Shown here: positions 1 through 64,000 of the stretch, in pieces
How positions within the stretch are numbered: position 1 is the stretch's first letter
How the letters are laid out: each line of letters begins with the position of its first letter
Source: Podarcis liolepis
Taxonomy: Eukaryota
Assembly (NCBI GenBank): GCA_965112155.1
Contig: OZ218108.1
Length of the DNA: 64,000 nt
Reading direction: 5' to 3' (one strand)
The notes under the pieces: generated by a model
The model's database searches: none
What the model was told of the DNA's origin: nothing
The model's input: the letters and a program-made list of their open reading frames with translations, nothing else
Translations under genes and position numbers: made by a program

Positions 1-1304
1 GAAAAGCTTTTCCTTCTCCACTTTCTCCACACAATGCATAATTTCATACACCTTTCTCATAATTTTATAGACCTCAATAATTGGTATTATGTGTGATATA
101 ATTATGCAAGATGCTGTTAATGACATTAAAGTCTTCAAAAACCTAATAGGAAACTGTTTTTTCTCCACGGCAATGTAGATCATGTTGCTTTCAAGATTTA
201 ATTCTTTGTTTATCATGTAGTGATACAATGATTGTACACTGAATGGTACTCTTAATAGACCAAGCTAAACATAATTAATTCCCCCTTGGCAAATACCATG
301 TTCTATAGTTGAGCTAAGTGCATACTGTTTATAGAGCCTCAGGGATTTCACCTGAATTTCATTGAGGAAGTTTAAGTAATATACAGATGAATCTGCTCTT
401 CAGAAGGGCATCAAGACAAGATGGATGCTGAAGGTTTTTCCCCCTCTCCTGTGTGTGTTTGAACCACATTCTTCACAGTTTTTCTGTATAGTATTAACTT
501 GTTTGTAAATAGCCAACACTAAAAAAATTAGAATAAAAGAAAGTATGAAATGTGCCAAAAACTCTGTGGATTTAAAAACTTTTAAAAAAGAAAGATGCCT
601 AGTAAAGATTAAATCAGTGGTTTAATTATCTTTTAATTTACATTTCTTAATAATTCTTCATGGTCTCTTTGAACTCCCACACAGGATTCTGCACCCATAG
701 AATTCCCTGATTGGAAATAATTGTTAGGGAGAATGGGATTTGCAATTTTTATGGCTCCTGATTCCATTTGGGAGGCAAAGGAACTGATATATCCTGTGTT
801 CCCTAGTAGGAAATGATGCTCCGACTCATGCTCAAAAGTGTTTCAGTTAAAAAGAACATTCCTGTTTCCCTCCCTCCATCCCTTATTCTTCTCACAAAGT
901 ATGAAATGAAATTAAATTCCCTTGTGTTCTCCTTTCAGTATATTTGTAATGGTAGCTAGTATTTTATTTAGCGGTGTGTGTTTTTCATTCTTTTACTGAC
1001 CCATTCTTGGTCAGCACAGGGTCTTTTTTCCTGTGATGCATTCAGGCACCTTGGGACTGAAGGGGTGACAGGTCCTACAGTACACACTGAGTGAGAACAG
1101 CATTTTCCTGACAGTCCTTCTCCCTGTTTTCTCAGCTGATGCTTTGTACTTTTGGGGGAAGACTCAGTGACATGCTGTAGTCTTTTCGATGGGTCCCACA
1201 ACACCTATTAAATGGAACCATCATTTCCATTTAGGCTGCACTCCTTCCTCCTGGCCTTCATTGTTAATTGCTGTTAGTTTTTTTCTTCACCCTATTTGGG
1301 TGCA

Positions 1305-1646
1305 GGATCAGAAGGTCGGCAGTTCGAATCCACACAATGGGGTGAGCTCCCGTTGCTCTGTCCCAGCTGCTGCCAACCTAGCAGTTCGAAAGCATACCAG
1401 CGCGAGTAGATAAATAGGTGCTCCTGTGATGGGAAAGTAAATGGCGTTTCCGTGCACTCTGGCTTCCATCACGGTGTTCTGTTGAGCCAGAAGTGGTTTA
1501 GTCATGCTGGCCACATAACTCGGAAAGCTGTCTTTGGACAAATGCCAGCTCCCTTGGTTTGAAGTGAGGTGAGCGTTGCACCGCCATGGTTGCCTTTGAC
1601 TGGACTTTACTGTTTAGGGATCCTTTACCCTTTTTTATTTACCTTA
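1305..1646 (+). mobile_element. Sauria SINE (5' part missing)
   Basis: GATCAGAAGGTCGGCAGTTCGAATCC B-box region, GGGGTGAGCTCCCGTTGCT, GCCAACCTAGCAGTTCGAAAGCA and GAGTAGATAAATAGGT core, with an ACCTTT-like tail. Confidence 0.85.
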
Positions 1647-4328
1647 GGTGGCTATTTAGATGCTAGCAGCTGCAGTGGCTGTCTTATTTTTGATGGGATT
1701 TGCCATTTTTTGGCCCTCTTTCTGTTAGCATCTTCATCCGAGATGTTCAGAATTCACTTTCTCCTTACTGTGAATCCATATGGCCAAAATGTGCTTTTTA
1801 CTTTCCTGTCAAAGAGTTGCTATCTCATTAGTGACTTCAACTTGATGAACTATTTCTTGCAGCAGCATCCTAAAGTGCATGTATTTGTTAAGCCAGCTGT
1901 CAAAGCTTCTTTCTAGTCCTATTCCAGCTAACATGTAAACTGTTTGAACCTTAGGCTTCTTGTGACTTGCATCTCCTTTCCTCAGGAAAGCCTTTCTGGT
2001 TGCTACTGTTATTGCATGGCATGCAGGTGAACTCTGTGACATCCTCCATCATATCACTCTCAGGATCTCTCTGTAGAAACTGCCACCATAGATTGGGTTA
2101 TGCTGCCTTTGCAGTGATCTTTAGGCAATTAACAAGTTAAAATATCAAACCAGGAAATATGTACTTAGCTCCTCCCCCTCCTTATTGGAATCAGTCTTTT
2201 TTTATTTTGCCTATATTCAAAATGGCCATGTGAAACTCCTGACTTCTTTGTCTTAGTTGTTTCAGGCTCATGCATTATTTCCGTACTTAGCAGTTCCTGT
2301 TTCAATCTTCTTTTATTTATTTGTCAAAACTGCTCCAGTTGGTTCCCCTTAACACACATCTAACATTCATCCCAAAAGTGCGATCTCATTTTCACTGCCA
2401 GCAGGAACTGATTCTCCCTTCCCTATGCCCTTCTCTTGTTCTTCCGTGGGCCAAGATGAGGTACTCTCTGGATGTCTGTAGAGAACTGAAGAGCTACATT
2501 CTATGGAAAATATATGTGTTGAGCAAGAACAAAATACCATGAATGTGCACTCTTCTAAAAAGTTAAAAGGGAAGAGAGGTGCATATAGGATTATCACCAG
2601 CACACAGTGCCACAAGTTTATGGTGAATTTTCTGGTCAGCATTTGATGTGGTAATAAAATGGAGAGAGGAGATCCATGTACGCCAGCTTGAGCTCTTTAG
2701 AGGAAAGGTGGGATATAAACGTAATAAGAAATTCAGGGCTTTTCTTAAAGAGTAGAATTTTAAATGGTTGCAGTATTACTCTGGATCGTGATTGATACGG
2801 GAAAACCCCATGTGTGAATTATATATTCATATATCCAGCCTTCAAAGCACAGTAAGCCACAAGCATTGCACATCTTTTTGTTCAATTATGTACACTACAT
2901 ACACCTTGCTTCTTGTCCCCCTTGGGAGCCAAGAACAAGTATTCCCTATATTTCTATTCTGTTCATGTTAACCCAAAAGTCAAATGATGGCCAAAATTTA
3001 TAACATGGAAAAATAGTATTTTGTTCCACGGAGCTTTTGGGTTGTTTATGGTCCAAATCTACAACAGCTCACAGTAAAATTTCCCACTGAGAAACCCTGC
3101 CATCTCTTTAGCTACCATTTTCTCCATATCACTACTACTATGAAAAAGGGAGATGGGCTATCACAATGAATTCTGCTGCTCATTCTAATAATATCTTAAA
3201 TGATGTCCCACTCTGTTATACTGTTGTATGCTTGGTGGCATTTAGCTAAACATTAAAAAATCGGATATGAGAAAAGTAGGTTGCAATGCTTTGTGGAGAA
3301 AGTGTTGAGATTGCTATTCAGTGGATAGCTGCTACAGTGAGCCATGTAATGATATTGTTGTTGACATTGTCTCGAGAGACAATGGAGTACACCTCTGGGG
3401 GTGAAGTCAAATGTTAGCAGCACCAAAGTGAACGTCTCTGGGATACAAGCCATGTGTATGGAGGTCCTGAGCTGCCTAGACAACAAGACCCTCTCTTGGT
3501 CTCGATGATGTGGTCCAAAGGAAAGCAGAGCAGTACATTTGTCACCAGCTTGGCTGCAGGAGTTGCCAGGAAGAGGCATACAAAATTCTATTCAACCATC
3601 TCAGGGGCTCCAGAGTTGTATAGGGTCTACTCTTTAGCCTTTTCTTCTTCCAAAGGTGTCCCACAAGGCAGATGGTATGGATTTTTCCTTGGGGTTTACT
3701 CCCAAAGCCTTTCTTATGATTTAGTATAGCCAGAAGGCAGCAGAGGTTTAGGATCTGCATTTTCCTTCCCTTAGATGGGCTAGGTTGATGAGTTTCTTCT
3801 GCCCTGCCACGTTCTTGATCAATCTGTGGTTCTTTAGAACTTTACTTGGAGTGTTGCAATCTTCTATAACCCTTTATTAAGTCATACTTTGAAATATCTT
3901 TGTTGTCAGTACGATATAGATTTTTCAACTCCTACTATTTCAGGAAGCTGCATTTAACAGTATGTTTTAGTGATAAGACACAAGTGGCTAATTGTGACCA
4001 AAGCTTTTAAAGAACAAAGAGTTCAGTAAAGCCAAAATAGGCAAGAAACTGATCTCCTTCCTCAGCTAGTTTAGTCTACGTGTAGTATTGGAGTGTGTGC
4101 CGTTTATAGTCAAAACAGTACATGAAGCTATAATGACTTTAATACCTCTTCGGTTCCCCTCTTTTTTTTCTTTTTTGAGGAACCTTTTGCTTAACTGTGT
4201 TGGTTACATATAGCTTCAGGAACATGGGGTTAGACTTTACGGTTTGTTTAGCTATGAAGGGATGACAGACTTGTGCGGGGGATGGGATGGCAAAGGGAGC
4301 TTACTTTTGGAATGTAAATACATGTAGA

Positions 4329-4523
4329 NNNNNNNNNNNNNNNNNNNNNNNNNNNNNNNNNNNNNNNNNNNNNNNNNNNNNNNNNNNNNNNNNNNNNNNN
4401 NNNNNNNNNNNNNNNNNNNNNNNNNNNNNNNNNNNNNNNNNNNNNNNNNNNNNNNNNNNNNNNNNNNNNNNNNNNNNNNNNNNNNNNNNNNNNNNNNNNN
4501 NNNNNNNNNNNNNNNNNNNNNNN
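4329..4523. other. Assembly gap (N run)
   Basis: 195 consecutive N. Confidence 0.99.
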
Positions 4524-7500
4524 GCAGAAGGTCTTTGGCGGTGTCTTTTTCTTAACTTGTGTCTTTTCTTCTTTTGAAGAAAGTAATGGCTTAAGTCTGA
4601 CTGAAGAACAATCTTTTTTTTTTGTACATTCCTTATAAGGATTTACTTATGGTTCACAGATTTTTTATCCACCATCTATGTCTGCAGTCCTTTGGATTTT
4701 AAATAGTATATAGCCTACTGCAAACAAGAGGAAATGCCAAATTAAAGATTTAATGGCATATTGCTCACTGATAAAAGGTGACAAATTATATAGCAGCCAG
4801 TTAAAGCTGGTCAAACAGAATTTAAAAAATTATCAGGATTTGTTGTGCAAATGAAAAATGGGGGAGGGGGGAATTGGTGAAGCTGCCAAATTTTGAAATT
4901 AATCTAAGCATTAGGTTGATAAATAAATGAGTATTTGTTGATAGATGTTCTTAGGCATCATACATTCCAGGGTTCAGATAAGCTGAAAATTTTGAAGCAC
5001 ATGCGTAACTTTAAAGCACTCTAATAATCTTGAATAAGTTTGGTATTGGCTTCTAGCAACAGACATATCTTTTGTTCCTGTGAAGCCAGTGGCTGGGGAA
5101 ACATTAGCCTTTACAAATGATTAGGCACCAAGTCTAAAGAAAATGCAAGTCTCTTAACCTCTCTCCACTCATTTGCCTTAGTTACACATTTTTATTTTCC
5201 ACTACCCAGCTTAATTTACAAGGCAGTGAGCAGATTTGTTTATTTTATTTTTTTGTCATTGTACGCTTTACTTTTAGGGGACATAAAAGAAAATGGCTGA
5301 AAAGAAAAAAGGAGACAGATTTTTCTTCTTCATGTGTATGTCTAATATGCGTGGTCCCTTATACTGAAGTAGAGGGATAGAAGGCTGAGTCAAAATCAAA
5401 TCAATGCTAATAATATACAATGCAGACAGTACCTCCATTTTGCGTGCGTGCGTGTGTGTTTTAAGTTCATCTTCCACATCTTTTATTTATTTACCTTTAT
5501 TTAGTGGAAATATAATATTGTGCTTTTAGTATATAGCATTATTTTAATGTTGCTAGGAAAAAAAACATGGTTTACTGGCATTTTATAGACGGTAAATTGG
5601 ACGTAACCAAATGAGCCCAGGAGCCCTTCCAACAAGGAAAGGAAACCTTTGGATACAACCCTATATACATTAGGACTTAAATAATGATGGGGGTTTCACT
5701 GGGGAGGGAAATTTGGTTTCATATTTTTGTTGGAAGCACAATTGTTGATAGATCCATCTTATAATCTTTGGCTCTTATTGATATAATATAAGATGGATAA
5801 CATCACTTTTCTAAGATGGGTGTTCACGGTGTATTATCTTCATAGAGTGCAACAATAAGTGCTTTCATGTGCATTCAGTTTGGATGCTCACAGTAGAATT
5901 ATGAGCTGTTGGTTTAAAGTGTTTGTATTGTCTAGATTCAGAGATTGCTCAAGATAACCTGATGTCTCAAGGGAAACTTGTGTATACTATCCTAATATGC
6001 TTCTAACTTGAGAGAAGACTCGGTTACAAACAATCCCCCCCCCCGTCCTCTGTAAGATTAGCTAAATTTATCATTTAAGACTCTCATATTTTGCACTCTC
6101 AAAATGATTTTACAACAGTAGTTACTGGAGAAACACGACACTTTTGAAATATGGACAGCTTGTTAAACTTTCTGTTATCTTTAGTCCTATTCAGGTCTTG
6201 GTTTCCAAGCATGTGAAGAGGCCAGCAGGAACACATGGGGTTAACCACAGCCCTTCAAAACATACAGTTTGGCAGCATCCACTAGCTCACACGTAATTGG
6301 CCCAATCTGAAGAGAGTTCAACTTGCATTGGGTTTCCTCCAAGGGGTGGGGATAGTCTCACAGGTTTCGGTTGGCCTCTTCCTGTATTGGGTACCCATGA
6401 GTACTGAACCCCTAAACAGGACTCTTGTTGTTACCTAATGTGTTCTTTTAGGCCAGCATCTTCTGATAAGTCTGCACATGATCACCTAAGGACCGTACTA
6501 AACACAGTGTCTTTCACACCATTCGCAACAGTGGAAATGGCTTTTTAAAAAGTACATTGGAGGCATGGGGATGATCTGATTTAATTCTTTACTCCCTGCT
6601 GCAGTCCTGATCTGGATGAAGCCTCTTGCATTTGTTGTTTGTACTGGAAGAAAGCTCCAATGGGATCTCCTCCACCCAATGTAAACAGCAAAAGTGGGGA
6701 CTGGACCTGAATTGGGGCCAGAGTGGGAATGAAGCCTTAAAGCCCCCCTACCTACCAGGCCTGAGTCCTGATCCAGATCAGGACCTTGCACCTGCAATTT
6801 AGTTTTTAAAAGCCATTCATGCTTGCTAATTGTGCAAATAGCACCACATCTGGTTTCAACCTTAGCTTCACAGTGCTTCATTGACTGACAAATATTTGGA
6901 TTTGTGTTAAGCACTGGCAGCTGGTGCCCAGTAGACCTGCTGGGGCTGCTAGGATGTCACAGCGGCATGGCCAAGGAGGTCATGGGGTCATGGTCAAGTT
7001 CTGCTTTTCTCCCCACCAAGCTCATCAAGCAGCCACACAGGTTTACTGTAGCAGCAAGTTTCACACGTTTCTCCAGTATTCCATTGGAGTGGAAACTCAA
7101 CCATTCACCCAGAGTAGTTTATTCAGATGTTAACACTGGAACAATGAGGTCAGTGTGAAAAAAGACTTGCACCCACTTTTTTTAGCATGTCTGATGACAC
7201 CTAAAGACAACTTTGGGGTGCCTTTAATTTTGTCTGGTATCCCAAGCATCTACAAAATCCTTCTCTGTACTTTGTGGCCAAATCTGCAGGCATTTTCTAT
7301 TCCATGGTAGGTCCACATGAATGCAGCAGGGGCTTCCCTATTTTGTTTTAGGAGGAAGGGGGATTTTCTTTGCAGACATAGTAGGAATTCCTTATCAGGT
7401 ACTGGACTGAAGAACAAATGTAGCCTTGGTAATGTCCTACAGAAATTTATGAAATGGAGATCAGAGAACAAATGCTGGAATTTGACTCTTTAAACATTTC

Positions 7501-8089
7501 CCTTCTTTAATACAAACTATTTCTATGTAATAGGTTGTTACAAAATTCCCAGCTGGTACTGATATTCTGCTTAACAGTTTTTTTAAAAAATAATAATACT
7601 TTTATTCTAAGTGAAGCCCTAGTCAGTAAAGAAACACTGAGGTACTTTCCAATAATTGTATTTACCACTCTTTTGTTACATAAAAACTCCATAAGGAAAA
7701 TGTCTCTGCAGGGTTGCTGCAGTTTGCCAAAACAAAGAAGAATTTTCTTGCTTCTTAAAAAAGAGAAAAAAAACTGTGTTTTCCTCAGTTACATATATCC
7801 CAAAATAGGACTCATGCTCTAGTCCCCAAAGGCTTATGGTACAATAAATATATTAGTGCATCAGACCAAACATAGAGAAAATAGGCTAGTAGCACCTTAA
7901 AGCCTAATACTTTTCCTGGAACTGGACACAATTTGTTAAATGTTTTATATTATAATTTGCCCTCTTTGTGTGAGGGCAGGGAGGGTTTGCAATATTTCCT
8001 GTTGCCACATAAGATGTATTGCTTTGGGGGCATATCTGCATACTCTGGCTTGGATTTAAAAACAACAACCGTGCACTGTGTTCACTGTA

Positions 8090-8331
8090 CAGTGGTACCT
8101 CGGGTTAAGTACTTAATTCGTTCTGGAGGTCCGTTCTTAACCTGAAACTGTTCTTAACCTGAAGCACTACTTTAGCTAATGGGGCCTCCTGCTGCCGCCA
8201 TGCCGCCGGAGCACGATTTCTGTTCTCATCCTGAAGCAAAGTTCTTAACCTGAAGCACGATTTCTGGGTTAGCAGAGTCTGTAACCTGAAGTGTATGTAA
8301 CCTGAAGCGTATGTAACCCGAGGTACCACTG
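8090..8331. mobile_element. Tc1/mariner (Tigger-like) MITE
   Basis: TA TSD (8088-8089, 8332-8333). TIR CAGTGGTACCTCGGGTTA / TAACCCGAGGTACCACTG. Internal TAACCTGAA repeats. Confidence 0.9.
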
Positions 8332-8469
8332 TACTCACAAAAGCAATTCGAGTAGCTTAAAGAGAGTACACAGAGCAGCCTAGACTGTGCACAGCAATAA
8401 AACCACTCACTCATTTGCAAAGCTAAGCAGGGTCCAGTATTGTTTCAAATTGGAAGAGGGATCGTGTGT

Positions 8470-8548
8470 TGAGATTCCTGCATTGCAGGGGGTAGGACTA
8501 CATGACTATCGGAATCCCTTCCAACTCTACAGTGCTATGAGTCTGTGA
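8470..8548 (+). mobile_element. CR1/SINE 3' tail fragment
   Basis: GAGATTCCTGCATTGCAGGGGGTAGGACTACATGAC...CCCTTCCAACTCTAC, the same tail as the 39383 SINE. Confidence 0.7.
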
Positions 8549-9836
8549 TCTGGCTCCTGATGTTCCAGATAAGGGAGTCTCACTGTTTCCCCAACCACTA
8601 CCACAAGGCTACTCAACAATCATCTTGTCCCTGGAGGAGAGGAGCTAATTTTTAAAAAGTCCCCCCAGTAGCTGTTTTATTATATAGTTCAAATTTATGT
8701 TTGTTGTTTTAAATTGTTTTGCAAGGTTTGCCTGAAAGGCCGTTATACAAATATCCTAAATAAATAAACAAAAACCCCACATGAATTATATGGACTGAAT
8801 ATAATTTAAAATATAAAATTATATATACATGAGAGCATTTCAAGACTGGTCTCTAATTATTAGGTATTTTATAGATTTCCCACCTCTAACTATAGTATAT
8901 ATGCTAACGTTTTGAAAAGTTCTGTTCCTGACAGAACATCATGAAACCCTGTCACAATCTTGTTGCACTGAATCTTACGTAAGGGTGTAAATGAAACACG
9001 CTACTGCTGTATTTGGTGGCGCCTACGTGTGTTTCGGTGGGTCCTGCTTGAGTCATTCTGAATGTTCTGATGCAATGTCTTCAGTCATTGCAGCTTCCAG
9101 GCCTATTACCATAGTGTCTGTCAGTGAACAGAACTGTTCAAGCTAATGGCACATTCTTCCATTGGTGCCACTGATTGTGAAAGATTGTTCGCCCCTATGT
9201 AGTGTCTTCCATTCTTGCAATTCTCTTCTGTTTGTTCAAGCAGAAAAGACTAGCCCAGTAATCTGTAACAGAAATGGTTTTAAAGGTGCAGTGGAAAATA
9301 AATGTGTGTATATTACTCTCTCTCTCACTCCCTGTTTAAACATATTCATCATCATAAAATCTGGCATGGGCAGAGAAGTAGATAAGAGCCTTCAGAAAAC
9401 AAGTTGTGGATATGTATATTCAGCTTCTCCCTAATTATAGATAGCAGCTCTCCTGGAAAAAAAAATGGGCATGTTAAGTGCCATTTATCTTCCAGTTGTA
9501 ACTTTTGCTTTGACCCATACGAATGAAGCATTTTGTCTTCCTTTATATCTCTTGTATAAATTCACATTATAGGGCATCAATACAACATCTTCTGTTTCTG
9601 CAAATGCAGTAGAAGGACAGGATAAAAAACAACTTACACAAAAAAAAAATGCGGAGGGGGCTGCAGGGAGAAGGGCAGCCACCAAAATGGTATTCTGCCC
9701 CTATTCTGTTGACAAATTTATTTCTTTAGTAGACAGAAAACATTGGATGCAACATTATAAAAATAAACTAATCATTACACATGTTCGAAACTATAAAGGT
9801 GTTGCATGAAACTTTATGCTTCCTTACCACCCAAGA

Positions 9837-10199
9837 ATTGATGCTTTTGAATTATGGTGCTGGAGGAGACTCTTGAGAGTCCCATGGACTGCAAGAAGAT
9901 CAAACCTATCCATTCTGAAGGAAATCAGCCCTGAGTGCTCACTGGAAGGACAGATCGTGAAGCTGAGGCTCCAATACTTTGGCCACCTCATGAGAAGAGA
10001 AGACTCCCTGGAAAAGACCCTGATGTTGGGAAAGATGGAGGGCACAAGGAGAAGGGGACGACGGAGGGCAAGATGGTTGGATAGTGTTCTCGAAGCTACC
10101 AGCATGAGTTTGACCAAACTGCGGGAGACAGTGGAAGACAGGAGTGCCTGGCGTGCTCTGGTCCATGGGGTCACGAAGAGTCGGACATGACTAAACGAC

Positions 10200-10245
<46 letters not shown>
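9837..10245 (+). mobile_element. 5'-truncated RTE-BovB LINE
   Basis: RIDAFELWCWRRLLRVPWTARRSN...YFGHLMRREDSLEKTLMLGK is the BovB RT C-terminus. (CAA)n tail 10204-10245. 11-bp TSD ACCACCCAAGA at 9826-9836 and 10246-10256. Confidence 0.95.
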
Positions 10246-11766
10246 ACCACCCAAGATATAATTACGTTCTTTTAGGAAAAAAGCAAGGCCAATGAGATCT
10301 TCCAGAGGAGCAGTTCTATTCTCCTTGAATCAAAAAGTTCTGCAGTATTTTGTTATGGAGCAGCACTTCTATGCAGATCATCTGCGGCTATGGACAGCCA
10401 TCAGTGTTAACACTTTTGAAGGTCTGGCTGTTTCTGCTGAATCTTTAACAGTTGCAGTATGGTTTTGTTTTGTTTTTGTTGACACCAGATATCAATAATT
10501 GAGGATCTCTTATATTGTGTGGGCTTCCACATGAGCAGATAGAGTGGGTTGGATTCAAGATCTGGAAAGCAGAGTTCTGCTTATGGACAGCATGCTTCTG
10601 ACACCTGCTAATGGAAAGGGGAAGCTGATTCCCCCCCCCCCAATTTCCTCCTTTTCCCTTCAGAAAACAGTGAACAGTGTGGAAGGGGATGCAGAATTGC
10701 CTTCTAACTTTAGTAGAAGTCTTCACTAGAACAGTGTTTCCCAACCGGTGTTCCGCGGCACACTAGTGTGCCGTGAGACACCGGCTGGTGTGCCGTGGGA
10801 GGGAGGCGGGCGAGTCGGGCGCCTAGGAGAGAACAAAACCAAGTGAGCAGCGCGCGAGAGGGAAGCGACCCGAAAAAGAAGCGCGTTCGGAGTCCGGAGG
10901 CACTTTTGGGGCTGTGTACGAAGGGAGGGGGGGGCACGGACGGCGGAAGGGGGCGGGGCGCGGTTGCAGAAACCCGCCAATGCTTCCACCTCATTGGGAA
11001 AGGGAAGGGGTTGGGCCACCTAAAACTCTCCGCCGGGGCCACATCCTGCCTCCCAGCCCCCTTTCCTCCACCCACGGAGGGAGGGATGTTTTTAACACAC
11101 ACCCCCCCGCTCACAACCCTTTGGTAGCGTTTCTCCAATCTGAGGCGAGCGCCCGCCGACGCCCCCTTCCCCTGCTCAGTCGCGCAAAAACCGAAGTCTC
11201 CTCCCTACCCCTTATTCCCTCAAACCCCGTTTCCATAAGGGGGGGGGGGAATAACCCCTTCCGTCGCGCGCAAAGCCCAGCTCCCTCCGCCCTTCGCGGT
11301 CTCCTCAGCACTTCAGCCAGCCGTTTACACTCTCGGAGCCACTGGGCAAAACTCGCTCTCAGAAGCGCGCGCGCGCGGAGAGAAAGAGAGAGGGAAACAA
11401 AGTTAACTTGTGGGGAGAGAGAAAGAGCGAGCGGGAGCTAACTTGTGTCCAAAGGCAGATACAAAGTAGCCCCCCCCCCCGCCCCGAAGGCGACCTCTCT
11501 TGCTCTGCTCCTCTGGGGTGGGGAAACCAACTCCACCACGCGGAGCAGCCCCGAGGCGGGGAATTTCGCCCCTTCGTAATGTATGCATGTAAATGAGGCG
11601 GGCGCAAGGGGTGGGCGCGGAGAGGAACTCGCGCCTCTGAGGCCGCCGCCTCCTTCTCCTCCTCCTCCGCCCCCCCCTCAAACCCAGGCGGCGGCGGCGG
11701 CAGGAGGCAGCAGCGGCAATAACAGAAGCAGCTGCGCTGACAACAACACGTGTTCGCTCGGGCACC

Positions 11767-11894
11767 ATGGAATTCGAGGAGCTGGGGATTCGGGAGGAGT
11801 GCGGCGTGTTCGGGTGCATCGCCTCCGGCCTGTGGCCCACGGAGCTGGACGTGCCCCATGTGATCACGCTGGGGCTAGTGGGGCTGCAGCACAG
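11767..11894 (+). pseudogene. PPAT: Transposon-captured copy of PPAT (amidophosphoribosyltransferase) coding exon 1
   Basis: GGCACCATGG Kozak context. Reads [42 protein letters not shown](R), i.e. the 11-aa propeptide plus N-terminal nucleophile Cys of vertebrate PPAT. 128 nt ending AG|GTAGGG at a phase-2 donor. Lies inside the hAT TIRs, and no PPAT exon 2 (GQESAG...) is seen downstream. Confidence 0.9.
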
Positions 11895-11985
11895 GTAGGG
11901 GACACGGCGGTGGGGGGGGAGACGGTCTGGGGAAGCGGGGGGAGGGTGGGTTGCTTGCGAGACAGCGGAGGAGGAGGAGGCCGGC

Positions 11986-12177
11986 ATGTCCGGGCAGCAG
12001 CAGCAACAGCAGCAGCAGCAACTCCCGGCGACGGCTCCTCCTCTGCCCGCTATCGCCGCCGCCTCAGCTGCCGCCGTCCCTCAGTCCCTCGCTCTGCTGC
12101 CTCCTCCCACCCCGGCAAGGGGAAGGGAAAAAACTTTCACTTTTGTGCGTCCCTCCCGGCGTGACGCTGCGCGCTGA
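11986..12177 (+). other. Unidentified poly-Q/Ala/Pro first-exon-like fragment in the hAT cargo
   Basis: (GGA)n leader, GCCGGCATG start, then MSGQQQQQQQQQLPATAPPLPAIAAASAAAVPQSLALLPPPTP. Resembles a low-complexity N-terminus from a different gene. Source not recognised. Confidence 0.4.
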
Positions 12178-12463
12178 CGTCACGGGGCGGGGCTTTAATG
12201 GTGGTGTGCCGTGAGATTTTTTTCCGGTAAACAGGTGTGCCGTTGCCCAAAAACGTTTGGGAAACACTGCACTAGAATGAAGGCCTTTGGATTCATGAAA
12301 GAACTCTTGCTGTGAGTGAAAGAGCATCTTTGGATCCAGCCCACTGTTTATAGAGCAGGGTTCCTGTATTGGGGCTTTGCCACCAAAGCAACAAAAAAAT
12401 GGCAGCTTTATGGAGAAAGGCAAGAGAAAGTAGAGCAACAGTAGAATTTGCAAATGCAATATA

Positions 12464-12724
12464 CCGTATTTTTTGCTCTATAAGACTCACTTTTTCCCTC
12501 CTAAAAAGTAAGGGGAAATGTGTGTGCGTCTTATGGAGCGAATGCAGGCTGCGCAGCTATCCCAGAAGCCAGAACAGCAAGAGGGATTGATGCTTTCACT
12601 GCGCAGCGATCCCTCTTGCTGTTCTGGCTTCTGAGATTCAGAATATTTTTTTTTTCTTGTTTTCCTCCTCCAAAAACTAGGTGCGTCTTGTGGTCTGGTA
12701 CGTCTTATAGAGCGAAAAATACGG
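12464..12724. mobile_element. Tc2/pogo-like MITE
   Basis: TA TSD. TIR CCGTATTTTTTGCTCTATAAGAC vs GTCTTATAGAGCGAAAAATACGG. Internal 25-bp perfect inverted repeat. Confidence 0.88.
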
Positions 12725-13293
12725 TAATTGTTCTGAAACATTTACCTATCCTAGTGAACTGACACTTGTTACTTTTTACCAAAGGTGGTAGACTTGAGAC
12801 CTGTTCAAATGCAAGCCCGTGCATCCAGAGCAAATAATCCTGTAATGAAGTATGACAGTGGTCTGTTTCAACATTAGGCAACATTCTATGTTTTCTTAAT
12901 GATACTGTGGATGGTTCTGACATGCTGAATGAGGTCTGCTATTAAAACAAAAGATGCTTCTGCCTTGTACTGCCTTTATGGGTGGCCGCATTGAGGAGCT
13001 GCAAGTAGCACATTATTCTAGCTAATCCTTGATTTCAAATCATCTGTTGTATAGAAAACTGGCCTACTCTTGCACTATGAGCAGGTTAATGAAAGCTAAG
13101 TAGCTATAATAATGCTCCCATTTGCAAAAAGAGCCTCTTTAATTGTAACAAAATTCCAACACAGAAAATACTCCTATATAGGATTTACTGTACCTATTTA
13201 AACATATATCTAACATGTGATCTTACAGTTAATTTACTGTAAATGGCTATCGGGTGTTGGAAGCTGGCATAGCCCACTCTTTTATAGGATTAC

Positions 13294-13731
13294 CATATTT
13301 ATGATTTGCACTCATGTACCACTTAAATTTCTGCATGGAAGTTATCCCATGATGTAAGAATCCTGTAATCTGCTTAGCAGACCCAAAACTTTGAGTCTTT
13401 GTCAGTAAACTATATAATAAGGTATAGCGATGCTAGTAGATTATGCAAATGGAAGCTTTAGGGCAGGAAACACAACTCCAGTAAGGAACCACCACGACGA
13501 GTCAATGTTTCCAGTGCTGCAAGGAAGAACTGGTATTAGTGACAATGAGGGGAAAGTGCATGGGTCAGCAGAAAAAACAGCTGTCTGATGACAGCTGCAA
13601 ACAGACAATATCATTGACCCTCTTGAAACATTGTCAAAAAGTGTTGTAAATAAAGATGTCATGCTCCCAGTTGGTTTGTCAAGTAGTTGGAAAGTATCCA
13701 GTGGATACTTAGTGATTGTTGCCCGTTGTCT
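13294..13731 (-). pseudogene. Decayed exon encoding a RhoGEF DH domain (ECT2L-like)
   Basis: Minus-strand frame offset by one from the listed 13441..13785 ORF: DNGQQSLSIHWILSNYLTNQLGA*...YQFFLAALETLTRRGGSLLELCFLP*SFHLHNLLASLYLII*FTDKDS...ADY/GFLHHGITSMQKFKWYM. Fits DH motifs (N....L..H..L...L...L..W; FL...SL.EL...P; HT..DY..L...I). Pyrimidine-rich acceptor near 13732 and G|GTAAT donor at 13293. Several stops and a frameshift. Confidence 0.6.
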
Positions 13732-16219
13732 CTTTGTTTCATAGAAAATAAAGGTGGAAAGAGTGTTGCATTCTAGTTTCCACATTTTTTAAATTGAGCC
13801 ATAAAGAAAATTATAATATATGCAGCACTACAATTTATTTAATAGCTACCACAATATATTTAATAGATATGTTGAATATTTAGTTATAGCAGGTAACGTC
13901 TCTTTAGTTTTGAGCTACACATTATATACTTTATATTGTAGTATATGATCTAGATGAACTCAACCTATTTTCCCATTCCATTTCCATGCTGTAAACATGG
14001 AAAACAAAAGCATAATTGCCTTTTCGACCAGTGATGACTCTGGTGGTTCAGTTTAAGCCTCCTCCAAACTAATGGGAACTTCTAAAACACTCATTGTTAA
14101 GAAAAGTAATGCTGTCAGTTTCTGACAGAAAACTTTTCATTCTTGGGAAACTAATTTCTCTTTAAAGCAGGGTTGTTACTCATAGATATAGCTATAGATA
14201 TAGATACACCAAAAAGGGAAAAAACAAAACAAAAATACAAATAAAAACAGTGATAAAGACAATATTAATTACAAATTAATTTTGCGATAAGAACTGTTGC
14301 TCTCTAGTTGTAATAAGTCTCATTTAAAAAATAATTTCATGGGTGGCCTATGAAAAACCTTGATTTGTTATGAACTGTTACAGTTTCCACAGCTGCCTTT
14401 TAAAATAGTTTTAAAAACTAGCAAACATTTCTAAATTGCTGATCCCTGGTGTTGTGTATTATTATTTTTTGCTCATTGGCCTCCAAAAATGTTTGGTACA
14501 TATGACAACAAAACAGCGTAAAAGTTTAGATAAGATAAGTGACATTCTAACATTACCACTATGAGGAAACTCTTCTTGGTCTTATATGAAAATCCACATC
14601 ATGCACAAAATAGAAATATCCACACATCCTGCTGAGATATAAGTGCCCCTTTGTATCACCATGGTTGAGTGTTTCAGCACATTTTGCCTTGTTCCCACAG
14701 GACAGCACAAATATCTATGAAGCTTCTGTAATCAATGACAATTATCTTGAAGCTAACATATTGACACTGTTGCAGTCTGTTTGCTCTGCTCTTGATAATG
14801 CATAGTTTCTTAAAGCTTTACTAAAAAAAACACTTGAATGATACATAAGCTGCTCATAAAAGCACACCTTATATATCTACTTTACATGCATGTTGTGTGG
14901 AGGAGTTCAAGCCTTTGTGACCTTTTTGAAAATAGTTTTTCTTAAGCTAACTGTTTGTATCACAGCTAACCTAGCAGTGTTAGTTATTAAAACAATATGA
15001 GGAACCTGATTTACCATATGTACTCTTTGAGTTAGGAAATGGCATGTGGATGCTAGTTCTGCTCATCTTGTGTGGATTATTTTCACATTTTTGCACCCCC
15101 TCCCCCAGAATCTTCTGGTGAAGGCTAGTTAAGAAAAGTTTTAAATAAATACAAATATATGAATTCCATTTTATCTGTAGCCCTGTTCAACATCCAGTAC
15201 CTAGAATGGTCCCTCATTAATTCCTAGTTAATGCCAGAGCTCTGTGCAAGTAGTTTCCAAAGTAATACTCTAATCTTGGGCTTTCTTATAGTGTTTTGAC
15301 AATGACAAGCTGTCCGAGGAGCTGGGATGGAAGAAATAGTTGTAGCCAAAAAACCTATTTATTTCTGGGATGAAGTATCCAGTAGAAACCTACTTGCCTG
15401 GACAGACATTTAATGTCTAGAGCACTAGATGACCAATGAACTTATGTGGGAGTTGGGGTAGTAGAAAGACTTTAAATAGAAAGTTAAGAGCCTTTTTTTT
15501 AAAAAAAAAAAAAGTTTTCCACCCTTATCTAAAAAGATAAAAAAATGTATGTCATAATAGTTAATGCTACAGTTATGTCTTCATTGAAGCATATTGTTAC
15601 CAACATTTGTATATAGGGATTTTCAGGGTGGGAGGAACAAACACAATGGATTGGATATGAAACAGGTGATCAACATTATCTGGGCAGGGTTTAGCGTGTT
15701 ATATAAATCTATCCAACAGTTCATAGTGGAGAAATCAATTGGGAATCCATCTCAAACTAAACTATATCCAGTTTGATGGTTCTGTGTGTGCAGGCTCATT
15801 ATGCAGAACATAATGAGATCTTGCAAACGCATCCAGCAGAAGTTTATGGCAGCTTTGATGACTTGCATATGCAATGTAGTATATAGCAGAGATTTGCACT
15901 GAGGTTAGGAGGCATTCAGTCCATATCATTACTTAATATTGTTGGCTCATTGGCCACACCAGTTTAATTTCTTGTTACAAGAGATCAGCTTTCCAGTAAT
16001 TTCAGATAAGACAGTTTAGCTAGCTGACCTTTTCATATTGTTGGTTGGGAGTTTTACAGTAAGGCTTGTACCCAGAGTAAAACACTCACTCCGATAATCA
16101 GGATATATGCAAATACAAGTGCATTTACCCTTTTCTGTATCTTGGTTCTTCAGAGTAAATGACATCCTTGCAGAAAAGATGCAGGATGCAGAAGCATGTA
16201 GGTGAGAAATAATGGTAAC

Positions 16220-16690
16220 AACATAAGAAGAGCCCCCTGCTGGATTAGGCCAAAGGCCCATTTAGTCCAGAATCCTGCTGTCACATTGGCTAGCTATGGG
16301 AAACCCATAAGCAAACCATGAAGACAACACTCTCCTCATTTCTGCTCACCAACAGGCGATGTACACAGGTATAACACCTCCAATACTGGAGGCAATATAC
16401 AACCATCAGGGCTAGTAGCCATTGATAGTCTTATCTTCCATTAATTGGTCTAAAACTCTTCTAAAGCCATCCAAGTTAATGACCAGTACTACATTTTTTG
16501 GCAATGAATTCCATAGTTTAACAGTGCATTGTGTGAAGAAGTACTTCCTTTTGACAGTCCCGAATCCTCCAACATTCAACTTCATTGGATGGGGCTGTGC
16601 TCTGGTATTATGAGAGAGGGAGAAAAGCTTATTTCTAGGCACCTACTCCACACCATGCATACATAATCTTATTCCTCTATCATGTTTTTA
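16220..16690 (-). mobile_element. CR1 LINE 3' fragment
   Basis: ORF 16412-16642 KRKYFFTQCTVKLWNSLP...LDGFRRVLDQLMED is a CR1 ORF2 tail. The 3'UTR end ACATAAGAAGAGCC..GCTGGAT is present. Confidence 0.85.
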
Positions 16691-17711
16691 TTGTTGTCTA
16701 GAAGTATATTGTCCAGTACACTGTTCTAAGCATGCTCTTGAACAAGTGTGTACTCACTAGAATTCTTTGTTTAATAAAACTGAACCACAGACTCAATCAC
16801 AAGCTGATTCTAAAATTCTGAGTTTCATAGTGGGTTTTTTTTTTGGGGGGGGTGATACTGCTATTCAAGAAACAAACATCAAAATTCTTCCTTGGGCATA
16901 ACCAATGATCTAATAATATTCCTCTATAAACAAAATATTCCTCTTTAAATAACGACGGCAAACGCTTTTGGTTTGATGAGCTAGCTATTATGACTCTTCC
17001 TTCTGTCCAAATTTTTTGTGTCCCACCTTTTGTGGGGTGCGGGTGGGGGATCAGAGCCTGAACCTTATAAATGTTTACTCAAACAAGATGGTCCTTCGTG
17101 CTTTACTTGAACTCAGTTTTCAAACTTGCAACTTGAAATGACCTTTCTTTAAATGGAGTCAAAATTTCATGGTTCAGTAAATATAATGAATATGTTGGCC
17201 TTCATCTGTACTTGGTTTATAAGTTTTATGATTAAGTAAATGCTGGGCTTGGTGCTTAAATTCTTTGGACTGATTAGGAAGTCCCTTTAGGTTTCTTTGT
17301 TGGCTGCTTATTTTTGGACTCTGGATTGGAGTTATCTGTTCTGTTGTTATCTGCTTAAACTGTGATGACTTATTATTGGGCTATCAAAACAAAATTAATA
17401 CCTGAACTTGTTCATCATTTAACATTAATGATTTGTAGTTCATCATCATTCCATGATTCAGCATAGCATTTGTGAAATCTAAGGTTATCTTAAAATGTAT
17501 AAAATCACCCCTTGTTCACATTGGAAACTGCCCTATATTGTTTAATCTAGCACTGTATTTGTCTACTCCAACTGGAAGTGACTCTCCAAGGTTTAGATTA
17601 GGTCTTTCTCAGTCCTGGTTTTCAAGATCCTAAAGATGCCAGGAAATGATGCATGCACTACCACTGAACTATAGCTGTCTTCTGCTCTTATATATTCAGA
17701 ACTGCTCTACT

Positions 17712-18205
17712 ACTATTACTACTAATTTTATTATTTATACCCCGCCCATCTGGCTGGGTTTCCCAAGCCGCTCTGGGCAGCTTACAACCCATAAAAATTG
17801 TAAAACATTAGACATTAAAAATTTCCCAATACAAGGTTGCCTTCAGATGTCTTCTAAAAGTCAGATAGTTGTTTATTTCCTTGACATTCCACAGGGCAAG
17901 TGCCACTACCAAGAAGGCCCCCTGCCTGATTCCCTGTAACCTCAAGTTCCCACAGTGAGGGAACCACCAGAAGGCCCTTGGAGCTGGACCTCAGGCTGAA
18001 TGATGGGAGTGGAGACACTCCTTCAGGTATATTGGGCCGAGGCCATTTAAGGCTTTAAAGGTCAGCACCAATGCTTTGAATTGTGCTCAGAAATGTGCTG
18101 GGAGCCAATGTAGGTCTTTCAGGACCGGTGTTTTATGGTTCTGGCGGCTGCTCCCAGTCACCAGTCTAGCTGCTGCATTCTGGATTTGTTATAGTTTCCG
18201 GGTCA
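17712..18205 (-). mobile_element. L2 LINE 3' fragment
   Basis: TTTATACCCCGCCCATCTGGCTGGG...CTCTGGGCAGCTTACAAC tail and the GCTTTAAAGGTCAGCACC...TTGAATTG (ORF2 end) signature. The same tail occurs on + at 50195-50280. Confidence 0.8.
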
Positions 18206-19829
18206 TTACTCAATTGATGTCTCTTTAAGACCTCCCAGTGATGACCATTACAATACTAGAACTCAGTTTGAATTTTGTAGCCTGAAGGAATAGATTGTGG
18301 TGATTTTTAAATATTTTCTAGGACCGGGAGTAGCCCTGCAACTCTCACAGCCAATGGTAACGGAAAAGGGGAGTTGAGGTCCAACTTCTGGGAAGTCACA
18401 GGCTGCCTATCCTTCCTTTAGGACCAGGAACTCCTGTATATTAGTTTCATTGTGATTTCATTGTGACTACATTATGACTTCCAATTCCCTGATGATCTCC
18501 CAGTGGCTTCATATAGAAGATGTTGAATAGCCTTGAATAATGTGTTAGCATGATTTACATCCAATTTGACTCTTTCTAATTCAGCATTAAAAAATGAATC
18601 CGTTGTGACCACTGCAAAAGATAAAGTATGATTCTACTCTTAATACAGTGGTACTTTATTTTTATTTTTAAAATAAAAATTTAAAAACATTTTAAATGCT
18701 TAGATTTTTAAAAATGCTTAGCAAACACTTAATTGAAAAACAGTTTTTCCACCATATAATATAGTTAATTTTATTTTACCTTATTCCTATTGTGTTTAAA
18801 CTAGCAAAAAGCTAGAGGAATAGTATCACTTTCCAGATACTGTTGTTAATTTTTTGGCTCTTGCTCTTTCTTTCTTATCCCACAGGATAATCCACAACTC
18901 TACAAAAACATGAGTCAAATGCATTATAAATTTCCCTAAGAGAATCAACATCTTTTCCAGCTGTTTGGATGGTCTGTCTAAAACCTAACCAGATATCTCC
19001 TCTCCCAGTTTTGTTTGGGGCTCTTATACTTTGATTTGCTTAGTGTTGATGGTCTGGGCCAATAGTTTGTCTTTTAGTTTTCTTTGCAATTCTCAACTCT
19101 TATCATAGAATGTAAAATGATCTATTTGTGAAAAGATTGCACTGTGTTCAACTATTTGCATCCATTAACATAAAACCCAGTGTCAACAAAAACCTTTTAA
19201 ACTTATCCCAAGCCAGTTTTGAATATTATTTATGGAATAAGACATCTCTGAAAGATTATTGCAAATAGATTTAAACTTGTTTTGATCAGATTCAGATAGC
19301 TGCACCAAACACTGTAACAGATCCGTATAAAAATCTCTGAGCATTTCTATTTTAAATCCAATCTTGGCCAACAACAATTTTATAATTTATGAAGAAGAAT
19401 GTATTTGCAATCATTCCAATTAATACTTTCTTCTATTTTCTCTGGCATGTGCATGTGTACCTAGTTGTAACAGCTTTAAGCATTGGCAAGCAATGCAGTA
19501 TGCTGCCTGAAGGCTGGAACCAGGCCTCTAAAGCTTTCAATCTGAATCGGCAAAAATAAGCTTGTCTCCCTAGCTGTGCTCCCCAGAAGCATTTTATATG
19601 GCCTTTATTAAATCTTGACTGGAGAAATAGGCCTCTGACATAATGTCTATTTGTAGAAGGTCATCCCTTAAGTGTGTCATGTTTAAGTTCTGTTCGTTAG
19701 GGAAATACGTTATTCATTTAATTATAACTCAGAACTGTGCTTGGAGGAGACATACATCTCTGTTCCGCTTCCACTGAAATCCCATCACTGTCATTTTATA
19801 TGGATCATATTGGCCATAGATAATTTCAT

Positions 19830-20790
19830 CAGCCAGAGGTCTGATGGGAAAGGGCAGTTTTTGCCTGGTGCCTAAAGCTTTGTAGTGATGGCACTAGGTG
19901 AGCCTCCCTGGGGAGAGCATTCCACAAGTGGGAAGCCACCACTGCAAAGACCCATTCTTGTTTTGCCACTCTCCAGGCCTCCTGTTGAGGGGGCACACAA
20001 TGAAGGGCCTCAGGTGATGATTGCAGGGTCCAAGTCAGTTCACATAGGGAGAGGAAGTCCTTGAGGTATTGGGATCCTGATCTGCATAAGACTTTATAGG
20101 TCAAAACTAGCAGTTTTAATTAGGCCCGGAAACTAATTGGTAGTCAGTGCAGTCAGGTGAGGATTTCTGTTATTGTGTTATAAACAGTGTGGTGTAGTGG
20201 TTAAGAGCGGTGGACTCGTAATCTGGTGAACCAGGTTTGATTCCCCACTCCTCCACATGCAGCTGCTGGGTGACCTTGGGCTAATCGCACTTCTCTGAAG
20301 TCTCTCAGCCTCACTCACCTCACAGAGTGTTTGTTGTGGGGGAGGAAGGGAAAGGAGATTGTTAGCCGCTTTGAGACTCCTTAGGGTAGTGATAAAGTGG
20401 GATATCAAATCCAAACTCCTCCTCTTCCTCCTCCTCCTCCTCCTCTTCTTCTTCTTCTTCTATGCTCAGACTATCTGGCCACTGAAATCTGCACCAGCTG
20501 CAGTTTGTGAACTGTCTTCAAAGGAAGTGCCATATGTAATGCATTATAGTTATCTAACCTAGAGGTTACCAGAGCATAGACAACAGAAGTTAAGCTATCC
20601 CTGTGCAGATAGGGGCATAGCTGAGCCACCAGCCAAAGCAGAAGCAAGGCACTCCATGCAACCAAGGCCACTTGAGCCTCAAACAACAGTGATTGATCCT
20701 GAAATACCCCCAGGCTATATACCTACTCCTTCAGAAGAAGTGTAACCACCTCAAAAACAGGCAACCTCCCATCCATCAGGTCTAGGGAAC
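19830..20790 (-). mobile_element. L2 LINE fragment interrupted by a SINE
   Basis: ORFs 20471-20686 (ALVTSRLDNYNALHMALPLKTVHKLQLVQ) and 19829-20104 (TYKVL..GSQYLKD...AVVASHLWNALPRE) are typical of the L2 ORF2 C-terminus. Confidence 0.82.
20182..20460 (+). mobile_element. tRNA-derived SINE (Squam3-like) with (CCT/CTT)n tail
   Basis: A box TGGTGTAGTGG, B-box-like GGTTTGATTCCC, GGGTGACCTTGGGC core, microsatellite tail. Nested in L2. Confidence 0.8.
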
Positions 20791-22489
20791 CACCCACTAA
20801 CAATGAATGGCTGTTTCATATGTTCTGTATCTGTTTCAGCTAAGCAGGGTTGCTTCAGCTCATCCTTTGCCACTGTGATGTTACTGTTTGCAACTCTTTT
20901 CTACTTTGTCCTTTATTTCCTTTTTTAAAAATGAAAACACATTCCTTTTTTCCTATGTTCCCATCTGAATTGCTGGCCCAGAGACAGATTTTGTGTATAA
21001 AATCTGAACGGAAATCTTTCGGTTGTATTCAGAACTCAAAAGCCTAATACTTGGGAGTTTCAGTGCTGTTTTGCGGTTTTATTATGGCCATGGTATTTAT
21101 CAAGTCACAATCTCCAGTTATTTTCCAAAGTAAGACACCTGAGCCTGCTATGGGACAGGGGGCATAAAAGGACTGTGCGTTTCAGGGCATAGATAGAAAT
21201 GGTTTGCAGCTGCCTTGCCCCTCCTGCACAGGGAATTTCCTCTTTAATGTAGGGTAAACGGTTTTCCCCCTGTCTTTCCGTACAGGTGTTCAAATCTTTG
21301 CCTGGAGATCTGGCTCCCTAGTTGAGTACATTATGTATTATTACTACTCCAGATTTGCCAGCATGAAAGACTTGTTTGAGATTGCTGAGATATTAACTCT
21401 TCTTTTGCTAACTTGGTGCTATGTTCGGGCTATATCTGCCCCATAAATGGAAAACAAATGTATTTCAAAGAAACTTGATTTCTTTTTCAACCTCCCTCTG
21501 CTATTTTTATAGGCATGTGTCTTTCCCCCCCTTGCCACATGAGAATGGCAGAGAACGTCTGGTATTGCATGGGGAAAAAACGCTTGTAAGTTCAGGATGC
21601 ATGTATGTTGATATTTTCATGTCTAATTGCCCTTACCAGAAAACTGCTTTAGGCAATGTTCCAGTCTCTATTATTTCATCATTTTGAACAGTGAGAACTA
21701 TAGTTACCTACTTTTCTGGAAATACATTCTCTCCACACCTTCCGCCTACAGATTGGAAAAGGCAGTGGAAGGGGGAAGACTTCCTTTCCTTAAGTTAAAC
21801 CCCTTCAAAGGGATTAGGATAGGGATATTTGTCCCATGACTTATATAATCATTATATTCACAGCTGAAACCATACTATTCCCCCCTCAGGAGCTGTCTTT
21901 ACTGAACACGGGCATGTCAGTGGTTGGTGGAATAAAGTTATCTTATATTCCATCAAGTAAGCTATTTCAGATAGCAGATGAAGCTTAGTAGTTCTACCAA
22001 AGGGCAAGTTCAAACTTCAGCCCTTGTGTTCATTCCTTCATTCATTGGTTTATTAATATGCCACTTTTTGACCCAAAAGAGCACACACACACACACTGGG
22101 AACAGATTAACTCAAAACAGCATATGCAACTAATCTCCTAAAGACGGGAGGGGACCCTTCCCCTCTCCCCTCCCTGTGGCAGAGGCACTTAGTAATCTCA
22201 CCACTTACTGTGCCCATCACTTCATGCAAGAGGGAGATATAGTTGTTGCTGCTGCAGCAGCACATGCACCTAGCACTTCTGATTGCTTTTCTAGCCTGTC
22301 TTTCCTGTTCTTTCCTTCTTTTTCTGCCAGACACACCATCACTCTTTGGAGCCCCAAACACCAGGAGCATGTTTAGCACTAGTTCTGTGTTTTTTTGAAG
22401 CACGAGTAGAGAAAATAGTGCTTAGGCACTGTGGAAATGGCATCCGTGTACATTGGAACACTATTTTGTGCAAATAATTTGATTGAACG

Positions 22490-22720
22490 TGAGCTACTAA
22501 TTCTCTAGTTCAAATCGTATATCTGGCATGAACTAATCAGTGGCCTTGGGGAACTCGCCATCTCTCCGCCTTAGGCTTTTCTCTCTCTCTCCCATCTGCA
22601 GGATGGAGATCATAAGACTGACATATCTTACAAGTTGTTTGTAAGGATTACTGAGATAATGCATGTGAAGTGCATTGGACACTCAGAAAGCACTCTGTAA
22701 ATGCTAAATATTTTACTATG
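22490..22720 (+). mobile_element. Ancient MIR/CORE-like SINE remnant (similar copy at ~23840-24085)
   Basis: CATCTGCAGGATGGAGATCATAA...GTTGTTTGTAAGGATTACTGAGATAATGCATGTGAAGTGC...AAATGCTAA. Confidence 0.55.
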
Positions 22721-24287
22721 TTGTGCTGTTACCACCATCTTAAAGTGCTATGCATATTTTGAATCCCTGATCAATTAGTTCTGAATAGAGCTGCTTCTTT
22801 TTTTGTAAAGTTTCTCTGTTTTGTGCTATATCTTAAAGGTTGTTGTCTCCCCTGCTTTTTATTAATATGTTTGTACTAGCTTTGATTAATTAGTTTGCAG
22901 TTAGTTCTGTCTATTACGTATATGTTGTAAACATACCTACTCATGAATCAGGTGAAGGCATATGATTTTTTAAATTTTTTAATGTGCTAAACAAATTTAA
23001 ACTGACTGGCAGCCATTTGGAGAGAGAAATCTAATAAAATGCAATAGTAAGAAAAGGAAGTTGATACTAGCTCTTTCACATGAAGGCTTTTAACAAAATA
23101 AATGCAAAATCCTTAAAGTATATTTTGAAAGTGACAGTGTACATTCTTGTACAGGAATGTGGAGGGGGGGTAGCTCTGCAGTTTGGCCCCTTGTAATGAA
23201 GTCAGGGCATTGCTAATACTTTGACAGTTGGGTTCTATTCTGGCTCATGACTTTTCAGAATGTTTTAATCATTTGTACTACCATTTTCTGTCATCATTGG
23301 AAGCACCATTTGAAGAATGAGGTTTCACAGCTGTGATGGGGAACATTTAATTTGTACATGTAAACTGAACCTGTTTACTATTCATGTGCTGTTCTAGCTA
23401 ATCTGGGAAGCTGAGTCGTAGTTTGGAATGAGGTAACATTTTATGTTGTATATCTTTAATGAACAACTGTTTGACAAGCTCAATTTTTCAAGTAATGTGC
23501 CGCACTATCCTAGCCATTGTCTCCCCAGAAGTAAGTCATATGAAATTAAATGAGACTTTCTTCAGGTACATATATATATACATACACATTCACTTGGGAA
23601 TAAGCTTCATTGAACAATGGGAATGCGGTGCACCTGAATTATATTAAAATAAGAGGTATAACTGATGTTAAGTTGCATAAATGCCAACAGCATAGCTGCA
23701 CAGTGGTTGTTTTGGGAATCATGTGACTGCATATTGCATCTGAAGTTTGTAATCTACATAGCCCTGGGACTCTAGCCGATAGTAATCAGTTATCCACCTT
23801 TAAGGGCAAATATGGGTGATACCAAACTGCATCTAATCTAGCATAGTGGCTAAGAGATTGGGCTAGAAAACAGGAAGTCCTTGGTTCAACTATTGAATTT
23901 ACCATGAACTCACTACAGTAGTTGCTTGTTACTAAGCAAGCAAAAAACACACTCTCTCGACCCCTCCTCCTGCAATATGGTCATAATAATACTGAACTAC
24001 CTTACAGGGTTGTTGAAAGAATTACAAAATATGTAAATGAAGTACTTTGAACACTCAAAGGCACTATATATATGCTAAATATTACAGTCTTACTGATTGT
24101 AGATACATAGGGATGTAGGGAATCTCTAAGGCAAGAATCGATCAAGCATTTTGTTTTCCAACTACTGCTTTTAGTTACTTCTTGGCTACATCCCTGATTT
24201 GTATTTGTTTTATTTGTCACATTTGTCTCTAGCCTCTTTCCAAAGTGGTGTAGGCCAGTGCAAGTCAGTACCTTAACTAATTTGAAT

Positions 24288-26413
24288 TTTTTTTTTTTAT
24301 AAATTTTTTATTGGTTTTACAAAAATTTTTAAGACAATACAAACATATAAAAAGATATACAAACACGTATAATTTCATAACCTTTTTTTTCATAAACCGT
24401 GTTTCTCCGACTTCCCCATACCTCCCCTTTCTGCATCCCAATGTCCAAAAGTTTTTAGCAACTCTGAATATATCTGTCAATCCTCTGTCCTCTTAGTCTT
24501 TCCTTCAACCTAGTCTTATATCACTGTATCCCTTTCTTACTCAAACCTCGACATTCTAACATTCATCAAGTTTATAATAGTCCTTAAGGTAGATTTTGAA
24601 TTTCTTCCATTCTTCTTCCGCCGTCTCCTTTCCCTGATCGCGGATTCTGCCAGTCATCTCAGCTAATGTCATATAGTCCATCACTTTCATCTGCCATTCT
24701 TCCAGGGTGGGTAAATCTTGTGTCTTCCAATACTTTGCGATGAGTATTCTTGCTGCTGTTGTAGCATACATAAAGAAAGTTCTGTCCTTCTTTGACACCA
24801 ATTGGCCGACAATGCCCAAGAGAAAGGCCTCTGGTTTTTTAGGAAAAGTACATTTAAGTATCTTTTTCATTTCATTGTATATCATTTCCCAGAAAGCCTT
24901 AATCTTCGGGCATGTCCACCAAAGGTGATAGAAAGTACCTTCAGTTTCTTTACATTTCCAACACTTATTGTCAGGCAAATGGTAGATTTTTGCTAGCTTG
25001 ACTGGGGTCATGTACCACCTGTAAATCATTTTCATAATGTTTTCCTTTAAGGCATTACATGCCGTGAATTTAATACCGGTGTTCCACAACCATTCCCAGT
25101 CAGCAAACATAATGTTATGACCAATGTCCTGTGCCCACTTAATCATAGCCGATTTGACTGTTTCATCTTGTGTATTCCATTTCAGCAGCAAATTATACAT
25201 TCTTGACAAATTCTTAGAATTGGGTTCTAACAGTTCAGTCTCTAATTTTGATTTTTCCACCTGAAAGCCAATTTTCCTGTCCTGTTTAAAAATCTCCATT
25301 ATTTGGTAATATTGAAGCCAATTTTGTACTTTAGGTTTCATTTTCTCATGACTTTGTAATTTCAATTTATCTCCCTCCTGTTCCAAGATTTCCCAATACT
25401 TCGGCCATCCGACCTCCATATTGAGTTTCTTCAATGCCTTAGCCTCCACGGGTGACACCCATCTAGGGGTTTTGTTTTCCAACAGATCTTTATATCTTAT
25501 CCAGACATTAAACAATGCTTTTCTAACAATATGGTTTTTAAAGGCCCTATGCACCTTGATTTTATCATACCATAGATATGCATGCCAACCAAATGCATTA
25601 TTGAAACCTTCCAAATCCAAAATGTCTGTGTTCTCGAGGAGCATCCACTCTTTCAGCCAGCAAAACGCTGCTGCTTCATAGTACAATTTTAAGTCCGGCA
25701 GGGCAAATCCCCCTCTTTCTTTAGCATCTGTCAGTATTTTAAATTTAATTCTGGGCTTTTTGCCCTGCCAGACAAATTTCGAAATATCTTTCTGCCACCT
25801 CTTGAAACAATCCATCTTCTCAAGAATCTGCAAGGCTTGAAACAAAAATAACATTCTAGGCAATACATTCATCTTAATCACTGCAATTCGGCCTAACATT
25901 GACAATTTCAAATTTGACCATATTTCTAGATCTTTTTTAATTTCTGACCAGCATTTTTCATAATTGTCCTTATACAAGTTCAAATTTTTTGATGTCAAAT
26001 AAACCCCTAGGTATTTCACCTTCTTAACCAGTGTCAAACCTGTCTCTTCTTGAAATTTCTCCTTCTCCGCGGCTGTTAAATTTTTTTCTAAGACTTTAGT
26101 TTTTTGTTTGTTCAGTTTAAATCCAGCTACCTGGCCAAATTGTTGAATTATCTCCAACACCCTTTTCGTACTAGTGTCAGGCTCTTGTAGAGTCAATACT
26201 AAGTCATCTGCAAATGCCCTTAACTTATAATGTTTATCTCCGACCTGTATACCTTTAACCTGCTGGTCATTTCTAATCATATTCAGCAACACCTCCAGAA
26301 CTGAAATAAAAAGCAATGGGGAAATTGGGCATCCCTGTCATGTTCCTTTTTCTATCCTGAGTTCCTCAGTTACCACATTATTTACAATTAGTTTGGCTTT
26401 TTGTTCAGAGTAT
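24288..26413 (-). mobile_element. 5'-truncated L1-clade LINE (ORF2 RT + C-terminal zinc knuckle, 3'UTR, poly-A)
   Basis: 586-aa ORF 24556-26316 with RT motif AFADDL, KYLG, GRIAVIKMNVLP, GGFALPD and CWKC..FYHLWWTC. Poly-A tail seen as T-run ~24287-24298. Candidate TSD ATTTGAAT at 24280-24287 and 26414-26421. Confidence 0.93.
24556..26316 (-). CDS. L1 ORF2 fragment (reverse transcriptase C-half), truncated copy
   Basis: ORF-track protein has canonical L1 RT motifs. The frame continues upstream through GT*QGCPISPLLF, with one TGA at 26338-26340. Confidence 0.85.
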   Translation of the reverse strand: MLFISVLEVLLNMIRNDQQVKGIQVGDKHYKLRAFADDLVLTLQEPDTSTKRVLEIIQQFGQVAGFKLNKQKTKVLEKNLTAAEKEKFQEETGLTLVKKVKYLGVYLTSKNLNLYKDNYEKCWSEIKKDLEIWSNLKLSMLGRIAVIKMNVLPRMLFLFQALQILEKMDCFKRWQKDISKFVWQGKKPRIKFKILTDAKERGGFALPDLKLYYEAAAFCWLKEWMLLENTDILDLEGFNNAFGWHAYLWYDKIKVHRAFKNHIVRKALFNVWIRYKDLLENKTPRWVSPVEAKALKKLNMEVGWPKYWEILEQEGDKLKLQSHEKMKPKVQNWLQYYQIMEIFKQDRKIGFQVEKSKLETELLEPNSKNLSRMYNLLLKWNTQDETVKSAMIKWAQDIGHNIMFADWEWLWNTGIKFTACNALKENIMKMIYRWYMTPVKLAKIYHLPDNKCWKCKETEGTFYHLWWTCPKIKAFWEMIYNEMKKILKCTFPKKPEAFLLGIVGQLVSKKDRTFFMYATTAARILIAKYWKTQDLPTLEEWQMKVMDYMTLAEMTGRIRDQGKETAEEEWKKFKIYLKDYYKLDEC

Positions 26414-26696
26414 ATTTGAATATAGCCACACCAAGAGTTCTCATTCTCAGTCATGTGTTGGCTATGAAATCTGATTTCACAATACAATAGTAGATAGGCC
26501 TGTAAAATCTTTATCCCAGATGGTATCGGTTTGGGATTTGGTTTGATGTGTGTGCAGCTGTTGATTTAAACCATTGTTATATTTATAGTTGATTTTTCTA
26601 GTTGTTTTTATATATGCAATTGTTTTTAAAGGTGTAACTTTTATATATGTCATTGTAAATTGCTTTAGGTGGCCTCATGGGAAGTGACTCAGAAAT

Positions 26697-26727
<31 letters not shown>

Positions 26728-26744
26728 CAGTAGTAGTAGTAGTA
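26697..26744. repeat. (GTA)n microsatellite
   Basis: Direct reading, with one GCA interruption. Confidence 0.95.
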
Positions 26745-26802
26745 AGCAAGACAAGCCATGATCCTCAGTTCAGACATAATGCTAAGCTAGAGATCATGGT
26801 TT

Positions 26803-26915
26803 CATAGAATCATAGAATTGTAGAGTTTGAAGAGACCCCAAGGGTCATCTAGCACAACTCCCTGCAATGCAGAAATCTCAGCTAAAGCATCCATGACAGA
26901 TGACCATCCAACCTC
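26803..26915 (-). mobile_element. CR1 LINE 3' end
   Basis: CATAGAATCATAGAAT octamer tail (reverse of ATTCTATG repeats) plus GGGTCATCTAG..CCCTGCAATGCAG. Confidence 0.75.
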
Positions 26916-26929
26916 CTGTGCATACTCAT

Positions 26930-27701
26930 TGCAAATAGGATCCTCCTAATTGAGGGTCCTGGTTGCGCAAGGGCACTCAGGGCACGCCAAGGGTTAATTT
27001 AGTTGGAGGGGTGTAACCCAAGCCCTAGCCCTGGGATCACGCCAGGCTGTCTGGGCCAATCGCCTGGGGGTGGCGTGATCCCAGGGGCTGTTAAGAAAGG
27101 CAGTGCAACGTAATTGGGGGTACTTGCTTCTCGCTGCCGAACACCCGCCCCCTTCCCTTGTGTTAGGCAGTGTTGCTTTGGCCGTGTTTTGGTTTGGGTC
27201 GCCTGTTTTGGAACAGGGGCTGGGTAGGAATTTTTACCATTTGGCAGATTGGCTGCAGCCACTTGGTTTTCGCCTACCCCCTCAGCAATCGTCACAACTT
27301 GTAAGGTGGTGGTGGTTAGGCATTGCATTGGCTCATTGAAATGTGGGGGAGGGGAGATGCAGCCATCATCTGCCCCTCCAGGAACAGGGTATTCTGGTAA
27401 AGGAATTTGGGGGTCCTGGATCTCGTCTGAAATCCGCTTGAGGGGCTAGGGCCATGCCAAGACCACAGGAACCCCGGGGTGAGCTTTGGTTGGCCTTCAT
27501 CCATGTTGCTCCCTCGTGTGGTTTACCCTTTTAGACTACCAATCAGAAAGGTGGAGTCAGTTATAGTTTGGAGCCAATACTGCTCACATGGTTGTATTAA
27601 ATAAAGTTGTGGCCAAAATATGCCCAAAATTTAAACTAAAATAAGTGTCAGTGTGAAGTTATTTCAAGGGGGGTGGGATCCTGGGGGCCTCGAAGTGCAA
27701 A
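26930..27701 (+). mobile_element. LTR-like terminal repeat, possibly DIRS/Ngaro type
   Basis: GC-rich block ending AATAAAGTTGTGGCC...GCAA. TGCAAA at both junctions instead of a clear TSD. Family assignment is from recollection. Confidence 0.5.
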
Positions 27702-30334
27702 CCATTAACTATGGTTTACTGTGAAGTATAAGCAAGACCAATATAGACAAATTTGCATGGCTGGATTAAAACTTTGGCTTTTATATCATACTACTTCTGA
27801 GTGCCAACCCTCCTGAACTTTCACAATTAATAAACTAAACTTCAATAAACAAAGATGATTGGCTTCAATGTTTTCTGTGGATGAAACACAACAGTTCTAC
27901 TATCATGTAAGAAATCTGACCTTGTTTTTCATTCAGTAAGAATTGGGCATCTTGATATCAAGATCTGCCATTAGTAACTATCCAAGCATACATAATAACC
28001 TTCCCTAGAAAACATGTACATGCATACAGAGTTTTTCAAGACCAGTCACAATTATGGGGTAGGGTGATAATGTATTATAGACTTGTTGCTAACAAACTTG
28101 CAGATTCTGCGAATGGGAAACAATATAATCACATTCCACTAAGTACTTTAAATATCTAGGCCAGTAAGCAGAAATACATTCTTTATGTAAAGTGAGTTTG
28201 AAAGATGTATTTTCTTTTGTAACATAGCTATGAGGTGTGGTCATGTTAAACCTAAAGGGCATAGGCTTGTTTATGGTGGTTAATCAGCTTGGCAGACAAA
28301 TACAATGTTCTGCTTCTACTCTTAGCAATAAATTGTTTAAATCAACTTGTTACTACTTATATTCTTTATGAGCAGGTATCTAAGTGACAAGCAGACATTG
28401 CTCCCGGGTAAGAGTGGGAGGATTGAAAATAATTCATTTCTTCAGTATGTAGAGACATTTCAGATTCTAGTATAACACCAGAAACAAGTTTTGCATTTCT
28501 TCAGTTAGAGGTCAGTTACAAAATAGAGTTGTGCTTATTGTGCTAAAAACTTCATTTGATTCATTGTGCTATTGCTGTAACATTGTGAGATTGTACACAT
28601 TCTTCTGTGTACAGATTATTCTATGCAAAGTGTTACTGTACTAGTACTATGGAGGCGTTCAGGTGTGGTTAGTTCACATCTCCCCGCCCCTTGAAGGAGA
28701 TTTTGTATGTAGCAAAGGGTGATTTCCCACACATACTTTTCCTCCTCACAAGAAGGTGATTTCCCCACCCCTCCACCCCGTGCATGTTTTTTCCTCTTGT
28801 GGAGGTGGAGAACAGCTGCTTGCTCTTAGGGGCATATCAGTAAGAGAGATGGTTCCTTTCACTTAGAATGAAGTTTATGAGATTTCTTGATCCCTGTGGT
28901 TACATAATCTTGGACCAGCTACAAGAAAAGATTTGTCTTCTTTGCAGGCAGACTTTACCTATGATGTAGCTATCTGTTCCTGAGCAGGCCACCCATGAAA
29001 CACACCAAGCTCACCAAGTCTGGTTAAGTGGCCCAGATGCCTTCCTTCTCCCCTCCACCCTGCCCATAATCATTGCTTCCATATAGTTGTAGTGTATGCT
29101 AGCAGCACAGCTCTAGCTGCTTCTTGTTGATGCTTCTCAATCAGTCATTGGAGGCTATGGGAAGTCTACTTGTTTTAAGTTGGCCTTCAGGGAATTAAAT
29201 CTGTCCTGGAGCCTGTTCTGATACCTGCTTGGGTTTTCTTTCAGTGATATGCTGTGTTTTGAAACGATTTTATGGCTGCCTTTGATTGTGGGAATTTTAA
29301 TTGTTTAATTAAGAAGATAGTGAAGTTTTAACTATGTGGCAAGCTACCTGAAGCAGGGCAAAAATCTTTTAAATAAATCATAAAGAAGCATGTGGTGCTG
29401 AGCCTAGAGCGTTGGCATCCACCAGAGAGCGGCAGGGATGTAAAAATGGGTGAAGACCACAGAATAGAAAGTCAGAGAAGGGTGATGGCCTGCTCAGTCA
29501 TTTAACTAAGAAATACTGGCATTATTAGCTTCACTGTACCACAACAGCTGCTGCTGTTTGCTTGTCCTGGGGACAAACTGGATGTGACTTACGAGATCTG
29601 TGATTGGATTTCCAAACATTTTTTCCTCCCCCCCCCAACTTAAAAGCAGCTGTGGGTCCCCCTAATTTTGATTGGAACTGTTGTACTGGAGGAGAGGGTG
29701 TTTAAACTTTCCCCTTCACCCTTGCACACCCTAAAAAAAAAATTACACATAGTGCCACTTGGTGTATCCATATTTTTCTTCCTCAGCAGAAAAGATTTAG
29801 ATGGGGGGGAAGTCTGGGTTCCCCAACTTTCTTGAAGTGGAAAAAGTCTGGAGACCCAAGCACAAATAACCCACTGCTAAATTTATTTTAGCCCTTAGTT
29901 GACCTGCTTCTGAGCATTGATAACACCATTACCTTGTGAGTTTATACTTTTTTTTTGAGGCCAGTAGTGCACAGAGAACAAAACCTGGTAAATTTCATTC
30001 ATATTCTATTATAGCTGTTGGAGCTAGAATTTCACAGAAGTAATAGTCATCCAAATTGGTTAGTGGATGAGAAACAGTCAGTAACAACCCCTTTCTACAG
30101 AGTCTTCATTGGGAGAGTGTTCATCATGGTGCAGTGTTTAAGGATCCAAATACACCTGTACTGTTTTGTAAAGTAATTCTGTTTCTTACAATAATGAATT
30201 GTAGCATACACAGACATACTCATTTTGGAAGCTGCCCCGTACTATGTCAGGTTATTGGCTACACATAGCGGAAGGTATTTTCACTTGCAAATATACTGGA
30301 GATCAAACATTGAAATACTTGTTTAGTTTTCTTA

Positions 30335-30450
30335 TAAGAACATGAGAAGACTCTGCTGGGTCAGGCCAATGGCCCGCATAATCCAACATCCTAATCTCAT
30401 AGTGGCCAACCAGACCCCTGTGGCAAGCCTTCAGGTAGGACCTGAGCATC
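30335..30450 (-). mobile_element. CR1 3'UTR fragment
   Basis: TAAGAACATGAGAAGACTCTGCTGGGTCAGGCCAATGGCCC..TCCAACATCC, similar to the 16220 copy. Confidence 0.65.
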
Positions 30451-31866
30451 CTTCAGTTGGGCCAGCTCTTTTGTGGTCGGCTCCTTTTGACTTCTGGAGG
30501 TGCAGTTGCAGGAAGGGGCATTCTCTCTGTGAATAAATAAATCTTCAGGAGAAAAAAGAAAATGCATTGCATGTTTCTAATTGGGCACAATAATACAGAA
30601 GTGAGCCATTTGACATAGTTTTGCTGACAGGCAGCCAGGAATAGCTAGTGGCAGTCTGTTAATTAGGCTCTGAACCGTTTCGAACAGTCTAGTGTTAAAG
30701 TTGTTATGCACGCTGCTCTTTGTGTGCTTAAATGGGGAAAGAACGGTTTGTTGGCATTCTGTGTGTTAATGTTGGTTGAGATTATGTTGTCACTTTTACG
30801 TTGATTCTGTGATACAATATCAAATAGTTTGCTAGATTTGGTATGACCTTTGGACTTAAACAACAAAAAGAGTTTTCTAGACATAGCATTGATTGATGTA
30901 CTAGCTGACACTGTGTACAGTTTTAAGATACTTTTGCTTCATTTTTAACATGTATTGCTTTTTGTTTGCACACTTTACCTATAACAAAGAAAGTTGCTAC
31001 AGATAGCTTCATTTTTAGCTTATTTCTGCCCAAGATGCCTTGCTTGCAGAACTGGCATCCCTAATCAGGTAGGTCATAGGAACTATTTATTATCTCTCCC
31101 TCCCCCTTAAATCTAACTATCCTTGTAAACTTGTAGAACTAATGCATGTATGTGTTCTGTCCATTAGTTTGGCAACTCACTTCTACCTATGTGGTCCTCT
31201 TAAGTAACAGGGCACTAAAGCCATTGGAGATGTCAGGTTCTGATGTAATTCCACCTTTGGGTATCTGACATCTGGTCTTGGGCAGCTTGAACAGGGTATA
31301 CCTGTCCATTTGCCCTAAGAAAAAGCAAAAAGCTCCATATTTCCACATTCCTCACACCTTCTCCTCCTCTTCTGCTGTCTCCTTGCTATCTGTCTCTTCT
31401 TGCATTGTCACTGCAAAAAATATCAGAATTCAGCATCAAGTCAAATACAGACAAGTGCCAGTCTTGCATGGCTAAACTCTCTGACTCCAACAGCCAAAGC
31501 AAGTGCCTCTTCTATCTGAGTGAATTCCATTTCTGGAAACTTTCCAGCACTGTCTACAGTGAAATTAACTTCATCTGCCTAAGAGAAAGTGGATAATTGG
31601 GGAACAAGGTAACACTCACACATTGTTTGCTTTATGATGTTATATTTAATAAAAGAAAATGCTTATCTCTATGTTCATTTCCCACATAGTGGACATCAAG
31701 CAGCTCTTTGGAGCAATAGTGCCCCAATTTCATTAGCTATGTGAGGGACCACAGTGGTGTTTGAAATTTGGCTTTGGCTGTGGCTGGTAACTTTCAGTAA
31801 GCCTCGTTGCTTTAGTGGGTATGTGTAAAACATGATTATGCCCATTTCAGCTATAATAATTCTAGC

Positions 31867-31986
31867 AGGCATTAAGTTGGAGGATTTTTTAATTATTATT
31901 TTTAAAACCTATCCCAAATCTAGGATAGGCATTAAGTTGGAGGATTTTTTAATTATTATTTTTAAAACCTATCCCAAATCTAGGAT
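31867..31986. repeat. Perfect 60-bp tandem duplication
   Basis: AGGCATTAAG...CCCAAATCTAGGAT at 31867-31926 is repeated identically at 31927-31986. Confidence 0.95.
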
Positions 31987-34900
31987 ATTTTAATTTAAAT
32001 ACAACTGTGTATACTGTTTATATGCTGAAATAAATTTTGTAGATGTCTATATGTGGTAGTACTTTTAATGCGGCTTATGCTTGTTGTGGCATGGACAGTA
32101 GTCGGTAAACAAATTTCCAAAACCTGAATGCTATCCATTTTGGTTTATTTCTTCAGAGAATTGGAACATGAATCTCAAGGTTTTTGTTATAAAATTTTAT
32201 GGTGTTCTATCAAGTCACCTTGGAGGAATTAATAGAGATGCAGTTGAAAAAATACATTGTCTCTGTGTCTGGGAAAGCATTCATTTGGTCCTGGCATCAT
32301 TGGGGGATAGAGGGCTCATTCTAAGAAGAAAATAGTATCAGGACAAGCCGTGGTGATTACCTACTATGTTGGCTGGCCACCCCTATGTAAATTACCACTA
32401 AAAGAAAAATAAGCTAATTACTAAAATAAATCAGCTCCTATAGGTAATAATACTGATTACAAAATATGGTATCCAGTATTAGCCCTGCTCAGAGTAAGCC
32501 TATTGTAGTTAGTGGACCTGACTAATTTAGGTTCATTCATTTCAGTAAGTCTACTTTGAGTAGGACCAGAATTGGAAACAACTCCAAGTTAAGATCTCAA
32601 ATCAATTTGGTAGACTAATTCCCAGGCATGCAATTTAAAGGTGTTAAAAGTTTCTGTTTGTTGGCAGAGAGATGAAGAGGTTACAAATATAGAAGGATCT
32701 GTTTTAATGCAAAGAGATGAATGGTTCATTTTTCATAGAGTCTGCTTTGGCTTTCCTGCCACTTCAGACCGTGGCATTAGCCCCTTCACGTTGCTTCTGA
32801 GAGTGCTAAACTAGAAGCAGTATTGTAAACAAAGGGAACAGGGAAATGATATATGCAACTGAAGCAGTGCATTACTCAGTTCCTTTCCATTTTAGACAGC
32901 TGAACAGCTCCAGCATGTTGCATACTGCCATTTAAACCCACCCGCTGAAAGCAAAAGCATCCAGGAAGACTGTGAATGGTGCCCCCCCCCCATAAGAATA
33001 GTTATGTTTCGACCTCCTGGAACTTCTTTTAGTTTTTTTTTTTTTAAAGCAGCCACCAGAAGATTGGTTTATAATAGAAGAGTTAAGGGCATGGCAACTT
33101 TCCAAATTCCCATAGTCGGTAAACCCAGATGTTACCTGTCAAGTTGCTCATAGCTTTAACAGATCTGTCACAAGGTCAGACAAATACAATTTCCCCATTA
33201 CTTTCCTTGGCTCCTTTTCTTAAGTCTTCAGTTAAGATCAGTGGAAGAGTTGAATCACAGTCATTGACCTCATGTATTTAGTTACGTTGCTTTACTCTGA
33301 TGTTTTAAAAAATTCAGACATATATTGGGCTTTAAAACACAAAGAGCAATATAACATAAACCATTTTGTGGGCTTGTGCCGCATGCTTTAGTCTATTTCT
33401 GCAATTGGCGTATGATAAGAGCCTGGCTCCCTTTAATGTGTTTGTGTGTTATAAAATGCAGCTTCAAACATTGTTATGGACATGTATTGATTGATAATTC
33501 CCAATGCATTTTTTGAAATATCAGAATTGTAAGAGAGGAAGTGGAAAATACATATAATATGGGTTATAGGAACTGTTGTTGCTTGTCTGTCCATCTCTTG
33601 CATAATGTTCAACATCAATATTGGAATATGTATACAAAACACAACTGGCATGATCTAGCTAGCCAACATGAGGTGCTCTTGGTATTTCAGTGTAATTGAT
33701 CCACAGATGTACTTTAACTTCCTTTGAAATAGATGGAAATTAAAAGGGTTTCCTTCTGAATGGATTAGGATATTTCTAGTATCCAAGTACATTCTTCTTG
33801 ATGTGAAACTCTTCTAGAATTTGTACTTAAGTATATTGAGCATATTGTTTTACATTCTTTTACATACGTTCTGTTTTCGGTTGGTTAGATTAATGTACCC
33901 TGATATCGGGTACTGACTACACTCACACATAACGCGCTAAGCCAAACCATGGCTGGCACAAACACGCTGGCTCCCAAGAAGGAAATTACAGCTCATTTTC
34001 TCCTCCCTAGACGTTCTAGCTCAGTGCAGGGACGGCAGCTAAGCTAACATTTGGCTTAGCTTGTCACCCAGACTAGGCTCATGCTTGAGCAAATTGTTTC
34101 TTCTTGGCTACAGATCATGGTAAAGAAAGAAGGGACCTTAACTACTATCCCAGGTTCAGATAACATGCTAAGCTAAACCTTAGCTTAGCTGCCCTACTAA
34201 AAGGAATCCAAATGCTTCATAACCTTTGGCATTTATTAACGTGTGCATTTATAAGTTGCCTTTATAAAACTAGCTGTCATTGTGTTGTATATTTGAGTAG
34301 TGAAATGATTTGTTCCATAAAGGCCTATCATCTAGTCATGGATTTGCCATGACAGTTTGAAATATTCACATACAGTGAAAACTCCTTGTTGTGACTTATT
34401 CTCACCCATAATTGCATGGTTTAGAGTAGCCTTTCGATTCTTCTAGGATTTCCAAGCACAGGTATAAATGTAAGACATAAAGGAAAATATCTTGATGCCA
34501 AGTCTAGTCAAATTTATTTTCATTTGCTATAAATATTGGGCTGTCTGGAGTCATCTTCACTATCATGTAGCTGAACTCCCAGTTTGCAACACACATTTTA
34601 ATTTGTCTATTACTAGTCTGCTGCCAGGCAGTAATAAAAATATATTAACTTTCTGATCAAATGTTATGATCTCTCTCATTTTCTTTCTAGATGGTTTATT
34701 GTTCCACATTATTCTTTAATTTGTTCATTGTTAATAGGTTTTAGTATCTTATCACATTGATTTGGTGCCAAACAGAAGCCCCAGCTATCTTTTGAACATC
34801 TGTTCAGGCTATTAATAGTCTACACTTTGATTTTTCAGACAGTTGTAAATGTGAAGCAAAGGCACAAACCTGGCTCATTACTTTTCAGTCCTTATTTCTT

Positions 34901-35253
34901 TTTTATGTTTAATTTTTATTGAGTATAGATTGTACATACATATATTCTTGAGTTATTTACAACATAAATCCTTAAATTAATACATTATACAGTACATCTA
35001 CCCATACAAATCTTTTTCCACCCGTGACTTCCCACCACCTCACTGCAGCTTACATTTCAGTCCTTATGATTCAGTATGTATGTACCTCTCTTAGCTCTTT
35101 TATGTGCAGGTCCTTCTACAATAAAGCCTGAAGCTTAGGGAACATTTTTGTTTGAGTGGCTGCAAGTGGGTGTAATTAAACTGATATTGTGGGGACAGGC
35201 TTGCAGAATCCGTTTTGTGATTTGGGAGAGGCATCATAGAGCCTATTTAAATA

Positions 35254-36031
35254 CAGTGGAACCCCACAAGACGAACGCCTCGCGAGACGAAAAACTCGCA
35301 AAACGAAAGGTTTTTTGGTTTTCGAGTTGCCTCGCAAGACGAATTTCCCTATGGGCTTGCTTCGCAAAACGAAGCTTGCCCCGGGGACAGCGGGTCTTCT
35401 CTTTTGAAGCAAGGGGCGGCGGGGAGAAGCGATCTTCTCCCCGCAGCCCCAGGTCCGGGGACAGCGGGAAGCGCTTCCCGCTGCCCCTGGACCTCTTTTG
35501 AAGCAAGGGGCTGCGGGGAGATCGCTTCTCCCGGTGCTCCAAAGTGGGGCGGGGGGGCGGGAACACCTTCCCCCACCGCCCCGCTTCGGAACGGTGCTCC
35601 GAAGCGGGGCGGGGGGTGGGAACACCTTCTGAAGGCTGGCGGGGGGCAAAAGTCTTTGTCCCCCCTGCCTGCCTTCCCAGGGGCTTTTAAATCGCCCCGG
35701 ACAGCGGAGAAGTCCTCCGCTGTCCCGGGGCGATTTTAAAATGCCGCCCGCCAGCATTTTAAGATTGCCCGGACAGCGGAGAAGTCCTCCGCTGTCCCGG
35801 GGTTTTTTAAAATGCTGGGGGTGGGAAGAAAAGCCCTTATCCCCCCCCCCAGCCTTCAGAAGAGGTCCGGGGACAGACTGTCCCCGGACCTGGTCTGAAG
35901 GCGGTTTCCCTAGGAACGCATTAATTGATTTTCAATGCATTCCTATGGGAAACCGTGCATCGCAAGACGAAAAACCCGCAAGACGAAGAGACTTGCGGAA
36001 CGAATTAATTTCGTCTTGCGAGGCACCACTG
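35254..36031. mobile_element. Tigger-like non-autonomous element with GC-rich internal repeats
   Basis: TA TSD. TIR CAGTGGAACCCCACAAGACGAA vs TTCGTCTTGCGAGGCACCACTG. Subterminal CGCAAGACGAA repeats and internal CGG(GG)ACAGCGG modules in both orientations. Confidence 0.88.
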
Positions 36032-39000
36032 TATAGCTATTGAGATGCATTTACTGTATGTGTTGTAACTTATCTTAAACCTCCTAAAAACATACAGTGA
36101 CATCAACCATATAAGCAGAATGAATGTGGATTTGTGTCATTTACATAACCAGTTGTCACTTGTTACCTTTGCCATTATCTTTGTCATCTGGACCCCCTTT
36201 TCCTTTTCTCTTCCACTATTTAAACCAAGGGTGTAAATACTTTATGATGGGAACCTGGATCCTATGTATGCCTTGGAGCACTTTCTTGACTGTTTATACT
36301 GTCTGTGCACTCCTGACAACTTTCCAAAGTTCAGAATCACAAGATTCACTTGCTTCCCTTGGAACCTCCATCACAACTGAGACCTTCATAGGAAGCCCTC
36401 CTTGTGCTCCCATCTGGAGATATTGGCGGGGGCAGGTGGGACCTTTTCCATGGTTGCTCATGGACTGTACAGCTTTTCCCCCAAGGAGATCTTCCTGACA
36501 TCTTTTAGTTTGTTTGATGTAATTTAGCTGGGCACAGTCAGTGGCTTAAATTCTTTTTGTTTTCCTTCCGAATCTGGTAATACATTACATTTTATGGCTC
36601 TGCTCTTCCTTCTGGCATGATTTCATATGGCTGGTATTAACAATATTGTAATTTGTTGTATTAGTGTTTTATAATGTGTCTTATAGTATCTTAAACTGCC
36701 TTGAGTGCAATTTGTAGAATGGGGGCATATATATATATATATATGATAAATAATGCAAACAGCCCTAATCACCTGGCCTACCAACTTTCCCCTATATAAG
36801 CTAGTCTTCCCTTCCGATTGAAGAAACATTCAGCCTCACACAGTTATAATTGCATGAGGCAAAGGAATGGGGCTAGGCACATCTACAGTGAAGCAGCCTC
36901 CTGAACATAGGCTTGCATCTGATAAACACAACCAGCATCTCTTTGGCTGTGGGATGCAGGGGCTTATGCAGGATGGACAAGTGGACCCACTCACCTGCCT
37001 TGCATGGTTGTAGTCACATGAGGCAAAATGCCCAAATAAGGCCAGTGAAGAGCACTTATAAGAAACAAACAATCAGAAGCAAGAGCCTGGTACTTGATAG
37101 GCAACTTGTTATAGTTACCAGTCAGACTTTCCTCATGTCCTGCTCCACAGAGGAAAAGAACGTCCCACCATGCAAAGTCAGACTACATAACATGAGAAGT
37201 GGCCTCTACTATCTGTATTGTCCACATATTCATGACCCGACTCTCTGTAAACATGCAAGTGCCTTGCTCTCTCCATATGGTTATCAAAAGAAAAATGTGA
37301 TGTTTCTACTGTGCTCATTCAGACAGTGCTCAATTATACCAATAGCTGCTGCTCACATGAGCAATTCAGCATTTGAGTAGTGATCTGCACCTCCTCTTAC
37401 TGTAAACAAGAAGTCACAGCTAGTGAACTAACTTGCTGTGCTCCCTTATTAAAGGATATCACTCAAAAAATTTACACTTAAAATGGGTTACTGTATTCTT
37501 CAAATGGCTCTTGAGTTCACCTGGCTCTATTGCACAGATTTTCCTTGGCTTCAGACACTGAATCTTCCATCGTATTCCGCCTTTGTAATTTAATCCACCT
37601 CACCTCTGTTTAACCTTACAACAACTTAATCTAGATGCATCCCAATACTAACATATATTAAAATGACTTTGTTCAATCCCTCAACAAGTGTTCACCAGCT
37701 GTACTACTAAAATAGATAGGGCAACATCAGTATTGACCATATTACTTCAAAAATGCAGATGCCAAGTTTATTCAAATCTGCTTTGCTTTGATGTTATCTG
37801 CATCAAAAATAATTCTGAAAATAATTCTATGAAGATATAGAATTCAGAAAAATGAAGTTGATAGCTAAGCAAGAGGGCACTGTGCCATCTCATGTAAAGT
37901 AGCAGAGGGGAGACAAACTAACACAATTACAGTAGGAAAAATAATTTAACATTTTAGCAGACTGTCTCTTCAGCATGTATGGTGTTAATATTTAAAACTC
38001 ATTGAATCATGGCACTTTTTGGCAGAAATTAACGATACATCTCTGTTCTGTTAGCATATGTATATTTGTGTTTCGTCCCCAGCAGTTCTTCCAGGAATGA
38101 CTTGGCAGCCTCATAGCTACTATGTTAGTGAAGTTAATTGTCACGGCAAAATGATAATATTATGAAGCTAATACTTCCAGGATGTAATGGAGACTTTGCA
38201 GTCTCCAATAGAATCAAATGTTACAGACAGTCTGGGTTTTTAGGGTGCATTAATTTTGCCGAGTTGCTTGTCTGCCTTGCATTGACACAAGCTGCAGATA
38301 GGATGGCAGATGATCCATGTAAAATAAACCTCCCATTATTCATCTTGGCTAGGATGAACTGAGAAATATTTTTGAACCTCTTTGAAAAGGACTCTGATAT
38401 GGGAATTGCGATTCTTGCTGTGTGTGTTCAAAACATACGCAAGTATTAATTGTCCTAACTGTTGAACAGTTTCTGGTTCCTTGCCTCTCCCTCAAATTCA
38501 TATTCTGTACTGCACATCTTTTGCAATTTTTGGCAATCATATACTGTACATTTGTTTAGTCCTTCCAGCTTGGCTACATCATTTCTGATCTGGGCACTCC
38601 TCACAGCCCACTCGTTTCTTGTTATATTTTGTTTTTGTTTTATTCCAGCCTTCAAAACCAGACAGGATGCTTCATGCATTTTCTGATGCTGAAACAAACT
38701 TCCACCTTAGGAAATCTGTGTAGCCTCTCATGTAAACATACTACAATATACAAAAAAACATACTGCTGTGTTATGACTAATTTATATACTACTTTTTGAC
38801 CCAAATGTCTCCAATCAAACAATCAAAGCATAGCAAAATCGTAGTAAAACAGCAAAAATGCAATTGCACTGAAAACATATTGGGAACATCTGCAAATAAG
38901 CAGAAGAAACATCAATCAAACCAGCCCTGTCTCTCAACTAGGATGTACACATTCTCCTCCCCATCCCTCACTTCGGAAGACGTGTTCTACCAATCGGCTG

Positions 39001-39382
39001 CAGCTCTGGAGCAGAAACCGCCTCTCTGTCACTGCAACCAACAGACAAGATATTCACTAATCGTTTCCAAAATGCTTACTCTTTTACTTTAATTTTATTT
39101 AACTGTCTAAGAAGCATATGGTTCTTGTTCAGTGCTTTTGACACAGTTGTTCATTATTTTCTTCTTTCTTGCTCTAGTTTTAGCACTTTGTGAAATTTTT
39201 CTTCTCATACAGTATTTCTACCATAGTTACCATGCGTTCCGCCATCAAGAATACATTCTCCCTTTCCTTTCTTCTGTCTATCAGGGCTCCTCAAGGGTCA
39301 GGTTATTTGCTTTTTTATTATCTATCCTTTAGATCAGGGGTGGCGCACTGGCTGGATCAGGTACTCCAAGCCATTTGAAGTG

Positions 39383-39527
39383 GCTCAGCTGGATAGCTCA
39401 GTCAGTAAAACATGAGACTCTTAGTCGCAGGGCTGTGGGTTCAAGCCTCACGTTGGGCAAAAGATTCCTGCATTTCAGGGGGCTGGACTAAATGACCCTT
39501 GTGGTCCCTCCTAACTCTATAATTCTT
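39383..39527 (+). mobile_element. tRNA-Lys-derived SINE with CR1-type tail
   Basis: TAGCTCAGTCAGTAAAACATGAGACTCTTAGTCGCAGGGCTGTGGGTTCAAGCCTCACGTTGGGC resembles tRNA-Lys(CTT), followed by AGATTCCTGCATT..GGGGG..GGACTA..TGACCC..CTCTA. Confidence 0.85.
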
Positions 39528-42500
39528 TGCCCAGTCACCCATGCACAGGCTTCCGCTGACACGACTCATTAGGTAAATCCCCACCCATAGATCCCTCATG
39601 GTGCTTTTGCACTAGCAAAACACCATTTTCTGCTACGATCACTAAGTGGTGAACATTCACTTGTGTGAATCAGCCCTCAGTAGCTAAAAGTATTTTTAAA
39701 TTAAGTGTTGCCAGTGTTGATGTGCTCAAGAAGGCTTATAGATGTCTGTCCTAGATAGACTTGGCGTCCAAATAGTCAGAGAATTTGCAGCCAAACCAAA
39801 TTCTGGGCATCTTTTTTGGTAGCGCCAAACCATGGGAAAGCACAGGCAACACTTTCTGATAGAGCCTAAAGCTATGTGAAAATTAACTTACTAATAGAGT
39901 ACACATTCACAGACAGACAAACCTTTGGGGCCCTGGAAGTGTGGAAATACTAATTGCTGCCACAATTTGTTTTGCTGGGTGCTGCTTTGTATAAATAAAT
40001 GTAACAGGGTTATTATGACATTTGGTACAACTGAAGAGATGTTTGGTGTGGTTTACCAGGCAGTTTTTAAAAATACAATAAATAATTAAAACAATAAGTT
40101 TATAACAGCAGAACTTTTAAAAATAACATTGGAAAATAAAGCAGCAAGTCAGCAATCCTTAAAGCCTGGGCAAATGAAAAAGGTCTTCATCTGGTGCCAA
40201 ACAAGAAAATAAAAATTAAAAAAATCACTCAGCACCAGGCAGGTTTCCCTGGAGAGAAAATTCCAGAGCCAGGGCGCCACATAGCAACACAACACCATAT
40301 AGCACCAGAATGCAACATGGAGCTCCTTCATGTAACAACTGTATGATTCAAACTTCTTGTTGTGTATCTCTAAAACCGTAATTGTGACTTTCTGCAACTT
40401 GGTATGTGCTGTTTTTTGTGTGTGTTTGTGTGATTCACTGTTGCTTTAAGGCAACAGGTTTCCACAGTTCCTGACCTGCATAATTGTTGAACAAATCTCC
40501 CCTCCCCCTTAGTGTAAGCCCAGGCAATTTGCTCTTCTGTCTTACCTGTACAGTATCTTGATCAATCCTCACACACTTTTTAAAATAATATAAACGTACT
40601 TACCAATCGGGATATAAAAAAAGTAAATAGTTGTGCACACTGAACAGAGTTTGGGGCATGAATTTCTCATGCAACAGTACCACCACCTTCCAGTGTTGCA
40701 TGATAAAACCAAAGCCGCTACGAGAAACACATATTTGAATCCTGACCATATAAATCACAGTTCATTAAAAACTCTGATGCTATGGCCTCCTCATTCTCCT
40801 TCATCTCCTCTGAGTCTGAAATCAGAAGAACCATACTCTAGGCATGTACTGGCATTGGAGAATCACTTTGCAGCTGCATTTGCCAATTTGATTTGAATTT
40901 TCTATCTTCCCTGTGGTGGACTAGGCACACTCTGAAACAAGGCATTTTTATTACCTCTGTGTAATCTGAAGCTTCATTTCTTGTTGTTCTCCTGACACTT
41001 ATGCCTGTTTCCTCTTTCAGATTCCAATGTGGCACATTGCCTGTGGTGTGAAAGACAAGATGAAGAGAGATTCATTCCATGAATCTGTCTGCAGCTGGTC
41101 TTATTTTAAAAACAAAACAGTGTGGCTGGCACTCTTTGGTGGGTGCTAATCATCCGGTGGCACAACACAGACTAGCCTTTCGGGGTTTGAAATTTGAATC
41201 TACTCCAAAGCTTGAACTTTTCCAGTTGGCAGAAGAGTTTGCTGTTACATTATCTCCCGGTGCTAGTGTATAAACATTTTTGTAGCACATATTTATTTAT
41301 TCTTCACTGATACTCCCATTACCCTCTTTTCAACTTGGCATCTTGCATTTCCAGGGGAAAATGTCTTATTTTGGAGTACAAATAGAATAATAAAAACAAT
41401 AATTTTAGTTCAGTTGACTTTCTAAGGATGCAAATTACTCATTTTGGAGCTATATGAACTTAACAGTGAATGTGCTCTGAATGAGTGACAGTTTTGCGGC
41501 ATCACTTCCAGAGGGTCAGTCCTGCTGCTAATGGCATATAAGGGATTTCTTACAAACAAACCTTAGTTCATAAATCCTACACCAGGAACTAGCGGGTTTA
41601 TGTTTTTTTCCCCAGGCAATCATCTTTACAAGAATGTTAAATGCACTGTGTGACTCGTTTGCTGTGAAGGATCCTAGAGATCTCTCTTGAAGGAAGTGGG
41701 AATCATCTCTCTTTTGGGTTATGGAAATATCATATTCTCTCAACCCTAAAACCACAATCTCTCATAGGGAAGATGCAATCTCCCTCCAACCCAGCTAGCA
41801 CATCAGTTCTAATTTAGTGATGCTTAGAAAAAGAATGTAAGAAGAGCCCTGATGGATGGCGCTGAAGATCTGTCTAGTCGCACATCCTGTTCTCACAGTT
41901 GTTATAGTTGTTGTTATTAATTTTATTAAATTTATATACCACCCTTCTTCCGAGGATCACAGGGCAGTTTACAGTATAAAAACATAAAAACACAGTTACT
42001 GATCCATAAGAAGACCTCTCCTTTTATTCCATGACTTTTAAGTTTAAGTTTGGTGAGATGCTTTATCAAAAACTTTTTGAAAGTCTAAGCACACAGTGTT
42101 GACTGATCACCTCTATCTATATGTTTAACCCATAAAGGGTTAAAGAGACAAGACTTACCCTCACAATGCCATGGTGGTTCTGCTTCAGCCAGACTTTTAT
42201 TCTTCTCTATATTTGCTTGGTAATATGTTGTATAGGTATCATGGATATCTGATAAATTATGTATATGCGACTTAACTAATGGTGATTAAGTTCTGCTTCA
42301 TAGTCGCACTCACACAGGTCATTTTGTTCCTTTTCATCTTATTTTTTAAAGAGATGTTTAGAGATAAAGTGCTACCATATTATAACACTTTGAGGTCCCT
42401 TGTTATACTCAGAAGCACTGTCGCCCATGAATATTACACCGTATCACGCTTTTGGTGCTTGACTGTGGCCAGGATTTAAGCTGCAAACTGTCAGCCATGC

Positions 42501-43945
42501 ACAGAAATCACATACACTGTGTCATATTCAATATAATAGTATTTACAAGCTGCTCCTACATTTAAAAGATTTGGGTGACGGGCGTTTTCCTCCCAGTGCC
42601 TTATCTTATTTTTTCAAATACATTATATTGTATGCCTTTGTGATGTTTTAGAGGGAAGCTGCGTGGTGAAGTAACACTAGACCTTACAGCCCTTGACATG
42701 GGAATTGCAGCATAATATACTGGTATGCAGTCTCCTTGGTTCCTGCATGGGACATGGCTATAGTTGATGAGTTTCTCATTCAACTAACCCTCGACCTCAT
42801 AAAATTGGACCCGTACTTGAAGCCCACCCTTTATAATGCCAGGTTTTTTTCTCATTTTCAGCCCATGCAGTTAACTTGTATCTAGTTTAAAAATAGTCTT
42901 TTAAAAGAATCAATTTCATGGTGAATGCATCTAGTCAAACAAGCCATTTAAACAACATATTACTCGTGTGTAGCAGACCATTTTACAAGTACCTGATAGT
43001 TTTACAAGCCTGTGTTTCAGACAGGGTAATTGGTTGTCTCTGATATTCGAGTTTGGGACTTAGACTCATTAACTTATTTCAGTGAACAGAATATTGTCCA
43101 GTTTTGTTGTATACCAGGTGCCATTCTTAGTGCCACTCATATTTTTTATATAATACAAATAGGATGCAAGAGTAGAGGCTTAACTTTGGGACACAAATAA
43201 GCTAATTAAATGCTGTCACCCTTCAGGCTTTTCACTAGGTGTGAGATATCTCACAATATATCTAATTTTGATCTCTGTACTATTTAAGTAAAATTGTCAT
43301 CATCTCTTACTCTATATGTGTATTTGGCTTTGTAATGCAGGTATTGGCTCGGATCCAGAAACGCCTTGCGCAAACAGAAAGGAACTTCCGCAAGGGACCC
43401 CTGCCAAATTCTTCTGATTTCCTCCTCCTGCTCCCTGTGTCTCATCCCTCCTCCCATATCAGAGGGTTCCTTGATCCCCAGGAGTGTTTGAGCAGGTTCA
43501 GGGGCTATAGCTCCCATTGCTTGAGAAGAGTTCCACTCATTCTTCTTTGGATCCAACTCGTTGTGTATATGTGTGGTTTTGTGGCTTAAAAAATTTGTAC
43601 TGCACATAGTAAGATTGCTTTGGGTAAAGGAATTCCAGTATCCATAGTTATCCTACATTTGTGGGTCTCTCCATTCACTGCAATTGAAGAATAATTGCCA
43701 AGTGCACAGTTTGTCCCCTCCATGCAGTAAATGCGGTATGCTCTGGATCAAGACAGTGGAATAAACAATTACAATCCAGTTGGGAGCAAATGTTTCAAAT
43801 GCATGTGCTATTTGTCATTATCTATTAGGTAACGTTATAAAATGGCACTAGCAAATAGAGCAGGGCAATTTTAGCAACGTTGGCAGAGTTAGTAAAACTG
43901 GGGTGGTAGTGTACATGTAGTTAAAATGAGAGCTGTTTTACACAC

Positions 43946-43947
<2 letters not shown>

Positions 43948-43983
<36 letters not shown>
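43948..43983. repeat. (AC)n microsatellite
   Basis: Direct reading. Confidence 0.95.
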
Positions 43984-43986
<3 letters not shown>

Positions 43987-44419
43987 ACAGGAATCCATTG
44001 ATCTTGCATGCTGATAGCAGTAGCTATACCTAAAGCACTGACACCAGTGGCGGACTTTGGGCTCTCACATTTCAGCAGCACCCTGTGCAGTACCAACATT
44101 GGGCGTACCCTCCCCACCTCTTGCCTTCCATTCTAAGTCATTGTTGCGGTGCCCCCCTCTCGGCTCAGTGACCAGTACAGCAAACTGGTTGCACTCCTCT
44201 AAATCCACCTCTGCTGGCACCCCTTAACCAGATTGTTGTTACCACACCTTTCTAAGATGATTTGCTGTCTCTAATGATTTCCTTTTATTATTTGCAAAAA
44301 ATGACTTTTCTTCTCAGAAGTCTTTATCATTCAGTACTGAAAGGAGGAAGTGAGCCATTCATTTGGGGTTTTTATTTAGAATATTCAGTTATGCTGACTA
44401 ATGGGGACATAGTTGTATG

Positions 44420-45973
44420 TGCTAGGTCCTGTGGCTGCAAAACAAGTCCAGATAATCACCCCTCCATCACATAGCTGTCAACTTACAGGTTTGAAAATAA
44501 GGGACCAGCAGCCTTGAAAATAAGGGACCAGCAGCCCAAATAAGGGACCTGCAGCCTCACCTGTTCCAGGCATTCCAGTCTTCCTGTCCTCCTGCAGTCT
44601 GGTCAAACTCATGATGGTAGCTTCGAGAACACTGTCCAACCAACTTTGTAACCAGAGGTTCAACTGAATAGAATCTGAATCACTTGCACCACAAGGCCTA
44701 TGCAGCCTCAACTTAAGATAGCTCCCCGGCCTGGCTTTGCATTGCAAAGTTTGCAGCAGCACGTGCAACAAAATGGCATCCAGCATTCAAAAAACCCCTC
44801 AGCTTGCATTAACTAGCCACACACAAGGCATGCAAGCTCCACCCCCCAGTCGTTCTTAGACTTCTTATTGGGTGAGCAACATAGCCAAGCAACACAGTTG
44901 GAGCCTCCCTCCTCCCTGGCTGGCAGGGAGGGAGGGAGGGGAGCTGCTTCCTTTGAAATTTAAGGGACATCATTTAAGGGACATTTAAGGGACATCCATC
45001 AATAAGGGACAGCAGCGGGACATGGCGCTGGAATAAGGGACTGTCCCTTCAAATAAGGGACACTTGACAGCTATGCTCCATCACCATGCTTGGCAGTATG
45101 AGGTGCTTGTCTCTTATGCTGTGTTTGGTTTTTGCTAAACCTGGTGCTGTGCATTATGGCCAAACATCTCCACTTTGGTCTCATCTGTCCAGAGGACATT
45201 GTTCCAGAAGTCTTGTGGTTTGTTCAGATGCAACTTTGCAAACCAAAGCCATGCTGCCATGTTCTTTTTAGAGAGATGAGACTTTCTCCTGGAAACCATT
45301 CCAAACAAACCATACTTGTTCAGCCTTTTTCTAATTGTACTGTCATGAACTTTAACATTTAACACACTGAGGCCTGTAGAGCCTGAGATGTAACTCTTGG
45401 GGTTTTTGCAATTTCTCTGAGCATTGCACGGACTGACCTTCCTTGTTGTGAATTTGCTGGGACGTCCACTTTTTCCACTTTTGAATAATCTTTCTCACTG
45501 TAGAATGATGGACTTTACATTCGTTGGAGATAGCCTTAGAACCCTTCCCAGTTTCATGGGCAGCAGCACTTGCTTCTCTAAGAGCCTTGTGCCATCTTTC
45601 CTCCTTGGCATTGTGTTAAAACACACCTGAATGCTCCAGACCAGCAAACTGCTAAAACTTTGTCTTTTATAGAGGTGGGCACACTTGCTGATGATCAATT
45701 AAGCAAGGGCATGTGATTAGCAGCCCCTGTCTGCTACTTAGTCTCTTAATTCCTATGGCAGCAGAAAGGGTGTACTTAGTTTTTCACACATTATTTCTCC
45801 ATCTTTATTTCTGTTAAATAAATTATATCACGGTGTAATATGTCATGTGTCAATCATCTGTGGTTGTATTTACCTAATTTTAAGACCTGATAAGGAACAA
45901 ATGATTGCTATTATGTCCTGATATGTAAAACCACAGAATTCAAAGAAAGTTCACTTTCTTTTTCTCATGACTA
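44420..45973 (-). mobile_element. Degraded Tc1 transposon (transposase N-half), interrupted by the hAT element
   Basis: ORF 45135-45365 reads VHDSTIRKRLNKYGLFG..SRRK..LSKKN...FAK.HL.KPQDFWNNVLWTDETKVEMFG (Tc3-type HTH and first catalytic D). MPRRKD start near 45615. Terminal-repeat-like sequence to ~45973. Left boundary approximate. Confidence 0.8.
44470..45075. mobile_element. Non-autonomous hAT element with CATAGCTGTCAA ends, inserted in a Tc1 remnant
   Basis: TIR CATAGCTGTCAA / TTGACAGCTATG. 8-bp TSD CTCCATCA (44462-44469, 45076-45083). Multiple subterminal AATAAGGGAC repeats at both ends. Confidence 0.9.
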
Positions 45974-46085
45974 TACCTCCAATGTAGCGTGAAGCTGGAG
46001 AATCTTTTAACTGCTTTATTGGAGACCTACATATACTACTAATTCTCTTTATCACTGTGGCCAGAAAGAAACTGTCTCTCTCTCT

Positions 46086-46127
46086 CGTGTGTGTGTGTGT
46101 GTGCGCGCGCGTGCGCGTGTGTACACG
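46086..46127. repeat. (TG)n(CG)n alternating purine-pyrimidine tract
   Basis: Direct reading. Confidence 0.9.
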
Positions 46128-47867
46128 GTAAAAAAAAATGTTCATAAGAGCAGGGGGTGATATTACTAGAGTTTGGAACATCAAAGACTGTCATGAAATT
46201 ATTAATTTCCTCTTGTTGCAGCAACTACCATGAGTTAGGTTGTCAAACGTGGGTACTGTTGTCAGATTAATAAAAGCAAAAATTTGGGCTCTGGTTGATT
46301 ATTTATGTTACTGAGTAATGAGAATGAATGGTGATTGTCTAAAAGGTTTTCTTTTAGTCATTGCTCTCTGTAAAAGAACAAACAAATTAATATTTAGTAT
46401 TTTCAAATAATGTGTTTGAAAATTCTTAATCCCAGCAGGTAGTATTACTACCTTGGTGAATACAGGCCCCTGTATAATTAGTGAGGCAAAGAACGCTGCT
46501 CTTCCAGGAGGGTGTGTGTGTGTGTGCTAAGCATTCTTTACATTAGAGGTTTGTGAAAATCTCAGGTTACTCTGCCATTTTTGTCAGCTTAGCACCAGCT
46601 GGCTTTGTTATCAAGTGGCTGCGCTAGATCCGTGGTTTGTTATGCTTTGTACAGCTTTTGCTTCCTCTCTGAATATAGCTGTCAGATTGCGTTTGCTGGA
46701 ACAAGCCACAGTGGTCGTTCGTTTTGCTTCAGAATATGCGGTTAATGTACTATCATCCATGCAAAACCTTCATTTTCAGCTAGCCAAAATCATAGCATGC
46801 ATTCCTATAATTATAGTTCAATTCAGCTTCTTAGTAGTGTATGTATGAACAGCATTATGGGATTTATTACCTAAGTGGGTTACATTTTTAATGATATACT
46901 ATTATACTTCGCCTTAACTATGATAGGAATATTTTTTTGAGAGCGAGAGAGAGAGATCCAAATCCCATTGTCTAACTGTTGTTGCTAATTTAGCCACAAT
47001 AAAACTGACGTAGAAGGGATAATTTGGTAAGATATCATAAGTGTATAGATAGGAGAAAGGGAGCATATTCTTGTGTGTCTCTTCTAATAATGCATTTTTT
47101 CAAGCTGCTTCTAAATTATTATTCCTTAATAACCCAAGGAAGTGGTTTAAATGAATGTTGTTGTTGCCATTTGTTTCATTAGTGTTCAAATTATGTTTAT
47201 CATAAAAAATCTAAATTTAAATAAAAGTCTTTCTCTTGCCTTTCTAAATGGTAATATCAAGGATTTCATCTGAAGTATGTCTTTAAAGGAAAAATTAAAT
47301 TCATACTTTAGCTAACAAAATTAATCTTCTCCATTTTAAATCACTTTACAAGTAAATAAATATTGCATATAGATTGTATCTTGGTTATATATATCTTTTT
47401 AGGTATATTAGATTTTTATAGATACATAGGTCTGCCATGGGTCTGGATTTTTCCAGACATTACACGGATTTCAAATGCGGAATTGACATCCAGGGGGTAT
47501 TTCCTGGATTTTAAGCAAGTCAATCGAAATTTCATGGTTTTTTTTTTGGCATTTTTCTAAAAAGAACAACAACTACTACTACTTTGGAGGAGTCCTGATT
47601 TTTACTTTTTGAAATATGGCAATCCTAAAATATAGTACTATATATATTTAGATTTTAGTCCTTCCCCCCTCGCATACACTCAGTGCCTTGTACAGATATT
47701 TGAGAAATGCCTGCCAAGGCATTATTCTCCTAAATGGTCTTAATCACTGTCCAAAGAGCTTGAAATAATGAAATGGGTTCCTATTGTAAAAAAGATTTTT
47801 GGTATCTGCTATTACAAGTGAGGCTAATGAAATCCATTGATATGTTGACTATTGGCCTGAGAATAAT

Positions 47868-48007
47868 AGAATCATAGAATATTGCAGAGTTGGAAGGGAC
47901 CACAAGGGTCATCTAGTCCAACCCCCTGCAGTGCAGGAATCTTTTGCCCAAGTGGGGCTCGAACCCACAACCCTGAGATTAAGAGTCTCATGCTCTACTG
48001 ACTGAGC
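47868..48007 (-). mobile_element. tRNA-Lys-derived SINE with CR1-type tail (second copy)
   Basis: Reverse complement of the 39383 family, with GAATCATAGAAT tail. Confidence 0.85.
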
Positions 48008-48741
48008 CACAAGTCATTCATAAGATACTTTGATCATTCACATGCAAACTTGTTAGAAATATAATGAACTCTTTTTATTCATTATAGAGTTACAAATACA
48101 GATGTTGTCACTACGGCCGTTCATTTTATCTTTAGCTGCTCTTTTGTGTAAAATTAAAAGGTGGGTCGGGGGCTTAAAAGTTACAAGTCCAGAGGAATAA
48201 CTGAAGGGTCTTATTCAGCTTTTACTTATGATGCTATGACTGTCATCCACACGAAACATCTGATTACGTATGATCAACACCTCCAATGTTGTTGTCAAGG
48301 AAATGGGTGCACTGCAAGTTACCATGATAAATACATTTTCTCTTGTTCAATATATTTTCAATAAATATATTTCTCTTGTTGATAAATATTTTGCATTTTT
48401 CAACAACAGTACTGCAGGTGAGAAGTTAAGTTCTAATTCTGAAGATGAAATAATGTGTTTCATAATCAGGGGTGGCCTGTATCATAAATGAAATCTAATT
48501 CTTTGAAAGATCTTCCTGTGCTTCTAAATGTATTGTTAGAATGGTGGTTCCCAGCAGATCATTCACCCCCAGCAAAAACACCAGCATGTCACTGCATATA
48601 AGCTATTTCAAGAACAGCTGCAAAGTAATTCTAAAAAAGAGTGTTCAAGATTCTTCCAACACCTTCTGTCTTGAAAAGACAAGTAAGCCAAAAAGTATAT
48701 ACAAAAACTGATTTTTCGTGTTGCTTTTTTTAAAAAAACAG

Positions 48742-48894
48742 ATCAAAAAGTATTTGGAACTTGAACCACTTGCACGAGGAAAACGCTGGATACTTAAGCC
48801 CTGCTCCTTGGATGATATGGAAGCAGTAAAAGACAGCTTTGGCCTGCTGATAAATTTACTAGAAGACAGAGACCTTGAGCCTTCAAGAATGTGA
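48742..48894 (+). CDS. ARL15: ADP-ribosylation factor-like GTPase 15, last coding exon (50 aa + stop)
   Basis: After a pyrimidine tract and CAG acceptor (48739-48741), frame 0 reads IKKYLELEPLARGKRWILKPCSLDDMEAVKDSFGLLINLLEDRDLEPSRM* (TGA 48892-48894). This closely matches the ARL15 C-terminus as I recall it (IKKYFELEPLARGKRWILQPCSLDDMDALKDSFSQLINLLEEKDHEAVRM). Upstream exons are not seen in the window. Confidence 0.95.
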   Translation: MKKYLELEPLARGKRWILKPCSLDDMEAVKDSFGLLINLLEDRDLEPSRM

Positions 48895-50194
48895 AGAAAA
48901 CTCAGATGTTTCTCAGCCGGCATTGTTCCTCTTTGTCTCGCCTTCAGCTGAATTATGGTTTGGTATTCAGAAGACTGTGTTAGAGCTTGCAATAAATATA
49001 TTTTTGCATTTAGCCTGGAAAGCCTGTTTATAAGTTCTGTGAATCAGGTTTGTGGTTCTTTTCAGTAATGTTGTCTATGCTGAAATGGAGAGAACCTTTA
49101 GTTTACCAACAATTCTGTGTACCGTATGCCATTTTTATACATTGTTGTTAGAAGAACCTTAATGCAGAATTTTGCTGCATATACAAAATTTAAAAGAACC
49201 TGTAACTGGATACTAAAAGATCTAGTGATGTTCCTGAAAAGAAGATATGTTTTGCAGGTCTCTGGCCATTACTTGTGTAATGATGCGGGATGAGCACACA
49301 AGCTATCTGGAAATTATAGTTGCTGAGAACCACGGTAGATTCTCAAGCCAAGGAACACATTTTTTAATGCAAAGACTAGTCAGAAGCCTTATTGAATGCA
49401 AACACCTACCTTTTAACATTTACAGTTTTAATTCTTTTTAGAGACGAACCATTGATTTAGCAGAAGGTGAGGCAATGACAATAGGCATATCAGTATTTTG
49501 TTATCCATCAATTTGGAAGCATCTCAAGTGCTCAAAAAATAGCCTTTGTAAATTGTAGGTGTCAGTTAAGCTGATGATTGTGTAAAATTGTGGTGAAATC
49601 GGGGCTAACTTCTAGTACAGATAACGGAGCATGAACAATAAGCAGGTTTAAATAATCACTGGATGTATTCTATATAACTAGTATTATGCTAGAAGTCCTA
49701 GAGGCCATGGAATTATTTTTATTTTTAAAAGTCAGTGTCTTGGAACTATACTCAAAAGTCTGTGTTTCTTAAATACCCCTATTTTCAGGGGACCCAAGCT
49801 GTACCAGACTGAATGTTGGTAGAAAGCTTTTCACCCAGACCATAGTATGTTTTTGTTGTTGTTGTTTTTGTTATATGTGACAGCACTCCATTTAGTTCCA
49901 GGAATGTATACCTTTCTCTCCCCAGGTTTACCTAGTCTTGAAGCCCACAGACTGCTTCAGAGCTCAATACTGCCTTGGTTGTAGCAGTCAGTGGTGCAGC
50001 ACTATGAAACTGGGCTCTCGGCAGTGGCATTGCTTGTACCAGGGTGGGGGAAGGACAAGGCATCAGCCAGTTTGGAACAGTGCAGGTGCACAGTGGAAGC
50101 ACCAGATTGGGCCTGCCAGTGGGCCTGCACCACTGTGCCCTCACTGCCATCATGCCTCACCCACATTCCATCCCAGTAGGTGTGTTCATGTGTT

Positions 50195-50280
50195 GAAAGC
50201 CACCCAGAGTGGCTGGGACAACACAGCCAGATGGGCAGGGTATAAATAATAAAATTATTATTATTATTATCATCATCATC
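50195..50280 (+). mobile_element. L2 3' tail in the ARL15 3' region
   Basis: AAGCCACCCAGAGTGGCTGGG...CCAGATGGGCAGGGTATAAATAAT + (ATT)n/(ATC)n. Confidence 0.75.
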
Positions 50281-52067
50281 AGTAAGTGGCAGTGGCACCG
50301 CTGTCAAGAGGCTATTCGCCCCACCAACCACCCCTGCATAATACAGCAGTGGATAGTTTTTCATAAGTTGTGTTTAAATGTTGAATATTATATTCCTCTA
50401 CCAAGTACGGAGTGGAATAGATCTTGGTAAAATATTGCAGCATTGGTGGTTTTGTAGCATTTGGACATCTTTCTGTATTTTTAGCTTTGTTTTGTTTTAA
50501 TTTCCAAAGTTAAATGCAGAATATCTCCCACTTGTAATTTTTGTATAATTTACTCTAAGATACTATTGAAAAGTGAAGGGTGTCAAACAATTTCTCAATA
50601 TATAATGCACTTTGATCTGTGAACCTACGTTTTTTATTTTTATTTTTTAATAAACACCATTGGATTTTTTTGGGTAACATCTGTCATAAGCTGTGAGTTG
50701 CTTGTGAAGAATGCCACATGGTACATTATTTAGTAGTCGGGTGACTGCTAAATAGGATTTGGAGCAAAGTGGAGAAAGAGAGCTGAGAGCGATCAGAGGG
50801 CCCGAAATTCTGACAACTAAAGGTATGTATTCATTTTGCCATCATATTGTACCTATTTACAACCTGAAATGCACCTTTTATAGAGACTGGAGCTTCAAAT
50901 ATTTTAAAAAGTGTTATGATTTATCTCCGATCAATAGCTGCCTAATTTATTTGAAAGAAATCAGCGGCATGTGAGGTGGGCTATGGTTCCTTGCATTGAC
51001 CCAGGTGGTTCCTGATATGTTATTTTTGACACAGGTGAGGCTTATGTGTGCATTTTAAAATGTGCAAATAAGAGGGGATGTGCAGACAAAGAGGGAACAA
51101 TATTCTCACTTGCTTTTTACCCCTTAACTGATCCCAATTTCTGTTAGTTCAAAGGAGTGTCTTCACCAATAGATGTGCCTCAAACTGTTAAAAGGGATTT
51201 GCCTTCTAGTTGTACGAGGACCATCCACTACTATTAAGGGCTTCAAAACTATAACAAAAGAAGAGCTGAACTAGCAAAACAGAAAATAAAGCTTTAGCCG
51301 CATTGTAGTGTAAATATAGACTAGGCTTGGAATCCCATGCTCACTTTCTTGAAAGCCCCATTGAACCCACTGGGAGTTTCTTATGGTTAAAATGCATAAG
51401 GATGGGTTGCAGAACCTTTATGACAATACCTAATGACAGGGCCAGCCCAAGACATTTTGGCACCTGAAGCAAACCATAAAATGGCAGTGCTCCCAACCAG
51501 GGAAGAAGGGGTGAGTGAAGATCTACATCAGGAACAAGGGAGGAAATCAAGGTCTACATTGCGGCCCCTGTGGATCCTGCCACCTGACTTGCCTCATCTT
51601 GCCCCTGCCTAGTACACAGGGAAATATCACTTATCAAACATTTCTGATGAAAATTCTTAGATAACTCCATACTGCATTTCATACTGCAGGGTGAAACAAT
51701 ACCTCATATCTGCTAAAGGGTGGCAGAGAAGCCCTTTCTTTTTCATTGTTCTTTGGTGGTTCTGTGTGGTAGCTGAATTTAAACATCAGTAGAACTTTGA
51801 TGCGTATAAACTCTTCATTAAAAGAACACAGTTCATGAACTAATGCCATGTTTCTATCTAAACTGATCTTGAATGTACATTAAACAGCAACACAGTTCTT
51901 CAGGCACTTCATTGGCCTTCATCATACAGATGAAATGAATACCATTCCTAAGAATCTGTGGAAATTCATTAAAAAATGAACATTGTCTCTTTTCTTTTAT
52001 TTACGAAAGATGTTGTGGTGTAAGATCCTTATAGACACCTGTCACACTGATCTATGTGTGTGCATGA

Positions 52068-52105
52068 GTGTGTGTGTGTGTGTGTGTGCGCGCGCGCGCG
52101 TGCAC
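52068..52105. repeat. (TG)n(CG)n alternating purine-pyrimidine tract
   Basis: Direct reading. Confidence 0.9.
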
Positions 52106-52680
52106 CTGTGCTGGGGGTTTTCTCAGACCTATGACTGTCTATACTAGTTTGACAGTAAGAATATAAACATGATCAATCTGTATCCAAGAGGAGCTGTTTT
52201 GACAGGCCTTCTGACAGACATCAAATGCTTTACAACTGTCAGTGACTCCTTGTGTCTATCAATTCTGAGATTCTCACTGTGTTGTTTCCATGTTTAGATC
52301 CTGTGCTAATATTTCTGGAAGTGCTAGCCTTTTTGAACATCTTTAATGTGTTCAGTATTCTTTATCCTCCTCTGTATAATGTGTCATGTGTCTCAGCTTA
52401 CATATACAAATACTGTAAAAGAGAAATACGTGTCGTAATACTGAGCTTCTTGCATTTTATAAGTTATAGATGTTAGCAGATTTTTGTACTTAACAGAGTT
52501 GCTTTTTATAATGCCAAATAATTTATATTACCCAGGTTTGTATATTAGTTAATAGCAATGGTTGACACAGCTAACCCACCATATATCTGATTTTATACTA
52601 AAAGTACAGCATTGATACTTACCACATTCATGCAGGCAACTTTGATGCAGAAAGAACTGTTTGTGATTTATATAACTTAC

Positions 52681-52724
52681 GCTAACCAAAATGGAAATAA
52701 ATGCTAACCAAAATGGAAATAAAT
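52681..52724 (+). repeat. 22-bp tandem duplication containing AATAAA
   Basis: GCTAACCAAAATGGAAATAAAT x2. Confidence 0.9.
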
Positions 52725-53928
52725 TCTCTGTAGAACACATAAATATGAATGTTTCCATCAATATTAACATTTAGAAGTGTGTTTCGTTTGTAAAAAGTTC
52801 ACTGACCTCGTAAGTTCAGGGCTGTTTCTTGCAGAAGCCCTGTTGAAATGCACAAGAGCCCAGCCACTCATTTAGCGAATATAGTGAGATTGCAGCACAG
52901 GCAACTCCCTGTTTAAGCAGGGGTTGCATTTCTGGCCCCCACATGCATCGGTGGAATACACATAAGTCCATGCCACCCCCTTTCCCAACCACTTTCAGGT
53001 TCATGGCAATGTGTGCACATTCATGTGTCAATGAGACGCACAGAAAATGGTCACTGCCTGTAGTTATTTACACTGTCATTATCTCAATAAAAGTAGTATT
53101 GAATGATGAAAAGTTTAATCATGAAAAAATCTGTAGAAAGAACATTTATGCTGGAATACTAGTTCCAGTAGATCTTGCAAAAAGATAAGACAACCAAGCA
53201 GGAATCTGGTCTTTAGCTTTCCTGAAAAATCAATGTGGATTCTGAATTTTGACATGCATAAAATCTGTCAATTTCAGTTTCTCCGAGTTTCTCACTTCTC
53301 TCATTGCTGTTCTTCCCATTTCCACATTAGTTTATAATTGCTCTTTAAATGTCCGCATGAAAATGCGTACATATTTTTATGTGCATTTCATCTACTAAAC
53401 ACAGTTTTGTATGTAATCTTGCCTAGTGTAATGCACACTAATATAAGCATTGTTTTGGTTGGAGCACTGTATTGCAAAACGTGCAGAAAAGCAAAGTTTT
53501 AAATGATTGCTTTTTCTGTTTGTGTATTCATTTGAGAAATGCAAATGAAGTAGCTTCACATTAAAATGCAAACAGAGTGGATGTTCTGTATGACCCCAGA
53601 GAGGACACTAACATTAGATTCACATCTATAATACGGGGAGGGAGAATCTATTAGATAACCCGCCTTAACAGTTAGTGTTTCCTTTATAATATAATACCAC
53701 CTTGTATCTTACAATATATCAATAAAATTTTATGTACATATATAGGTCCACTGCTTTTCAGGCAGTGTATCCTGGGTGTTGAGGGGCCTTTCATGTTTTA
53801 TGTGCACTGCTGCCTTCACACAACAGCTGGTATAGCACAACTCCCCCCCCCCCAAGTTGAATGCATATACCTAGTTCATATAAATCACTCCTTAAAAGAA
53901 ATATCAGTTAAAAATAGACAATATCAGC

Positions 53929-54634
53929 TGTTGTGTGAAGGCAGCAATGCACATAAAGTGTGAAAGTCCGCAGTCCACGTATCCACATGTCCAAAGTCCT
54001 CCAGAACATCCAAGCTGAGGTCCATCAACATGGGCCATAGCTGTCAACTTTCCCCCTTTTTTAAGGGAAATTCCCTTATTCTGAATAGGATTCCTCGCAA
54101 TAAAAGGGAAAAGTTGACAGCTATGACATGGGCAGTTGAGCAGACACAGCACCTCAGCTTTGCTGCCCTTTTATACTTTGCATGCTGATTGCAGCATCTG
54201 GGCTTGATGAGGCATATGACCCTCACCTGTTCCAAGCTTACTCCAGCTGAGGAATCACACACTTCCTCATGGAGCTAGCAAGCCCCACCTAGCCAGATAG
54301 TGAGCTGGGCTGTGGGCCCTTGCCTGCCTCGGCCTCCTGGTGCTCCCCACCCGCTGCCCCCTACACCCCAGAGCCTACCGTGTTCAGGAAATGGGGTCCT
54401 CTCTGGGTCTGGTGATGAGTCCTGCTGCTCTGGTTCCTGTTCACTGATCCCATCTCCTCCATCATCCTGTGAGTACTTCCTACACCAACCTCTCCTTCCC
54501 CATCCCCAGTTTGCCCCAGTCTGTCTCAGTCCTGGCTGCACCCCTCACCAGACTCTTCGTCCTCCTCCCTGTTGTCCTGCCAGTTCATGAGACAGTGCTG
54601 TGATAGTGGTAGGCCGCTCAGTTTCATCCCAACA
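53929..54634 (-). mobile_element. Probable solo LTR, interrupted by the 90-bp hAT MITE
   Basis: TGTTG...CAACA termini. Flanks ATCAGC / ATCAGG form an imperfect TSD. TATAAAA on the minus strand near 54170. Confidence 0.6.
54036..54125. mobile_element. 90-bp hAT MITE (same terminal family as 44470-45075)
   Basis: 16-bp perfect TIR CATAGCTGTCAACTTT. 8-bp TSD ACATGGGC (54028-54035, 54126-54133). Confidence 0.93.
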
Positions 54635-56560
54635 ATCAGGGTAACATTTCTGATATGGTATTAAAGCTTTCCTTTTTTTTTTTTACATCTCTACTTCTCC
54701 CCATTGTTTTGAGATATTTGTTGTTGCCTACTTAAATGTGTTGCTTAAAATGTATAAATAATAAGAATTAGCAGCAATAGTATTGCTTAGTGTTTAATGT
54801 GGGGTTGTCACCACTCCCACTCCATTGTGTTTTTTAAAACGGATTTTTGTTGGTATATGTAAATCTCTTGCAGATTTCTGTTGAAATATAAAGCGGTACA
54901 CAATAATGTAATTAATTAGCGTGTGGTCCTATGCATGTCTTTCAAAAGTAAGTCCTGTTGAGTTCAGTAAGACTTACAGATAAGTATGGATAGAACTGCA
55001 GCTTTAATTTATCAAATAAACTTAAATATTGGCAGATGTAATTTTAAAAGTCGTTTTGAATTTAAGAAGGCACAGGCTGTGAACTATTAAGCCTTTAGTT
55101 CTCGCTGACTTTTAATTAGGCTCTCTTCGTCAGTGGAATCCTAACAGCTAAAAGTTTGCCTGTCGAATTTGCACCGTGCAAATGTGTTCACTTACTTGCT
55201 GCTCTACCTTTAAAGTAATGAGCATGACCTTAGTGTGACAGTAAATAAGGTAACATACAGCTGCTAAAATAATGACATACATTAATGGTATAAGGAATGT
55301 TTACCCTGCATTCCTCTCTATTAGTGTCCACAATTAACCTGCTCCACAGCTGAGAAAATAATTCTAGCCAGCAGTGATAAATTGACAACACTTCTCCCCA
55401 TGGAAGTGGCAACAATATTTATAGAAGTTACTACAAACAAATGCATATCAAGATATAGTACCATGTTTCACTAATTTTAGTCCTTGGGATGTGCCAAAGA
55501 TACAATATGTATATGCTATTATAGTTAAATATAACTCAGTTCCTCCCCTGCTTTTATTATTAAAACAAGGTTCACTTGCTGAGTATTTTCGCTTCTTTAC
55601 TCTCATTATGTGTGTTTTTCGTCCTGAAGTATCCGAGTGCCTAAAATTCACAGGGGCTAGGGTAGAGCGAAGAATAATCCCTAGTCTCCTGGCTCCCAGG
55701 CATCAGCCAAAACCACAAGATTATTCCTTCTTCCTTGCAGCGTACTCTGTGCACCTGGAGATGTGAAAGTACCCTTGCCAACCGTCTTGTTTTGCATGAT
55801 GAGGATCTGAATTCACACACAGTTCAGAATAGGCCTGAGGTTTTGGTTCAGGCCCATCTCCAGTGAACAGTGACAGGGCCATGGGAGCCTAGTCTAACAG
55901 ATTGTAAATAAGCTCCCTCTGTTCACTTAATACTTGATCTAACCTCACAAATGTCATGTGATCCTTTTGGTATGTTGATGCATTATTGTTGAGTTTTTTT
56001 TGACCTGGCCATTAGAAGAATCACGTACTGTGGTTTGAAAACCAAGAATTCCTGTCTGTTTTCACTTCTTTTATAATGAGGTAAAAGAAATATCTAGCAG
56101 GGACTGTCTTGGGATGCAGCCGGGCTGCTAATAGTATGCTATGTAGTTGCCATCTGGATTTTCTGAATCCTGATTGGTTGGTTGTCAAAAAACAAAACAA
56201 AACAAAACGCCAACAAAATTCAACAGCCTCTACATTTGTAATTAAGCTTGAACCAATATTAAGTCAGACGAACTTGACAATGTGTAACTTATATGTAAAT
56301 TAATTATGTGATGAAGTTGCTGCATATCGTAGCAAAGCTCATCTATAAAATACATTAGGTGCTGTCCACAAACCCCAAAGTCCATGGTTCTTTTGTGATT
56401 GGTAGAAAGAAAAGATAAGGTCATAAAGTGAATTTGTGGGGGTTGTGGTGGGGAACAATGACATTTCACACTGCCTGTTTGACAGTAATGGAAAAGTGAT
56501 ACGATCACGGGGGTGTCTGCTTGCCAACTGCAATCATTAAAGCTCATCTGAAGCAAACCA

Positions 56561-56731
56561 TGGGGAAGGGCCATAGCTCTGTAGTGCAGCATCTTCATCG
56601 CATGGAGAAGGTCTCAGGTTCTGTCCCCAGCATATCGAGGTTGGGCTGGGATTGTCCCTAGTCTGAAACCCTGGGCCTACGCTACTAAGCTAGATGGGCC
56701 AGTAGTCTAACCTGGTATAAGAGAGCTTCCT
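56561..56731 (+). mobile_element. Old tRNA-derived SINE
   Basis: GGGCCATAGCTCTGTAGTGCAGCAT...GAAGGTCTCAGGTTC tRNA-like head and CTAGATGGGCCA...GGTATAAGAGAGCTTCCT tail. Confidence 0.6.
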
Positions 56732-58907
56732 TTGTTGATTGGTTGGTTGGCATCCATCTGTCTTGGGAGACAATGGAGGAGTGCACCTTTGATGGTGAGG
56801 TCAAACTGCTGGCAGGTTGCAGCGCCTGCTGTAGATGTAGAGACCAATGCAGGAGAGACATGCTTTGTTGCAGCTGGGGCAGAGGATGGTGTCCAGTTGT
56901 GCTTCTGCAGAAGCACCGTGGTGTTTGTTCTTGCATAAAGGTGACAGCTTATAAAGTTGCCTTCATTAAAGCAAAATCAATGGCAAGTGGGAAGACAGAG
57001 TGGTTAAATGGTTGGGCTAGGACTGGGGAGACCCAGATGCCGATCCCCCCTCACTGGATAACCATGAGGCAATCCCTATCTCTCAGCCCAAACATTTTTC
57101 ATAAGGTTGCTGTGAGGATAAAAGAACCATGTATGTTGCCACAAGTTCCCTGGAGAAATGACAGATTATAAACATAATAAAATAAATACTTTTGGAAGGT
57201 CATAAATTCTAGCCTCGCACACACTGAACATAGTCGCTAGCACAAAATAATACATGAAGGGAGCTTACTCAACTTGGGTAATGTCTTCTGGGAAGCCAGT
57301 GTTTAAAAAGGAGTTTATGACTTTATAGTGCTGGGACAAGTAACATTGACAAAGGCTGAAGTTGACAACAAGATGTTGTTTGATACTATCTGTCCTGTTT
57401 TATTATGTCTACTATATGCTGCTTTGGCTTTGGATATTTTATTAGAAAGGTGTGATATAAATCTTAGTGATAAATAATAATAAACATAACTCTACAGAAA
57501 CCATCCTCCGCTCTAAATGAGAACTTGGCTCCTACACCATAACATGCTCTCCTCCTTTCAGTGTCCTGCTAGATGCAAGGCTGCCAGCTTGGAAGGCTTT
57601 AAAAGAGGATTAAGCAAATATCAGTGGCTACAAGTTACGATGGTTCTGGTCTACCTACTCTGTATGATGTTTCTGCATACCAGTGGCTGGCAATTGCAAT
57701 TGGGAAGAGTTGTTGCACTCTGTTCTACTGTTCTACTGTTCTATCTACTGGGCTAGATAGACCTTTGACCAGAACCAAACGGGCTTTGGGACAAGCCTCA
57801 AACCCGAGTTATGGGACTGTACACATGCAATATTTCTCTTCTACAGCAGCCTTCACTAAGCTGGTGTCCTCTGGATGTTTCGGACAATAGTAGCTGTGCT
57901 GACTGGGGGATCTGGGGAGCACCAAATTGGAAAAGGCTGCATAAAGGAATATATGCCACACCATGCTGAGCTACAATGTGGTTTGGAAGCGGCAGCTAGC
58001 CCAAGATGCAGCTACCAAGGAGCGTAAGTGGGATGCTCAGCCTTTCACTTTGGACTAAAAGGATGAAAATGAAACCAAAAAATACATAATAAAAAAATCA
58101 AAATGTGTATCATTTTATAGATTATTTTTATTAAGAGTGGTGCCAAGGGCACCTGTCATTAAGTGACCGCTGTGGGGGGTGTGGCATAACACACAGTGTC
58201 TGCTGTGGGGGCATGGCATAGTACCAAATTAGAGAAAGCTGGAAGATCTGCACTGGCTGCTTTTTAGGTAATGAGCCAAGTTCAGGGTTTTGTTGTTGGC
58301 GTTTGCAGCCTAAACAATGTGGGACCAGGAGATCTAGCAAACCGCCTCCCCTAGTACATACCGAGCTAATCTTTTAAGATCCTCAGATGAGACCTTGTTG
58401 ATTGTTCCAAAACCAGCGAATTGTTCTTAGGGCAGGATTCAACTAAGTTCTTGCATGCACAGAATGAGGTCTTCTCACACAATGGGACTTTCCCTTCCCA
58501 TCTCTCTGTACCCTGAATCAGCTCTAAGGGATTGGATGAACACCCAGAAAGGGTTTATGGAGCAACTGGGTGAGGAAAGGGAGGCATGCATACCCCACTT
58601 AGTGCTATGTTCAACTCCACCCTCAGTGATGCCATGGAAGTGGGACTTCCTGGTGGTAACACGCTCCTTCTGGAATGCCCTGTAATACATGAGGCAGAGG
58701 GAGTGATGACCTTTAAGCAGCTCTCAAAGACATAGGGTTACCCAGGCTTGGAGGGGCTGCCTTTATTTTTATTTTATTTGTTACGTATGCTGTTCCCATT
58801 TCATTTATGAGATACGTATCATTTTTATCTAGTTTTTGGTAATTTGAATGCATTTTTAATTATGTTTTTGTAAATGGTTAGAGATTGTTATCATTTGAGG
58901 TGGTATA

Positions 58908-59104
58908 CAATGGTACCTCCGATTACGAATGGGATCCCGAAAACTTTGTAGCTGGAGGCACCCTTCTGCGCACCCATGCGGCGCAATTGAGTGCTTCTGC
59001 GCATGCGTGCATGGCAAAACCCGGAAGTATACACTTCCAGATTTGTCGTGTTTGTAACCCGAAGTTTACGTATCCAGAGGGATACGTAAGCAGAGGTACG
59101 ACTG
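58908..59104. mobile_element. Older Tigger-like MITE
   Basis: TA flanks. Degenerate TIR CAATGGTACCTCCGATTACG / CGTAAGCAGAGGTACGACTG. Confidence 0.7.
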
Positions 59105-59122
59105 TATATATTTTTAACTAAA

Positions 59123-59417
59123 TGTTATGTACTGAGTTGAATAGGATCCAAAATGCAGCAGACTGATTGGTCCTAGAACAGGATTCAGAATGCAGCAGTC
59201 TGATTGGTCCACAGGAGCCACCCAATCCAGCTCCAGGTGGAAGTGAATCCACAACCTGATTGGCCTACAGGAGAATCCCAGAATTAGCCAATCACGTGGG
59301 GCCCATTGTGTAAATAATGTATATAAAGCAGACATTCTGGGGGGACTTCCATTCCTCCTCACCACTATGAGCTGAATAAAGAGCATGAGATCCACTCTCG
59401 ACTTCAAGTATATTTCA
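59123..59417 (+). mobile_element. Solo LTR (Gypsy-like, 295 bp)
   Basis: TG...CA termini. 5-bp TSD CTAAA (59118-59122, 59418-59422). Repeated CTGATTGG/CCAAT boxes, CACGTG 59293, TATATAAA 59320, AATAAA 59375. Confidence 0.88.
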
Positions 59418-62400
59418 CTAAATAAATATGAACAAACTGTCATTTAGCACTACATGGACAAGCCTGAATGAGTGTGAGCAGAGCGTTGAGTTCACACGCC
59501 TCCCTCCTGCCATGGCTGGGCAAAGCTCTTTGGCAGGATTTTGTTTCTGTGTTAAAGAAACCCAGCTGGGTTGTTAAACCAACCGGAGCTTGTTTTGTAC
59601 TAGGATCCCTGGTTTGAGTGTAACGTTAAGCCAGGATTCTTTAAAAAATAAAAGTAAACTCTACCAAAGCTGTCCACAGGACTGTGCAGGATACGGACTG
59701 TGTGAGTCTGATGGCTAAAACCATGGTTTTGTGTTACATATCAGCCTTTTCAGTGTCTTGCATCTGCTCCCACCCCTGGAGTAGTCCCAAGACTGCTTCA
59801 ATGAGTTAAACTTGCATTTCTTCTGTAGCAATCGCTGCAATAGGCTTCATGTCCATTTTGGTTTACATCAATTCTGGTCTGCAAGTCAGATGACCTTGAT
59901 TCTTTGATTAAATAATATGAAGATTAACAGTTGGGTTTCTTTGACCTCTCATTTTCATGCTGCCTGAAAAGCTGTGTCTCTAGAGAATCTCTAAAAAATT
60001 GGTTAAAGGTGTGGAAAGAAATCAAAGTTGTAGTGATGCTGCATATAACTTAAGATTGCTTTGGGCTTTCTCTTATCCTGAAAGGAATCCTATATCCCCA
60101 CAGTATTATCCCTTCTAGTTGCTATTTTACATAATATGTTTGGTTTAGTGCCAGTTGCACTGGTTGAGTTTGCAATTTCATCCCAGGGGAAAGGGGAAGT
60201 AATGTGAGCAGAAGAATATTGCCAGCACACTTAATCTATTGACATTTATTCTTAGGCACATATCAGCACTGGCTGTTGATTCACACAATACTTCCCTCCC
60301 CCCCCTTGCAAGCAGCTGGTATAATTGTTGCTGGAATAATACAAAACGGATGCCAGCCATATCCATAATAGGCTGGTTCATATACACATGACCTTTTCTA
60401 CGCATGCGTAGTTACTTGCATACATTTAAGAGTATTCTGTGATCCTGCCATTAGGTGTGTGTATGTATCCTCCAAAAAGCTCAGCTGTAAATAACACGTC
60501 TCTTTAAATTTCATAAATTATTTGCTAATTTTTAAAATCCAAAAAAAAAATAAACTGATCAGCTGATTGAAGAGTGTTCCTAGGAAGGCGTTTGATTCAG
60601 AAGTCTAAAGAGTTCGCATGTTCATAATACAAAAAGCCAAATGTTATTTCAGTTACAGGACAGTTGTTCGTGGGGATAAAGGCAAGAGAATGATTTCATC
60701 ATAGTTTACAAATTCTGAATTTTGTCACTGATCTGTCATTCTGTTTTTAAAGGGATGGTGTGATTATTAGCCACTGAACATAACTTGATTTTCAGGGTGG
60801 GGTTATAAATATTGTTAGTGTCATCTTACAGTACAGTTCAGTAAACAACATGTAAATATGATATTAAGGGTTTTTCCAAAAAAGGGCGCTGCAAAATAAA
60901 ACCACTCTTTGTGTATCTCTGCTCCTCCTTTTCCTAATTAATTAATTAATTGAGTCAATAGGACTTCTTTCCATTAAATTTAATTCAGGTGGCTACCAAG
61001 TAATTTATGTAAGTAATAGAAATGGAGCTTTATAGTTTATTGACAACTTCTTTTCTTAAGAGGTCTAATGTGTTAGCTGGAAGTCAAGCATTAATCCACT
61101 CTAAAGTGCCTGTGAGGCAGCTGATGACTCACTGAACAGACTTGAAAGTGTCAACAAAAAAGTGGGGCCCCTCCAGCTGATTCTTGTCTTAAGTCAAGAG
61201 CCAGCTTATCTATGGTCTAGCCAAACCCTGCAGCCATGCTGACTAATAAGACCTCCTCCCATAAATGTAGCTACCCATTTCCAGTCAATGGGACACAATT
61301 TTTTGATTTCTTTTCTTCACTTTCTGGGATTGTGCTGTAGACTTTTATTGGTTTCTTTCACACAAAAAGGGGGGGGGGAGTGTGCCTCCCTCCCCGACAT
61401 TTTTGCGTTTTTCCTTTATTCGTTTTCATCTGCTTTACTGGAAAATACTTGGCATTGCCACCTCTTTTCTTCCAGCTCAGGTTGCCTTTGGACAGCCTGC
61501 ACTCCCCAGAAGATATGTTGCTTATGTGCTTCCAGAGAAACAGATTCGTCTTCAACAGCTTCCCATTCCCCAATACATCTGTGAAATATCTAGCGAGCAC
61601 ATGATGCCAAGACGAATTTGAACTCTTTGGTCCTGGCAGCCTTACCTTGTCAACACTACAGAGCTTTCGACCAAGGTGTACCTCTCTTGAATGTGCTGGC
61701 TCAAGCCCAGGCCACTGTGAGCCTAGTGCGGTTGGATGTTTGAAAATCATTTTCTCTTGGTAGCAAAACAGCTTGGAACGAGATGAACAGTATATAGATC
61801 ATCGCTTGTTTGCTACAACAACAAATGGTAATGGTACAAATCTTATTTTTGGAAAGGCCTGCTGTCTGGCAGACACTCCCCCCCCCCCCTTAAGGTGCTT
61901 GTCTGAGTTTCACTGTTGAATGACTGGAACGAAAGTTGTAGGATGGCTGTTGTAATTAACAAAAATGTGTGTACAAGTTGTAAAGTGCTGTCTGAATCCC
62001 AAAGGGGGTAGGCTGGTGATGCACGGCACTTACTTAAAAGCGATATTGGCCCCAACCCACAGGTTCCTGCATGTAAAAGCATGCTGGATAGCAGGCTGGT
62101 GGATCACCTGTTCAGGGAAATGGAGCACACAGAGAAAGTTGGATTGAGTCCCCACTTACTGCTTTTAACAGCTGGTTGGTGCTGCGGAAGCTGGGCCAAC
62201 TATTTGAGGGGGGGCTTGCATGGAATTGATCCAAGATGTCTCTCTGTGCCCGATACAGAGTAGGGCCCAATACATCCAGGCTCATTCCTGCTGGACAATG
62301 GGTTTTCAAAATACCTTCCAGAAAACATGGTCAGATTGCTCACCAGTCTTTTCCTCTTGCTTAAAAAGAGTAAACATATAGAGATATATTATACAGATCC

Positions 62401-64000
62401 CTTTCTAATTCAGTATCCTTCCGGTGATGGCATCTGACTGATTTCTGAAATTTCTTGGGGGGGGGTGAGGTTGTGAGAGAACGGAAGAACTTTAAGAACT
62501 ACAAATCAAGAAAGAGAAAACTGTGCCATTTCCGAATATATTTAGAAAATTATGAAAACCACAAAAAAGTGTAGAGTTCCTGTTTCTGGCTTTGAAAACA
62601 GAATGTTGAGAATCAAGGGAAAATGTGAAGACAGACTGTTCTTGGGTTAGCCATTACTTATGAGCAAGAGAGTCAAGATTCTGTGCCAAAAATCCCAAAA
62701 TTCTACAGGAAGCAATCCCAGGTCGTGCGCCAAGAAAACTCAAATTCACAACTTAGAATAAATAATGCTGCAATGCGTTCATTTCCCCCCTCTTTTTTTC
62801 AAGTCTATAAGCTCCATATTTTTACATGGTTTTTTTTTTCTGAATCAAGTATTTGAATTGCTGTAGAACTGTTTTTTTCTAAGTAATGGCGGGAAGAGAG
62901 GTAGTGCATTTCACTGATTGCCTGTGGGGTCAAAGGATAGGAGAAAAACTGAGGGGGGAGGAATTAAGGGCAAAAGATGTGTTGGAAAGTGGATAGGAAG
63001 TGCCCAGGGCAGCCTTCCTCAACTTGATGTCCTCAAGATGTTTTGGGTTACAACTTGCATAATGCTAACCATTGGCTATGTTGTCTGATGGGGAGCTGTA
63101 TTTCAAAATACCTGGAGGACAGCAACTTCAAGAAGGCCTGTTTAAACAACCCAAAGCTCCTTACTTTACCCAAAAACTCCAGTAATCATAAATCCCTTCC
63201 TCTTGTCTCACCTACTTATAGTAGTAATCAGTGACAGGTGGTCATTGGGGCTGGTGGGGCAGTGGGCAAGTCAGAAAATGGCTAAAGGGCAGTAGTGTAA
63301 ATGCCACAAACAAACAGTCATTGGTAGATATAGTCACTTTTTTAATTGGTCCCACTCCTTTATCTTTAACAGGAGCCTCACACAGAAATTACATACAGAA
63401 AGCTTTCGATGGCATGGCTGTATTAACAGTGGCTTTCAGGCTGAAATTCTATAGATACGCTGAGAAGTAAGGCTCCCTGTAATCAAGGAGATCTAAACTT
63501 CAAGTTCCTGGAACCATGTACAATCCAATGTTGCTAGCACAAATTGTATACTTGAGCTCCAGGTACAAGATGATCTCCAAAGAATTTTTCCAGAGATTCC
63601 TGATTACAAAGAAACGTGGAAATTTTACACAGCAATGTGCACAATTTCACATTGGCAAGCCCTGTTATAATCAACTAAGGTTGCAATCCTCTATCCACTT
63701 ATCAGGTAGTAAACCTTATTTAACTCAGTGGGACAAACTTCTGAGTTGGCATGTGCAGGATGTTGCTGTAAATGTATCTGTGAACATGAGAAAAAAGAAA
63801 ACTCACACGCACTCCATACACCATAGAGGAGGCCTTCAAATGGATGTCTTCTGACAGCCCTCCAGAATAGAGAGTTGCACTTGTAAAGTCGGGCACAGGA
63901 ACACCTTTCTCCTGCTAGCGTTAGGAGAAAGAGAAGTTGCATACAGTCAAAGCACACAAAAAGGGAAATTGTTTCATCCCCTTGATCATTTTGGCTGCCC

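What the first reader, a model, noticed from the sequence alone, without database searches (positions are those of the whole stretch)
10800..12200. The cargo looks like a mosaic of several different promoters/first exons
Seen: no PAICS first exon is recognisable on the minus strand upstream of the PPAT piece. About 90 bp into the 'intron' a new (GGA)n leader and ATG begin a poly-Q reading frame, and the cargo ends in a CRE + GC-box module next to the right arm. Several CCAAT/GC-box blocks occur at 10950-11160. Inference: serial capture of GC-rich 5' gene ends from different loci, the same bias reported for Pack-MULEs, perhaps through gap repair templated from open chromatin.
Basis: inference. 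Interest (0 to 1): 0.7.

Follow-up and report, generated by a model that had tools for sequence, protein, structure and literature searches.

The report
Lizard transposon stacking captured gene starts
A young jumping DNA element in a lizard carries stitched-together pieces from the starts of host genes at three different chromosomal sites (PPAT/PAICS, RANBP9 and an unnamed CpG island), which it likely picked up one after another during DNA repair, a plant-like gene-shuffling habit rarely described for this kind of element in vertebrates.

Summary
The stretch is the cargo of a 1,538-bp non-autonomous hAT (Buster-type) transposon at 10732-12269, with at least 20 copies, each in its own 8-bp target duplication. 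10822-11957, all CCAAT/GC boxes included, is one collinear copy of the PPAT/PAICS bidirectional promoter; it holds the PAICS 5' UTR and stops 18 bp before the PAICS ATG. The poly-Q frame is the true start of RANBP9 (another contig). The CRE block comes from a third, TIR-free CpG island; the neighbouring GC box is absent from that donor and arose inside the element. Intermediates survive in the genome, and arm substitutions order the captures: CRE island, RANBP9, PPAT last. All 11 cargo segments measured in the wider family are CpG-island-like. Serial capture is supported; the open-chromatin cause is untested, and PPAT junction microhomology (2 and 1 bp) is at chance level. Copies lose CpGs 8-20 times faster than other C/G, so they are probably methylated and mostly silent. 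Closest known: multicopy Pack-TIRs, Pack-MULEs, bat Helitrons. Unchecked scan notes report similar hAT captures in other lizard genomes.

The parts
10724..10731 (.). left 8-bp target-site duplication
   Evidence: identical 8-mer at 12270-12277
10732..10797 (+). native left arm of the hAT element, 13-bp TIR at its start
   Evidence: matches the left end of transposase-bearing relatives L135/L137 with 10 differences in 64 bp
10798..10821 (+). 24-bp remnant of an early GC-rich cargo ('E'); donor not located; last 2 bp shared with the PPAT/PAICS donor
   Evidence: absent from native arms, longer form in the 718-bp subfamily L143
10822..11957 (+). captured PPAT/PAICS bidirectional promoter region, collinear with G000:C9:54972320-54971165 (minus strand)
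   Evidence: 1087/1198 identities, 96 gap columns, one HSP; PAICS exons downstream of the donor
10822..10890 (-). PAICS 5' UTR (exon 1, cut 18 bp before the ATG); inner end approximate
   Evidence: stranded RNA reads with donor alleles
10950..11142 (.). GC box and three CCAAT boxes of the PPAT/PAICS promoter
   Evidence: all present in the single donor
11767..11894 (+). PPAT first coding exon (128 bp), followed by 63 bp of intron 1
   Evidence: amidophosphoribosyltransferase match E=6e-14; frame intact in 19 of 19 copies examined
11961..12070 (+). RANBP9 last 25 bp of 5' UTR and start of exon 1 (ATG 11986), shortened by internal deletions
   Evidence: homologues are RANBP9; true gene at G000:C8:60208971 minus, with downstream exons; 78/86 identity
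11986..12177 (+). 63-aa chimeric poly-Q frame: first 18 residues RANBP9-like, tail read through unrelated cargo
12071..12086 (+). 16-bp linker shared with a sister subfamily's cargo; donor not located
12087..12188 (+). two pieces of a third donor, a TIR-free CpG island at about G000:C4:28669627-28669923 (minus), including the CRE (12175-12182); gene not identified
   Evidence: 25/27 and 72/81 identity; the 718-bp subfamily holds 368 bp of it at 98%; GC 0.60, CpG o/e 0.89
12184..12195 (+). GC box made inside the element by a 5-bp duplication
   Evidence: single unit in the donor and in older subfamilies, two in younger ones, three in L041
12196..12269 (+). native right arm with 13-bp TIR
   Evidence: matches the 3' end of transposase-bearing L137
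12270..12277 (.). right 8-bp target-site duplication

Best explanation
This is one copy of a young non-autonomous Buster-type hAT transposon whose interior is a patchwork of host CpG-island DNA from three mapped loci, likely acquired in sequence by DNA repair that switched template into host genes and then spread by a transposase presumed to act in trans. Shown: the element, its 20 or more insertions, the three donors, the intermediates, and that the PPAT/PAICS piece replaced about 97 bp of a 508/520-bp parent rather than inserting into it. Inferred: the order (CRE island, then RANBP9, then deletions, then PPAT/PAICS); that each step was template-switching repair of a break in a family copy (gap repair after excision, or fork stalling); that family members also recombined with each other through shared cargo; and that the copies are methylated passengers without host function. 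Why the donors are CpG islands is open; I favour accessibility of germ-line promoter DNA as a repair template (about 45%) over the rivals below.
For: 20 copies at 98-99%, 20 of 20 with their own perfect 8-bp TSD. 127 of 129 family insertions with a perfect TSD have TA at positions 4-5, the Buster signature (PMC3517528, passages); a relative with the same arms carries a transposase C-terminus 91-97% identical to ZBED5-like/hAT transposases. Donors on C9, C8 and C4 lack family TIRs in the 10, 5 and 30 kb fetched. Cargo contains promoter and intron sequence, so the template was DNA. Intermediates: 718 bp (island only), about 1,600 and 1,265 bp (whole RANBP9 exon 1), 735, 520, 508 bp, 1,538 bp. 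Arm differences from the native ends rise in that order (left arm 1, 5, 5, 7, 10, 10, 10) and copy-to-consensus divergence falls (about 1.0-1.4%, 0.5-0.6%, 0.19%). 11 of 11 cargo segments have CpG o/e 0.67-1.08, 10 of 11 GC 0.57 or more, against 2 of 49 insertion flanks. CpG transitions 30/4948 versus 11/13706 at other C/G in the PPAT subfamily. RNA reads over the PAICS UTR carry gene alleles in 30 of 30 and 45 of 46.
Against: Microhomology at the PPAT junctions is 2 and 1 bp, expected by chance with p=0.20 and 0.49, so it gives no support for homology-guided switching. Donors of the 24-bp and 16-bp remnants and of most sister cargos were not located. Only 2 of 30 loci sampled by the native left arm carried island-type host cargo, so capture marks one sub-lineage, not the whole family, and my cargo sample was reached mostly through GC-rich probes. 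The 1,600-bp subfamily holds an internal right TIR followed by a TA-centred 8-mer, which fits capture of DNA beside an inserted copy as well as long-range switching. The gene at the third donor is unidentified, so 'promoter' there rests on composition and motifs. The RNA runs are of a different organism code from the best DNA holder and may hold fewer of these copies. No intact autonomous element was looked for.
Confidence: 0.8

Rival explanations
1. Amplification bias: capture is indiscriminate, but elements carrying promoter DNA stay accessible or bind factors in the germ line and so transpose more, filling the genome with island cargo.
For: Island-bearing subfamilies are abundant (1,705 candidates for the 508-bp type; 309 and 386 pattern matches). 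Bat Helitrons with promoters reach higher copy numbers (PMC4224331, passages); multicopy but not single-copy Pack-TIRs are GC-rich (PMC8277862 discussion).
Against: Copies decay at CpG like methylated DNA; low-copy cargos (ASF1-like, 2 copies seen; L109, 1 seen) are island-like too; AT-rich deletion derivatives also multiplied.
Confidence: 0.25
2. Homology bias: once the first GC-rich cargo was aboard, breaks inside it found short matches mostly in other GC-rich, triplet-repeat-rich 5' ends, making the bias self-reinforcing with no role for chromatin.
For: The 735-bp step joins RANBP9 to a sister cargo across an 18-bp shared GCC-rich stretch (read from the sequences printed); capture is concentrated in the sub-lineage holding the CRE island.
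Against: PPAT junctions show only 2 and 1 bp; the ASF1-like and L126 captures join at or near AT-rich native arm sequence.
Confidence: 0.2
3. Neighbour capture: elements insert beside promoters and take flanking DNA by paired excision or end bypass (Pack-CACTA model), later fusing with other copies.
For: Internal right TIR plus target-like 8-mer in 4 of 4 examined members of the 1,600-bp group; model described in PMC12187468 (passages).
Against: No family TIR at the three donors; only 2 of 49 insertion flanks are island-like; the PPAT piece replaced internal parent sequence with both arms and older cargo kept in register.
Confidence: 0.1
4. The whole interval is one PPAT/PAICS fragment, or an assembly chimera.
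For: 81% of the interval is that one locus.
Against: 11961-12188 maps to two other loci; 20 independent insertions share the junctions; contigs of two other runs hold the element-type left part (overlaps of 29 and 24 letters, under the tool's 31-letter bar for bridging).
Confidence: 0.01

Closest known systems
Multicopy Pack-TIRs of animals, e.g. Pack-hAT-N8_XT carrying the CAPSL 5' UTR (Tan et al. 2021, PMC8277862; read: abstract, sections 7, 8, 9, 12, 14, searched passages of main text and supplements)
   Same: hAT arms around host 5' sequence, distinct TSDs per copy, distant donor, GC-rich cargo, template switching proposed.
   Different: That survey found 4 multicopy cases in 100 genomes, the examples shown have 3-5 copies and one parent, and the anole had 0 Pack-TIRs. 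Here one element holds three mapped donors, and the lineage has 11 or more cargos and over a thousand copies with intermediates preserved. The survey's filters (unique top hit, 80-120% length ratio) would likely drop such elements.
Pack-MULEs and other Pack-TYPE elements of plants (PMC12187468, PMC8903248; passages read)
   Same: Non-autonomous TIR elements with fragments of several genes (about 23% of rice Pack-MULEs hold two or more). The GC-rich 5' bias of Pack-MULEs is recalled (Jiang et al. 2011 not held) and is alluded to in PMC8277862's discussion.
   Different: Different superfamily (13-bp TIR, 8-bp TA-centred TSD, hAT transposase) and a vertebrate host with CpG-island promoters.
Promoter-capturing Helitrons of vespertilionid bats (Thomas et al. 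2014, PMC4224331; passages read)
   Same: Vertebrate DNA transposon, sequential capture, excess of promoters/5' UTRs/first exons, thousands of copies.
   Different: Rolling-circle chemistry, no TIRs or 8-bp TSD; here a cut-and-paste element with replacement-type internal captures.
Buster family of hAT transposons
   Same: TA-centred 8-bp TSD (PMC3517528 passages), transposase fragment matching ZBED5-like/SCAND3-like labelled proteins (their Buster origin is recalled).
   Different: This copy encodes no transposase; interior replaced by host DNA.

Membership tests
Multicopy Pack-TIR (Pack-hAT) | Both ends are termini of the same TIR element | tested here: met
Multicopy Pack-TIR (Pack-hAT) | Internal host sequence of 100-5000 bp with an identifiable parental locus at 90% identity or more | tested here: met
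   PPAT/PAICS 91% with gaps, 15 mismatches in 1102 aligned bases; RANBP9 and C4 island
Multicopy Pack-TIR (Pack-hAT) | Several dispersed copies with distinct TSDs | tested here: met
   20 of 20
Multicopy Pack-TIR (Pack-hAT) | Parental locus not flanked by the element (not a segmental duplication) | tested here: met
   no family TIR in 10, 5 and 30 kb around the three donors; other TE families near the donors were not annotated
Multicopy Pack-TIR (Pack-hAT) | Not a retrocopy (introns or promoter retained) | tested here: met
   promoter and intron-1 starts present
Multicopy Pack-TIR (Pack-hAT) | Survey filter of Tan 2021: one unique parental hit spanning 80-120% of the interior | tested here: not met
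   three parents; a search filter rather than a biological feature
hAT, Buster family | 8-bp TSD with central TA and short TIRs | tested here: met
   127 of 129
hAT, Buster family | Cognate hAT transposase with the same ends | tested here: met
   107-aa C-terminal fragment in L137; Pfam Dimer_Tnp_hAT only E=0.012, under the cut-off (none at 0.001); 88 homologues, best 97%
hAT, Buster family | Intact autonomous partner in this genome | not tested
Pack-MULE | MULE termini (long TIRs, 9-11-bp TSD) | tested here: not met
   13-bp TIR, 8-bp TSD; works like a Pack-MULE, is not one
Pack-MULE | Bias to GC-rich 5' gene sequence | tested here: inconclusive
   11 of 11 cargos island-like, but the sample was reached largely through GC-rich probes and only 3 donors were mapped
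Capture from open chromatin | Donors accessible and near the element in germ cells | not testable with these tools
   needs germ-line ATAC/Hi-C

The most novel reading that the evidence does not exclude
A recently arrived, probably horizontally transferred Buster hAT has become a promoter-sampling machine in lacertid lizards: a sub-lineage repeatedly overwrites its interior with CpG-island starts of housekeeping genes, keeps the versions that move best, and has scattered thousands of promoter mosaics, some of which act as new promoters, splice donors or small-RNA sources against PPAT, PAICS and RANBP9. It would be the first cut-and-paste counterpart of rice Pack-MULEs in an amniote, with a readable series of intermediates that lets capture bias be separated from amplification bias.
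Probability: 0.3. Interest if true: 0.8.

Novelty: new variant of a known kind. Interest (0 to 1): 0.6.

Why it matters
The published animal survey concluded that TIR-transposon gene capture in animals is rare, mostly single-copy and transposition-independent. This lineage shows plant-scale, serial, multi-donor capture by an active cut-and-paste element in an amniote, of a form that the survey's filters would likely miss. Because donors and intermediates are young and still in the genome, it makes a standing question testable: is the 5'/GC-rich bias of Pack elements set at capture or at amplification? It also matters for annotation: at least 20 false PPAT first exons and a dozen or more RANBP9 first exons can mislead read mapping and gene models.

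Tried and rejected
Pattern searches for the CRE donor or other cargos that found nothing useful: 1 match, an element copy; 0 matches. One search covered a wrong reading frame and found nothing; repeated in frame. The idea that the CRE module is native transposon sequence was rejected (native 3' end lacks it; donor found). The idea that the poly-Q frame is a chance or antisense reading was rejected. The gene at the C4 island was not identified: 97 frames of 75 aa or more over 30 kb gave only Na/H-exchanger exons 6-10 kb away and TE hits; one search found no PDB match. No listed holder run is on record as RNA. In one search junction J3 is invalid (the chimera itself served as template) and J5's value of 21 holds only with one mismatch ignored (18 exact). 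One search's 508-bp sample was the top-ranked hits and is biased. 74 of 109 window frames of 80 aa or more were scanned for a host gene and gave only LINE and Tc1 remnants, so the insertion's gene context is unknown. A final tally of GC-box states over all loci was not obtained; that point rests on the alignments. Literature searches listed no description of this lizard family; most subscription papers and Repbase/Dfam were not searchable, and supplements of papers other than PMC8277862 were not seen.

Full report
What is there. The GC-rich stretch lies inside a 1,538-bp element at 10732-12269 with 13-bp terminal inverted repeats and a perfect 8-bp target duplication. A search of the window's own genome scored 40 of 2,145 candidates: 20 copies of the element (18 full length, 2 with internal deletions), one TIR-free locus matching query bases 85-1225, and 19 shorter elements matching only bases 1-89 and 1225-1538. 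All 20 copies have their own perfect TSD; 19 aligned copies differ from their consensus by 0.19% on average. The genome is lizard-like: the best named protein matches are from Podarcis.

Donor 1, PPAT/PAICS. Of 37 tiles of 80 bp, 30 consecutive ones align collinearly to G000:C9:54.971-54.972 Mb (1087/1198, 96 gap columns). The captured exon matches amidophosphoribosyltransferase, and SAICAR-synthetase exons follow the donor on the other strand. RNA reads confirm the minus-strand UTR at 10822 to about 10890, and carry the gene's alleles in 30 of 30 and 45 of 46 reads. All CCAAT and GC boxes at 10950-11142 belong to this one promoter. The piece replaced about 97 bp of the 508/520-bp parent; junction microhomology is 2 and 1 bp, with chance probabilities 0.20 and 0.49. 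The cargo consensus differs from this assembly's donor allele by about 1.4% plus 17 gap events, more than copies differ from each other, which suggests capture from another haplotype.

Donor 2, RANBP9. Longer relatives (735 bp) gave a longer frame whose homologues are Ran-binding protein 9. The true gene is at C8:60208971 with four downstream exon matches; at least 12 other loci hold the whole first coding exon, and 13 of 19 such loci fetched lie between TIRs with a perfect TSD. The window keeps 11961-12070 of it. The 63-aa frame is therefore a chimera: 18 RANBP9-like residues, then read-through.

Donor 3, a CRE-bearing CpG island. Elements with a transposase remnant show that the native right arm begins at 12196 and lacks the CRE module. 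A pattern excluding arm-linked copies gave 13 matches, 12 attached to element ends and one, C4:28.67 Mb, without TIRs. A 718-bp subfamily carries 368 bp of it at 98%; the window keeps two pieces, 12087-12113 and 12114-12188. The island has GC 0.60 and CpG o/e 0.89; its gene was not identified. The donor and the older subfamilies have one copy of the 5-bp unit, younger ones two, one copy three, so the GC box arose in the element. Two short remnants (10798-10821, 12071-12086) come from further, unmapped cargos.

Order and breadth. Arm differences from the native ends increase from the 718-bp island-only form through the RANBP9 forms to the 520/508/1,538-bp forms, while copy divergence falls from about 1% to 0.19%. 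Sister subfamilies carry other cargos: an ASF1-like first exon with promoter, a 1.2-kb first-exon-like cargo, and others. All 11 segments measured have CpG o/e of 0.67 or more against 2 of 49 insertion flanks. Against over-reading: only 2 of 30 loci sampled by the native left arm carried such cargo, and two further cargos seen (L076, L102) were not measured.

Identity of the vehicle. 127 of 129 insertions with a perfect TSD have TA at positions 4-5, the Buster consensus (PMC3517528). The transposase fragment is 91-97% identical to proteins from a newt, snakes, a frog and spiders; its Pfam hAT hit is weak.

How it most likely works. Shown: DNA-level, replacement-type capture from unlinked loci, followed by transposition. 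Inferred: template-switching repair of breaks in family copies, with exchange between subfamilies (an 18-bp shared stretch at the 735-bp junction; an internal right end in the 1,600-bp group). Untested: the role of open chromatin. The copies are probably methylated passengers: CpG transitions run 7.6-fold above other C/G transitions in this subfamily and 10- to 23-fold in two older ones, and the RNA seen comes from the real genes, though from runs of a possibly different species.

Comparison. It meets the biological criteria of a multicopy Pack-TIR (Tan et al. 2021, PMC8277862), where only 4 multicopy cases were found and none in the anole; it is not a Pack-MULE but behaves like one (PMC12187468), and it parallels bat Helitrons that capture promoters sequentially (PMC4224331). 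Seven paper searches listed no account of this family. Earlier scan notes, not checked here, report hAT elements with CENPW and HCN1 starts in other lizard genomes. Verdict: real feature, interpretation right in kind and wrong in partition; a new variant of a known kind, interest 0.6.

Noticed in passing
L137:1912-2232 (G000:C2:16.29 Mb): The family's transposase C-terminus is 97% identical to a Pleurodeles newt protein and 91-92% to snake, frog and spider proteins, a pattern suggesting recent horizontal transfer of this Buster element.
   Followed up: no
L140/L141 (G000:C2:41.44 Mb, C5:48.91 Mb): 1,784-bp family member carrying an ASF1-like promoter, first coding exon and about 1 kb of intron; two copies seen; donor not mapped.
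   Followed up: partly
L088-L100: At least 12 dispersed copies of the entire RANBP9 first coding exon (residues 1-153), whose splice donor differs from the gene's by a one-base loss.
   Followed up: partly
L090, L093, L094, L106, element positions 95-125: Internal right TIR followed by a TA-centred 8-mer and 100 bp of unmapped DNA, as if repair copied through another insertion's end into its flank.
   Followed up: no
L085: 1,036-bp composite joining a sister subfamily's 5' part, an inverted piece and a RANBP9-type element.
   Followed up: no
L102: A different GC-rich element with what looks like another gene's first exon is nested in a RANBP9-type copy.
   Followed up: no
L126, L136, L142, L145, L149, L153: Subfamily of 0.85-1.4 kb with an unmapped promoter/first-exon-like cargo.
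   Followed up: partly
Read laying, joint 12269 to 10732: 10 and 11 RNA reads in two runs, and one DNA contig, join the right end to the left end across an 8-mer: tandem copies sharing a target site, or possibly circles.
   Followed up: no
window 35160-36030: The window's other CpG-rich stretch is a second TIR-bounded element with GC-rich internal repeats; possibly another cargo-bearing family.
   Followed up: no
window 8087-8334, 9830-10245, 12462-12726, 24559-26337, 45100-45615: Ordinary repeats: two MITEs, a LINE 3' end with an AAC tail, an RT-bearing LINE fragment and a Tc1 remnant.
   Followed up: no

What the first reader, a model, noticed from the sequence alone, without database searches (positions are those of the whole stretch)
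10724..12277. 'Pack-hAT': a DNA transposon that has captured a housekeeping-gene first exon (PPAT) and CpG-island DNA
Seen: 13-bp TIRs, subterminal GTGTGCCGT repeats and a perfect CACTAGAA TSD enclose ~1.4 kb of CpG-rich DNA. It holds an undamaged PPAT exon 1 with 5'UTR, Kozak ATG, propeptide, catalytic Cys and GT donor plus intron start. Keeping intron sequence indicates DNA-level capture, not retroposition. Known: PPAT normally sits head-to-head with PAICS, not in an ARL15 intron. Gene-fragment capture by TIR transposons is well known in plants (Pack-MULEs) and much less documented in reptiles. Inference: this is a recently mobile non-autonomous element that moves promoter/first-exon cassettes, possibly one of a family.
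Basis: partly seen in the sequence, partly recalled or inferred. Interest (0 to 1): 0.9.

Follow-up and report, generated by a model that had tools for sequence, protein, structure and literature searches.

The report
Lizard hAT transposon carrying PPAT exon 1
A 1.5-kb jumping gene of the hAT type in a wall-lizard genome has picked up the promoter region and first exon of the purine-synthesis gene PPAT, has multiplied to roughly 10-40 near-identical copies, and landed at this spot so recently that four other sequenced samples still show the empty site.

Summary
Window 10732-12269 is a transposase-less hAT element. It has perfect 13-bp inverted ends, an 8-bp target duplication (CACTAGAA), four GTGTGCCGT subterminal repeats and a CpG-island interior. 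That interior holds an intact PPAT exon 1 with its GT donor.

Public reads add three points:
- **Empty site.** All four runs laid (three organism labels) carry an allele with one CACTAGAA, so the insertion is recent.
- **Backbone.** The ends belong to a family of roughly 2,000 copies. The right 313 bp, with the polyQ ORF and CRE/GC box, is family backbone, not PPAT cargo.
- **Cargo.** The 1,135-bp cargo (10822-11956) is itself present about 10-40 times, nearly identical, and joined to the same arms.

Three Podarcis muralis UniProt gene models start with the identical 42 residues and continue differently. One continues into this element's right arm.

This is a multicopy, recently mobile Pack-hAT, a kind already described in animals (Tan 2021), where multicopy cases are rare.

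Earlier notes of this scan list many other first-exon-carrying hATs in this genome; I did not check them.

Not shown: the parental PPAT locus, the ARL15 context, the autonomous partner, and transcription.

The parts
10724..10731 (.). Left copy of the 8-bp target-site duplication CACTAGAA
   Evidence: the empty allele keeps a single copy (joint 10723->12270, 8 letters fit both sides).
10732..10744 (+). Left terminal inverted repeat CAGTGTTTCCCAA
   Evidence: exact, and paired only with 12257-12269 on the minus strand.
10732..10821 (+). Left arm of the hAT family backbone. It holds GTGTGCCGT at 10766-10774 and 10788-10796, an inverted copy at 10756-10763, and a 24-nt palindrome at 10741-10788.
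   Evidence: One search gives depth of about 2,900 reads in bin 10732-10808, falling to about 260 and then about 20-30. Joint 10821->12171 (98 reads) marks a short MITE-like form. Cargo contigs start at 10792-10797, about one k-mer inside the arm.
10822..11956 (+). Cargo: 1,135 bp of CpG-island DNA present about 10-40 times per genome
   Evidence: raw-read depth is 19-57 per bin against about 0.7-1.3 for single copy. Logan contig depth ratios to the flank contig are 9-13 (X1), 12-21 (X2) and 13-35 (X15). Contigs differ from the window by 0-1 substitutions per piece. CpG o/e 0.77.
10822..11640 (.). Upstream part of the cargo, promoter-like (CCAAT/ATTGG and GC boxes). It is presumed to be the PPAT upstream or PPAT-PAICS intergenic CpG island; its origin is unverified.
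   Evidence: sequence and GC-skew pattern; no Pfam domain in any ORF. The assignment to PPAT/PAICS is inference.
11641..11766 (+). Putative PPAT 5'UTR ending in the Kozak-like caccATGg
   Evidence: The TSS is not mapped; this is inference.
11767..11894 (+). PPAT exon 1 coding part: 42 codons plus 2 nt, with the 11-residue propeptide and catalytic Cys12
   Evidence: ORF. (30/32 identity to PDB amidophosphoribosyltransferase, E 8e-15). (100% identity over 42 residues to P0001 and P0002 of Podarcis muralis).
11895..11956 (+). GT donor and the first 62 nt after the exon, presumed to be the start of PPAT intron 1
   Evidence: the cargo/right-arm boundary at 11957 is marked by a depth step, loose ends, and the break in X1 record 3.
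11957..12269 (.). Right arm of the hAT family backbone, 313 bp. It holds a (CAG)n/polyQ ORF at 11986-12177, TGACGTCA at 12175-12182, a GC box, and GTGTGCCGT at 12204-12212 and 12235-12243.
   Evidence: depth rises from 506 through 736 to about 1,780 reads per bin towards the end, against about 30 in the cargo..
12068..12164 (+). Second exon of gene model P0002 (UniProt A0A670KLX4), encoded in the right arm. It implies a 173-nt GT..AG intron at 11895-12067 inside the element.
   Evidence: the tail CRRPSVPRSAASSHPGKGKGKNFHFCASLPA is encoded exactly at 12069-12161, and the junction codon is AG (11893-11894) + C (12068).
12257..12269 (-). Right terminal inverted repeat
12270..12277 (.). Right copy of the target-site duplication CACTAGAA

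Best explanation
Window 10732-12269 is one copy of a non-autonomous hAT transposon of the Pack-TIR ('Pack-hAT') kind, in a Podarcis wall lizard or a close relative.

**Structure.** The backbone is a 90-bp left arm and a 313-bp right arm. It belongs to a family of roughly 2,000 copies. In one lineage of that family the interior was replaced by 1,135 bp copied as DNA from the 5' CpG island of the host gene PPAT. That piece holds promoter-like DNA, the 5'UTR, the ATG, 42 2/3 codons, the splice donor and about 60 nt of intron.

**Mobility.** The chimera remained mobile. A hAT transposase supplied in trans recognises the 13-bp TIRs and the GTGTGCCGT subterminal repeats, and cut-and-paste gives 8-bp target duplications. 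The chimera amplified to roughly 10-40 nearly identical copies. The copy in this window is a very recent insertion, because the unoccupied allele is still found.

**Shown:** the TIRs, the TSD and the lack of a transposase; the PPAT identity of the exon; the multicopy arms; the multicopy, homogeneous cargo joined to both arms; the empty allele; and further copies annotated as short genes.

**Inferred:**
- The trans-acting transposase.
- That the left 0.8 kb of cargo is contiguous PPAT upstream DNA.
- That the captured promoter fires and that the exon-1 donor splices to downstream acceptors, in the right arm or in host DNA.
For: - **Anatomy:** the TIRs, TSD and subterminal repeats are. No Pfam domain is found in any ORF of the element.
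- **PPAT identity:** (E 8e-15, 30/32 identical).
- **Empty allele:** joint 10723->12270 skips 1,546 nt with 8 shared letters. It appears in X15, X2 and X1 as one contig each, at the depth of the flanks (73.8, 13.1, 8.57), and in 2 raw reads of X24.
- **Family size (X24, about 1.9 Gb read):** the left-arm bin holds about 2,890 reads, the right-arm bins about 1,770, the cargo bins 19-57 (mean about 32) and the flanks 0-3.2.
- **Same architecture in the multicopy set:** cargo contigs begin 25-30 nt inside the left arm in all three contig runs. They end 20-28 nt inside the right arm in X2 and X15.
- **Youth:** cargo contigs differ from the window by about 0.1-0.2%, including a private CpG>TpG at 10915. 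The flanks differ by 0.85-1.35%.
- **Short form:** joint 10821->12171 is seen in 98 reads.
- **Other copies:** P0001, P0002 and P0141 of Podarcis muralis share the identical 42 residues and have three different tails. One tail is encoded in this right arm, one differs from it by 2 residues, and one is not encoded in this window at all.
- **Precedent:** Pack-hATs, and a GC-rich bias of multicopy Pack-TIRs, are reported in animals (PMC8277862).
Against: - The capture breakpoints, any microhomology, and the PPAT/PAICS origin of 10822-11640 are therefore unproven.
- Logan word depth is not a true copy number, and the raw-read estimate rests on about 1x coverage.
- In organism A the main cargo contig leaves the window sequence at 11957 and runs on for 763 nt of unknown sequence. 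The multicopy unit there may differ, or that contig may be the parental locus.
- The filled junctions were not confirmed with reads from the source individual.
- No autonomous element with these TIRs was identified.
- Transcription is inferred only from the shape of the gene models.
Confidence: 0.85

Rival explanations
1. The same Pack-hAT, but formed by macrotransposition rather than template switching. Two separate hAT copies inserted on either side of the PPAT promoter and exon 1. The transposase then used the outer end of each and moved the whole interval as a composite. The inner ends were lost later.
For: hAT elements are abundant in lacertid genomes and often lie in or beside genes (PMC9498476). 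The two arms are unequal in length, 90 bp against 313 bp, and the right arm shows graded copy number. Both could reflect two different donor elements.
Against: There is no internal TIR anywhere in the element, even allowing 2 mismatches. A short form joining 10821 to 12171 exists in many reads. The two arms are therefore the two halves of one ordinary non-autonomous element whose interior was replaced.
Confidence: 0.1
2. This is the genuine 5' end of PPAT, or an assembly misjoin or collapsed repeat placed here by error.
For: The exon is intact with its promoter-like upstream DNA. The junctions were not checked with reads from the source individual.
Against: Exact TIRs are bounded by an exact 8-bp duplication. 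A clean empty allele with one copy of the 8-mer is found in four runs. The same exon and cargo are present at multicopy depth in those runs. There is no exon 2 downstream. Other copies are annotated in P. muralis. A misjoin would not create a target-site duplication.
Confidence: 0.02
3. An old, immobile relic. The capture and all its transpositions are ancient, and the apparent empty site is a precise deletion.
For: The cargo family is present in three organism labels, so the capture itself predates their separation.
Against: hAT excision normally leaves footprints (established knowledge), and here the empty allele is footprint-free. This copy differs from the family consensus by about 0.1-0.2%, while its flanks differ by about 1% between samples. 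The TIRs and TSD are perfect.
Confidence: 0.03

Closest known systems
Animal Pack-TIRs, in particular the multicopy Pack-hAT-N8_XT of Xenopus tropicalis (Tan et al. 2021, PMC8277862)
   Same: A non-autonomous hAT with a host-gene fragment from a 5' region between its arms. It moved by transposition to unlinked sites with distinct TSDs, and the captured DNA is GC-rich.
   Different: The frog case carries 291 bp of 5'UTR in 3-5 copies, and only 4 multicopy cases were found in 100 animal genomes. Here the cargo is 1.1 kb, with promoter-like DNA, a complete coding first exon and a splice donor. It stands at about 10-40 near-identical copies, and an insertion polymorphism is shown. The paper's main text mentions no lizard; I did not read its species list.
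Pack-MULEs of rice and other plant Pack-TYPE elements (PMC8903248, PMC5861414)
   Same: The same logic applies: TIR elements that acquire host gene fragments, prefer GC-rich 5' ends of genes, amplify them, and give chimeric transcripts.
   Different: The superfamily differs. Mutator has 9-10-bp TSDs and long TIRs, whereas this element has an 8-bp TSD and 13-bp TIRs. The host kingdom also differs.
Ssk-FB4 of Drosophila melanogaster (PMC8277862)
   Same: A young, polymorphic, multicopy Pack element that carries 5' upstream DNA together with the coding sequence of a host gene.
   Different: Ssk-FB4 carries an almost complete gene, lies in a Foldback/MULE-like element and has 4 copies. This element carries only exon 1 and is a hAT.

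Membership tests
hAT superfamily (non-autonomous member) | 8-bp target-site duplication | tested here: met
   CACTAGAA lies on both sides. A single copy remains in the empty allele.
hAT superfamily (non-autonomous member) | Short TIRs (about 10-25 bp) beginning with YARNG | tested here: met
   A perfect 13-bp TIR, CAGTGTTTCCCAA. The YARNG rule is from my own knowledge of the superfamily.
hAT superfamily (non-autonomous member) | Short subterminal repeats, presumed transposase-binding sites | tested here: met
   GTGTGCCGT occurs four times in the two arms, plus one inverted copy. The window has 5 matches against 0.09 expected. Binding was not tested.
hAT superfamily (non-autonomous member) | Target consensus nTnnnnAn | tested here: inconclusive
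   CACTAGAA fits at position 7 only. Its reverse complement TTCTAGTG fits at position 2 only (sequence). The consensus is from my own knowledge.
hAT superfamily (non-autonomous member) | An autonomous partner with the same ends that encodes a hAT (DDE plus dimerisation domain) transposase | not testable with these tools
   No tool searches this genome. There is no transposase in the element and no other family copy in the window.
Pack-TIR / Pack-hAT (as used in PMC8277862) | TIR-element sequence on both sides of an internal non-TE segment | tested here: met
   The arms are at about 1,800-2,900 reads per bin and the interior at about 30.
Pack-TIR / Pack-hAT (as used in PMC8277862) | The internal segment derives from a host gene | tested here: met
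   PPAT exon 1, 30/32 identical to a solved amidophosphoribosyltransferase. The origin of the upstream 0.8 kb was not tested.
Pack-TIR / Pack-hAT (as used in PMC8277862) | A parental copy is identifiable elsewhere in the genome | tested here: inconclusive
   The exon is present in samples that carry the empty allele, and in other gene models. The PPAT-PAICS locus itself could not be fetched.
Pack-TIR / Pack-hAT (as used in PMC8277862) | Multicopy class: several copies with distinct TSDs | tested here: inconclusive
   Multicopy depth, and gene models from other copies, are shown. The TSDs of the other copies could not be read.
Pack-MULE | Mutator-type ends (long TIRs) and a 9-10-bp TSD | tested here: not met
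   13-bp TIRs and an 8-bp TSD.
Retrocopy / processed pseudogene | Intronless cDNA copy with a poly(A) tail and without the promoter | tested here: not met
   Promoter-like upstream DNA, the GT donor and post-exon sequence are kept, and there is no poly(A).

The most novel reading that the evidence does not exclude
This element is one instance of a genome-wide process. A currently active hAT family in Podarcis repeatedly acquires CpG-island promoters with first exons (PPAT here). First-stage notes, none of which I checked and only the RANBP9 one followed up by another agent, name PRKAR2A, UBE2G1, ZNF704, TAL1, GNAL and RANBP9 elsewhere in this genome. The family amplifies these pieces to tens of copies and scatters ready-made promoter, first-exon and splice-donor cassettes that splice into host genes. 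That would be a vertebrate counterpart of rice Pack-MULEs. The unmethylated-island cargo might itself favour continued mobility.
Probability: 0.4. Interest if true: 0.8.

Novelty: new member of a known kind. Interest (0 to 1): 0.65.

Why it matters
- Cut-and-paste transposons that are still moving are uncommon in amniotes.
- Gene-capturing Pack elements that go on to multiply are rare in animals: 4 multicopy cases in 100 genomes in PMC8277862.
- Each copy of this element carries a CpG-island promoter, a start codon and a splice donor. Each insertion into an intron is therefore a natural "promoter and exon trap" that can create chimeric transcripts or new first exons.
- The insertion polymorphism makes the system usable in wall-lizard population data, both to measure transposition rate and selection and to look for the autonomous transposase.
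- On the practical side, at least three short "glutamine amidotransferase type-2 domain" proteins of P. muralis in UniProt appear to be models built on transposon copies, not genes.

Tried and rejected
Neither the parental PPAT locus nor other copies could be fetched as DNA.
- **The search of earlier findings by sequence** gave nothing.
- **Other family copies in the window:** none found by blastn or pattern search.
- **Pfam** found no domain in ten ORFs of the element. The 43-residue exon is too short for the GATase models.
- **Rfam** gave only sub-threshold miRNA-like hits, and those lie in the neighbouring MITE.
- **ARL15 context:** motif scans of the six-frame translation found no Arf/ARL15-type exon, so it is unverified.
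- **PAICS:** no PAICS-like coding start is visible on the minus strand of the cargo. The PAICS assignment of the left cargo is left as inference.
- **"Mosaic of several promoters" reading:** partly rejected. The right-hand promoter-like and polyQ segment is high-copy backbone.
- **Literature:** searches found no report of gene capture by hAT elements in lizards. The first search was wasted on "hatchling".
- **Other hits:** these are ordinary vertebrate PPAT exon-1 ORFs. Some look mammalian or human-like (for example P0145). I only read the protein letters and did not follow them further.
- **Caps:** Read laying and the look-up of sequencing runs were each capped at one call, so RNA evidence and organisms C, D and F were not examined.

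Full report
**1. The observation.**
- The sequence shows an 8-bp direct repeat, CACTAGAA, at 10724-10731 and 12270-12277.
- Immediately inside it lies a perfect 13-bp inverted repeat, CAGTGTTTCCCAA, at 10732-10744 and 12257-12269. These are the only two exact matches in the 64-kb window.
- GTGTGCCGT occurs at 10766, 10788, 12204 and 12235. The window has 5 matches against 0.09 expected from shuffles. An inverted copy and a 24-nt palindrome sit in the left end.
- The 1,538 bp between the duplications have 64% GC and CpG o/e 0.81, against 0.25-0.32 in the flanks.
- The ORF at 11767-11895 follows caccATGg and is closed by CAG|GTAGGG.
- Its residues 12-43 match the mature N-terminus of a solved amidophosphoribosyltransferase at 30 of 32 positions, E 8e-15.
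- None of ten ORFs in the element has a Pfam domain, so there is no transposase.

The ARL15 context is not: I found no ARL15-type exon in the window.

**2. What public reads show.** I laid three sets of Logan contigs (X15 = organism E, X2 = organism B, X1 = organism A) and one raw WGS run (X24 = organism B, about 1.9 Gb read) on 10347-12656.

(a) Empty site.
- In all three contig sets, one contig at the depth of the flanks (73.8, 13.1, 8.57) runs from 10347 to 10723 and continues directly at 12270. It skips 1,546 nt, with 8 letters that fit either side. Two raw reads of X24 show the same joint.
- This is an allele with one CACTAGAA and no footprint, that is, the site before insertion.
- Contigs drop minor variants, so I cannot say whether a filled allele also exists in these samples.

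(b) The ends are highly repeated.
- In X24 the bin 10732-10808 holds about 2,890 reads.
- The bins 12118-12271 hold about 1,770 reads each.
- The flanks hold 0-3.2 reads.
- At 10732, 1,433 reads carry unrelated upstream letters (agreement 0.38), which means many different insertion sites.

(c) The element has three layers.
- Depth falls to about 260 in 10809-10885 and to 19-57 in 10886-11886.
- It then rises to 102, 506, 736 and 1,785 towards the right end.
- A joint 10821->12171 in 98 reads marks a short, MITE-like form of the family.
- Loose ends, and the break of X1 record 3 at 11957, mark the inner limit of the right arm.
- I therefore read 10732-10821 as the left arm, 10822-11956 as cargo and 11957-12269 as the right arm.
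- The right arm holds the (CAG)n/polyQ ORF, a TGACGTCA site and a GC box. It is family backbone in hundreds of copies, not part of the PPAT capture.

(d) The cargo is itself multicopy.
- Raw reads give about 32 reads per bin, against about 0.7-1.3 expected for a single copy.
- Logan depth ratios of cargo contigs to the flank contig are 9-13 (X1), 12-21 (X2) and 13-35 (X15).
- The tool warns that word depth is not a copy number, so I give only a range of roughly 10-40.
- These contigs start 25-30 nt inside the left arm in all three contig runs. In X2 and X15 they end 20-28 nt inside the right arm. Most copies therefore have the same architecture as the window.

(e) The copies are young.
- Cargo contigs differ from the window by 1-2 substitutions per 1,035-1,130 bp.
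- One of these is 10915, where every read and contig has C and the window has T, a private CpG>TpG change.
- The flanks differ by 5-8 substitutions per 590 bp (0.85-1.35%).

**3. Other copies in annotation.**
- A search of 1.84 billion representatives with the 43-residue ORF gave two best hits that are 100% identical over residues 1-42 and then diverge exactly at the exon end.
- With a third cluster member, they are UniProt entries of Podarcis muralis named "Glutamine amidotransferase type-2 domain-containing protein": A0A670I8T7 (P0001, 60 aa), A0A670KLX4 (P0002, 74 aa) and A0A670HW21 (P0141, 79 aa).
- The tail of P0002 is encoded exactly at window 12068-12161, in the right arm. This implies a 173-nt GT..AG intron inside the element.
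- The tail of P0141 is the same stretch with two substitutions and another acceptor, so it comes from another copy.
- The tail of P0001 is not encoded anywhere in the window, so it comes from a third locus where exon 1 is joined to foreign sequence.
- This places the window in Podarcis or a very close relative, which is inference. It shows at least two more copies independently of the read depth.
- It also suggests that the exon-1 donor is used in transcripts. That too is inference: I could not see what evidence lies behind the models.

**4. Mechanism.**
- Shown: a transposase-less element with hAT-type ends and an 8-bp TSD, host-gene cargo, amplification, and a fresh insertion.
- Inferred: a hAT transposase acting in trans moves it.
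- Macrotransposition between two flanking copies is less likely. There is no internal TIR, and the two arms are joined directly in the short form.
- Retention of upstream DNA, the donor and about 60 nt after the exon, with no poly(A), excludes retroposition.

**5. Comparison with what is known.**
- Tan et al. 2021 (PMC8277862) found 370 Pack-TIRs in 100 animal genomes, 208 of them hAT. Only four were multicopy (three in Xenopus tropicalis, one in alligator), and those favoured GC-rich DNA.
- The paper's main text mentions no lizard. I did not read its species list.
- My literature searches found no report of gene capture by hAT elements in lizards.
- hATs are the main DNA transposons of lacertids (PMC9498476).
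- This is therefore a new member of a known kind. It is notable for its copy number, its complete promoter, first-exon and donor cassette, and the demonstrated empty allele.

**6. Context within the scan.**
- Earlier first-stage notes on this same genome list many "Pack-hAT" candidates with CpG-island or first-exon cargo: PRKAR2A, UBE2G1, ZNF704, TAL1, GNAL, RANBP9 and others.
- One of them (RANBP9) was followed up with a similar verdict.
- One note describes a 491-letter hAT with "5'UTR, ATG, polyQ", which fits my reading of the right arm as backbone.
- I could not read those sequences, so whether they share these arms is untested. They are leads, not support.

**7. Limits.**
- No tool searches this genome.
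- Still open: the parental PPAT-PAICS locus, the capture breakpoints, the TSDs of the other copies, the autonomous partner, expression, the 763-nt continuation of the organism-A contig beyond 11957, and confirmation of the filled junctions in the source individual.

Noticed in passing
window 12464-12724: A 261-bp MITE lies 190 bp right of the element. It has about 23-bp TIRs (CCGTATTTTTTGCTCTATAAGAC / ...GTCTTATAGAGCGAAAAATACGG) and flanking TA dinucleotides. Read depth is about 6,000-10,000 per bin in X24, several times that of the hAT arms. Its central hairpin gives sub-threshold miRNA-like Rfam hits (mir-3156, 43 bits against a gathering score of 76).
   Followed up: partly
UniProt A0A670I8T7, A0A670KLX4, A0A670HW21 (P0001, P0002, P0141): Three short Podarcis muralis proteins named 'Glutamine amidotransferase type-2 domain-containing protein' appear to be gene models built on copies of this transposon: PPAT exon 1 joined to right-arm or foreign sequence. 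They are probably annotation artefacts or chimeric transcripts.
   Followed up: partly
window 11957, run X1 (organism A), record 3: The 1,616-nt multicopy contig that carries the cargo in organism A leaves the window sequence at 11957. It continues for 763 nt of sequence that is absent from the window. This could be the parental PPAT intron or a longer-cargo variant.
   Followed up: no
window 10746 / 12224: About 115 raw reads join 10746 to 12224 on opposite strands. This suggests family members with a hairpin-like or head-to-head arrangement of the subterminal regions.
   Followed up: no
window 24700-25450, minus strand: Stop-free stretches here look like the C-terminal part of a LINE ORF2 (for example ...ILIAKYWKTQDLPTLEEWQMKV...). 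I saw them only in a motif scan.
   Followed up: no
window 4329-4523: A run of 195 N (assembly gap or masked).
   Followed up: no
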